A DNA stretch of 64,000 nucleotides from Pseudogymnoascus verrucosus (lineage: Eukaryota). The DNA lies in assembly GCA_001662655.1 (NCBI GenBank), contig KV460249.1, one strand, 5' to 3'. This document shows positions 1 through 64,000 of this stretch, in pieces. The notes under the pieces were generated by a model that ran no database searches, had not been told where the DNA came from, and was given only the letters and a program-made list of their open reading frames with translations. Every line of letters begins with the position of its first letter. Position 1 is the stretch's first letter. Position numbers and translations under genes: made by a program.

Positions 1-65
1 GGAGTGTTAGGTCGACAGGACTAATGAGAAGAGGAGGGGGCGAGGCCAGGGAGGAGAAGACTTAC

Positions 66-95
66 GTCGTTGTTGTCGTTACCGTATCCAGACAT
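66..95 (-). CDS. First exon (MSGYGNDNND) of a gene running off the left edge; possibly a DDR48-like hydrophilic stress protein
   Basis: ATG at 95 in catcATG context, 10 codons, GTAAGT donor at 65-60 and CTAAC branch at 10-6. The product guess rests only on the S/G/Y/N/D composition. Confidence 0.5.
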
Positions 96-2416
96 GATGA
101 AGGATGTTTATATGAATTGGGAGGGAGTGGTTGAAGATTGGAGATTGGTATATGGAGATTGTAGAATTGAGAAAGTATCGAGGAACCAAAGAAAGGGGAC
201 TCGAGACGGGGGAAGGAGAAGGCTTATACTTATACCTCTCTCCCCCTCCTCCCACCTACCTCTCACCTACCTCTAACCTCCCACCTCCCACCTCCCCCCT
301 TCGGACCCCCAAGGTCACTCACTCACTTGTGGCTAGCTACCACCCTCGGGGCGGGGCAAGCTGAGATGACGAGTCCCTCTCCCCCCAAGCTACACAAAAC
401 GTAGTTGCGTCATGACCTCTCCCATCCCCCCGCCGATTGAGTCGTGCTCCTGAGGGGGTTCACCATAGAGGGGTAAACTTCGTGCTCCCCCCCGTCCTCC
501 CACCCCCTCGGCCTCGCCGCCACCATTGGCCAGCTAGCTGCGGATGATAGGGAGCCAGAGCAAGGCTTGTCTCAGTCGGATCCATGGGACCGTGGCGGAG
601 GGGAGGAGCGGATCGTGAAGATGGGAGTGGATAGCTTGGAGCTTGTATGGATCGGGGGAGGGGGAGGGGGAGGGGGATGGCGTGCGTCTGGCGTGCCTTG
701 GATCTTGGTTTTAGTTTCTGGTCTGTCTGGTCTTCAGTTGCGCAATGCGGGAGTGAGGTAGATGGATTGGATGGGTGCGTATGTAGCCTTGCTGTGGTGG
801 TGGTCTAGTTTCGTGGTACTATGGATGGTGCTGCTCGGTAGTGTAGAGTATTGTAGAGTAGTGTAGCTTCGAATGATCCGCGGCAGGATAGGATGAGGGA
901 CGGAGATGTGCCCGGACATGCGTCGACGTACATCATCGGCGGCCAGCCATAGGAGGGTACTGCGGGAGGACATGTGGGACGGGGCGTGTTGGTGGTGGTT
1001 GGAGGTGCAAATGCCTCATACTATCTAGGTTGTCGTCGATGTATTGTGGTTGTACCTTGTGATGTTCTTTCTCCCTCCGTGTCTCCACATGGCCAGTAAT
1101 GAAGCTTCTTTGTGGTTTTTGGTGGTTCAGTAGTTTCCGTATGTGGGGTAGATAGGCCGAGACCTGGTGGGAAGAGGTGGGATGAGGTGGAAGGGAAGGG
1201 AAGGGAAGGTACGAAGTTAGCGAGTAGTGGTAGAGGTAGAGTACCTCGATCCTGCATTCAGCTCGACAGGGCGATGGAAGTACAGGAGGGGTGATTGAGC
1301 TGTGCATGGTTAGATGATGGTGGGATGAAGCATGGTGGGATGGATTGGAGGGGAGTCGTGACTGGCCTGAATAGGCAATTGTGATGCATGGTGATGGTAG
1401 AGATGATGAGATGATGTCGTGCTATTGTATGTGAATTATATCTCTATGTTTATTTATCTGTATACACTGGGGATGAGTAGAGAGTATGGTATTATTGTTG
1501 CTATTGCTCCTACTCTCCCTTATCTAACCGACCTATTTACCCCTCCATCCTCCACCACCAAAAAAAGGTACGCGTCCTCCATACTACTGGCCCCATACTA
1601 TACTAAGTACTTTACTCAGCCACAGCCACAACAATAAACCCCCTTCCTTCCCTTTCCCATCTTTTACCCCTCCCCCTAACCATCCCATCCCATCCCATCC
1701 CGCCCCAGTAGATCCCACAAGGGAAAAAACAAGCTCAAACCCCCGAACCAGGAAATCAATATCATACGATAGTAGGACACAGTAGTCTATACTAACTACT
1801 CTAGTGGCCCCCATCTAATAGACCTGACCAGATACAGCAGCGTAGTATCCGCAACCCTGAACAGCTGCTATGTCCATCTCGCATCCATAACTCGCATCTA
1901 TGCCTGCATCCATATCTCCCCTCCATTCTCCATACGTCCATCTACATATCCCATCCATCCCACACATATCCATACATCCACATAACCAGCCATGCTAACC
2001 GCATCCCCCATCTCCGCCGATCGCTACTTCAGATGAACCGCACAATGCTCGCCTGCATGCACCAGCCCACTACCCACGCGCCTCTGCACCATGCATGCAG
2101 ATGTGGTATATGATGATGTGTGTGTGTGTGTATCTGGCACTTTGCATTTCCCGCCGCAGTTTCCCGTGGTCACTCTATGTAGTAATTCTTTCGTCTTGTC
2201 CCGCTCTAATCGCCGTCCAATCCCAAACGCCGATGTGTTGCTGCCCATTTGCTTGGGTCTCTTGAGCCTCATTTCTTCCCACCACTGCTATTTGTATCAA
2301 AACTGCTCGCTTCCCTTGAGCCTCAATTATACCACCACGGCTCCCATTCTCGGCGTTGTATCCGACACCCAGCATTCATCCCCATCCCAATTTCACCCTC
2401 CAAATCCATACCACGC

Positions 2417-3368
2417 TCACCTCACATACTTGCTCATAAACCTCTTATGGAAATCCGATCTCAGCAAGTCCTATCCGCACATTAGCATCCCATCCCATCC
2501 CACACCTCCCCCTCACCTCCCTCAGAAAAAAGCTCACATTAACAAACTCCTTCTTATCCTTCCCCTCCGTCCCCCTCGCCTGATTCCTAAAAATCACATC
2601 ATCATCCCACCTCCTCTTAACCCCAAAATCCTGCTTCGCCCCCCCGCCCATCAACGGATTCCCCCCCGCCACATCCCTCTCCCTCGCCTCCTCCTCCTCC
2701 TTCTCCTTCTCCCTCTCCTCCTTCTCCCTCCGTTCCGCCCGTTCCCTCTTAATCTTCTCCAACTCCCGCTGCAACTCCGCCGTCTCGTCTTCACTCTCGT
2801 CTTCACTGTCGCTCTCGCTTTCAGAAGCTGAATCAGCGTCAATGTCGCGCGTCTCCTCTAGGATCTTCCGCCGCTTCGCTTCCTTCGCTTCGGCATCGTC
2901 TTCTACCCCCTCCATTGCGCTGCTTTCGAGGAGTCCCCCTCTCTTCCCTGCTTCGAGCGCGGCATCGTCGGCGCTGGTTTGGTCGGGTGCCCCGCCGCGC
3001 GTCTTGGCGAAGTGAGCAGCTTCGGCGGCGAGGAGTTCGGCGCGCAGGTCGCGCGATTGGGAGTCGGCTGAGCCGCCTTGGCCGGGTTTGCTGTGGTGAG
3101 GGTTAGCGGATGCGCACTTGTGTTTGGCGTGGGATATTGGATGGGGGAGCATACCGGACTTTCAGCTGGGTGTGCGCGGGGAGGAGGCGCTGGTGGTATG
3201 CTGGGCCGCGCTGGGCTTCTTTACCTACAGCCTTTGGGGTGTTAGTTTGGGAGTTTCGGGATGGGGAGGTCGTGGGGGGGACGAACGGGGTCGAAGGTTG
3301 GTCTGTGAGCTGGGGTTTGTTAGCGATAGTTATTTTATAACGGGCGATGGGTACATACCAGTCGTCAT
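2417..3368 (-). CDS. CWC15: Pre-mRNA splicing factor Cwc15/Cwf15 (5 exons)
   Basis: Spliced N-terminus [35 protein letters not shown]. Conserved C-terminus KRRWDDDVIFRNQARG...KEFVN-DLLRSDFHKRFMSKYVR*. Canonical introns. Confidence 0.93.
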
Positions 3369-3644
3369 CTTGCGTTGTGGTGAAATGCAAAGTAAAGTCG
3401 TAAATATATCGATGTAATGGAATTCTCCATGGCCCAGGCGATATCAACACCCATCACCACATCCCAGCGATCGCGCTAAACCTATCCCAGCACAAATCAC
3501 CACACCGCCCACGGCAATATTATTTCACTATCAATCAATCAATCCCACCTCTTCCACCCCCCAGCCCTTCCCTTCCAGCTCCCCCCAAACCACCAAAATT
3601 ACAAACACACAGTAGTCGGTCCCCGCAAAAACCGACCTACGACA

Positions 3645-4633
3645 ATGCCGCGCGAACCAGAACCCTCGCTCAACGAGCGCCAATTCATCCTCCAAGCCCT
3701 AGAAGATAACCTCCGCCTCGACGGCCGCGGCTTCGACGATGCGCGCGATGTCGAAATCAGCTTCGGAGACGCCTACGGCAGCGTAGACGTGCAGATGGGG
3801 AAGACTCGGTACTTACCCCCCCCCCCCCCCCCACCTTCCCCTCCCCTCCCCCCGTCCTCCCTCCTCCCACCAATTCCCCCTCTCTTTTAAGAAGAACCTC
3901 CAGAGCTAACCCACCCAAGCGTCCTAGCAACAATATCCTGTTCCCTCTCCCCCCCCGCCCCTTCGACGGCATCTTCACCCTCACCACCGAGTTCTCCCCC
4001 ATGGCGACCCCCACCGTGGACCCCTCCCGCCCCTCCCCTCCCGAGACCCTCCTCGCGCGCCTTCTCGATAAAACACTCCGTCGCTCCGCCGCGCTGGACA
4101 CCGAGTCGCTTTGTCTCCTGGCTGGGAAGAGCGTCTGGGCTATCCGCTGCGATCTCCATATCTTGTCGCATGGAGGGGGGTTGCTTGATGCGTGCTGCGT
4201 CGCTGCGTTGGCGGGGCTGCTGCATTTCAGACGCCCGGAAGTCAGCGTGGAGGGCGAGAAAGTCACAGTCTACAGCGCTGAAGAGAGGGCGCCTGTTCCG
4301 CTAAGCCTGTTGCATCTCCCTTTCTGCGTTACGTTCTCGATCTTTGGAATTAGGCAGGGGGAAGAGGAGGTGGTGCTGCTTGATGCGGATAGGGCGGAGG
4401 AAGGGGTGAGAGAGGGGTCGGTGACGGTGGGTGTTAATAGACATGGGGAGGTGTGTCAGATTGCGAAGTTGGGGGGGAGGGAGGTGGATGCGCTGGAGTT
4501 GTTGAGGTGTGTTGGTGTTGCGGAGGGGAGGGCGAAGGTTCTTGATGGGATTGTGAGGAGGAGGGTGGGGGAGGAGGAGAGGAGGAGGGATGGGGGGGTG
4601 GGGAAGGTGTTGAGTGCTGAGAATGAGAGGTGA
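3645..4633 (+). CDS. RRP45: Exosome core subunit Rrp45 (RNase PH family); one intron from 3809, with an apparent frameshift near 3950
   Basis: N-terminus MPREPEPSLNERQFILQALEDNLRLDGRGFD. Motifs RPFDGIF, ALDTESLC, VWAIRCD, ALAGLLHFRRPEV and NRHGEVCQIAKLGG. Confidence 0.9.
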
Positions 4634-5501
4634 GCTGCGCCGTGATGGGTTGGGTTGGGTTGTTTGGGAATTGGAAAAGTGGAAATATCATGGCGCTTTT
4701 TTGTAAGAATGGGGGTAGGAGACTATGGGCATGGTCGGCCCGTGATGGAAGGACTGTTCTCGATAAATCTAGAGCGGAGTGTGGGATCGTGGACTAGTGC
4801 ATGGAGAGCCTGTTTGGGCCCCACGGCTTCCTTCGCCTTGTGGCCGTGTCTGCGGGCGAAATTGCTGAGTTCTACGCAACAAACCAATCCTCGAGGCCGA
4901 GAAGCCTCCGCATACCCTACGAAATGACTGTAGAGTTGTCACGTATAGAGTATTTAAGACCAAGAAATAACATACCAAGTATCTTACTATCTACCATCGT
5001 GAAAACTCCGCGCCAGCAACAGTGAAACGCCAAAACTGAAGAACAGCAAACCCACCAGTATCGCCAAAGACACGTAACAGAAGTCTCATATCACCCACAC
5101 GAATCACTTGTGACCATATCCAGCCAGACACAAAATTCAAATCCATAAATCCCATTATCCCCTCATTTAGCTACCCTAACCCAGCAAACTCCCTCCCCAC
5201 CCAAGCAACCCCTCACCCCCCTTTCAACCCTCATACCCTCATCTCATATACAACAACCCCTGCCTAGCCAACCATCAAAGCCCCCAAACAAAAATAGAAA
5301 AGACAACAACTGCAATGGGTATCCGCCCATCATCCCCCTTCCTCACCCCACACCCCCTAAGCTTTTCATCTCTCTCAAAACTCAACCGGGGAGAAAAGAT
5401 ACAGCAAATAGCCAGCTAAAAAAAATCGTGATATCGCAGATATAGAAACCTCCTCCTCCATCCCCTAATTAAACCATTGCAGTTTTAGATGAGAACCTCA
5501 A

Positions 5502-8500
5502 TCACTCGCTCGCCTCGACATCAAACACATCACCCCCAGCCTTCTTACCCCTTGCACGCGCGCTCCTGGCTCGCACCGGTACGGCGGGGGTTTTGATATT
5601 CTCCTTCCCCTTTGGCTTTGCCTTCACAGCAGCGGCTTTGCGTCCGCGTCCATTCGTTGGTTTCTCCACCGGCTCAGGTGTAGATTCCTTTTCCTCCTCT
5701 TCTTCTGGTTCTTGCACCACCGGTTCAGGGACCTTCGTCCGTATCGCCGGCGCGGGCGTCTCTTCCGGCTCCTCGACAGCGCCGTCGTCGGACATCTCCA
5801 CATCCTCCTCCCCCGCAGCCTCAGAAGCCGCAGCCTCAGAAGCCTCAGCATCCGACTCATCATCAGATTCAGCAGCATCAGACTCAACATGCCCATCCGC
5901 ATACTCCCACTTACTAACCCCCCCCATCATCTCCTCATCATCCTCACTATCATCCCTATCCGCATAACTCGTCTTCGCCACCACCCCCCTCCCACTCCTC
6001 CTCCTCTCCGCCGTCGACTCCACCTTCTCCTCCCTAACCTTCTTCACCTTCGGCGTCTTCGGCGTCTTCGGCGTCTTCGGCTTCACCACCTTCTTCACCA
6101 CCTTCGCCGTCTTCACCCTCGGCACCACCGCCGCCGCAGCATTCGAGACCCTCTGCCTCTTCCCCGCCGGCTCCCCCCCAGCCGCTCCCTCCCCCGCAGC
6201 TCTCTTCCCCCTCTTCTCCCCCTTCCTCACAACCTCCTCAACCCCCTCCTCCACGCCCTCCGGCAAAAACACCTTGTCCGCCGTCTCCTGCGCCGTCTTA
6301 TGATCCGGCATCTTCGCGAACAGCTCACGCGCCATCCCCAACCTCCCAGCATAGGCCTGCATAGCCCATCCGCGGCGCGCCTCCCACTTGCGCAGGACAG
6401 CCATGGCGAGTTCGGCGAGGACGTAGATGTTTTCGCTGGAGGGGTCGAGGGCGTCGCGTGCTTGCTTGACGCGCTCGGCGTATTTGTAGAGGAGGCCGAG
6501 GTTTTCTTCGGTGGCGACGGAGGAGACGAAGAAGAGGATGTATTGCGCTGTGTCGAGGAGGTCGGCGGGTTCGGGGCTGTAATCGGGGTGGTGCGCCAAG
6601 AGCGACAGGAGGCGCGGGAGTGTAGCCTCCAGCGCCCCACCACCACCACCAACTGGGCCCTGCAGGGCGCGAGCGCGGGATTTGAGCCAAGTTGCTGCGC
6701 TAGCGCGGAAATGCGCCTCGGGCTCGAAAGCGAGGAGGAAGGGGATGGTGTAGAAGCGCATCGGAAGACGGTTGAGGACGAGGTATTTCTGGAGCTTGTC
6801 GATAAATCTGCGACGAACGGGGAATAAGGCGTCCTGCGCCACGGTAGCGAGGCGGAGGAAGGATTTCGGGGAGAGTTGTGCGTCGAATGCCTTTGTGGTG
6901 CCGAGCTTTAGGAGGAGATGCGCGGCGAGGAGACGGAGACGCGATTTATGGTGTTTTGGCGTCGAGGCGGTTTTGGAGAGCTCGCCTTCGTTGGTGAGCA
7001 GGGTGAGGAGGAGTTTGTAGACTGGTGGCGCGAGCTCGGCGGCTGACGCGGGGTCGGTGACGACGCGGAGGCGGTTGACGAGAGCTTTTAGCGACCAGGT
7101 CTTTGCTTCGCATTCAGCGTCTACGGCGGCGTCGTCGACCCAGCTGCGGTCGCTGGAGGAGGGCTCGGTGCGGTATTGGAGGAGGACTTGCTGGCTTGTG
7201 ATTTCGAGGATGGGGTCGTGGAATTCGTCCATTATGGTGGGGGCGAGGAGGGTGAGCTGGCTAATGCAGGCGAGCTTGGTGAGATAGTGGTCGGAGCCGT
7301 ATGTCCAGTCTTTTGTAGCCCATGTCAGGAGGTCGCGGGCGTGAACTTCTTTGCGTGCGGTAGTCGAGGTCAGGATCGTGACAGCGTGCTTTGCGGCTTT
7401 GGCTGGGCTACCGAACTTTGCGAAGGCGACGAGGGCCTGCACAAATGGCTTGTCCTTGGGGATATCATCCGGGAATTTCTTCGCGAATGCCGCGCACGAT
7501 TTGAGTGTCTTGACTGAACCGACGTCGTTCGCCTTCGTGGCTGTTGGAGCCGCTTCCACAAGCAGCTTGCAGAGATCCTTAACCTGCGCCTTGAAGATAT
7601 CCGGGTTTCGCTCCGAAATCTCATTTAGAAGCTCATGCGCCGTGGCACCAAGTCCCTTCGCATCATTGCGCGAGAACTCAAGAATAGCCGGCAAATTGCT
7701 TTGATTATACACAATTGACCCAGCACGGTAGATCAACGGAATCATCGTCTCCAGCAACCCCGCCGGCGCCCCCGGCGCCGCCTCAATGCGCTTCGCAAAC
7801 TCCTTAACCGCCTTATGCACAGTCTTGAAGTCCTCAATCGGGTCCATAGTACATCGAATCAGGTGGTACGCGCGACGATCATGCATCTTAGCGAACTTCC
7901 ACAAGTCGGCGCCGGCACGCAGCGAGTCCGGCAACAGTGCCACGAGCCACTGTATCACAGCCGTGAGCTTCTGTTTGATCTCCTTCTCATTGCCGTCCAT
8001 CACACCCCCATTGTACTCCTCGCATTTGGTGAGGAAAGTTGTCATCACGTTGCGGAAGGTCTTCTGACGCGCTTGGAGCGCGAAAAAGGCTTTTTTGGCT
8101 TTGGGGTCCAGGGAGCGGACGAGGATGAGGAGGCGCTCTACACGCGCGGTGTTGGGGTCAAAGGAGTCATCTGTAGCCTGTTGTGATTCCCCATTCGCCT
8201 TCTTAATCCCCTTTGACTTGAGCGGGGGATATGGGAGCGGTAGGAGCTGCTCGAACATAACGTGATCGAGTAGCACATTCACATCTTGATCATTAGCGTA
8301 GTAAGCGTAGAATATGCGCGACGGAATCGCTCCCAGAAGCGCTGTCACGGTCTCGTTCCCAGCCGCGATCTCCCCTGCTGCCACGCCCCAGATCTTACTG
8401 ATGGTGGTCATGCCTTCCACGCGCACAGCATGTTTCCGATCACGCGAGCGATCCGCTAAGCTGCACAGGACTGATCCTGTCTTGTTCACGTCGCCGCTGC

Positions 8501-10079
8501 TTGCGAGCTTTGTTATAATGTCATGGAAGCCGAATCCAGCAACTGCCTTTACAGCCGCGATGCGAACTCTTTCGTCCGCGTCGTTGAGTTTCTCTGCGAG
8601 TCCAGCTACGAGAGTAGCCTCGTCCTCGCGGCTCAATCCGATACCTCCAGCTGAAGTGAGGATGATCCGTCCAATCGCTGTAGTCCACGCCGACCTAATC
8701 AGTGGAGACTTATCATTCTTGCGACTGAGGAAGCTGGTGTAAACGGCCGGATAGGCCTGTGCGAACGACTGTGGTGACATTGGCGTCGTGAGAATATTAG
8801 TTGGCGCAGTCGGCTGTGCGTACTCCTCGAGCATCACAGGCGGATATGCAGCTGGATCCATTGGAGGCGCCGGAGGTGGTCCTGCAGCTCCAATGCCAGA
8901 TATAATATCTCCTAGGGTCTCGGTTGCGAGCAGTCGCAGCTGTACATTTTCTGCTGATAGCTCCGCCTCGAGTTGCGGGATAACATTCTGTAAGACTTGA
9001 GATGACGCGCGCCATAGCTCTCGAAGTAACCTATGTGCCTTCTCCAGCTCACGCAGATCCACAACTGTTGGGCCCGCATTCTCGTCTTCGTCATCGGAGT
9101 CGTCATTAATGCTAGACCTCCTGTGGTCGCCTGATTTGGAGATGGAACCTGAGGACGAGGCGTCGACGATCACATCGTTGAAGTACTGGCTGATATACCT
9201 CGACATCTTCTCTGGGCAGGAATTGCACAGAAACTCAGCCATCTTATACGCAGCCGGCAACTCCTTCATCTCCAGCGTCGACTGTTTATCATCCGCCTTC
9301 GAATCACCATTCTGCTTCGCCTTCCCCGTTGCCGCAGCCCGCAAGAACTGCGCGACAATAATATCAATAACTTCCGTTGGTAGCGTCGGGGCCTCATCCA
9401 CAAGCGTCACCAGGATCTCATTCATATGAAACTCGGCATTCTTGCTCAACTGCTCCCCGGTCGATGCCTTCGCCGAGCCCGACACAATATCGAAGAAGAT
9501 GGTAAAGAGATGCAATAGTAGCGCCTCCGAGTTATTCACATCCGTAATCAGGACTACGCTCTTGACTTCCGCCAGCGACGTCAGCACGTACATATGCTGC
9601 GTGTTATACGCATTCGATGGGTCCGAGAGCGCAGGCAGAATCGATGTTACGAACAGCGTGAAAATATCCTAATTTCCGCCATGTTAGCTACATTGTTATC
9701 TCACCCACATCCCCATCTCCAATCGAATAAGCGCCGGAAAACCTACCTTCAACTGCGACGGCGTGAACGGCGCATCCGGCGCACAAATCTTCAGCACATC
9801 CACCAAACAAGCCGCGGCGAATGCGCGAACCCCGCGATCCTTATGGCCCAACAGATTGGGACTACATAGCTCCTTCGCGACCTTGCCGAGCGACGCCTTA
9901 TCTGTCTCTTCCTGGTCGAGCTCTGCGAGCTCCGCGGCGAGCGCACCAAGTCGGCGCAGCAGCTCCGCAGTGGGAATAGCCTTTCCTGCGCGCCACGAGA
10001 GGGGTTCATCGAAAGTGAGAGCAGGGAGTGAAGGTTCGACGGGAGGGGCGGCGGCGGGAGGGGCCCGTCGAGGCGCCAT
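5502..10079 (-). CDS. PDS5: Sister chromatid cohesion protein Pds5 (HEAT repeats)
   Basis: Exon 1 (LLGHKDRGVRAFAAACLVDVLKICAPDAPFT) and intron 9669-9746 precede a >1360-aa exon with VIPQLEAEL, DADERVR, YNGG and RLLSLLAHHPDY, plus a basic/acidic low-complexity tail. Confidence 0.95.
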
Positions 10080-11833
10080 GGCGGCGGAGGTTGCGCGCTG
10101 TGAGGTTTGTCGGGAGGTGGAGAGGAGAGGGTTGCTTTGCGTGTGTGTGATGTCGCGAGAGGTGATGGGTATGGCGTTCAGATGCGCATTGGCACTGGTG
10201 GGAGGATATGGGAGATTCGTGTGGTGTTCGGTGGCTTCGTGGGTGGTGGTTTGTGGGGTTTCACACGCGACGAGGACGCGATTGGGGGTTCGGCGGAATG
10301 GACAGGCGCGAAGGGAGCAGGGCGCGCGCTAAGTGCTGTGGAAAGGTAATTTCGACATCACCTCACGGGAAGCGTCATGAATTCATCGACGACGGGGAAA
10401 ATGTAGGTGATTGAGAACGTCAACTTGAAATAGGTATTTATTGTTAATAATTATATTAAATATCTATTTATTGATTTTCTATGTTGGTATTTCATAATTC
10501 TCGTTCGTTTCCATCTGTGCTATTGTTGTTATTGACTGCCCGACCTCAAGGCAAGCTCCTGGGATATCCAAGTTGGATAAACATCCCCCAATGCGACTGT
10601 TTTATGTCAATTTTGGGCATGTTGTTTAAGCTTGTAGAAAGGGGTATATCTGTGACCTTTCTACCTTTCTGGTGGCAGAATATCCCACTCAAATGACAGG
10701 TTTGTGAGTCATCCAAGTGAAAGTAGGGGATTGATTGATCGCCAGACCCTTGACTACACTTCACCTCATATACGCCCTGCATAGAATATTATATAGAAGT
10801 ATATATAGTTTATATGCCGCTTATACTGTAGTATTATTCAAACTTTCTTGCTATATCCCTGGGCTTTCTATTCAGATACAGTAGTCTCATTTACGTTGTT
10901 TGTTTACATCCCTTTGGTGATTGTGAAGTTGCATTTCATCGGTCCATCACTTGCTGTTGTTGATATATCATGGACAGACGGGACCTGATATCAATATTTA
11001 ATAATCATTACTCTTCTACTCTGTTCCTCCTCTTTCTTTTAATGTTCTACAGCTTCCTTATATCTCCTTTACTGTCCCTGCTGCCTTGTTGTCCTTGATC
11101 TCTCCTGCTCTGATTATATTCGTGCATCTATTCCTTTGAGTATATATTATTATCTACCGCTAGAGGGAGAGAAGCGAACTGGCATAGGATTCTTATTTAT
11201 TCCCACCCAGGTACCATTTCCTCTTCGACCCCCTTATTTTATGAGAGAGGATGCTCCTAGAGTACCCCGACGATACTTTCCATTAAACAACCCCCCTTTC
11301 ACCCCAATCCAGTCAAACCAGACGAAACCAGACGCGTCTAAGAAGCGAGAGCCCCAGCCCTATATATTGTTTACCTCCACCCCCAAAACAAACTTCCTCC
11401 TTTTACCTTTCCACAAGCACCATCAAATTTCAAAACTCACGTTCTCCCTTCACTTGTGTTTATACACTCTTACACTCTTTCAATCCTCCATCAACTCCTT
11501 TCAAACTTCCAAAAAAAACTACCATACCCCCTTTAATTCCTTTCATACCTCTCTTGTTGATTGATCTGTACGGACCTTTCAACTTCAACCTTCAGTCTCC
11601 GTTACCAACACACTGTCAACCTTGCACAACAACTCAATCCAATTCAATCAATCAAGATCACTGTAAGTAAGATATGTTTGTTATGATTACCATTGCTATT
11701 GTTACCAACCACAATCTCAATCTCAATCACGGATGGTTGAGATTGCAGTTTGTGATGATAGCCTTCAACCCACCCCTTTCTTCCTGGATGAATGGAAACT
11801 AACATCAATTAACCTAATCAGCATCAAGTCAAC

Positions 11834-13457
11834 ATGAAGGTCAACATGCGCTCTACCGTGGCTCTCACCCTTGCTGCCCTGGCTTTTGGTGCTGTCACTG
11901 CCAACGCCCACAACACCCTCGACGAGGTCAGTGAGTATCATGTCACCGAGGTTGACACCGAGACTGTCGATTGCACCGACACTTCTTCTCTCCCAGACTT
12001 GTAAGTTTCAGCCCCTTCCAATATTTATCTTATCTAACCTCTGTTTAGCTCAGTCAATACCTTTTACTCCACCCATGTGCACCAGTCAGTCAAGTACACC
12101 TTGTCCAGTGGGCATACCTTGGCCCTCCCAACCGAGGTCATTGGTGGCTTGAATGGCTTGACCAGTCTTTTCCATTTCTACTCTCACACCGAGGGACAGC
12201 AGATTACTTCTGCCACTACTTCTGTTGAGGAGCAGCCAACTGTGTCATCTGCCGCCTCTACGGCCTCTACTTCCACTGGGGAAAAGCCAATCATCTCGAC
12301 TGTCCCGTCGTTCACCAGCACCGTGGTTCAGCCAACCTTTGTTTCGATCCCTGTTGCCAGCGAGCCTGTTCCTGTTGTTGCTCCCTCCAGGTAAGACTTT
12401 TATCTGATCTATCCTTGAAACAAATCTTTGGAAACCAACCCTGAGAATCAATTTTGGGTTCTCCAATCTGGTTCTCCGATCTTTGGAAACCAATCTTGGA
12501 AAATCAATCTTTGGAATCATCATTGAGAAACAAGCTGACATTGTACAGCAGCGCCGAAGCTCACTCTGAGGCTTCTACCGAACCTGTCCCTGTCACTACG
12601 TAAGATCACAAAGTTTACTGACCCCCAATTCCAACATTCTCTAACATCATTACAGTGCCGAGCAGCCTTCTGCCACCAAGGAAATCATTCCTCCAGTCGT
12701 CAGCACTGAGACTCCCCTGGCCAACCCTCTCCGCCCATCCGTCACGTACGTACCAATTTCTCTTGTCTTCTTATTTCCTTCGTCATCATCTCTAACACTC
12801 CCCCAGCCCCAGTGATACCCCCACCAGCACCTCAATCACTTTGACCACAACTGAGACCCTGCCAAGCGTTCCAATCCCTCCAGTGAAGGAAGGCGTATCC
12901 CAGGTTTCTTCAGAGGCATCTGAGGCAATCCCAAACCCTCTCAAGACTCACGTCGGTCCCCCTATTGTCTCGGTTCATTCCTCCATCTTGGACATGACCA
13001 CCGAGACACTGACCAACTCCCACACAACCGTGGTGACTGTCATTGAAAACCCTACCGATACTCCTTTTGCAGTTGACTGCTTCTCCACCACCTACGTTAC
13101 TGTTTACTCTCCCCCCAGCCCCCCGGCCTCAGAAGCCACCTTGTCAGTCGCTCCTTCACCATTCCTATTTTACCACCCTCCCTCAATTCCCCACCATCAA
13201 CCCCCACACAAAGAAACAAGCTAACAACCTCCAGTCCCCCCAGCTACACCGCAATCGCCCAACCCCCCACCACCATCGTCGCCACCGGTGTCCCCCACCC
13301 AAGCAACAACACCACCGTCGTCGCCACCGGCATCCCACGCCCAAACAACACCACCACGGGACAAACTCTCCCACCGATCCACGGCGCCGCGCCCACTCTC
13401 TCCGCCACCCCTGGCATCCTCCTCGCCTTCTGCGGTCTGATCTGCTACTTGATCTAA
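11834..13457 (+). CDS. Secreted Ser/Thr/Pro-rich, probably GPI-anchored cell-surface protein (multi-exon)
   Basis: Signal peptide MKVNMRSTVALTLAALAFGAVTANA. Several short GT-AG introns (e.g. from 12001, 12391, 12600). S/T/P/V-rich exons and hydrophobic C-terminus GAAPTLSATPGILLAFCGLICYLI*. A 5'UTR intron lies at ~11663-11821. Confidence 0.75.
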
Positions 13458-14131
13458 TCCCATGCAGGGTCGCCTTCTGCACTCAGTATATTGCGGACAA
13501 CAGGCGTGTATTTGTAGAAACATACAGTTACGTATGATAGTTACCAAATTTTCTGATTTCGTTCTGTCCTTCAACCAAGGCTGCTCGTGTAATGTCGGAT
13601 CTTCGCGGCGGTGCTTGAGGGTTGGAAGGTTCAGATGGGAAGTGTTTATTGAAAAGATGGAGATGGGCGGCTAGGTGCAGCTGGATCGTTTTTGCGTGGG
13701 TCGGTGCAGGCTGGTGTTTGGTCTGGACGGCGGACGGCGTTCATAGGCTGCAGTTAGGATGGGAATACAAACTTGTCTCTTTGATTTATTGTATGTGTGA
13801 GTGCGTGCAGATCAAATGTTTGATACTTGTAAATTGTCTGTCGCATCTTCTTCACACCCAAAGAACCGATCTGAACAAATAAAAATTTCCTTTTAAGGTA
13901 GCTACTTTTCGATGAAGGCTACGCATATAAATACAACCCACCACCCCCGAAACACGCATATAGAAGCTGTCTACAACTTGCGTTCTTGTCTTTTTTAAAC
14001 CGCAATTCACAGCCGGGAAAACGCCCAAGCCAGACCGCAACGCCATCACCACTAACATATCCCACCCCAAACCCATCAAAATAACCTCCTCCCCCCACCC
14101 CTCCCCGCCTCCAAACAATCCATCACCTCTC

Positions 14132-15388
14132 CTACGCACCCTTCCCCATCCCCCTCCTCGCCTCCTCCTCCCTCAACCCCTGTCTCCTCTTCCACTCTCC
14201 CTTAATCTCCCCCGCCGCGCCAATCAGCTCCGCCTCTGTCACGCGATCCCTAATACTCTCAATAACACTCTCCACCGTACTACTATGATTCGCCTTATCC
14301 TTATCATCCCTAAACCGCATGAACCTCCATCTTCCACTATCATCCATCGAGCACTCCACCACGCGCTCATGCAGCGGCTCCCCCCTCGCCTTCAAATCCT
14401 CCCACTCCCCCTCTTCGAGATGAAGGGTGCCGTACCACTTCTCACCGCGGTCGCCGGTCCAGACGAAGAGTTTGACGACGGGGAGGGCGTCGTAGTCTGT
14501 CCAGCTCCCCGACTCGTCTTTGACGACCGCGAAATCGAGACGCATCAAGAAATCTACACTGTTTTCGTTCTCCGGCTTCCACTTCAGGATCCCGGGGTCA
14601 GTACCGTACCGATACGCTGCCCCGCGACATGTGAAGATTAACCCATCGTTTCCATGCGGTAGCCCGGGGAGCACGGCGCGGAACATCATCTCCAACCCGT
14701 AGGGGAGCTGCATATCTTTTAGTTGGACTTCAAACGGCATATGCGGCTTTTCCTCGGGAAACCTCCTCAGGAGCTCCTCATACGGCGCAAACACCCCGTC
14801 CTTGAAATACGCGAGTCGTTTATCCAATGTCCGGCTGATCAGGGGTTTGCGGTCGAGAGTCAGACAGTCGAAAACGAGGTAGGTGGCGCGGAGGCCGGTG
14901 GGGAGGTTGTCGAGGACGAGCTCGCCGTCGATGAGAGTGTTGGTGTGGAAGGAGGCAAAAGAAGGGTCGTCTTTGAGAGGGAAGTGGAGGTTGGGGATGT
15001 ACCAGTAGTCGTTGCGGCGGTCGATGAGGAAGTGGGCTTCGGAGCCGTTGGTGGGGTCCGCGGTGCAGTAGAGGAGGTAGCGTTGGCCGTCGGACTTTTC
15101 GCAGACGTAGTAACTACATTGCCACCACCATTAGCTGTTTATTCCCAGATCTAATTGTCCAGTGTGACCCTGGTTGAAAGCGGAGGGAGGGGGGTGAGGG
15201 GGGGGTACGCACTCTTGCTTCATCAACTCCCCAATATGCTTTCTCGAGAAGCTAACCGGTTGCGCCCCCGGAAACCCCTTCTGACTCCTCCCCAGCAGCC
15301 GCGCGACCTCTTCGCGCAGCGGGCGCGCGTCTTCATCGCTCAGCTTCTCGCCTGGGGCAGAGATGTCGATGAGTTTCGCCTGCGCCAT
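14132..15388 (-). CDS. CEG1: mRNA capping enzyme alpha subunit (guanylyltransferase)
   Basis: FPGAQPVSF, intron 15114-15212, catalytic YYVCEKSDG (KxDG), then DGLIFT, LKWKP and WRFMRFRDDK. Confidence 0.95.
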
Positions 15389-15878
15389 GGTTGCGCTTCC
15401 TTTGTCCTCTCTCTGTGGCGTGAGGTGCGTGTGGTTCGGTTTGGTGGTTTACTTGGACTTTAGAGGGTAGGATGGGCGTTTGGTTATATGGGTGTAGAGG
15501 CTTGGTGGAGGAGGGGTATATTATAGAGAGCTGGGGGGCGCATAGGTGAATTCGAGGACGAGGCAGCGAGTCGAGACCGATATTGCCCGATTGGGAGGCG
15601 GTGGAAGTTGAGATCGGGGGAAGTGTAATTCCGGTCCGGGCTACACCACTTATCAACTACCAGCCAGGTCAGCGCAGTCCATCCCTCTCACAAAAATCCA
15701 TCAAACTCTCTTTCATCATCAAAGGACTCCTTGAAAGTTTGCTGTCGGTCGAGTTTCCGTCCTCGTCAGACACCCAGTGAGAGGACGTTCATATCTGCCT
15801 CAGCTCACCCACTTGTTGCTCACTTGTGCTATTTCTATGTTCTGCTTCTTGTCTGTTGAGACAATTGTGCTTTGCTTC

Positions 15879-15978
15879 GTCAAACTTTACGCGCCTGTCC
15901 CGTACCATGTTTGTCCGGTTTGTTGTAGGCTACAGCAAAGCGGATGACATGGTGGGGGACAGGCGGGTGGAGTGTGAC
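15879..15978 (+). ncRNA. Candidate structured RNA / milRNA precursor hairpin, copy 1
   Basis: Hand-folded 100-nt stem-loop: GTCA/TGAC, ACTTTAC/GTGGAGT, CGCCTGTCCC/GGGACAGGCG, ACCATGT/ACATGGT, TCCG/CGGA, TTTGTTGTA/TACAGCAAA, loop GGC. Confidence 0.55.
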
Positions 15979-16223
15979 TGAGTGTAATTATTTCCACGGA
16001 AACGTTTGGGGTTATAGAGATAGCTATAAGTGGGAAAGTGCGTGGGTTTGGGTGGCTCTTTAGACCCTTCAAAGGACTGACTCCTTGGATCCTTCTTACC
16101 GATCGAGTTTTCGACCCCGTCAGACACCCGATGGAGGATGTAACCAGCCGTCCTATCTCGCTCATCCGCTGCCTTGTATGCCCTCTAATCCCCTCCTTCC
16201 ATCCGTCGAGATACTTGTGCTTC

Positions 16224-16323
16224 GACAAACTTGATTTGCATTTTCCACACCATGTTTGCCCGGTTTGTTGTAGGCTACAGCAAAGCGGATGACATGGTGG
16301 GGGGAAGGCAAGTCAAGTGTGAC
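16224..16323 (+). ncRNA. Candidate structured RNA / milRNA precursor hairpin, copy 2
   Basis: Same upper stem as copy 1. The lower stem differs in sequence but still pairs (ACTTGATTTGC/GCAAGTCAAGT; TTTTCC/GGGGAA). Confidence 0.55.
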
Positions 16324-16961
16324 CAAGTGTAATTATTTCACGGACGGTTTGGAAGAAGTTAGAGGTCGTACAGGTCGGCGAATAAAGAGGTTCGAGTAAC
16401 TGTTTATACCCTTCATTGGGCTGTCTGATGAAGACGAGGTTAAGTAGGAGGATGGCTGAGGGGTGATGGTGGGGATGGTATGTCCTCGTGCAAGTGATCT
16501 GAGGAACTGACATAGGTCATGATATCAAACTACTTCGAGATGAGAATGCGAACACATCCGCTGAGAACTGGGTTATCACCGCTGGCACTAGGCATTATGA
16601 CTTCTATTCGAGAGAGCAAGTTGTAGTTTTATCAAAGGAGCAGGCCAGTGCACATACGGAGAGGGCACGTATGGAGAGGCCGCACACATATGGAGACTAC
16701 ACTCCAAGCAATATCAAAATACTGAACCACCATATCCAGAAAACTCGTGAATGCTTGGACTATAGTACAATGACCAAATCCATCCCATGCCTATATGAAG
16801 CGGGTATCCCAGATCCCCTCCCCAACGCCGCAGTAAACCCCCCCCAAACACCCATCCATCCAGACCTCCCAGCAGCCTATCTCGAGTCCGTCAAATCCAA
16901 AAACTCCAGTACCCAGCACCCACCATCCACCCCCCACCCCCCCTCACCTCCCTCACCTCCC

Positions 16962-18496
<1,535 letters not shown>

Positions 18497-19432
18497 AGCA
18501 CCAATTAACATCTATTCCTCTTATACCATATCACAGCACCGCGGCGCATCTCCTTTCAATCCAGCCGCGGGTGGCTGGGGGAGCACATGCGCAGCTGGGA
18601 GGAAAGCACACACCTTTCTTCGTCTCCGCCATAATAATTGTATATTCCCAATAATCCTGCTCTCAAAAAATATAAACACCCCTCTTCGTGCTCACTTCAC
18701 AAACCCTCGTCCCTTTTTTGCGCTCCTGCGTCGATTGACGTCCTGACGTCGCGAGGCTGTGGCTCGCCTACCGGGGTAAGTAGTGTGGCTTTCGCAGTGC
18801 TGTGGCGGCGCCTTGGTGGCCGGTCGCGCGGTCGCAATGGACGAATTTGCGAACGACGCGCAAGGTACGCTGGGGTGTGAGGGATAGATGGATGGTATAT
18901 AGATGAATAGAAGTAGGAGTAAGAGATGGAGATGGGATGAGATGGATGGGGGGTATTTGTAGTGGTGGATGATTGATGGAATTGATTGATGATGATGTTG
19001 GGGTGGTGAGGTGCTGGAGCCGAGAGGGTGGTTGTGGTTAGTTTAGCCTCGTCGCGGACGGAGATGTAGTTTACGTGCACTTCACATCAGCAACCACGAC
19101 GTAGAGAGTAGATATGGAATAAATGATGTTTACGATATACTTACTACTCTAGATAATAAACCCCAATTCAGCAGTTGTATATACGAATTGCGCCGATCGC
19201 ACAAGCACACTCACTATTCACATTCATCACACAAAGAAACGTACCATACAGCAACATACATGCCATTATGAGTGACAGTACTTCAACCACTCTACCCCCC
19301 ATCTATCTATCTAATCCCACGCCCCCTCCCACCCGCAACAATGCCATCGCAAGAACTCCAAGATCAAACATCCCCCAAAAAAATGCACGTCTTTAAACAA
19401 CCCATCCACCCATCCGTATATCACACACCCCC

Positions 19433-22400
19433 CTACCTATCCCTCCTCCCCCCCCTCTCCTTCTTCCCCTTCCCCTCTCCCCCCTCCACCACAGCCCCCT
19501 TCTTAGTCGGCCTCCTCACCCTCGGCTGCTCCGAATGCAAATGGCCCAACTCCTCCACCGCCATCCCATTCCGCCACGCAAGACACCTATACGTCTCCCT
19601 CGCCTGCTGCAACACCTTCGTCTGTCTTGCCGAAACGCGTTTCCTCCCCTCATCCTGGCTCGGCTCCTCGCTCGCCGCGGGGACAGGGGCGAGGTACTCT
19701 CTGCGTGCGATCATGTGGGCTTTGATCTTGTCTTCGAATAGCTTGATTTCCTTCTGGAGTTTGAGTTCGTTGACGCCCCGAGGATCAAGCCAGGCGAGTA
19801 AGCCGTCCACACTCTCCGCGTCGTCGTAGTAGGCCCACTCCTTCGCATCGAACACGCTCGTCGCGCCCTCCTCTGCGCGTTTCCGCTCGGGCACGCTGAC
19901 GTCGAATTGCTTGCGGTACTCGGCTTGCCAGGCAGCAGGCATATCGATGTATCCCTCGCGCTCGAGCGGATCCGGGCCCTGGACCCAGAGACAGCCATTC
20001 GCGTACCCGGCATCGGCGGTAGAGCTATTAGGCAGACCGGCATATGGCATTCCGTTGCGCTCAAACCAGTAGTATCTATTCCAGAAGCGGTCCTTACCCA
20101 AGCAGCGTGTGCGCGGGCAGTCGGCTTCGCGGAGGTCGTTGTCGATGACCGCGATCTCTTCTTCGCACTGCTTGATCGTGTCCTGTTTCTTCTGGATGTC
20201 CTTGAGGAGCTTGGTGAACTGCTTTGATTGCTTTGGCATCTTGGCTGCGGCTTCGGCTTTCTCGCGGCGCTCTTGCTCTAATTCGCGCTTGCGTTGGCGC
20301 TCGGCAGCTCGGTCGTTGCCGCGGCGGAGGGAGCGGCCGAGATGGATGTCCTCGTCGGTATCGACTGTGGAGTCCTCTTCTACTTCGGGCTCTTCAGGGG
20401 TGGTCATCTTGGTGTCGCCGTTGACCTTGGCCTCTGGCTCCTCTAATGGAAGGGTGTTAGCAGGAAGGAGGACCTTCCTTTCCTCATTCAGCAGACGCAG
20501 CTCCTCCAGCCTATAATAAAGTTAGCAACTCATTAATATCAAGTCTCAAGTAAGTACTCACGCTATCTTCCGATCGCGCTGCCATTTGATCTTCTCCTTG
20601 CGGAAGCTCGTCATCTGCTCGCTACACTCCTCCATGAACCCACGAATAGCCTTCGTCTCCATAGTAAGCATGCAAATAATCTGCAAGATCTTAATCCTCA
20701 GGTTGATATCGATCCCCGCATACCTCAACCTCGCAGTCTCGACGCTAGGTTCCTCATCGACCGGCGCAAGGCTCTGCAGCAGCTCCTCGCACCGCTTCTC
20801 GAACCTCGGGAACTTCGCGAGTTGGTACAGCAACCCAACGACCACAATCTCCCATCCGCCATTCTTGAAATCGCGCTTCCGTAGCTTCTCTAGCCAATCC
20901 ACGTCCTCCAACATCTCATCGGCTAAGTGCAACTTCTTCTCCTCGGGAGTAGGACTGCGCTCCGCCTCGGCCTTCAGAGCTTCCGCCTCGAGCTTGGCTA
21001 GACTGCTGCGCGTGGCTCTTCCCTTGGGCTTCGGTTCCGGCTCTGGGGTCGGCGTCTGGATGGCGCTTTCGTCGTTTTCGTCGTCCTCGTCTTCGCTATC
21101 GCTATCACTCTCGGGGAGTTGGATCTGGACCTTCCCGCCGTCGCTCTCGGAATCGGCAAGTAGCTTCAAGGTCGCGCAGTGGATCTCCACAAAGAGCTCA
21201 CACTCGACATCCTCAGAGGTGATCTGCATTGCCTCGACGAAGTCGTCGAAGGTGAAAGAGTCGAGCTTGAAAATCTCGCAGTATACGTTCAAAGTGTCCC
21301 AGGTCTCCAACAGAGGTCCCATAGACTCCATGAGAATCCCATTATCCTTTGCCGGGTGGTCTTCGACAGGTACAGGGGTATTCTCTGAAAAGAACTTCAG
21401 CGGTGGTCGTTTAAGTATATCCTCCTTCCTCGGCGCAATCTGCAGATCCTCAATGGGGTATTTAATCGGAGGTGGCGGAGGCGGTTGTATCGGTAGCTGC
21501 TGCATAGGCGGGAACGAGAAAGTCGAGTTGTGGAAGTTGGTGTACTGTCCATTCGTAGGCGGGGTACCATTTCCATTGGGGTAAAATCCGTGCGCTTGGA
21601 ACTGGTGCTGTGGTAAGGCGCGGTGTAGCTGCTGAGCCGGCATCTGAGGCGTAGGGTTCAAGGTCATAGGCTGCTTGCTCTTCGCTAATTGTCCCTGTAG
21701 TTGCTTGCTCTTATGGCTCTTGGGCGCTGGTTTCAGTTCCGGTAGTTTCGGGTTGTTGCCGGGGAACACGCCAACCATCCCATCAAAGTCCGGACCATTC
21801 TTCTTCTGCTGATGTTTCTGTTTCCTCTCAGCCGCGTGGCTCTCGTATTTCAGGTGCTGGGGTACTCGAGTGTCGATATGATATGTCTCGGCGACGTCAG
21901 GCTTCACCAGCCATGGCGCACCCGTCCAAGCCTCCCTCGTAACCGTCTTCTTGATGAACGAGCGCAAGACCTGCTTCGTGAAGATTTTGCGATCGCGTGT
22001 AATATGGTCGTCGTCCACCACTGCCTCCTCAAACGGCCGATTGTCCAGGCTGACAAAGTATCTCGAGAAAGCAGGGCTAACCGTGCCATTGGGCAGCACC
22101 TTGTTGCCAAACCGCGTCTTGTCCCGCACCACACCCGTCAAGCGCTCGCCGCTGACCACATGTACCATTACCACCTCGCCGGGATAGTAATCCTTCTTAA
22201 ATTCGTCATATATGAGGTCCACCAGGTTATCAATTCGTGAGATCGTCTGGAACTGCACACGTCGGAGAATCGGGCCCTTGAGGGCAATAGGGAACGCCTG
22301 CTCGACCTCCTCCGCACCAGCCAGTTCGCTCTTTAGCGCCTCGAAGAAGTTGAGTCCCGAGTGTCCCGTTATTTGGCATATGAATCGGCGCTGCTTGTAG

Positions 22401-22737
22401 AAGTCCATGCTGTGGATTGGTTGTGTTAGAATAGCTGGGGTGGCTGCGTCAGACAGGCGAAATCCCTTACCGGTTCAGATAGATCTCATACTCTGTGAAT
22501 ACCTCTCCCGTCTGTGGAATCACCCACACCTACGCGCGTGTCAGTCTCACCGAGCAGGAGTATCGCGAGGAGCCAGCCGGGAAAGCCAGGCGAGAGAAAG
22601 AAGCTCTTACCTCGGTATCATCATCCGTAATCGTAGGCGTGGTGACATACTGCACCGGTTTCCTCTTAAAGAGCACCTAACCCGCATTAGCCCAGCACAC
22701 CCCACAATCCCCAATCCCATCACCCATCACCTACCAT
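19433..22737 (-). CDS. ITC1: ISW2 chromatin remodelling complex subunit Itc1 (WAC, DDT and WHIM domains), 5 exons
   Basis: Spliced WAC N-terminus M-VLFKRKPVQY...VWVIPQTGEVFTEYEIYLNR-MDFYKQRRFICQITGHSGL. DDT region LLETWDTLNVYCEIFKLDSFTFDDF and WHIM LGKDRFWNRYYWFE. Confidence 0.93.
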
Positions 22738-24842
22738 CGTATCAGCGCCCGCAGGCCGCGGTGTTGTGTTGTCGCCGTGCAGCGCCCTTCAATCTGTCTC
22801 TCGAACCGGAGGTTAGCGCGTCACTCTTTCACCAAAAACTTTATGAGAACTTTATATCCTGCAGGGTGCAGAGCAAACTGCTACTCTGCAAGTGATTCTG
22901 GAATTGATTCACAGTTTTATTTGAAAGGGCCTGTTTTTCTCGCGCGCAGGTTGGAAAAATCCAAAGCTGTCACCGCTGTGGACAAAGCTGGCAAATCGAA
23001 CCGGGGGCGCCCTCGTGTGTGTGGGGGGTTGGCAGAACACTTACGGAAGCGGCTCTTCGACGCGTTCACCTCGCGCCCACTATCGCGCTCTTTCACTTCT
23101 CCGCCCTTGCGTGTCTTCCCTGGGCGATGAGAAAAATCGCGAAAATCGTGGTTGTTGCTGGTGGCCGGGCGGGTTTGTTGTGAATTCGCGTTCTCGTACA
23201 TGGGAGGGAGGGAGGGAGGGAGAAGGGAAAATGTGGGCGGGCGAGGGAGGCAGATCTTAAAAGAGCAGGCATAGTGGCTCTGCTACTACTTACCACTACT
23301 TACTACTTCTCTGGCTCGCTCGCTGCCGTGGAAAGGCGCTAGTCCGGACTGAACTGGGCGGGGATTGGTTGGAGAGGGCAGGCAGAGAAGCAAGACCCGC
23401 CCCGCCGTCCATCCCGCTCTCGCTTGCCCCATCGAACTTTCCACTCCACCACCCCCGAGCTGGGGAAACAACGCGTGAAGGGCTGGAGAGGATGGCGACG
23501 ATGGGGGGATTTCGTGTACTCGTTGGGGAGCGACGGCGAGGGGGAAGAGGATGAGTATAGGTATGTGTGGGGAAGTATAAGGGGGAGGGAGGGAATTAGG
23601 AATATGGCATGTTGTTCGAGGGGGGGGAGCATAGGGGTCGTGGTAGGGGGGGAAGTCGGTATGACCTCGCTGTCCTTCAACGCGTATAGATTTATAGGCG
23701 GTGTACGGCACATATTGTTATATGAGATTAATCCAGGCATCTAGAATTTATTATTGTGTGTACACATGAGAAATACGAAAGAAATGGCGGGAATTATATA
23801 TTGTTGTCGAGGGGGGCGAAGCATAGGGGTCACGGCGGTCAGGGGAGCTGTCAGCACTCTCTCCCTCAACGCATACAGTTCAGTCTTCATACTACTGCAC
23901 GAACAGTCTTATATCATAACTCCACAGCTCTACGCTTTACCATCTCCCTCCTACATCCCATTCTCAGCCTCTATAAACCTCCCATCCCCGCCCCCCCAGA
24001 TCCCCCTCAAAAAGGGGTCCTCCCACCCAAACCCTCCCCGCATCCCTCCATCACCACGCTCTCCTCATAAATTCCCCCAAAAAATACACATCTCTCTTCT
24101 CTTACTCTCACCATCTCTAAACCCTTAATAAAAAATATTCATCTTTAATTTTCCCAAAAATATTCGTGTTCGCCCCCCCCCCGCGCCGCCTCCGTTCCTT
24201 GCATCCCCTTACCCGCAAAACGGCGATTTAACCAAGGTCACAACCATAAAAGTTACCACACCAAACAAATGACGCCGTTAGTCCTAACCACGTTAGGCTA
24301 CCCGGTGATAAGCGAACACGTGACTGTCACCAGCAACCTCCTTCCTTCTCTCCCCTTCCACCGCTGACGGGGACCGGGACTGCGGATAGGATGCTGGTAT
24401 GGTATTGACGGGGTAGGGAGTCAACGTGGTCATCAGGCATTCTACAAGCCAAACATTGATATTTCATAGCAAATAAACCCCCAATAATTCCCATGAATCT
24501 GTTATATCCTTCTCCTTTTCAACCCCCCATAGCTAGTGTTCCAAGCCAACCGCCAGAAGTACAGAGTTTGTATACACATAAACAATGTAAAAATAAAATA
24601 AAGCCCTCGTATCCATCTCTCCAGTAACTAAGACACCGCTCGCCCCCCACCGATCCTATTCTACAACAAAACGCGCAAGAGTTACCAGTAAAATTAAAAC
24701 TCCCCCAAGGCAAGCCAGCCAGCCAGCACCGCAGCGCTCGCTGTGCAACTCCAATCCCTATCCCATCACCACCATCTTACCCCCCCGCCTCCCCAATTTC
24801 CTACCCCTCCCCCCTTATCCCTTTTCCACTACCCACATCACA

Positions 24843-27089
24843 TCACGCCCCCCCCGTCCTTGCATCCACCCTCTCCCTATGCTGCCGATTCCTCAAATGG
24901 ACCTCAAACCCCTCGACCGACATCCCAGGGCCAGGGGTATACAATTTCCCCGGGCAATCGCTGCAGCGGATACGCGGGAACCACATGTACTTGACGTTAT
25001 TCGAGGTCTCTGCCTCAGCAGGGGGGACGGGCATCTCGGTCGTGGCGTCGACGGCGAAGTAGCGCATCATCCCCTCGAAGCGGTCTTGCGTGTAGGTCTG
25101 CTGCAGGCCTTGGAGGCCGGATATGAGCCATGCTGGTGGTGGAGGCTATAGATGGTGTCAGTAGATGCAATTATATCATTAATGGGGACCTAGAAACTGG
25201 GGAGTTAAAAGGGGTAAGTAGGTAAAACTCACAGGCGCAGGCAAACTCTGCCCCTGCCCCGGCGGCGGCGGCGCATCCACCCTCCCCACTTGCGCATTCA
25301 TCACCGGCCCCGGCGGCGGCCCCGGGGTCGTCGTCTGCGCCGCCCCACCACCGAGCTGCTGATTCTGCAACCCTGGCGTAGAAGGCGGACCCATGCTCCC
25401 CCTCGCCGGCGTCCCCAATCCCGACACATTACTCTGGCTCCTACTATGCTGGCTCAGCGGCTTCGTCGTCGCCGCCTTCCGATCGCGGAGGTACTGCCGC
25501 AGCTTCTCCTTCCCGATCTTAAGCTTGATGATGAAGCTCACCGGACCGTCGGGCGACTCGTCGCGCGCGTCGCGTCCGCCGCCGAAGCGTCGTGCTGAGG
25601 TGCGCGTCTCGTGGTGGTGCAGGATTGCTTCGGGGGTTTCGGAGCGGCCTTGGTTCGCCATGCGTTGTTGGGCGGCTGTGGCGGCGCCGCGCATGTTGCG
25701 CGTACGTAGGGTGCCTTGTAGCTGGTTCGGTGCGGGCGATTCAGGTACGCTGTCATCGCTATCTTCTGATTCGGAGATGCCGTCGACACCACCGCTTGGG
25801 CCTGCGGCGCCGCGCTTACCGCGACCGGTGAGGCCGCTGACGCGCTTGAAGATCCGGCTCTCCTCGATCGTTTCAGCGGCGCCGGGGAGGACGGAAGATA
25901 CGGTGAGGGTGCGGACAGTGCGTTGTCTGTCCTTGAGGTCTGGGAGTGTTGGGCCGCCGCGGCGGTTGACGGAGCGCTTTTGGCGGCGCTGTTCGCGCGA
26001 GAATATGACTTCGTTCTTCTCGAGGTCTGTCTCCTTCATCTCGTACAGGAAGGGCGCGTATTCGCGCGCTTGTTGGTGGGGGCGGAAGGCGGAGGGGAGG
26101 GGTGTGGGGAGGAAGGCGGCGACGAGGTCGGAGTCCTCGACGGGGCGGCCGTCGAAGGGGTAGCCGACGATGTAGAGGGATTTGGTGAAGAGTTGGGATT
26201 GCTCGCGGATGCAGTGCGCGATTGCGGTTGTGAATTCGCCGGAGAGGGATAGTTCGCGGGACATGGAGAGCGCGAATTCTTCGGGAGAGTTTAGAGGGTT
26301 GTTGACGTCCCATTCGAATTGGTCCACCAATGTATGTTGGCCAATCGTTATGTTCAGCTTGATCAGGATCCGCATCTCGTCATTCTTGTATGCCAAATAC
26401 GGAAGTTCTGGGTCCAGCGCGTCCTCTTCGATGTATACAGGTGGGCAGAAATCCGCGAGCTGGTCGTAGATCTGGCGCATAACCATGTCGAGGACGTGGT
26501 CGGCCGCAGGGCCTTCCACGCCAAAATCTTCGACCAGTTGCTCAGCGAATAACTTCATTGGCACCACCCGGTCGTGAAGGTTCCACGTGAACGTGTCGCG
26601 CAGCTTAATCTTCTCCCAGTCGACATCAAGTCGTATCGGTATCAGCTCTTCAACTTGCTCGGCCTGCTGGTTCAAGTCCTTGCGCTTGACTCGCAGCATC
26701 GGGGTGCGCTTATTCCCAGCGCGGATTTTCGACACAGGATACAGCACCGACGGTACGGGCTCATCTGTGTGTCCATTCCCAAACCCATTGTATCCTTCTC
26801 CGTACAGTCGACTCGGCGGAAACCATTTGCGATACTGTGTCCGTATATCCGTGTAGTCCTGCACCTCACCCAGTTTCCGATTGAACGTCTCCTTCGCATT
26901 CTGCTGGACCTTAATCAGCGCCGCGCTGTGCAGAAGATCGCGCGTCGCATATTTCTCAGCGACTGCTGGCCTCGGCGGCGCCTTCCGTCGGTGAGGAAGA
27001 TCGATGGCGCTTTCTGTCGCCGCCGTCGTCGCCGTGGTCGAATTCGGAGGCGCAACCGAGGAAGAGGCTTGATGTTGTTCGGGCGCCAT
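24843..27089 (-). CDS. SNF5: SWI/SNF complex subunit Snf5
   Basis: SNF5 repeats LIPIRLDVDWEKIKLRDTFTWN and IKLNITIGQHTLVDQFEWD. Intron ~25148-25232, then C-terminal PRIRCSDCPGKLY. Confidence 0.93.
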
Positions 27090-27639
27090 GGCGGGAGACC
27101 ATGCGCGGAAGTACGCCCAGCGAGTCCAGATGAAGAGACCCGTATGATATGCTGCGCAATGCTTAGGTCCTGTGCAAGTCGCTGTATGTTCCGGCCAGAT
27201 TGGGCGTTGAGCACCGCGACACTCTCAGTTGGATGTTTCGCGGAGTCGCGACTTAAGGTTATACTGTAGTAGGGACACGGAAGAATCCACTTCCCAATAT
27301 GGACTAGTTCGCCCTTCCCTTTACTCATGCTCCTTCTTACTTTTATACCCTGCAATTGTAAGCGAGAACTTCAAAAATCAAGCCACAGTTGCACGTGATA
27401 TAATACACCGCCACAGCGATTCTGAACGGGACTGGACCTTGATGACATCGTTGGGAGCGAAGTGGGCTGCTGCTGTGGCTGGTGCTCTTGCTCGGGTCTT
27501 TGCCCACACAAACCAAGTCTCTTCGCATAGAACCAAGTCCAACTCAAACTGACAACACCCGCACTGATCTTCTTCACTACGCAATATAAACAACAACCTT
27601 TTATTTTCTAAAACTACTACTTCAAAAACAACCGCAAAC

Positions 27640-29089
27640 ATGGCCGAAGAGACCAAGGAAGTCGGTATGTATTTTATTTGGATTATTTATTCCTTATATT
27701 CCCATATTCCTTTCCAAAACCCTTATTATGACCCCGCTATCGAGCTTGCACACGACCCCACTTTGGGCGCATTTGCAGCTATTCGCAACACAGAACGCAG
27801 GAATAAAGAGCCAACGCTGATGATATAATGATATAGATTACACGCTTAACAACCCGGATACTCTTACCAAGTACAAGGATGCCGGAGCCATTTCCCACAA
27901 GGTCCTCGAAGCTGTCTCCAAGCTCTGTGTAGCTGGCGAGAAGATCGTAGACATCTGCGAGAAGGGTGATAAGCTGCTTGAGGAGGAGATCGCAAAGGTC
28001 TACAGAGGAAAGAAGATTTCCAAGGGTATGTCCAGGCCAAGATTCTGACGTTCTGAAGACGTCACTCACTCACCGTTCCATCAGGTATCTCCCACCCCAC
28101 CACCGTCTCGCCTTCCTCCTTCGTCACCCCATATACCCCTCTCAAGTCCGACGAGGCCGAGGCCTCCGTTGCCCTGAACGCTGGCGATGTGATTAAGATC
28201 CAGCTCGGTGCACAAATCGATGGTTTCGGAACGATCGTTTGCGATAACGTCGTCGTCCCCGGCGGTGAGGATGATGCCCGCACCGCAGACCTGATCCTGG
28301 CTACCCACTACGCGAACGAGCTTCTCCTGCGCCTGATGGTCCCACCTGGACTACTGTCGACCGGCACACCCGAGGAGAAGGCCAAGGCCGCCGCCCAAAA
28401 GCCAGTCCCCCAGAGCCGCATGACCAGCCTTCTCGAGAAGGTCGTCAAGAGCTACGACTGCAACCTCGTCGAGAGCACCACCTCGTGGCTGTTCAAGCGC
28501 AACGAGATCGAGGGAGAGAAGAAGATCGTGCTCGCTCCAGGAGAGGGCTCCAAGGGCGAGGGTGTCCCAGAGGTCGGCGAGGTGTGGGGTGTTGAGGTCG
28601 GTGTCTCCCTGGGAACCGGTAAGCTCAAGAACCTTGAGAACAGAGCTACTCTCCATCGCCGCACTACCCTTACCTACGGTCTCAAGAGAGACAGCTCCAA
28701 GAAGACCCTTAACGAGGTCGTCAAGAAGTTCGGTACCTTCCCATTCTCCCTCAGGCAACTCGACGACGAGAGGCAGGGCAAGGTCGGTGTTGTTGAGTGT
28801 GTCCGCGGCAACGTTTTCCGCGCGTACGAGGTTGTTGGTGACAAGGACGGAGCTGCTGTTGCCAGACTTCTGACCACCATCGGTAAGTAAAAAATGCTAC
28901 GCCACTGACTTTTATGATTTTCATCATCTAACATCCCTATTAGCCATCACCAAGAACGGCGTCCAGAAGCTCGCTGCCGCCCCAGCCCTTGACGTGTCCC
29001 AGTACAAGACCGACAAGAAGATCACCGACGAGGAGATCCTCAAGATCCTCGAAGAGCCCATCGCCAAGCCCAAGAAGGCGAAGAAGTAG
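27640..29089 (+). CDS. cdb4: Curved DNA-binding protein / PA2G4 (Ebp1) homolog, peptidase M24 fold, 4 exons
   Basis: MAEETKEV-DYTLNNPDTLTKYKDAG, KIQLGAQIDGFG, YGLKRDSS and KFGTFPFSLRQL. Stop TAG at 29087-29089. Confidence 0.88.
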
Positions 29090-30282
29090 ATCACCAAACC
29101 CCAGCTCCTGCTGCTTCGGGGAGGGGGGGCTTATGTCGCAAGATGCGAATGACCCGAGTAGTAAATGACTGACGTTTCATGATCTGGCGATCGTGCCTTT
29201 CAAACTGGAACCCTCAACTTGGAAGTCAAAAGCCAGGAGTGTGTGTGCCCCTATTCACAATATTTTTGGACCATAGGGACGCATCTGCTGCCATGTTTTT
29301 TGTATTTCTTTGTGTGGGGTGATAGTAGTTGAAATGCGCGAGTTAACTTTTGGCGACCGATGTGTCACGAAGAATAGCTTGATCATCTCTTTTTTTGTAT
29401 GGAAGGGTGTAGCGTTAGCCACAAATTCCAGCAACTGAGAATCGTGATCTCCACGAGGAAGTTTTTTTTTTTTGGATAGACCAACCATGCCTTGCCCGTT
29501 CCAGAGTACGATTTCTGTCTCGCCCTCATTGTTATATGACCATCTGATTTTTGCTACAAAGTTAAGAAATGAGTAATGATCATTCTAAGTGAATCGAATA
29601 AAACAATGGTATCAGATCCTATCCTACACAATATGACACAATAACGATCCTTCAGGATTTGTGTAATACCGTGTGACCTTTTTCTTCACTTCAGACCCAG
29701 CATGTAACATAACCCGCTTCCTTCCTGGAGTCCGAACATCCCGACTGCGAAGCACTTATAGAGCCCTTTGCCCCCGCGTCTGGAGTAATCCCTTCGTCAC
29801 AGATTTCGTCCCAACATCACAGACCTCAGCCATTCGACTCTTCAGCCGCTACGAAGCATCTCAAGTCCTTCCTTTTCGGCATCACTGCTCTGTTTATCTG
29901 GGCTGCCCTAGCTGAGGAACCTCTGGATCCTTGTATCAGAATAAATGAAAGGGGACTGGCAGAATATGACTGCGATAGCTGCTCTTGTTCTTGAAGTTGG
30001 ACTATATTGCGATATTGATGTGCATTGCTATGGCGGGTGCTGTCCGGTTCAAAATGATCTATAGTGAGTTTCACCCTGCATTACTACCTGGGCTTAGGAA
30101 TAACTTTATATTCAAGGTATTATCAGACCCTATTCCATCACTAAGATCACGGATATTATGGGGCATGCTCTCTCAAATCCAGCAGATTTCTCTCATTGCA
30201 GCCCCGCCTTACTATGGCTAGGTTATTTGAAGGGCTTTCAGAGTAGGACATAGTCGATGCAGTTCTAATTAGGACAAAATAT

Positions 30283-30942
30283 TTAATAAATGGGATTCAT
30301 ACCTTCTGCCTTTATATCCTCTAGAAGCTCGTCTACATTTGCATACTCTTGGGCCCAACACTTCGCAATAGCGCCGCTGAACGCATCTAAAGAGCTCAGG
30401 CGGCATATGCGTCATCTATCTCCCAGTCCGGAAGCCATTTGTATGGTTTCAACCCGGTCATTACCTCGTAAAAGGTAGAGCCAAGGGCAAATATCTCACT
30501 CTTCGTCGTGGTGTCTGTAATGCTAGGATGCCCATGGCTAGTCTCGTAGTAGACAAGAGCAGGTTCTTCATCAATAGCAGAGCCAGCAAAGTCGCCCAAT
30601 TTCACGTTGAGACCGTGATCAATGAATATGTTGTTACAGGAGATGTCGCCGTGTAAGACATTTTTGGAATGGACGTAAGCAACCGCTTCTGCAATCTGTT
30701 CGACCCAGCGAAGCTGCAGTGAAAGCTCAAGGGGCTTCGTCTGGATTTGCAAGTACTGCCTTATAGATCCATGACAAGCATATTGTAGGATAGAATCGTT
30801 TCCCATGTAATAACGGACGACCCTATCATGGTGACCAAGCCGTTCGTATAACGGCATCAAGGCGAGCAACTATTGCCGTAATCCCCGCCCCCAGAATATC
30901 TTTGCCATCTACACCATGCGGAAATTGAATTAAGTCACTCAT
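30283..30942 (-). pseudogene. Disrupted fungal Ser/Thr protein kinase
   Basis: Intact core HGDISCNN, KLGDFAGS and EIFALGS. The N-terminal pieces (MSDLIQFP..DILG / GITAIVARLDAVI / YERLGHH) and the C-terminal piece (AFSGAIAKCWAQEY) lie in different frames with no introns to join them. Confidence 0.7.
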
Positions 30943-31543
30943 TAGGTGCTGAGACTTAGAAATCGTTCTGTTGATGTTCGGCGTTTGGGTATAGAAGGTG
31001 TATTGTCCTTGTTGGGATCATTAAATTTAGGCGTGGTGGTGTGTGCGTACGTTGAAAGGGGGTACATGTCCATCCGGCGAGACATAACGACAACGCACAG
31101 GATACTTTAATTTAATTCCGCTTCATTTCTACCTATGGTATGGGCTGGCCTTATTCCAATTATTTATTCAAAAAGCTATTAAGATTGGTGTGCATTTGGT
31201 GCATATGGAGGCTATGCTATATGAATTGGAAAAATACTACGCGTATCTAGTCCAAATAAATATTATAATATTCATTTGGAATATTCGAATTCTTGTAATA
31301 GTTTCGTATTGGGCCGAAATATCTCGAATGCAGCTAGATATTATTTGTGTAAACTGCAGCCAAAACTGAGGCGGCTCATATCGAACCCCACATGATTTCC
31401 ACCACTGGATATTCAAGTAATGGTATGCTTCATCTCCAGTAACCCATACCGCGTGCATATACCAACGATATCAAACGCCCGCAATCTATCCCGACGCCTT
31501 TTCATATATCAATGTGCCAATGCCCTTTTGCCCTCCTTTCGGT

Positions 31544-32472
31544 TCAAGAGAGCTTAATACTCTCAAGGGTGTGGTCAACCTTCGTCAGGTAGCTTGCCAT
31601 CTGGTTGGGATCGCGCATCGCTACTATAACGTCATCGGGTAATCTGGATTTTAACAGGGCCTGGTTCAGTTAGTACAGCAATATCAAACTCTATACAATA
31701 GCGGAACTTGCCTCCTTAACCGCGTCGAACTTCTCCTCCGTCGCCGTATACTCCCTCGTGACCTTCTTGGACCTGAAGTCTATGTAGACTCTCGTATCCC
31801 TGATACGCACAAGCACATTATCCAACCTCATAAAGTTCCTCGCCAGGATCAGCATCCTCTCTGGCATGACCCTCAGCTTGATCGAGTAGAGCGAGATCCC
31901 ATTATCGTCTAGCTCGCTCTCATACAGCACCACCTCCTCGAAATGCAATATTGGATCCGGGCGCTTCAAGAGCTCGATTGGGATCGGCTCCGTGTCAGGT
32001 GTGAATAGAGTAGGTGACGCGCCGCCTACAGTGCCCTTGTAATCTGTGCTGTACGACCAGTCGAATGGCTTCACGACCTCTTTGATACTCTCGTGTGTTT
32101 TCTCCCTGTAATGGTTAGCTTTGGCTTTTGCACAGCCTAGATAGCGACTTACCTGCTCTCCGACCATTCCCGCGAGTATGCGACCTTCAGCATAGTTTTA
32201 TCTGTCTTATCCACCCGGTCTAATGCATCGAACGAGTTGAACTCGATACACCATCCCTTCTCGGCGTTCTCCACTGACACCATGTTGTCGCCGAAGATCA
32301 TCTCTGGCACGGGGATGCCCAGCTTCTCGGACATGGCGTCGATGGCGTCGGACTTTGAGATTGGGAGCTTGCGCGTGTTGATCGTCCATCCGTGCTGGGA
32401 GAAGGAGACCGTCGCCGATTTGGGGTTACCGGGCGACGGGAACGATTCTGTGATGGGGCCGTTGAGCGACAT
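31544..32472 (-). CDS. TIP41: PP2A/TOR regulator Tip41 (3 exons; last intron GC-AG)
   Basis: Motifs PEMIFGDN, KPFDWSYSTDYKGT, LYESELDDNGIS, LRVMP and VRIRDTRVY. Confidence 0.93.
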
Positions 32473-32842
32473 TTTGGGGGGTGTATAGGGTGTATATTAT
32501 GCGCTTGGAGTTAGACCCTTTGAAAGGCGAAAGTTGCACACCTCAAAGCTGTAAATGTTGCGGAAATAATGAAACCTTATGGTACTGTAGAGGCCCAGAT
32601 TGAGTTGGAGTGGGGTTATCGATAGAGTACCTTATTTGGTGGGGTTGGATGTTCGGTACCCTTGTTCGTTGCTCTGACAACACCGTAGCTCCAGTTATTA
32701 TGTTGACCCTCAGTTGTTCCAGGCGATTTCAAGAACATCGACATTTAGTATCGCCAAACGACCAACGCAATTCCACGCTTGGAAACTAACCATCTCCTTG
32801 ACTCGAAGCGGTATATTCCTGGAAGAGGATAACTCTATCACA

Positions 32843-34159
32843 ATGGCAAGCCGGGGACTCGAATCTCGGTTCGAGCACTTGTCCGTGACCGATGAGAATG
32901 ACGGTGGAGAGGGTCTCAAGAAAACCGGACTCAAGTCCAAAGTAAGTACACTGGAATGATTATATGTATATCTTCTAATGGCATAATAGGTTGTCCCAAA
33001 ATCACAATTATCGCAAACTTCAAATGGCGGTAACCTCCTCAAGATGGCGCTTTCAAACAACAACCCAGCGCCAGTAACAACAGTCACCGTCCCCTCCCAA
33101 GCAGCACAATGGCGAGGATCAAATGCACCAACGAGCGCAACATCACCCCCACGCAAGGCCACATCCACATCCTCAAGGCCTTCCGACGAGCTCGTAAAAG
33201 CAGAGCAAAAAGCGCCACAGATTTACGTCATGCCCCAGCCAAAGGAGTTCCACCTGGGCATGTTTGAGATTGGGCGGCCGCTAGGAAAGGGTAAATTCGG
33301 GCGTGTATATCTCGCTAGAGAGAGAGGCACCGGGTTCATCTGTGCCCTGAAGGTGCTGCACAAGTCCGAGATCCAGCAGGGCAAAGTGGAGAAGCAAGTC
33401 CGCCGAGAAATCGAGATCCAGTCCAACTTACGGCATCCAAACATCCTACAACTGTACGGCCACTTCCACGATAGCAAGCGAATCTTCCTCATCCTGGAGT
33501 TTGCGGGCAAGGGCGAGCTGTACAAGCATCTGAGGCGCGAGAACAGGTTTCCTGAGTGGAAGGCAGCGTCGTACATCGCGCAGATGGCTGCGGCGCTCAA
33601 GTATCTCCACAAGAAGCACGTCATACACAGAGATATTAAGCCGGAGAATATCTTGATGGGTATCCATGGCGAGATTAAGATTTCGGATTTCGGATGGAGC
33701 GTGCACGCGCCAAACAACCGCCGCCAGACAATGTGCGGAACTCTTGACTATCTGCCCCCGGAGATGCTCAAGCCTGGGTCGGGGGATAACTGGTATGGCG
33801 AGAAGGTTGACCTGTGGAGTTTGGGTGTCTTGGCGTACGAGTTCCTCGTTGGAGAGGCGCCGTTCGAAGATACTATGATTATGACACAGAGGAGGATTAC
33901 GAGGGCAGACATGACAGTCCCTTCGTTCGTTTCTCCGGAGGCGAAGGACTTGATCAAACGAGTAAGTTTTCGTTCTCTTACCTTGTTAGGATACAACTGA
34001 CGTTTATAGCTCCTCGTTCTGGATCCCGAGAAGCGTATCCCGCTTGATCAGGTTCTACTCCACCCCTGGATCATGAAGCACTGTGTGAAAGGGGAGCGAG
34101 CAACACAGCGAGAGTCGAAATCATCAGGCAGCAAATCCTCTCTTGAGGGTAGGGAATGA
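32843..34159 (+). CDS. IPL1: Aurora family Ser/Thr kinase (Ipl1/Ark1), 3 exons
   Basis: [53 protein letters not shown] and [13 protein letters not shown]. Introns at 32942-32989 and 33962-34009. Confidence 0.95.
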
Positions 34160-34380
34160 ATTACGAATCCCTTTTTATCCCTCTAATTGTATCTGGCGGA
34201 GGCGTTTTAACTTGGATGGAACAGGACAGGGGAATTGGACATGATATGCATGAAAGTTGGAGTTGGAGTTTCTATGTTTTCCAGCCTTAACGCCTACGCT
34301 TACCCATGCAAATGATAACTACATATATATACTATACAAACAACTGTTGTACAAACGGAATGCGGTCGTGATATAACACA

Positions 34381-35219
34381 TTACCGGTAGATCTCGTCGA
34401 ATGGCCGGGTATCCGCAAAACATGAGTCCCAAACTTCGTTGACCACCTTGGTCGCATGTACATCGTCCTTGCAGCTTGGCCGGTTCATGACGGACCGAAT
34501 AGCCCTGTTCCTGACGCAGTTTTGGTGTTGTTGTGTGAGCGTGAAGTTGTTCCTCACGAAGAACTCTCTGGTCCACCTGCACTCGCCGCTCAGGCTGGAT
34601 GCTCGAATCTACAGGGTTGTCAGCACAGTGCAGTTAACTATCCAGTCAAACCTCTTACCTCTGTGCACGCCGCATGCCGTAAGTCCGACCAGTCCACCTT
34701 CCACCTCAGGTGATCCCAAGCATGTACCATCTCATGCGCCAGTGTATCCTCCAGATGTCCCTGATTCCTCATCTCATTCGCACAAATCAGAATGCCGTGG
34801 TCCGGACTGAACCCGCCCCCCTGCCTAACCGTATGCTCCTTCCCATCCTCCCCAATAACTCGCCGCGTAGGACACCGGCGACACTGCACGTTACTCCGGT
34901 CCAGCTTGCCATTCAGGTCCATGATGTTCTTGGACATGAAGCGAATCGTCGGCGAGTACTCGAACAGGTAGTCCCGCCACTTATCGCAGTTACTGCAGTC
35001 TCGCGCCTCGTTGCGGATGTATGCGTCCTCGCGGAATGCCTCCTGGCCCTCCCGGCTCATCTTGCCCAGCAGGATGTTGAAGTAGTTCGCCCATCGCTTG
35101 GTCGGGTCGTAGCCCGTCTTCGCCGGGTCATTGTTAGGGTTCCATGTCGACACTGCAGGGCGCTCAGTCGAGCTGGCTGTTGCCTGTGCCTGCTCCGTCG
35201 GGGGTGTTTGCGATGCCAT
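34381..35219 (-). CDS. ATP23: Mitochondrial inner membrane metalloprotease Atp23 (peptidase M76)
   Basis: [19 protein letters not shown] (HExxH), [16 protein letters not shown] and C-terminal [13 protein letters not shown]. One intron. Confidence 0.95.
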
Positions 35220-35542
35220 TGTGTGTTTGGTCAAGCTAGTCGCGCTGGTAAGTTTCCAAATTAGACGCGGACTCCCTATTAGAGTCGCCGTACTAGTACG
35301 CCGAGCGCGAATTACAGGGCGGTGAGAGAAAAGTTGGCCGTATTCTGCCGGGTTCGGTGGGGTACGGATGCGATACTCGGAACTTTGACAGGGCGCACCA
35401 CTAAACTCCAAACAAAGGTGGGGGGGCAAACGACGACATCGAGGATCTCCATTCAACCGGTTTATCAGCCTTGTCCAAGTTGTCTATAAAGCGACTTATT
35501 CCCCTGCCTTCTATGGCGGACTGCGATGCCAATGTAGCAAAC

Positions 35543-37223
35543 ATGAAGGGACCAAAGCCCTTGACTATTGTCATAAAACTTGGTGAGTCGACTCATATTT
35601 GGCCCACAGCCCAATTAACGCTCATTGCTCAGGCACGAGCTCGATTGTTGATGAGCATACGCATGAGCCGCTCCTCTCAGTCTTGTCTCTCATTGTTGAG
35701 ACTGCTGTGAAATTACATGAAGATGGACACAGGGTCATTCTCGTCTCCTCGGGCGCCATCGGCGTTGGCTTGAGGCGTATGGACGTGAAAAAGAGACCAA
35801 AGCATTTGCCTCGCATCCAGGTCTGTCAACACCACCCCAGCCTAACATTTGACATTGCTGACTTTTCTCCAGGCTCTGGCAGCAATTGGGCAATGCAGAC
35901 TTATGGGGCTATGGGACAGTCTCTTCGAGCAGCTCCGCACACCCATCGCTCAAATCCTTCTGACCCGCAACGACATTGCCGATGTAAAGGTCCCCCTTAC
36001 TAGCTCTTTACGAATACGTACACTAACACGACATCCCAGCGTTCACAATATATCAATGCAGTCAATACGATTAACGAGCTCCTCGATATGGGCGTGATCC
36101 CCATTGTCAATGAGAACGATACTCTTGCCGTTGCTGAAATTAAGTTTGGTGACAACGACACCCTGTCGGCCATCACGGCCGCCATGGTCCACGCCGACTA
36201 TCTTTTTCTCATGACTGACGTCGACTGCCTATACACCGCGAACCCGCGCACGAACCCCGACGCAGAGGCCATTGAAGTCGTCGACGACATAGACGCCCTG
36301 CAAGCCGATGGTGAGTCATGTTGACTTCTCTCCTCTCCAACCTCTATCTAAACCTTCCAGTCTCCTCCGCCGGCTCCTCCCTCGGAACAGGCGGCATGAG
36401 CACCAAAATCGTTGCTGCCCGACTCGCCTCCTCCGCTGGTGTCACCACCATCATCGCCTCCTCGGCACACCCGCAATACATCTTCCCTATTGTATCCTAC
36501 ACGCAATCCCTTGGCCTACCCCGCAACAAATCCCTCACAGCCCTATCCGCCCTCAATACCCCAGCCGCTAGTTCTCCCGGCCGCTCTTCGCCCTCACCCT
36601 TCGATCCATCCAATCTCCCGCAACGTCCCCCTCACACCCGGTTCTCCCCGTCACGCCACCCTATCCGTGACCGCAGTTTCTGGCTCCTTCACGGTCTTGC
36701 CCCTCACGGCACGATCTACATCGACGCCGGTGCCCACCGCGCGCTAAGCAACAAGGCTGGTCTCCTTCCCGTCGGCATCGTGGACGTCGATGGCAACTTC
36801 GGCCAGCAGGAGGCAGTCCGCATCGTTGTCGTGGAGAGGATCACACCTGTGACACCCGCAAGGAGTGTCGCTGAGGAGGCCGAGGCAGCTGTCGATGGCG
36901 CGGCTGCTGCGACTACGTCTGCCGGTGACGGGCTGGCGCACACTTACACGCAAACCCCACCGACTGGGACTCCACCTACCTCGACTCCGCTCTCGGCGCC
37001 AATCACGGCGCTACCCATCCATATCCACCGACGCTCAAGCACCCCGCCCCCGCAGCTCTGGCGTGGAACGCCACTTGAGGTTGGACGCGCGCTGGTGAAC
37101 TACAGTAGCGCGGAGATCGCTCGTATTAAGGGACTACATAGCGAAGGCATTGGGGAGGTGCTCGGCTACGCGGATAGTGAGTATGTAGCACTGAGGGAGA
37201 ATGTGAGCTTGGCTGTCTTTTAG
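35543..37223 (+). CDS. PRO1: Glutamate 5-kinase with C-terminal PUA domain (5 exons)
   Basis: [50 protein letters not shown] and GRALVNYSS. An alternative in-frame ATG lies at 35513. Confidence 0.94.
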
Positions 37224-37781
37224 ACGGAGATCGGCAGGGCAGAGAAGATGATGGGGGGTGGATGTTTTCCTAGATTTTCATTAGATGCGACCAAACAAAA
37301 TTTAGATTGGGACTGGGATACTGGGATTGGGGAAAGACTGGAGGCATGATTTCTGATCAACTCGAAACCATGGGCCTTACGCACAGTGTAGTCCCTGGGC
37401 GTTGGAGGCCAAGAATGCTATTCTTTTCGGGCATAATTGGAACGTGAAATCACACATAGAGGGACATAATAGGGGGAAGTAGGGGGAAGTAGATATCGGC
37501 GTATATCCAGTATGGGGTCTAGTTAGGGTCTAGTATGAGGTATTTCAAGGTATATCATTTCTCTAGTTGCATACAATGTCATGGTTCTGTGCATTGACTA
37601 GGTAGTCAACCATGTTTGAAGATGCTCGACAGTGGGGTTTACCATATAGGGCGCCAAGTGCATGGCTGACATGTGCCGCCGTGGATCATGTACCTGGCAA
37701 ATGTCTAAGCCACCTGCGTCACACCGCCTTGAAATTAATTGCCTGATTTAAGTTTTTACCTAAGGTATCAAGGCACGAACT

Positions 37782-37921
37782 CACATGTTTAAATATCTCC
37801 GGTGCACGTGACTAACACATCACATTTACATCACGTGTACGGTCACGAGTATTGTCACGTGCAACCAACCCTTATCGCAACCGATGACATCACAAATCAA
37901 CGATAATCAAGATAAGATATC
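37782..37921. promoter_or_regulatory. Cluster of E-boxes and GATA sites upstream of the nickel transporter
   Basis: CACGTG at 37805, 37832 and 37856, with near-matches at 37782 and 37842. CTTATC at 37871, GATAAT at 37902 and GATAAG at 37911. Confidence 0.5.
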
Positions 37922-38419
37922 CGCCCCTCTCCTCCCCGCCGTCCTGTTCCTGCCCTTGTCATGTCCCTCTCCTCTCCGCCCACGCCCACCGAATCAAGCA
38001 TCCCGCTCCTCCCCTCCCCTCCCCCCCCATTCTCCCCTCCTCCCCCCCCTCCCACACCCCTCCGGCTTTGCTGTTTACAGCTAGGAGCCGGGACTCGTTT
38101 ACTTTATAATGACATGCCTCATGGCGGGGCCAAATGCAATGACAAGAAACTAGGAGGGAAAATATTTGCGCACTCCCTCCTCCTCTTCACTCTTCGTCCT
38201 CTCCTCCTCTACTATTCTCCTCCCCTTCCTCTTCGATAGAGTATACTGGAATCGTCGCGCCTACCTCGTGAAACTATCCCCCGGTGTTTACCTCGTCATC
38301 CTTACCTCAGTGGTGAAGCGCGCTTATAACCAGCTATATACCCGCCGTATACCCGCCCTTCAGAGGAGGAACGCAAGAGGAGATCCCCACCAAACACGCC
38401 CACCACCACACCCCTCACC

Positions 38420-39967
38420 ATGCCTCCCACCTCCCCCTCCCGCCGCCCCTCCCTCCCCGCGCGCCTCGCCGCCCGCCTCCCCTCCCGCCTACGCATCCTC
38501 CCCTTCCCCGCCATCCGCATCATCGCCTTCCTCATCCTGGTAAACGCCCTCCTCTGGGCCGCCAGCGGCGTCGTCATCCACTACCACCCCTACCTCTCCG
38601 GCCCCGCCATCCTCTCCTACACCCTCGGCCTCCGCCACGCCCTAGACGCCGACCACATCGCGGCCATCGACCTAATGACCCGGCGCCTTGTCGCGTCCGG
38701 CCAGCACCCCGTCACGGTCGGCACGTGGTTTAGTCTCGGCCACTCCACCATCGTGATCATAACATGTATCGTGGTTGCTGCCACGGCCGGGGCACTTGAA
38801 GAGCGCTTCGGCGGCTTTTCGCGCGTCGGCGGCATCATTGGGACGGCTGTTAGTGCGGCGGTGCTGATCCTGCTGGGGATTGGAAACGGGTATTTGCTGT
38901 TTAGGCTGGTGAAGCGGATGCGGGCTGTGCTGCGGCGGCAGGGGCGGGCGGAGGAAGGGGGCGATGGGGAGAAAGATGGGTTGTTGGGGGTTGCGGGAGG
39001 TGGGATCTTGTTGAGGGTGTTGAGGAGGGTGTTTCGGTTTATTGATCGGCCGTGGAAGATGTACCCCCTCGGCGTGCTGTTTGGGCTGGGCTTTGATACG
39101 AGCAGTGAGATTGCGGTGTTGGGGATTGCGTCGGTGCAGGGAGCGTCGGGGACGAGTTTGTGGTTGATTCTGATTTTTCCGTTGTTGTTTACTGGTATGT
39201 GATCCCCCACGCAAATATAGAGCAAGAGAAACAGGAGAGATCCAAACTAATACCCCCTAGCCGGAATGTGCCTCCTCGACACCACAGATGGTGCTTTGAT
39301 GATGACGCTCTACACCACCAGTGCCAAAGCTCGAGACCCCCTCGCCACGCTCTACTACTCCATCATCCTCACGGGCATCACCGTGATGGTAGCAATCTGT
39401 ATCGGCACGATCCAACTCCTGTCGCTAATCGCCAATGTTGCGGAGCCAGAGGGACCCTTCTGGGACGGCCTGGAGACGCTGGGGGAGTATTATGATGTTC
39501 TAGGAGGGTGCATTTGTGGACTATTTGTGATAGGGGCTGTCGGGGGTGTGATAGCGTATAAGCCGTGGAGGAGGTGGGTTGCGAAGGATTGGGAGGAAGA
39601 GGAGATTATGGATGAGGGGGATAGGAAGGAAGCGTGCCTCGAGAAGGGAGAGGGTGGTATTGGTGGTGAATCGGGGACGGGGGTTGGAGAGAAGGTGCCA
39701 CTTGGAAAGGAGGACGAACGCCGCGAATCTGAGGGAGCGGGCAGAGTGGTTCAAGTGGATTTGCTTGGTCGTGGGCATGATGATATCGAGCCGGCTGAAG
39801 TGCCAGTTAAGAACAGTGCCTTCGTCTCTGGAGACGTGGCTGAGGAGACAAAGAAGAGCTCTGCCATCTCCCCTGAGATTATCCAAGACTCGCAGGAAGC
39901 TCAGACCGCTGCTGTGTCGGGCACAGACGTAAAGAACGACGATATACCCTCGAGACTGGCGAGATGA
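38420..39967 (+). CDS. NIC1: High-affinity nickel transporter (NiCoT family)
   Basis: Signature LGLRHALDADHIAAID, FSLGHSTIV, LFGLGFDTSSE and LDTTDGALM. Intron 39195-39260. Confidence 0.93.
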
Positions 39968-40815
39968 GGCATCTTAGAAATGTAACACAGTGTAACAGCT
40001 GCACAAACCATATAGCTAATAAATACAATAAAAACCTGGCATAACAGAACCCCCTCCCCAGCCATATTTGATATTTCAGAGGACACCAAGGTCATTTTAA
40101 CTATCTTATAACTCCCACATAGACCTAACGGAATTATCCCCATGAGGCTTACAAAGAACTCAATAGAGCTATCCTCACCCCGCCTGTATCACTCTTGCGC
40201 TACACTCACTCTGTGGTCTCCGGTTGCGGTATATGTTCTCAATTGGGTTAGGTTTATGTGGGCGTAAAGAGGGGACGGGTGCGACGGATGAGGCGCATGA
40301 GGATACGATGGTAGCCGGGCAAGTGTGGTGACGGTAGGCAGGGGTAGTGACGATGGCGTGGGGCAGGAGTAAGTGAGGGGGATATAGTAAAATAGTAGTA
40401 TTCATTCACCTATATGTGCCACTATGAAAGAAAATAGGCAAATATTCACGCAGTGAGATGGGAGCGGAAGAAGAGTCCGCTCTCCTGCCGCATACCCGTT
40501 CCCATGTAGTTAATTGAAATATACAAAATTCGAATGCAATCTTCTCGGCATTAATTTCGGGCGGGGTTATGGGATTTGTCTTAGCGATTGAAGATGCACA
40601 GTTTGTTTATTAGTGCGACTTGACCTGCCCAAAACGTTGCATTGGAATGCAGCTTACTCCGCACTTTGATGTTACTGTAGATCACCACGCCATGGGATTT
40701 TATATGCCGATAGATTCCATAGCCACTCGGTGCCATCCACTTTAGTCTTATATTTTAGATTATACTTAAAGTCTGTGACATCCGACTTATTGGTTTTGTT
40801 AAATAAACCTCCAAA

Positions 40816-43291
40816 ATGCATATTCTTAGTAGCGGACAGATTCTGGCTGCTTTTTTATGGGCTTCCAACGCCCACGCATCACCAGACCCCTCAAAGCCCC
40901 ACGACTTTGACGTTTTAAAATATGTCAATCCTCTTATTGGGACTATCAATGGGGGCCACGCATTTGCTGGTGCCTCACTGCCATTCGGAATGGCAAAAAG
41001 CGTAGCAGATGTCAACAGCAAAGAAGAGAGGCAAGGAGGCTTTGCTTCAGACAATAGTGATATCACAGGCTTCTCACACATGCACGACTCAGGGACAGGT
41101 GGTGCTGCATCACTTGGAAATTTCCCCATCTTTGCTCAAACCGGGTGCCCTGGGGACGAAATCAACAACTGCAAGTTTACGAAGGTAGACCGAGCGTCAC
41201 GGAGAATAAATGGATCGGTAGAAGCGCGCCCCGGTTACTTTGCTATTACCCTGAACACGTCGATTCATACTGAGATGACGGTTACGAATCACACGTCTCT
41301 GTATAGATTCACGTTTCCAACAAATGAAACCTCGAATGCTACCTATCCTAACCAGACAACCCATGCATTGCCGCTTAGTCCTCTGATTCTAGTGGACTTA
41401 TCAGATCTCCCTGATTCAAGAATAAAGGGCAGCATAGCCGTTGACCCTACTAGTGGCAGAATTACAGGAAATGGGACATTTACTCCTTCTTTCGGAATTG
41501 GATCGTACAGCTCCTACTTCTGTGCCGATTTCTCAGGCGCCGCTATCCGCGACACGGGAGTTTGGATGAACAATCGAGCGGGCAGTGAGCCTAAGCATCT
41601 TAGTGTGGCAACGGACGGTGTCAACTCTCCTCCTTTGCCAGCCGGCGCATGGACACAATTCCATGCCCCTACTTCTAAAAACGAGATCCTTGTTAGGGTT
41701 GGTCTTAGTTTCATCAGTGAGGCAAAAGCGTGTCAAAATGCCGAGCTGGAAATACCTGATTTCGGATTCGACAAGACTCTGCAAGCTGCTGAAGATGCCT
41801 GGAGGTCGAAGTTGTCTGTGGTTAATATCGATGCTACCGGAGTTAGTGATGATATTCAGACTGTGTTCTGGAGTGGAATGTACAAGAGTATGATTTCGCC
41901 ACAGGATTACACCGGCGAGAACAAACTGTGGGATAGTTCTGAGCCCTACTATGATTCGTATTATTGCATTTGGGATTCTTTCCGAAGTGTTCACCCCCTC
42001 CTGACTATTGTTGATCCTACAAGCCAAACCCGGATGATACGGTCACTGATTGACATTTATCGACATGAGGGTACGTTACTTCCCCTTTGCTAAATGAAGC
42101 CCCTACTAATGCTGTATAGGCAAACTCCCTGATTGCAGGATGAGTTTTTGCAAAGGACTCACACAGGGAGGGTCGAATGCGGATATTGTTCTAGCTGACT
42201 CGTATCTGAAGAACATCACAGAAGGAGTCGACTGGGCCACTGGCTATGAGGCCGTGGTTTCTGATGCCGAAGACGAACCCCTTAACTGGTCTGTAGAAGG
42301 ACGCGGCGGGTTACACAGTTGGAAAAACTTACATTACATCCCAACTGACGACTTTGATCCCTATGGATTCGGGCCCTTTACAAGAAGCATTTCTCGCACT
42401 GTCGAATACGCCTACGATGATTTTTGTATTGCCGAAATGGCAAAGGGAATGAACAAGATTGCTGATGGGGAGAAATACCTTGAACGCTCGGAATACTGGA
42501 AAAATATGTACAATCCACATCAGACATCCCATATCGATGGCAAAGACACGAACTTCGTTGGCTTCTTGCAGCCAAAGTACCTAAACGGCACCTGGGGCTA
42601 TCAGGACCCTATACTCTGTTCTCCGCTATACAACTTCACCTCCTGCTATCTTTCGCCAGGGGGACACGAGACATATGAAGGTAGTAGCTGGCTATACACT
42701 TTCTTCGTGCCACAAGATATGGCCTCTCTAATTCTCACACTCGGTGGCCCCGAAACATTTATCAAGCGCCTCACATATCTTCACTCATACCCCGATCTTC
42801 TCTACCTTGGTGACGAGCAAGCGTTCCTCCCGGTTTTCCAGTACCACTATGGCGGCCGGCCAGCCCTATCCGCTGTTCAGGCACACACCTACATACCCAG
42901 CCAATTCAACAACACCTTTAACGGTATTCCAGGAAACGAAGACAGCGGAGCCATGGGATCCTTCTCGTCCCTCGCGATGATGGGACTCTGGCCTGTAAGC
43001 GGTCAAGATGTGTATCTCATCACGCCTCCGTTTTTCAAAGAGGTCAATATAACGAACGGCCAGACGGGTAAGACTGCAGTGGTACGGAATATTAACTTTG
43101 ATGCCGAGTATGAAAATGTGTTCATCCAGAGTGCGACGTTGGATGGGGCTCCTTACCACAAGAATTGGATATCGCACAGCTTTTATAGTCAAGGCGGCGT
43201 GCTAGAATTAACATTGGGTACGAATGAGAGTGCATGGGGGACAGGGCATCATGACTTGCCACCAAGTTCGTCGACGAGTGGAGTGGCTTAA
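40816..43291 (+). CDS. Secreted glycoside hydrolase family 92 (alpha-mannosidase-like)
   Basis: Signal peptide, YVNPLIGT, GASLPFGM, GFSHMHDSGTGG, IWDSFRS, TQGGSNAD, SRTVEYAYDDF and PGNEDSGAMGS. Intron 42071-42119. Confidence 0.92.
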
Positions 43292-43687
43292 TAAAAGAGG
43301 GTTTGGCTATTCTCAAACCAGCCACACTTTCACACAGGTAGTTAGCATGTATGAGGTCTAAATTATCAACGCTCTCGTCCATCCAATTTAATGACTGATG
43401 AAATATGATACTCGAAACATGATGCCCGCAGTGCTAATGGTTATATGTTGTTGGGTTAATGATTCCTACAAGAGGAAGTAGATTTGGTAAAAAGTTATAA
43501 TAAGTGTAATAACCCGAGTCTAAACACGCTGCGTAGTCTTGAGATGGCAAGAAGATTGCCCTATTTTGAGTATAGTAGTAGACGAGGACAGATAGCAAAT
43601 AAGTATCAAACAGGAGACTACAATAGTCCGCAAAATTATACAAAATATACAATTAATCGCTCAATGGCGAAGCTGAGATGAAGCTGT

Positions 43688-44273
43688 TTATCCCATTCTC
43701 TGCTTTTTTCTCACCCAAACTTCTTTATCCGAACCATCTACACCACGCAACTGCACCTCCCATATTTTGAGCTTGTAATTCCCCCGATCGCCTGTTCCAG
43801 TGAATAAATCAAAAGACCAGTCATGTTTCGGACAAGTAATTCCAGCGCTAAGAACAACGCCGAAGTCCTCGATATCAAAAGGTGTGCCCCGTGAAAGAGG
43901 AAATGATGAATGAGGGCATTGCTACAAATTTGTGTTATTAGAACTAGCCATAGTAAAGTACTTTACATCCATTTAGTTGACATACATGGTCTATGGCGTG
44001 GAATTTTCCTTTGTACTGAAACACGAGAATCTGGCTCTTTAGGTCTAACGCCTCATCGAGGTCCGCCTCGACTAACCCCTTGTGATTTTGAGAGCCATTT
44101 TCACCGTCTTCATTTGATGTGTAAAAGGCTTTGCATCCGGGCTTAAAACCTGCGTTGCAGGCTCGAGATTGCGATAAATTGGCACCGTCTGACTTAACGT
44201 CGAGGAATGCCGAGGAGGGGCCCACAAACAGCCATTGTGCATCTGTCCGAGACGCGGCTCTGAATGGGTTCAT
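43688..44273 (-). CDS. Small stand-alone Rieske [2Fe-2S] domain protein
   Basis: Spliced FHAIDH-QCPHSSFPL...ITCPKHDWSFDLFTG carries the CxH and CxxH Rieske ligands. One intron at ~43922-43986. Confidence 0.85.
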
Positions 44274-44517
44274 CCCAAGGCTTGTTTGCCGGAGTGTCTC
44301 TCTTCTAAAGTCTTAAGGCTTGTTGGTGGCAAGTGGCAGCAGCTTTTCAGCTCTGTTGGTCGGTCGAAAATCGGAATTCATCACGTGCTTTTTAAAAATA
44401 TTTATAAACGAAATTATATAAAATGATATTTATCAATCGATGCTCGATTAACCGATATTAATATTAAAATGCACTTAAACTTATTAACAGACTACGAGGT
44501 GAGATAAAATCCCATTG

Positions 44518-45372
44518 CTACCCTTGTGCGATTATGTTGCTCCTGTCAAAAAGTCTGGCGATGCCGGCCCAATACTGCTCAGCGTTCCTGGAGGCATGGG
44601 CACAGTGACCGCTTGCCTCAAAGCGTAAGTTGACTACGTCGCTGTAACCAGCGCGACGTGCCTGCTCGGCGTGAGCCTCGACGTCTGGTGCAGGAACCAT
44701 CTGATCCGCGCTCGAGTAGGTGTACAGTCGAGGGACGGCATAGGCGATGTAGGCACTACTGTTCAGGCCTCTCCTGGCGCGCGCCACCACATTCTCGAAG
44801 CCGAAGACGTGGTCGGCGATGAAGACGAGGCACAATATTAGGTGGATGAAGGGAAAGGCGAGCAGCTTCAGCATAGGAGATTTTGCTAGGGGCAGTAGGA
44901 TGGCGTTGGCGGAGCGTGTATAACTAGCCTCCCCAGGACAACTGTCCAAGATGATGGCGCGAAAGGCGGTCGCGCGCTGAGCGGGCGGCAGGGCGGCGAC
45001 AACCTGAGCAGCGCACTGGGCGCCACCATTGGAGAAGGCGTGCACGACGATCCCTTCACTGGTGAGTCCGGGCTGCAGATGGGCTTGGAGAACGTGGCGA
45101 GCCGGGCTAAGACGTGCCTGCTGCGCGCTGTCGCCGCGGTAAGTCATGTCGGCCAGGTTCGACTCGAGCACCAGCAAAGCGGTGGCGGGATAGCGATCTA
45201 GATACTCGGCGACGTATTTGGCGATGTGCTTGGGCTGGGCACCGACCCGTGTGCAGAGCACGACGAGGGAGGGTGGCGGCAACCCTGATGGTAGTGATGA
45301 CAGTGGGGATGATGGAGATAGGGCTGGTTCGCGAAGCCAGATGGCAGGCGCTAGCTTTGTGAAGCCGTCCAT
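44518..45372 (-). CDS. DUF829 / PaxU-like alpha/beta-hydrolase-fold protein
   Basis: Motifs GAQPKHIAKY, HAFSNGG, ILDSCPG, PRLYTYSSADQMV and SGHCAH. Single exon. Confidence 0.82.
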   Translation of the reverse strand: MDGFTKLAPAIWLREPALSPSSPLSSLPSGLPPPSLVVLCTRVGAQPKHIAKYVAEYLDRYPATALLVLESNLADMTYRGDSAQQARLSPARHVLQAHLQPGLTSEGIVVHAFSNGGAQCAAQVVAALPPAQRATAFRAIILDSCPGEASYTRSANAILLPLAKSPMLKLLAFPFIHLILCLVFIADHVFGFENVVARARRGLNSSAYIAYAVPRLYTYSSADQMVPAPDVEAHAEQARRAGYSDVVNLRFEASGHCAHASRNAEQYWAGIARLFDRSNIIAQG

Positions 45373-45577
45373 GTTGTCTTAGGTAGACTCAATCACTGCG
45401 GTACAAGTTATTTCGCTTTTTACCAAGCAGATATAGGGAGGTGCTGGTTGATTGCAGAGTAGACGAGCAAAGGACTGAGGATACATATAATTACCCTGGA
45501 CCCATGTCTAGGCCAATAAAGTTGTAGGTGCCCAAGGCTCTACCATGATGGCGGGAACGAGCGAGGGCATCCGTGGC

Positions 45578-45738
45578 TATAGGTGAAAGCAACAGCGTCC
45601 GTAGCCGCGGGGAAAGCAAGAGTAACGGAGATAGTAGGGATGATCAGGAGCCTCTACGACCTGTAGGAAAAACAACAGCGTCTGTGGATGCGGGCGAAAA
45701 CAAGAATAACGGAGACGGTAGGGACGAGTAACAAGCAT
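45578..45738. repeat. Diverged direct repeat, two copies, period ~83 bp
   Basis: CAACAGCGTC at 45590 and 45673, each followed by CAAGA(G/A)TAACGGAGA..GTAGGGA. Confidence 0.75.
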
Positions 45739-45897
45739 ACCATTGTTCCTACTTAATTGCATTATTAATATACATTTGCATCATTTAGACTCTTTATACT
45801 AAGAGTTAAGTTGTTTATAGGCGTTAGACTCATTATTCATTATAGTCTGCAATAGCTGCCGTATTATAATAACAACAACCCACACCCATACCATCCC

Positions 45898-48251
45898 TCA
45901 CGAACCCGTACGGTTAATTTTATGCCGCCCTCGGTCAACTTTCTCGAGTTCAACATTGTGCCATTCGAACTCCTTAACACAGGCGCTGAAGCGGCGCATA
46001 TTTTGCCTTCCCATGGCAATAACACTGTCAATATCAGGTGGTAGAAGGAGACGAAATGCCGGAGCTGTAGTCGCGACCATGAGAATAATAACCATAGTAA
46101 ATGTCCTAATTTGAGGACGCTGATCAGCTTGTAGCTCTGCAAAGTAAATCAGATAAGATGGCTGAAAGCAGCAAACTTACGCCATTCCCGTTGCAAATAA
46201 GTTGGTTAGACAGTTCGCTGGTTCGTTGAAAAAGGTCTTTATAAACCCAGAGCAGCCTACTAGGCAGTCCCTGCAGCAATCAAGCACTGCGGTCTTGCTA
46301 GGGTGAAGATCGATTAGGTGCGGATTAAGTAGCACGTTTTCCAACAGAGGGCGATTTATGATGTACAGTCCTGCGAAATATCTACCCCTAAGCCGTGCAA
46401 CATTCCACAAATGGTTCGAGAAGCGGGTACGGTCTAGCGTGTCTGTCGATGTTGATTTCCCAGGATTTATCTGTGGCCAGAAATCACTAGGGTCGGTCGA
46501 CAGCAGAAACGAAGGCAGATTCTTGTGTATAGCTTCGTGGTGAGATCGTAGCTCAGAGACTAGCCTGTGCAGCCTCATAATGTAAGTAGTATGGTTTTCC
46601 TTTCGCCGCACTTCATGTGGGCTGTATAAGACTGCAGTAGCTCGATTGATGAATCGCCGAATTGCTGAACTGGTGCTGACCTGGAAGGCAGCGAAATTAT
46701 CATAAGGTCCTGGATCTGGAAGTGAAGTCGACATTAGAGTTTTGTTAAGGCCTATATCATAATCCATCTCGGAGTCAGTGTCGTCTGGAGATGGGTAGGG
46801 GACAATATCTTCAAAGAGAGTCATCCCTGATGGCGGCGTGAGAGAGAATTCCGATGCAAAGTCGCTCTCATTGACATACACGACCCAAAAGAGGCGTCGA
46901 AATGGGTCAGAGAATTCAGGATATTCTTTGTGAATGAGGGTTTCCCTACGCAATATTCGTTAGAAATACTGATTTAGATCCAAAAAAAAAAAATACAGCC
47001 GCCTGTCTCGCGTACCTTCTTGCGATGAGCTTGCATTTCCTCGCTGCTACATGTATATTATGATCAGAGTCGACTGGTCGGCCCTTTGCTCCTAGATATA
47101 CACTTTCATGACCTTAGAATCAGTTATTTCATACTTCAACGTGTAGTAGCTGTATTAGGAGGTTCATTGGCACATCTCCCTCTATGATATCCGTACCTTG
47201 CAAGTGTAAAGCACTGGCCTGCTTCGAGACTGTCATCAAGCGAGACAGATCCGAGGAGAAGCTGGGCTTTCTTCCAAAGCCGATCCTCTAGACTATTACT
47301 GAACTCTATTCCCACTTGGTTGTCGTTTGCCGGATTATCTTGTCTTCTCTCCCACAAAACTTGAGGGGAGTTATCTGGTTGGAGAGGCATCTTGGGAAGC
47401 AGGACATTTCCAGAAGCTGCGAGGGCTCCAAGACAGAGAACCATCAACAGTACGCAATATTGCGACTGTCTCTCATCGTCTTGCAAACCGTGCTGGTCGA
47501 CCTCGGAACTAAAGACCGTGTGTAAAGTTTTATATACCTGCTCTTGACGAATAATCGGATAGAAAGCATGGATATTAGCAAAGAAAGCACTAATCAAGTT
47601 TTCGTATTCGGGTAGGATATCCCAAAAATCATTGGAACCAATCCGAGGCTGACGCCTGAAATATTGAAGACTTTCATCGTCAAAAAGGTGCCATGACTCG
47701 ATGCCAATATCTGAGCTGTGCCGCGAAGGTTCTACCAGAAATATGTCTGTCACATCATACAACTTTGGAAATGTAGATAGCCGTTCTGCATTTTCAGTTT
47801 CGGGTAGACCCCGATCTAAGATTTCTTGAACGATTGGCCAGCGGTAGACATGATCAGCATTAGCTTCATGGCTTACCGGAAGCGTTAGCTGAGTATCGTT
47901 GTGACCATGCTCGAAGCTGTTAGGCTGCTCTAAAACAATCTTTGTTAGTAGGGCTCCATATCAACTGACTTGTGCTGGATGAGGCAGACCTGGCTCTACC
48001 GAAGTGTCCGCCACGGAAAATGGAGACGATGAGAAGAGACGGTCTTCCAGACGTTGGATTCTTTCCAAAACGACACGTGTGCCAGCATCAATTTTAGAGT
48101 ATTGCGAGTCGAGATATACACAGTCCACATTAAGATCAACACACAGACTGCATTTTGGCACTCCAGCATCACATCTTATTTTGCGACCCCTGCATGTTGA
48201 GCAAGCTTGTGCCACTCTGCGACGAGGTGGATCACGAGTTGTTCGGTCCAT
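45898..48251 (-). CDS. Zn(II)2Cys6 transcription factor with fungal middle homology region (multi-exon)
   Basis: RVAQACSTCRGRKIRCDAGVPKCSLCVDLNVDCVY, FFANIHAFYPII and RRLFWVVYVNESDF. Exons were joined through canonical introns. Confidence 0.88.
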
Positions 48252-48828
48252 TCTAAGCCCCTATACAGACAGAGTTCCGTATAGTGGCTAACTAGAAATA
48301 AAAAGAAAATGGTTGGAGTTGTTGCATTATGACACTAGCCTCTGTTGAGGATTATGAGCCGTAGGTGCCTCAGGCCGAAAATTACACATATATAACTGGT
48401 CACTGTGAAGTAAGGCGACCATAAGATTTAACTTGTGTAAGGTTCAGATATTTTGGCAATTTTACACGTTGTAGAAATTGCATGAAATAGGACGAGTCTC
48501 AACTTGGGGCCTCTTTACTTTCAATAAATTTCTTATTTTGGTTAGAGTGACAACTACAATACACTCAATGGACCTCAAGATTTCACACAAGGCAACGAAA
48601 TATGAGATTATAACATCAGAGTATTCACTCACACGGGAAGTTTAGATTGTAGTGGTCTCATATACGATCCCAGTTATAAGATTCAGATAACTACAGCCAA
48701 AATAGTGCCTGATTCTCTAGTCACCAAAAATTATCAGTCTGGCAGAACGGAAGAGGAGGCTTCAGGCAGTAAAGTATATGGAATGAATATATCAGTTCAT
48801 TCCGTACAGTTTTCTCTTTGTACATAGA

Positions 48829-50555
48829 TTAGGCCTTTTTGAGACTGGCGCGGTCTAAGTCCTCCACTTGAGCTATCTCGACCTCCGACTTTGCAGCAGT
48901 AATCACCTCAGCCTCCTCGCCATCGAAGAGAACAGCAATCTCCTCTAATGCTCTTCCCTTAGTTTCGACAAACCATCCGTATGCAATAAAACTCTCGATA
49001 GCCAGAATTACAACGTAAACGATGTAATACTTCCACTGGATATTTGCCAATCCAATTGGATTAACATACTGATTAACAAACACCGCTACTTTTGTAGTGA
49101 AGACGTAAGTTGCCATCCCCTTTGCGCGGACCGAATAAGGGAGGATCTCGACTGAGTATGCTACCGGCAGAGGCGAGAAGGCGATGCAGTAGAAGAATTG
49201 GAACAAAAAGATGAGTACAAGAACAGCCATAGCGGCGCCATGGGCAGCAGTCTCTGCGTATACAGCAGAAGCGATGGTCCAAGAAGTAAAAGTAACAAGC
49301 ATGCCGATTGTAGATATCCGGAATAGCGGACGACGTCCGATGCGCTCTACTAGAAGAGCAGAAGAAATGGCAATCAGAAAATTCCAAATGTTGATTATGC
49401 CATTGATGAGTGACTTTGTAGCTGAGTCGTTGATACCGATAGTCTCTAAAATGCGAGCGAGGTCTTATACATATATTAGCTCTGGCAATAAAGATTATGG
49501 CGCGAAAATAACTCACAGTATGATATCAATCCATTGCCAGACCACTGGGAGAAAGTGCCCATGCACACAACAATGAACATTCGATAACGATTGCCCTTAG
49601 TGCTGACCATTGACTTCCATGTTGTGTTGCCGGACGCTGTGACACCTCTTGTTAGTATGACAGGGATCGCGTTTCTATAAGGGAATTAAGAGGGCTTACC
49701 TTTCTCCATGTGGATGGCAGCACAGATCTCTTCGTACTCAAGCTTTACCAACTCAGTTTCCTCTCCATCACCATGGTAGCGTTTCAACGCCGCCATTGCC
49801 TCTTCGCCTCTGTCATGTGAAATGAGCCATCGCGGAGATTCAGGCAGAAACCAAATGGCAGAGAGCTGTATCATGCTGGGCAGCATTTGCAGAAGGGAAG
49901 GGATTCTCCACGACCAAGTACTTGGGATAACCCGTGTACCGTAGGTCAACCAAGCTGCAACAATGGCACCTAAGAACCAGCAAGTGTTGCATATGGCCGT
50001 GACTGCGACTCGCTCCTTGGGATGCGATAACTCACTGACTAGACTGGGCGATGCAGTGGTGCAGAAAGTAAGACCAAATCCAAGAATGAATCGACTAACA
50101 ACAAACATGGCGAAAGTGGTACTTTCACACTGAATAATGGCGCCGGCAATCATGATGCAGCTCCCAACGGTAATACCCCATCTGCGTCCATAGTGATCCG
50201 CCACCCATGGGGCAAGAGGTGCAGAGCACATGGCACCAAGAGCGATGATAGCACTGACCAACCCAAGTGTTGATCCTCTGGGGTTTCCAAAAAAGTCATC
50301 CCAGTAGCTGACAGTCTGGAGAGAATTCATCATTGAGCCATCGTAGCCACTTGTCATGTATGAAACAATCGCGCCTGGAAACAGTAGGGCATATAGTCGT
50401 CTTCTTGAAGCGACCTTGTACCAGGGCGGAGAATCTCTTGCCAGTTCAGAGATTCTAGACGGTTCGAAAGCTGCAGTGATGGATGGCGAGCTTCGGGATT
50501 CTTTGGCTAGGATGTCCTGCCTTGGGGCTGGCAATCGTTTGCGGAGGGAGTCCAT
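48829..50555 (-). CDS. MFS sugar porter, lactose permease / cellodextrin transporter-like
   Basis: GYDGSMMNSLQ, ADHYGRRWG, SELSHPKER, SWRIPSLLQ, PESPRWL, YSVEILPYSVRAKG and VETKGRALEEI. Two introns. Confidence 0.92.
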
Positions 50556-50706
50556 GGTTGGAACTGACTCGGAAGCTGCGATATAGATAAAGAGCGATAT
50601 TAGGGGTGATGAGAGACGAAGCAGGTCTAATGGCAGGTTATTAACAAAATCCAATGGGTACGTCGGATGCTTTTATACTTCAAGAACGCTTTCCCTCATT
50701 ATCTCA

Positions 50707-50880
50707 CCCCACGCGGCAGCTTCCAGCTTCGCACGGGAAATCAATGCCATGTGGTATGTAAATGTTTAAGCTTGCGAGCTAGAGCTAGACGTGGTCCAAT
50801 TTTGCGTTGTCGATCCGGGGGCCCCAACCCCATAATGCATGCCCCAGACTAACCCCCGCATTCGAGGAGAACTGGCTAAA
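50707..50880. promoter_or_regulatory. CreA-type and XlnR-type sites in the divergent transporter/GH5 promoter
   Basis: SYGGRG matches at 50707, 50815, 50842 and 50854. GGCTAAA at 50874-50880. Confidence 0.4.
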
Positions 50881-51317
50881 CCCGAAAATTCCTGAAGACT
50901 CGCTTTGACGGGGGAATTGGTCCTAGTTGCCCCGATCACTTGTGGGTCTGCTTGCGCAAGTTATAAGTCTAAAGTTACTAGCAAGTTATTTAGCGTTGAA
51001 ATGTGCCGCGGCTTACACCATGAACGTGGGTCCAGCATTGAACAAGGCTTCTTATTCGCTCGGGGAAAAAGTAAAGAGATGCCCCGTTTCCAGATGCCTC
51101 GACCGCCATCGTTATTATGGTCAAATTTGAATACATGTCGATGGCCCGATGTCGCAATGGATTTATTTAAAATGGGGGTATAGCTTCTCTCTAATGAGAT
51201 GCTGTTGCGCTTTATATATAACTATGAACTTCACTTTTATATCCTTAATCATTAAACAAATCCACGTGGCGTCCATTTCGACCTGTTCGGTGTATTGCAT
51301 CTTCATATTCTAAAACC

Positions 51318-53165
51318 ATGTCAAGCGGAATCTTACGGACAAAGGGTTCGAGTATAGTCGATGCCAATGGAAATGTGGTGTTGCTTCGTGGTGTAATTCT
51401 CGCCTTCCAGATTTGTGCTATCGTCAACTAACACTTACCAGACAGCTCTAGGAGGATGGATGCTCATGGAGAACTTCATGAATGGCTTTCCAGGCCGTGA
51501 AATGCAGATTCGACGAGCATTGGATGAAGTGCTTGGTAAAGAAAAGAGTGAATTCTTTTTTGACAAGTTCTTGGAATACTTCTTCACCGAGAAGGATGCC
51601 GAATTCCTGGCGTCGCTGGGCATAAATTCCCTACGATTACCGTTGAATTATCACCATTTTGAAGACGACATGAACCCAATGGTTATCAAAGAAGAAGGCT
51701 TCAAGCATGTCGATCGGGTTGTTAAAATTGTATGTGCATCCACAAGAATAAATACGTTTCCATATCGCTAATTACAGAAATTTTACTGCAGTGCGCCAAG
51801 TATAATATCTACACGATCTTAGATCTCCATGCTGCACCTGGTGGCCAGTCTCAAGATTGGCACTGCGATAATCCTACAGGCTACGCTGCATTCTGGGATC
51901 ATAAGCATTTTCAGGACCGAGTGATCAACCTTTGGCAATTTATTGCGAGGCGCTATAAGTCAAATACTTGGGTCGCAGGATACAACCTTCTGAACGAGCC
52001 CGCTGACCAGAAGTGGTCGCGTCTCTTAGCCTTTTATGATCGTATCGTACCAGCTGTGAGAGCAATTGATCCAGATCACATACTCTGGCTTGAAGGCAAC
52101 ACGTAAGTTTGGTTCATTTTTGGCTCGGACTACCCGAGCCTATCTTAATCCTCTTCACTATACTAGAATATTTACTAATATCCCCCGTCAATTCAGATTC
52201 AGCATGGACTTTTCTGGATTTTCAACAGTCTTCCCCAACACTGTATACGCGGTGCACGACTACTGCGGATTTGGCTTTCCTAATCGAATTGGCCGCTATA
52301 AAGGAGAACCAGAGCAGGATGTCTACATCCGCAAAATGTATGACCGCAAAGTCGAGTTTATGAAGAAGCACAACGTACCAATTTGGAACGGAGAGTTCGG
52401 ACCCATTTACGAAAGACCGGAAACGAATGCGGAATGGGAGGAACAGAACGAAGAACGCTACAAGATGCTTGACAAGCAGATGTCTATTTATACTGCTGAA
52501 GGAATTGGTGAGTCTTTAACTGCCCTTGTAGGGTCATGATTGATGCCCTTGATTTGCACTGCCTAGATCTGCTTTCTAATGCATTAATTCTCGCAGCTTG
52601 GAACATTTGGTCCTACAAAGATATCAATGTAATGGGCATGACGCACCTCTCTCCTGCGTCTGCCTGGATGCGTCTACTCGCTCCCATTCTCGAGAAGAAG
52701 CGCGCTTTAGCTGTCGACTCCTGGGCCTACGATGATGCACATTTGCAGCCCGGACTTTTCGAGCCCCTTCATCAATGGTTCGCGGACAATGTGCCCGAAA
52801 AGTACAGCAAGAAATATCCTTGGCAGTGGCGCATGCACATGCACGTCTTTCGTGGTATTAGAGGCATCACCATGGCTGAATACATGATACCGGAGTGGGC
52901 GGATTATTTCAAAGACTTGAGCTACGAACAGCTGGACGAACTGGCAGCGAGCTGGAAATTTGAGAACTGTGTCGGACGTCAGCGACTAAATGAGTCGCTG
53001 GCTTTATACGCGACTATGAAGCCAGGTGATGCGAGATTAGAGGGGAAAGTTATTCAGAGCACAGTGGTCGAAGGGCAAGAGGAGGAAGGCGTGTTTGAGT
53101 TGAGCCCAAGTGAAAAGTTGAAGTCACAGCAGGCGAATGCCCCAGAGGCTGTGGTGGTTTTGTAG
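51318..53165 (+). CDS. Intracellular glycoside hydrolase family 5 (resembles the GH5_22 beta-xylosidase type), 5 exons
   Basis: MSSGILRTKGSSIVDANGNVVLLRG-TALGGWMLMENF, ILDLHAAPGGQ, catalytic LLNEP and WNGEFG. No signal peptide. Confidence 0.88.
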
Positions 53166-53821
53166 TTTGATGATGTAAGAACAGCTCACACGGCCGTGTC
53201 ACTTTGGACTTGAGCGCCTCCTTTTTTTTCCGCACGCGACAATTCCGCTCTACAAGAACTTTCTGCTTGATATACCTCTCCAGTCCGCTGCCAGAAGGAG
53301 GTGCTGAGCCGGACCAATTATATAGTGGATACGCCGACCTTGGTGGTTTCATAGTCAATGAATGAACGTTATACAACAACGTATCGCTCTGCTTATTTTG
53401 ACGTAATAATAAGCATACTTGGAATGCCGTCGGCTTGGAGATAACTTCGACAATCAATCGAGGTTGCAAGAGCCTAGACACAACGTTTTAATTCAAGTGC
53501 TTAGATGTATGGGGGCTTTCCGTATCCACATAGTTTCAAAATCCTTACTTGAACTTGAACATATGGTTTCTCTACTTCATGTGATTTATGAATGTCTCTT
53601 CAATGTACATCAAGGGGTTAAGCATTTGGAGAAAAGCATGGGGCGCATTGTGCCAATGAGAGGGCCGATATAGGGGGTTGCCAAGAATGATGGTGGGTTT
53701 TTTTGACGCGGTGACAATTGTGTTGCGCTCAAATGATATAATTAAAAATGTGATTACAGTATACTAAAAATCTTGCTGAATCCACATTATCCGAGAAAAG
53801 ATGAGTCCGACCTTCCCACCT

Positions 53822-55499
53822 CTATGGCTTCCATCTGAAGGCCGGGTGCTTCCAGTCAAGGTCCTGCTCCTCCTTCTGACTAAGGCCAGCGAGTACAGAA
53901 TCGACATCCTTCTTGCTCCTCTGCCGATTATCCATCTTCATCCAGAAGAGCAGAAGGATGGAGAGCAGGAGGATGGTTGACGAGGTAGCAAGATTGAGGC
54001 CATTGCCGATATGGTAATTGGGGGCGTCGGTCGGCAGGAATGACCAGGTGGAAATCAGACCGCCGACGTTACCAAACATGACATTAGTGCCGATTGCAGC
54101 GCCTCTGGCTGTATCCGAGACGACGTTGGCAGCCACTTGGGCGTTGGTGAGCGCGCCAAAGGAATAGGCGCCGCTGGCGATGAGGAAGGTTGCGCCGTAT
54201 CTGACCATGGGTTCTGTGCTCGCAAGGAACATGATGTAGCCGATCATCATGAGAGGTGCAGAGACGATGAAGAAGTGGTTTCGACGGTCGAATCTCCAGC
54301 TTAAAAAGGGGATTAGAAGTGTGAAGAAGCCGCCGACTATGTACGGGGGGACGGTGTGGAGTTGCTGAGATATGACTGATTCTTTAGGGTAGATGGTTTT
54401 AACGATGGTAGGTGCGAAGAATGCGAGGCCCTGGACGGTGATGTTATTGAGGAGGAAGATGAACGAAGTTGCGATGGTGACGGGACAGAAGATGCCTCGC
54501 ATGGTTTTGGCGTTATCGATGGTGTCTAAAACTTCGGTTGTAGCGACTCGCTCTGACTTAACGCGGGCGATGGCAAGATCTTTCTCAGCCTGGGTTAACC
54601 ATCTCGCAGTCTCGGGGCGATCAGTCAAAGTAACGAAAGCGATGACCGAAAGGCCACAAGTGATGATGCCTTCAATAGCAAAGATCATCTGCCATGAATG
54701 CAGACCACCAAAGCCATCAAGTCTCAGGATGGCAGAGGCTAGGAGACCGCCAAAGGCACCTGCAAGAGGAGCCATGACGATATAGAGGGCTAAGCGGAAA
54801 GCCAACTCGCTTCTTCGGTACCATCTGGACAGGTAATAGGCAATGCCAGGCATCATACCGGCCTCAAAAGCCCCGAGTAAGAAACGGACGCCACATGCAG
54901 CATGGATGTTGGTGACGAAAGCGGTGCAGATGGAACATATCCCAAAACCGAGCGAAATTGCGGGGATGAACCATCCAGGACCGACCCATTTGCAGGCCAT
55001 GGTGCAAGGGATCTCAAAGATGATGTAGGAAATGTAGAAGACAGATAGGACAATGTTATAATCATATTTGACGAGCTTAAGGTCTTTCTCGAATCCCGCA
55101 AGCCTTGCATTGCCTGTGATGATGAGTAAGACAATGACCAGAGTCAGTTTAGGGTAGTACCATACCGATATTTGCACGATCGATGAAACAGAACAGATAG
55201 AGGAGAGCAACGGTCGGGACAATGTATAGATCAATCTTCAAGCGAAGTCTTCGCTCAGCAGCTGGGTCGAACTGCACTAGCGACCGGCCATGTCTTTACA
55301 GGCGGTGAGCTTTTGATCTAGACAGGTGGCAAGGAGGAATAGGTGCTTACCTGTCAGTTGCTGTTTGGCCTCGCTCAGCGGCATTGCGGAAGGCCTCTCC
55401 ATCCCCAAAGAGAGGGGTGTCCTTAGTCGAGACTTCTGGAGATTCCTCTATATGCTTGCCTAGCTGCTTTTCCTCGATGTCGTGGGCAGTAACGGCCAT
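53822..55499 (-). CDS. MFS transporter, anion:cation symporter (Tna1/Dal5-like) family
   Basis: GNARLAG, YIIFEIP, RFLLGAFEAG, YLSRWYRRSELAFR, AFGGLLAS and WQMIFAIEG. Two 5' introns. Confidence 0.9.
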
Positions 55500-55870
55500 C
55501 TTCGTCGTCGCTTTTTAGTTGTTACAGGTGAAGGTGTAACAGAGAAGCTGCGAGGGAACTTTGAGCTTTAAATGGGCAATCCTAGGAGGGGGAGGCTATA
55601 GAGCCGGGGCCACGACTTAGAAATAGATGAATGATAATCCGGCAAATCTTTCGGGATGTGTACCGGGAGTTCTAGATCTGTTAAACCCTTATGCGGGGGA
55701 GGAGTAAGCTGTCTGCAGTACGGTAATGCAGTAGTGCAAGGCACTAGGGGCCGGGGCCAAGGAGCGGGGAAGCGGGGAAGGTTTGACAGCCAATCCATCA
55801 CCCAGTAATTGCAATTCTTGGCATGCTAAGCCACGTGAATATTTGAATACTGATGATGCCCCTTGCGTAT

Positions 55871-55954
55871 GAGTTCCAGTATTCGGACACCAGTGTCCAG
55901 TATTCGGACACCAGCGTCCAGTATTCGGACACCAGTGTCCGAATACTGGAACTC
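55871..55954. mobile_element. 84-bp miniature inverted-repeat element, Mutator-like TSD
   Basis: 20-bp perfect TIRs GAGTTCCAGTATTCGGACAC / GTGTCCGAATACTGGAACTC, with an internal 21-bp unit x3. Flanks are CTTGCGTAT and CTTCCGTAT (8/9 identical). Confidence 0.7.
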
Positions 55955-56144
55955 CTTCCGTATTGCCATGGGGTGCTGTATACACAGTATTATAATGCTA
56001 ACCTCGAATATGACGCAGCTGACAATAATGATTTGAGTCATCTTTCATTTAAAATAAAATAGCTAATGTCAAATCCAACCGCACGACTCTCCTACATCAA
56101 CTTAAGTCCAACAACCAGACCATCCCGAAGTCCTATAGACTCAA

Positions 56145-57963
56145 TCACAGAGACTTATCTCCCTTCACAAACCTAGTGTACACTGTGCCATCGCCAAGCG
56201 TTTCTTTTCTCTCAACCCATTCAAATCCGCCCACATAAGGGATGAGAACACGCCATACAGCCCAGTACACAACTCCGCCCAAAAGGATCGCGATGCCGAC
56301 GAGAGGATACACCCAGTATGGGATTGGAGGAGTGTCTCCGATCCCGCCAGGAGGACGCAGGAAGGGTGCCACTAGTAAGAAGCATTGGCCAGCCAGGAAG
56401 AACAGGGGAACGACAAGCCAAGGTTTAAATGGCCGAGGGAGATTGGGAGCTTTCCACCTGAGGATAAACAGCCCCACCACAACAAACAAGTTGACGACGG
56501 CGCCTGGGTAACCCTCAACATCAAGTATGAAGATGTACGCTGTGCCGGCTGGGAAGGCAACAATGACAATTAGCGACGGGATAAAATGGAGTAGTAATCC
56601 TGCCGAGGGACTACCAACTGGCCAGTTGGAGGCCCAGAAACGTGGGAATGGTATGACACCTTCTTTGGCAAGTTCCTGGTTTACACGGCTCTGCGCAAAC
56701 GTGACCGTTAGAACGTTTCCCAGAGCACTAAGAGCAACAAAGACGGATATGACGCGCTGGGCTGTGTGGCCAAAGACCTTGAGTGCGAAGTACGACGCGA
56801 CCGTGATGCCTGACTTGGAAATCTCTTCCGGCGTTGCCGCAGCGAAGTAAGCAACATTTGCGAGGAGATAGAGGACACCGCAGATACCGAGGCCCAATGG
56901 ACCGGCAATTTTCAGGGTGTGGACGGGCCGGCGCACTTCGTTGAGGACGTATGCCGCGTTACTCCAGCCGACGTAAGAATTCAGAACCTTGAAAAGTGCC
57001 GTGGCATAGGGTCCGGAGCTATGCACGGAACCAGCGAATGCGTTACGGAAGGACGCGTTAGGGTCAGGAATCGTGTCAATGCGACCAGAGAGGACGACCC
57101 ATCCAGTCTGAAGGTCAAGTTAGACAGTAGATCCGAGACCTCCAAATATACAAACTCACCACAATGATGAATACCAGGATGATAATTTTCAGACTGCTCA
57201 AGGCATTCATAGCCCACACGCCTATCTTTGGCGTGAAAGTGTGAACGGCAGTAACGACAACGAGGACTCCAATGGCAACGCCGCGTTGCTGCCAGGGAGA
57301 TGCAACAAGGCCAGCTGCCACCCAGATGTTTGAAGCAAAGACTATGCATCCGCTAGCTGTAAACCCAAGCAAGATGGCCTGTGTACTGAAGATCACAGTA
57401 GCAAGGAACTTCGGGCGTTGATACACAGCTTCAAGGTATACCTTCTCACCTCCAGACCGAGGAAACATGCATCCAAATTCGAGCCATACAAGCAGGCCGG
57501 AAAAGGACAAGAGCAGACCAAGGACCCAAAGCATCAGTGCCGCGCCCACGCTTCCCACACTCCCTGTAATGCTTGCAGGTGTGCTGAAAATGCCAGTCCC
57601 AATTATCCTACCAATGCTAGATGCGCGTAAGCACAGACAAGGGTCGAGGTGTGGCCGCGGTCCATGGCATCCTCGCCTAGGCGCCAGCATGGAGGGACAA
57701 CAGGATGCGAGAGAGCGTCTTACTCACATCAGGAAAGTCGTACTCCATAGTCCTAGGTGACGCCCTAAACCACCAGCAGTGGCTTCGTCGAAGTTCAGCT
57801 CTCCCGGGTGGAGAATAGCATCTGCTTCAGGGACGTCATTGGTCGTCACCCCGCCATATTTTTGCTGCTCATCGCTAGAGACTGGGGTTACATCCGCCGA
57901 CGGTGTCACCGAGGTGCTCCGATGCGAGAAGATATTGTGGAAGGGGGCCGTTAGCTTAGACAT
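56145..57963 (-). CDS. MUP1: High-affinity methionine permease-like APC transporter (3 exons)
   Basis: GLGRHLGLWSTTFL-IGRIIGTGIFSTP, EFGCMFPRSGGEKVYLE, YVGWSNA and SRVNQELAKEGVIPF. Confidence 0.85.
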
Positions 57964-58616
57964 GTTGTCCACGGGCACATGATCTACTGCTCAGAGAAGG
58001 TGATTTGCGTCTCCGAGTAATGGCGGGAAGAGAGACTATAGGGATCAGCACCTCGAGGTATATCCTCACCTTGGGGTCCTTGGGCTCATCGGCACTTTAT
58101 GTAGCCAACACTCGTGGATCCGAGCATGCAAGTGTCCATGACGCCTTTTTAGGCCGTTGCGTCGCAAGCAGTGGTGATACAGCAGCAATATGCATACGTG
58201 ACATCATGTCGTGCTATATGATAACTCAAACCCTCCACATATCAGTGATCAAAATAGGTATTCCATTTTATTTAGTCCCATCTAATCTTCTATATGTTCA
58301 GCCCACGGCTTGTGATAAGGCAAAACACTTCTGGATATGGGGGAGGAAAGGGCAAGCCTTGCCAAGCACGCCATCACCCTTGGCGATAACGAGCACCCTC
58401 TTTCGCTCCTCCTCCCATCCTTCACTCAGATCCTATCATAGTAGGTTTTTTTTAGATCTCCCACTAATGCGTCTTGATGGGTCTCAAAAGCAACTACGAG
58501 GCATTAAAAATGCGTTGGTTAGGTAATAGTTGATATCCTCTGAGATAAAATGACATCGTTGTCAGGCATTAAAGGGGATATACTGACATCGGAAACTCCG
58601 TTCAACTACCGTCGTT

Positions 58617-58897
58617 CATAGTGATTTAACACCTCCATTCTTATAATAGCTGCTATAAATACAACTATTTCATACAGTGATTTAACGCCTCCATTTTGAT
58701 AATAATTACTATAAATGCTATCATTATATACAGTTATTCAACACCCTAATTTTAATGATAGTTACTTAAACACTACTTTTATACATAGCAATTTAACATC
58801 TTCATTTAGAGAATAATTACAAAACACTACTTTCACATAGAATGACTAAACACCTTCATTTTAGCAATAGTTGTTTTAAATGCTACTATTTTATACC
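58617..58897. repeat. AT-rich degenerate tandem repeat, ~56-bp unit x5
   Basis: Unit starts GTGATTTAAC (58621, 58677), GTTATTCAAC (58733), GCAATTTAAC (58788) and ATGACTAAAC (58842). Confidence 0.8.
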
Positions 58898-58930
58898 TTG
58901 ATTAATTAGAGACAGCACGAGAATTGTTTT

Positions 58931-60441
58931 TCATTCGTCATCATCCATATCAGTGTCACTATCACCACTATAATCTGACATGGACTCTGGTAAATCTGTT
59001 AGTATTACGTTTCGAAGGCTTGATTGATGCAAAACAAGCAAAACATACCATCGTCACTAAGACTATCACCATCTGGCGTAGTCACAACCACATCCGATAT
59101 GAGATTATTCACGAAAGTCACCATGTCGCTGTGTACAGAGCACACCCTTGTAACGTTAGGCTCTCCAGATTGGCCAGGCGGAAGCTTGAATCCCACCCGC
59201 ATGTGCCGAGTCCCAACCACTTGACCAATACAGCCAACAGAGAGATAGTCTAGGCCTGGGAGCTTGGCAAATAACTTGGGCCACACGGCGACTCTCTTCC
59301 CATCTTGTCGCTCCAGATACTCAGGCTTCAGGTCTATCTTCCAGAGACTGAGCGACCGTAGGCTTGGCTTGAACTTATGGATAATAGCAAGCAGAACACG
59401 GGGTGATATGGTAAGCATCCCAAAATCCAGCCTTCGGAGGTGGGAAAACGCAACTGGGTCTGGTGACTTGGGTAGTTGAGGTCCTGGGGACGGATTCACG
59501 GGGCCGGCATGGACTACGGGACGGCCCAGCCAGACCATGAATCGTTGGGGTTCGGAATGAAGCGCAGACAGGAAATTGAGGCGGAGATGCGTGAGATTGG
59601 GGGTCTGGCAGAGATAGCGCCTGAGGGGGAAATCGGGATGTTCCACGCCTGGGTCATCGTCAGTCCCGTTGTCGACCTCGGGCAACTCAGGGGCAATAGT
59701 CAAGAGAAGCGTCTTGAGGCTGGATAAGACAGGTGTGACCGAAGGTTCAAAGAATTTGCGTATCTCGAAGGCATTGTAAGGGAGCCCCAAGGCCGCTTTT
59801 CTCAATAAAATCTCGAAGGCTTGCGGCTTGGCGCCTGATTGGCCCAGCGCGTACAGAATCGACGAGAGAGTTCGACTGGCAAAGCGAGTATCTTCTTCTG
59901 TTGCGTACATGCCACGGCTATCGAGCAAGCGAATTCCTACTTCTTGGAATATAGTAGTAGCGCCGTAGCTGTGCCATTGGCCATTATCGCGGACGCGCCC
60001 TCCCGAGCTGTAGTCCCTCAGCCCTACTGTTTGGAGATTAGGCAGATTCCGGAAGGCTTGGGATAGCATATCCCGGTCTTGTCCTGTACTCAACAGGGCT
60101 TGCTCATCAGCGAGTCCGGCGTCGTATCGGTCTGCGCGTGCATTTTGGCTGCGAATAGGCGGATAGTGGCAGTCTTTGAAGTTATCCAGGCCGATAATAA
60201 CGTGACTTAGAAACTGTGACAGTCTCTGGTGGTTGGATATGTCGATCAAAACCTGCAGGCTTGTCTCGGAAAGCATAAACTGCCTCTTGCTGAAGAATTC
60301 CCTGCCAAACGTTTCGAAGAGCGACGCTTCGGCGTACCTGCAGGTAAGGCGCAGTGAACCAAGATCGGGAGTGGAGAGATAAGATGATACCTGGAGGAAG
60401 ACCTCGAGGGGCATCTGTCGGACGAGAGATGGAGAATCCAT
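58931..60441 (-). CDS. F-box-like domain protein with LRR-like C-terminal region
   Basis: N-terminal LVRQMPLEVFLQVSSYLSTPDLGSLRLTCR, plus LPNLQTVGL and PNLTHLRL repeats. A short acidic last exon follows an intron at ~58988-59048. Confidence 0.75.
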
Positions 60442-60860
60442 GGCTACTGTGATCAACAGTGGGATGGTTACTATGATCAGCAGCAGCAGTGGATGATGGG
60501 TGGTTTTAAAGAGACCATGACAATAAATGATGGTGCATAAACAACGCTGGTGTTGGCAGGCAGACGTGCTGCCTAATTGTTTGGTGAACCGTGTCGTGGG
60601 GAAAGTGCGACTAAAGGTCCCTGGAAGGCCCGTGCGGGAACGTCATTATGGGACTTTATAACAATCCCCAAATGAAATTAACGTCTCTCAACCACAATAA
60701 GAGGGGATCGCTTTAACTACAGACCATAAGAGATTAAACAGAAGCAAATAAACATCAGCACAATACACACTCTTAAGTATTACGGCACGGGACATGTTAT
60801 TTTAGATAAGTTTCCTCCTGGCCTTATTAAACGTAATCTACCAGCTTCTACTAGCTATGT

Positions 60861-62614
60861 TCAGTAAACATATTCAAAGTTTGGGTTCTGCTTATCTGTC
60901 ATATCAGTAAAGGCCGTATCGTTAAGATCGTTGTTCTCCATCCCCCCGTTTGCCCTCAACTCTGCACGTTGCCTCTCCTTGACTCTGTTTTCGCGTATAA
61001 AAGAGTAACGTAAGACGAAGAAGAGAACAAGCTCAATGATGTTGGCAACAAGCAACGAACCGATGCCTAGGGGGTATTTTGGGGCTTGCTCTGTTTTATA
61101 GAAAAATGGCGAGGCAATATTGCCGATGCATGCGCCAAACCATATCATGCCTGACACGATCATCTTCTTGGATTGCCCGCCCGTGTTCGACGTGATCAGT
61201 GACAAGCTAAGCACGAATGAAGCTTGATACGAGCCGGTCAGGTAGCTAAAAAGATGTCAGATTATAGACCAAGAAATGAGACCAAGTGGGCTTCAACTTA
61301 CAAGCAGATGAGACGGCCGACATAGGCATTTGTAGGAGCGAGCAGAAACCCCAATGCACCGGCGATAGTCGGGATCATGAATAATGCGCAGATGATAGTG
61401 CGACTATTCTTCGGCATATATCTGTTGCAGACCGCAGCCAACCCAATCCAAATCACCACGATGACTCCTTGGGGGATTCCAAGAAGAGCGGTGTTCAAGG
61501 TATTGAAACCCAGGCCCTTGATCACAAGAGTCGAGAAGTTGGAAATGCCGCCATTGGGGATATTGCTCACGAATCCAAGCAAGGTAAAAAGCCAAGTCTT
61601 GTAGTCAAGATAGGCTTCCTTGATCTGCGACCAGTTGATGCGACGTTGTTCGACACCCGTTTGGTTCCTTCTCATGCGAGCAATCATCAATAGCTTCTCG
61701 TCGTAGGAGAAGCCCCGGAAGGTGACGGGCGAGTTGGGCAGAAGGAGGCATAGGATGGTAGCCCAGAAGGCACAGGCTGCGCCCACGACAATGAACTCGT
61801 ATCTCCATGATTGGAGAGCTCCTTTGATGTTACCAATGCCGTAGCCTGCGAGGAGTTAGCGATGTGTTTGGTTCTAGCGTCTCAGAGACTAACCGATCAA
61901 TCCACCCCCAGCCACTCCAATGCCATTCCACATGTACCATGCGGCGATGCGTGATGGCTGTTCGGCTCTCGTATAATACATCGACGTGATCATCATAAAT
62001 GCCGGATCGGCGATAGCTTCGAAAGCCCCCGACAGGATTCTAAGCGCAGCTAACGTAGCGAAGTTGTTCGCAGCTGCTTGAACCATTAATAATACTCCCC
62101 ACATGAAGATGTTAAATGAGAGATACCATGCAGGCGGGCATCTCTGCATAATCAAGTTGGACGGAATAGCCCAAAAAAGCCATCCGAAATAGAACAATGA
62201 TGACAGCCACGAGTACTGGTCTTTTTGCAAGTGAAGATCATCTTTAATACCAAAGATGGCTGCGTACGACAGAGTTGTCTTGTCGACATACTGTAGATGG
62301 CGAGGTTCACGTTAGCTACTATCTCGCGTGTAATCGGTAATAGGAAAGAATGACTCAATACGTACATAGAAGAAGTAGCATATTCCCAACAAAGGTAATA
62401 TACGTCTGTCAAGCTTACGCTTAAGCTTCTTCTCGTCTATCTGGTCTATAGACTCATCGTTTGGGTATCTTGCGAGAGCCTCTGCATATATGCTATGTGG
62501 TCCATTGATGTTGCGCTCTAGCTCGTCTGCGCTCTTGATGTCGACCGTGTCTCCAGCATTACTCTCGTGCTCAAAAGCCTGGTCCTTTTCATCCTTGTTT
62601 ATAGTAGCTGACAT
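60861..62614 (-). CDS. MFS transporter, allantoate permease (Dal5-like) family, 4 exons
   Basis: LKRKLDRRILPLL, YVDKTTLSYAAIFG, YSWLSSLFYFG, YYTRAEQPSR, NIPNGGISNF and NTGGQSKK. Confidence 0.9.
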
Positions 62615-63331
62615 ATCGGTGACTATGCAGCTGTAGCGTAATAATTTACTAGCTTGCAATGCCGATTTCCTTCTCTAAGCGTCAATCAAACTTGCAAAAA
62701 GGAATATGAATACAGCCAGCCAAAGTACTTATAGCTTTGCCATGTCATGGTAAATAAATGTAGACTGATCTACATACCCACTAAATCCCCTCTCTCCCCA
62801 TGGAGAAATCGTTCTCCTCACATGGGGTAGCTTCGCGTGGGGAAGTTGACAGTCGACCTCACCCCACTAAGCGTATTCATTGTGGGGGATCACCCCTCGG
62901 CAGGAGAGGTGCCTAACGATTGGGACACCACCCACCAAAGCCGTTAGCAACTACAGAGGATAATGAGGGAGCAGAAGTATATACGCGTGCGTCCGTCAAC
63001 CGATAAATGACCGTAAAGCTGTAATTTAGTCGATAAGTTCATGCCCAGATGAAATTTGGCTACTTCCTGGTTGTCGGAATGTTGCCGAGACGCGGCGGTG
63101 CACACCCGCACCCTGCCATCTCAGCCGTCGGCACATAAACGGCATGCAAACTCGGCATATACCTACCCTTAAGGTCCCAAACGGAAATAATATTTCCAAG
63201 TAATTATCCTCCAATAGGAAGTTGTTAGGAGTCCTGTGTCTTTTATTGCACATTGCTTTCCCGTCTATCCCGTAACTCCCAATGCGCCGTACATATCACA
63301 GTATCGTCAGACGGACAGTTATGTTCGGCAG

Positions 63332-63395
63332 CTTAAGATGATATGGCATCGGCTATGGCATCGGATATGCATAGCCGATGCCATATCATCTTAAG
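63332..63395. repeat. Perfect 26-bp inverted repeat with 12-bp spacer, TTAA at both ends
   Basis: CTTAAGATGATATGGCATCGGCTATG (63332-63357) and its reverse complement (63370-63395). Confidence 0.85.
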
Positions 63396-64000
63396 AAGCT
63401 TGAATATAGTTCGTTTAGGTTCGGAGGTTTAGTTCTATCGCTAAATCACACGATCTTCATAAATGTAATCACTACTCTATATTCTGCCAGTGACTTAGCC
63501 TCTTAAGGTTTGTTTGGGGTCTATGGTCGTATGCAGTAGATACACAGCCGGTTGACAATAAGTACCAGTATACCGTTAAAATGGTATACAAACAATAGTT
63601 GAAGATCGCGCCGAGTGTGGTGACTAACGAAGGGGAAAACGGAGGGAACACCGAGAGTATAGCGGAGGAGAGGAGTTAGTGGGGAGAGTGGGGAGAGTGG
63701 GGATAGTGGGATTGGTAATGCGTTGTTGGGGGAGCTGGGGGAAGATACGGATGAGGGATGGAAGGAGTGGATGGAGGATGATGAGTTTTAAAACAGGGGG
63801 GATCCTGAGTCTCTGGTGGTGAAATATCAACATAGGAGGAGTTCATAGTGTGGATGGAGAGATGGTCTTTATAAGAGCTGGATCGCTTTCTGGTGCGGAT
63901 GGGATAGGATCTTTACAATGGCGTTCTAATGACAATAGTAGTATTTACAGCAACTGTTATTAGAATAGAGCAACTGTTATCAACACGAAGGCGTTTAAAT

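Follow-up and report, generated by a model that had tools for sequence, protein, structure and literature searches.

The window analysed here is a single stretch of 64 kb, and the element of interest lies between two genes that are both encoded on its minus strand, CEG1 (mRNA capping enzyme alpha) and SGF73 (SCA7 zinc-binding domain). An exon of CEG1 has 89% identity to a protein of a Pseudogymnoascus strain, the next named matches being at about 60%, which places the window in that genus or near it. The space from the SGF73 stop codon to the CEG1 promoter is filled by two long foldbacks, and relative to the start codon of CEG1, this foldback region is situated about 340-900 bp upstream. A plus-strand transcript of the foldbacks would therefore run divergently from CEG1 and toward SGF73. 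A low-complexity stretch covers 16919-17087. The features are as follows, in window coordinates:

14132-15388, minus strand: CEG1 (mRNA capping enzyme alpha), start codon at 15388; recognized by its open reading frames and by Pfam PF01331 and PF03919
about 15113-15212, minus strand: the intron of CEG1, marked by a spliced contig
15722-16094, plus strand: foldback unit 1, a predicted long hairpin with 65 long-range pairs around the tip and complementary outer arms (z 4.0)
15725-15775, plus strand: upstream block D3, copy 1, in the outer 5' arm of the foldback; 76% identical to 16079-16129
15855-16000, plus strand: extended hairpin 1, -79.4 kcal/mol, z -9.5; basal stem G.U-paired on the plus strand only
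15879-15978, plus strand: hairpin 1, the tip of foldback unit 1, with the GGC loop at 15928-15930; -71 kcal/mol, z -12.1
15915-15958, plus strand: identical 44-nt run, copy 1, comprising the loop, 13 nt of the 5' arm and 28 nt of the 3' arm, with the 23-mer inside at 15931-15953
16079-16129, plus strand: upstream block D3, copy 2, with predicted pairing to 16412-16439
16094-16449, plus strand: foldback unit 2, a predicted long hairpin with 76 outer and 60 inner pairs
16200-16345, plus strand: extended hairpin 2, -68.6 kcal/mol, z -8.9; consensus structure
16224-16323, plus strand: hairpin 2, the tip of foldback unit 2; -52.4 kcal/mol, z -8.7
16260-16303, plus strand: identical 44-nt run, copy 2, with the 23-mer inside at 16276-16298
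16412-16439, plus strand: partner of D3 in the outer 3' arm of unit 2, with 19 consecutive predicted pairs to 16119-16137
16962-18340, minus strand: 3' part of SGF73 (SCA7 zinc-binding domain), stop codon at 16962-16964; recognized by its open reading frames and by Pfam PF08313; the 5' end lies outside the mapped part
17335/17391, 17567/17627 and 18259/18340, minus strand: CT..AC joints of SGF73, from spliced contigs

The two hairpins belong to a larger tandem pair of units. The initial annotation had placed two copies 345 bp apart, and the repeat and inverted-repeat analyses agree with this spacing; Tandem Repeats Finder did not report a 345-bp period, as the copies are too diverged for this. 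Similarity between the copies is concentrated at the tip, where 54 of 57 positions are identical, including the unbroken run of 44 nt (15915-15958 and 16260-16303), while the lower stems are 62-74% identical, the D3 block 76%, the spacer 57% and the downstream part 54%. The 3' arm of 23 nt that had been described as invariant is present in both copies and occurs exactly twice in the window (chance expectation 0), neither strand of the 64 kb containing another match even if up to 3 mismatches are allowed, and the 26-nt core of the D3 block likewise has only two occurrences in the window. The reported single-base difference in the 5' arm is a T at 15914 that is a C in copy 2. As the identity extends over 44 nt that span the loop and both arms, the 23-mer is an arbitrary slice of a longer run, and its 5' U, which had been taken as a sign of a milRNA, carries no weight, because the ends of the 23-mer were chosen inside that run. 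Differences between the copies amount to 48 transitions versus 24 transversions upstream and 15 versus 13 downstream, plus indels. RIP is thus out as the source of the divergence, since transversions and indels are common and the changes are not transitions alone.

Both hairpins had initially been folded by hand, and computation recovers them. As plus-strand RNA, each folds into a single unbranched stem with a GGC loop, with minimum free energies of -71 kcal/mol (z -12.1) for hairpin 1 and -52.4 kcal/mol (z -8.7) for hairpin 2, and in neither case did any of 200 dinucleotide shuffles fold as well. The minus strand folds more weakly (-49.1 kcal/mol and z -8.0 for hairpin 1, -35.9 and z -5.7 for hairpin 2), and the z-scores of DNA folding are strong, too (-10.6 and -8.2). 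Interruptions of the stems do not exceed 1x1 mismatches, a 1-nt bulge and an 8x3 internal loop, and purine-purine 1x1 mismatches recur at the same stem positions in both copies. When 15400-16960 was scanned in 120-nt windows with a 30-nt step, z-scores of -3 or below were reached only in windows that overlap the two hairpins, on either strand. Other short palindromes are present in the 64-kb window.

The hairpins as such were confirmed by these folds, whereas the idea of a compact precursor of 100 nt was not, as a foldback of about 360 nt surrounds each hairpin, which forms its tip. Further paired sequence extends the stems to about 146 nt (extended hairpins in the list), and with 380 nt of context, each unit is predicted as one foldback, the two units abutting each other. 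The 381-nt stretch 16070-16450, which contains unit 2, folds with -165.6 kcal/mol (z -9.6). Complementarity of the outer left arms to the reverse complement of the outer right arms, judged by local alignment against 500 shuffles, all or nearly all of which were beaten, gave z 5.3 for unit 2 and z 4.0 for unit 1, and the D3 block aligned locally with its reverse-complement partner at 16412-16439 with z 4.9-5.3 over shuffles. In blastn, 16164-16383 aligned to its own inverse with 69% identity over 229 columns (E 4e-15). As the arm alignments and the self-inverted blastn match agree, the foldbacks are more than an artefact of the folding program. The element is real and strongly structured, and its tip is far better kept between the copies than the rest of the unit.

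How the copies differ is informative with regard to the strand. The consensus of the two copies on the plus strand comprises 52 pairs with -59.9 kcal/mol. In 3 of them both partners have changed between the copies and in 6 only one partner has, yet all 9 altered pairs can still form, and none of the 52 is broken. The description of the lower stems as diverged yet paired therefore holds, with the reservation that this count compares two paralogous copies, not orthologues. Templated repair between the arms of a palindrome could mimic such two-sided changes, but it would not favour G.U. On the minus strand, the consensus shrinks to 32 pairs with -27.6 kcal/mol and a single G.U column. The plus-strand columns contain 13 G.U versus 1 A.C (one-sided binomial P 0.0009), or versus 2 A.C when a C.A that lies in the asymmetric loop of the second copy is counted, by eye, as well (P 0.004), in agreement with the initial observation that G.U pairs far outnumber A.C mismatches. 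If a DNA palindrome decayed neutrally, the two would be expected to be equally frequent. The excess points to an RNA read from the plus strand, and this would be so whether it arose by selection on the RNA or by a transcription-linked mutation bias on the plus strand as the non-template strand. In unit 2, only the inner 146 nt show the bias; the outer arms have 13 G.U on the plus and 11 on the minus strand.

Further evidence comes from relatives, represented by contigs of the coded sequencing runs X1, X2, X5 and X19. These contigs are strandless, their depth is a poor measure of abundance, and, none of the runs found being recorded as RNA, the RNA nature of X5 and X1 is deduced from spliced joints alone; the matching shares of the runs are all small except for X19 (0.29). 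X5 contains RNA of a related species, as its contigs skip the CEG1 intron (in a contig with 97 other letters and 6 gaps in 857) and the CT..AC intervals of SGF73 listed above. It also has a 518-nt contig, the listed pieces of which are 15739-15776 (38 nt, in the D3 block) and 16252-16439. The latter piece covers the tip, the 3' stem and the right arm up to the D3 partner, with 28 other letters and 5 gaps over 188 positions, and the contig has further joints, reaching at least 16684. Its 1-nt indels at 16323, 16336 and 16393 fall within the conserved stretch. In X1, SGF73 is again represented by spliced contigs, and 15746-15964 is covered by a contig of 233 nt that differs at 4 of 219 letters. 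As a weak measure, the depth of the hairpin contig in X5 is 1019.7, compared with 880.5 and 1065.1 for SGF73 contigs and 243.6 for CEG1, and in X1 it is 2.7 versus 2.0-3.4 for SGF73 contigs. On the left, the X5 contig ends at about 15718 and the X1 contig at about 15746; this closeness is given no weight, the X5 end being loose. As the hairpin-covering contigs come from runs with spliced CEG1 or SGF73, the region is transcribed in these two related fungi.

Contigs of three relatives (X19, X1 and X5) lie on the tip, and the one from X19 is informative with regard to the number of units. A 1891-nt contig of this run follows 15086-15964 and continues at 16339-17313, and the 30 letters in between match 16309-16338 with one difference. 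Since the contig joins the left flank of unit 1 to the right flank of unit 2, X19 has one unit and not two. The duplication claimed for the locus thus stands for this genome, but a pair is not the general state, as the only relative with a bridging contig has a single unit. The one difference in the 30 letters compared is an A-to-G change at a paired position, which would give a U.G pair on the plus strand if the 5' partner is unchanged. With a depth of 15.8, as compared to 13-24 for neighbouring contigs, the tip-crossing contig has an ordinary depth, which disfavours a dispersed repeat. In another X19 contig (depth 23), 15608 is joined to 16739 without any listed piece on the hairpins. The more distant relative that it represents may lack the element or carry it in a form that is no longer recognised, but this is weak evidence, as one side of the joint has only 23 letters. 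A recent tandem duplication is out, as the spacers are 57% alike while the one-unit relative is about 95-97% alike in the flanks. The difference in unit number can be due either to a loss in relatives by recombination across the identical tip, or to the gain of an old paralogue here. From X2, a run that is probably DNA, two 151-nt contigs are identical to 16337-16487 and 16507-16657; no weight is given to these, nor to the uncovered parts of the stretch in X1, X2 and X5.

Does the element belong to a known class of RNA? A check against Rfam, which the initial annotation had proposed, recovered no known family: over the hairpins, no family reached its threshold, and matches with E < 0.05 were to microRNA-precursor models only, all far below threshold. 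The best one, MIR2950 (RF03335), scored 31.6 and 27.4 bits versus a gathering score of 76, and other families scored lower. The precursors of these families share the hairpin shape of about 100 nt, but they are plant and animal families, and the sub-threshold matches reflect shape only. C/D box snoRNAs, for which a C box and a D box 60-130 nt apart and closed by a terminal stem were demanded, were rejected as well: box pairs at 16425-16510 (plus strand) and 15722-15669 (minus strand) have terminal stems of at most 4 bp, and Rfam E-values are 0.75-9. There are no template words of a telomerase RNA in 15450-16960, and a tRNA-linked origin finds no tRNA gene in the 64-kb window. Protein coding was rejected because all six frames contain stops or short ORFs only and frame-breaking indels occur in X5; short ORFs have letters in common between the copies because the DNA itself is duplicated. 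A scan for bacterial-type promoters and terminators is uninformative for a fungus. Two core words, one of 20 nt from the 3' arm and one of 21 nt spanning the loop, each had 0 matches in a metagenome collection. Literature searches found no paper in which 16-mers of the two arms occur, whether written as DNA or as RNA and whichever strand is taken, and no small-RNA study of the genus Pseudogymnoascus under the terms small RNA, milRNA, Dicer and Argonaute; PMC12427802 deals with bat microRNAs only.

The element probably represents a non-coding RNA gene that has escaped annotation and could give rise to small RNAs. As its best reading, we tentatively propose a plus-strand hairpin-RNA gene that feeds Dicer. 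A plus-strand transcript would begin near the D3 block, divergently from the CEG1 promoter; in relatives it would form a single long imperfect hairpin, and here two of them. The working part would be the tip, which over about 45 bp is near-perfect and constrained in sequence, and from which a Dicer-like enzyme would release small RNAs, as from the precursors of milRNAs or hairpin siRNAs. What the data show are the structure, the constraint on the tip, the strand asymmetry of its pairing and the occurrence of the region in RNA contigs of relatives, and we infer from there the strand of the transcript, the processing by Dicer, any mature small RNA and any target. A role as Dicer substrate is the single most likely mechanism, which still leaves it short of an even chance, and the label microRNA-like refers to nothing but the shape. 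Several observations do not fit easily: a precursor as abundant as the neighbouring mRNA is unexpected under efficient cutting by Dicer, typical milRNA precursors are far shorter than this foldback with its roughly 360 nt, and a G.U strand bias is missing from the outer arms of unit 2. Whether the element is more specifically a small-RNA gene under purifying selection across this Leotiomycete genus, with the invariant 44-nt tip and compensatory stems, that grew from a long inverted repeat and forms a two-hairpin cluster here, is rather doubtful; if true, very few others among the microRNA-like genes of fungi would show true evolutionary constraint as it does.

Which other explanations could account for these observations? 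Three close rivals, to which we give equal probability, and one more distant alternative are to be considered. The same evidence of structure, constraint and strand asymmetry would also be expected from a structured plus-strand RNA with a role outside RNAi, such as a signal for Rnt1-type RNase III cleavage or for termination on the divergent transcript, or a platform for dsRNA-binding proteins. The mRNA-like depth in X5 would be more readily expected of a stable RNA than of one that is diced quickly, as far as depth can tell, and the purine-purine mismatches at matching positions suggest a specific shape and not a mere duplex. However, the signal of Rnt1 is an AGNN tetraloop and the loop here is a GGC triloop, and no processed RNA such as a snoRNA was found beside the hairpins, the C/D box scan and Rfam being at chance level. 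This explanation appears unlikely. Alternatively, the region could be the distal part of a long 3'UTR of SGF73 on the minus strand, the foldback being a structured or simply tolerated UTR element. SGF73 ends at 16962 and runs toward the hairpins, the hairpin contig in X5 has a depth like SGF73 and 4x that of CEG1 (the depths in X1 agree with those of SGF73 as well, depth being a weak measure in both runs), the low-complexity stretch could explain why the contigs are unjoined, and the neighbouring left ends in X5 and X1 would be seen with a common transcript end. Yet selection for a minus-strand structure is disfavoured, because the 13 G.U columns become A.C mismatches on that strand, with the loss of pairs and folding energy described above. 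The UTR would need to be about 1.2 kb, which is long for a compact fungal genome; AATAAA and ATTAAA are absent from the minus strand in 15450-16960, the only AATAAA being on the plus strand at 16381 (a weak point, as fungal signals are loose), and the left end of the X5 contig has no starting T run. We regard this explanation as improbable.

A third group of explanations does without a function of the RNA. Each unit is an inverted repeat over its whole length of about 360 nt, and it could thus be an old foldback or MITE-like element, or a palindromic duplication, that is decaying and passively transcribed, with the identity of the tip maintained by gene conversion between copies and arms. The genus includes one genome reported to contain thousands of DNA transposons (PMC5751038), the symmetric G.U counts in the outer arms of unit 2 are those that neutral decay predicts, other short palindromes occur in the window, and the number of units varies between relatives. 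Such a relic would nevertheless be expected to look different: the centre is best kept and the termini worst, which is the reverse of transposon terminal repeats, and the strong plus-strand G.U bias in the tip is unexpected from neutral decay. Dispersed copies with target-site duplications, which would indicate a foldback or MITE, were not seen in the 64-kb window, where only two copies exist, both at one locus; no such duplication was seen by eye in the flanks at 16094 and 16449 or at the ends of the 100-nt and 146-nt forms. The ordinary depth of the tip-crossing X19 contig, the same position of the region in contigs of three relatives and the absence of matches to the two core words in the metagenome collection also argue against a relic, and we give it little probability. 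Finally, a palindromic protein-binding site or a cruciform in the SGF73/CEG1 control region would agree with the position upstream of the CEG1 start codon and with the DNA fold z-scores, but G.T over A.C brings nothing to a DNA palindrome and the 13:1 bias would be left unexplained, binding sites do not need stems of 45-60 bp, and the region occurs in RNA contigs of relatives. An element acting as DNA is therefore very improbable.

How would a Dicer-fed hairpin-RNA gene compare with known systems? Fungal miRNAs and milRNAs are expected to derive from a stem-loop without secondary stems and without loops of more than 20 unpaired bases, as described in PMC9757828, and further traits given there and in PMC3547838 are a dominant small RNA from one arm, a 5' U preference, dependence on Dicer-like proteins and/or QDE-2, at least 80% of the reads on one strand, an intergenic position outside transposons and Rfam structural RNAs, a hairpin kept in at least two genomes, and a precursor transcribed from the hairpin-forming strand. 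The stems found here are unbranched, with the 8x3 internal loop as the largest interruption, and they lie in intergenic sequence between CEG1 and SGF73 that reaches no Rfam threshold and has no other copies in the window. The asymmetry of the pairing favours the plus strand as the one transcribed. Shape and intergenic non-Rfam context would be the only features in common with fungal milRNAs. With the milR-1 to milR-4 type of Neurospora crassa, the element shares the intergenic imperfect stem-loop without secondary stems and with one invariant arm, and possibly the transcription beside a protein-coding gene (PMC9757828, PMC3547838). The Neurospora precursors are short, however, whereas the foldback here has about 360 nt and is known from sequence alone. 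The major Neurospora loci also rely on Pol III, while here there is no tRNA gene in the window and, by eye, no run of at least 4 T right after either hairpin.

Loci for hpRNAs and young plant MIRNA genes arise from inverted duplications, and they resemble the element in that a long, decaying inverted repeat would be transcribed as one RNA, in which a short part is constrained and the sequence of the other arm parts drifts. The difference is that no source or target gene similar to the arms was found in the window. MITEs and foldback elements are similar with respect to the inverted repeat of a few hundred nucleotides over the whole length, the terminal inverted repeats and the variable copy number, but differ in that here no target-site duplication and no dispersed copies were seen in the window, the centre is kept instead of the ends, the X19 contig is at single-copy depth, and the position is constant in relatives.

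In a re-analysis of 1727 reported fungal microRNA-like loci from 41 species, the main text of which does not name the genus Pseudogymnoascus, under half of the loci passed basic standards and 25 were conserved between species (PMC9757828). As constraint, compensatory change, strand-specific pairing and transcription in relatives coincide at the locus described here, while few fungal loci are conserved, it lends itself well to the question of whether small-RNA loci that are gene-like and under selection exist in fungi. Even without processing by Dicer, it would be an unannotated conserved RNA structure beside two housekeeping genes. It also suggests a possible route by which such a locus may originate, namely from a long inverted repeat to a constrained tip, with a copy number that varies between close relatives.

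Directly 3′ of each 100-nt hairpin (hairpin 1, 15879-15978, and hairpin 2, 16224-16323, both on the + strand), the motif GTAATTATTTC is kept, at 15983-15993 and 16328-16338, and it is also found in the printed letters of the contig from the close relative (run X19). Via G.U pairs, this motif makes up the 3′ side of the predicted basal stem of each extended hairpin. Further downstream, 58 nt 3′ of hairpin 2, the + strand carries an AATAAA hexamer (16381-16386), which is the sole copy in the 1.5-kb intergenic space between CEG1 and SGF73 when both strands are scanned, and which lies within a stretch that is conserved in a related species (run X5). As for run X19, the comparison across 14000-18500 revealed two contigs at 14550-14935 that differ in their letters as well as in depth (17.9 versus 22.9), and this run therefore contains at least two related genomes.

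Other repeats occur in the window. A perfect inverted repeat at 63332-63395, whose 26-bp arms flank a 12-nt spacer, folds as DNA with -33 kcal/mol (z -10.1), but in contrast to hairpins 1 and 2 it has no G.T pairs. At 55871-55954, a unit of about 21 nt occurs three times in direct orientation and then once inverted, and together these copies form a 28-bp hairpin with 93% complementarity (z -9.2). A low-complexity, C-rich array at 16919-17087, with CCCTCACCT and related units, sits where SGF73 encodes its C-terminal part, and the opposite strand gives G/E/W-rich codons there; this array probably breaks short-read assemblies at this site.

One further probable gene was recognized by a domain match:

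19433-20521, ORF on the - strand that encodes a WSD (DDT-associated) domain

This ORF is probably part of a gene for a chromatin-remodelling factor.
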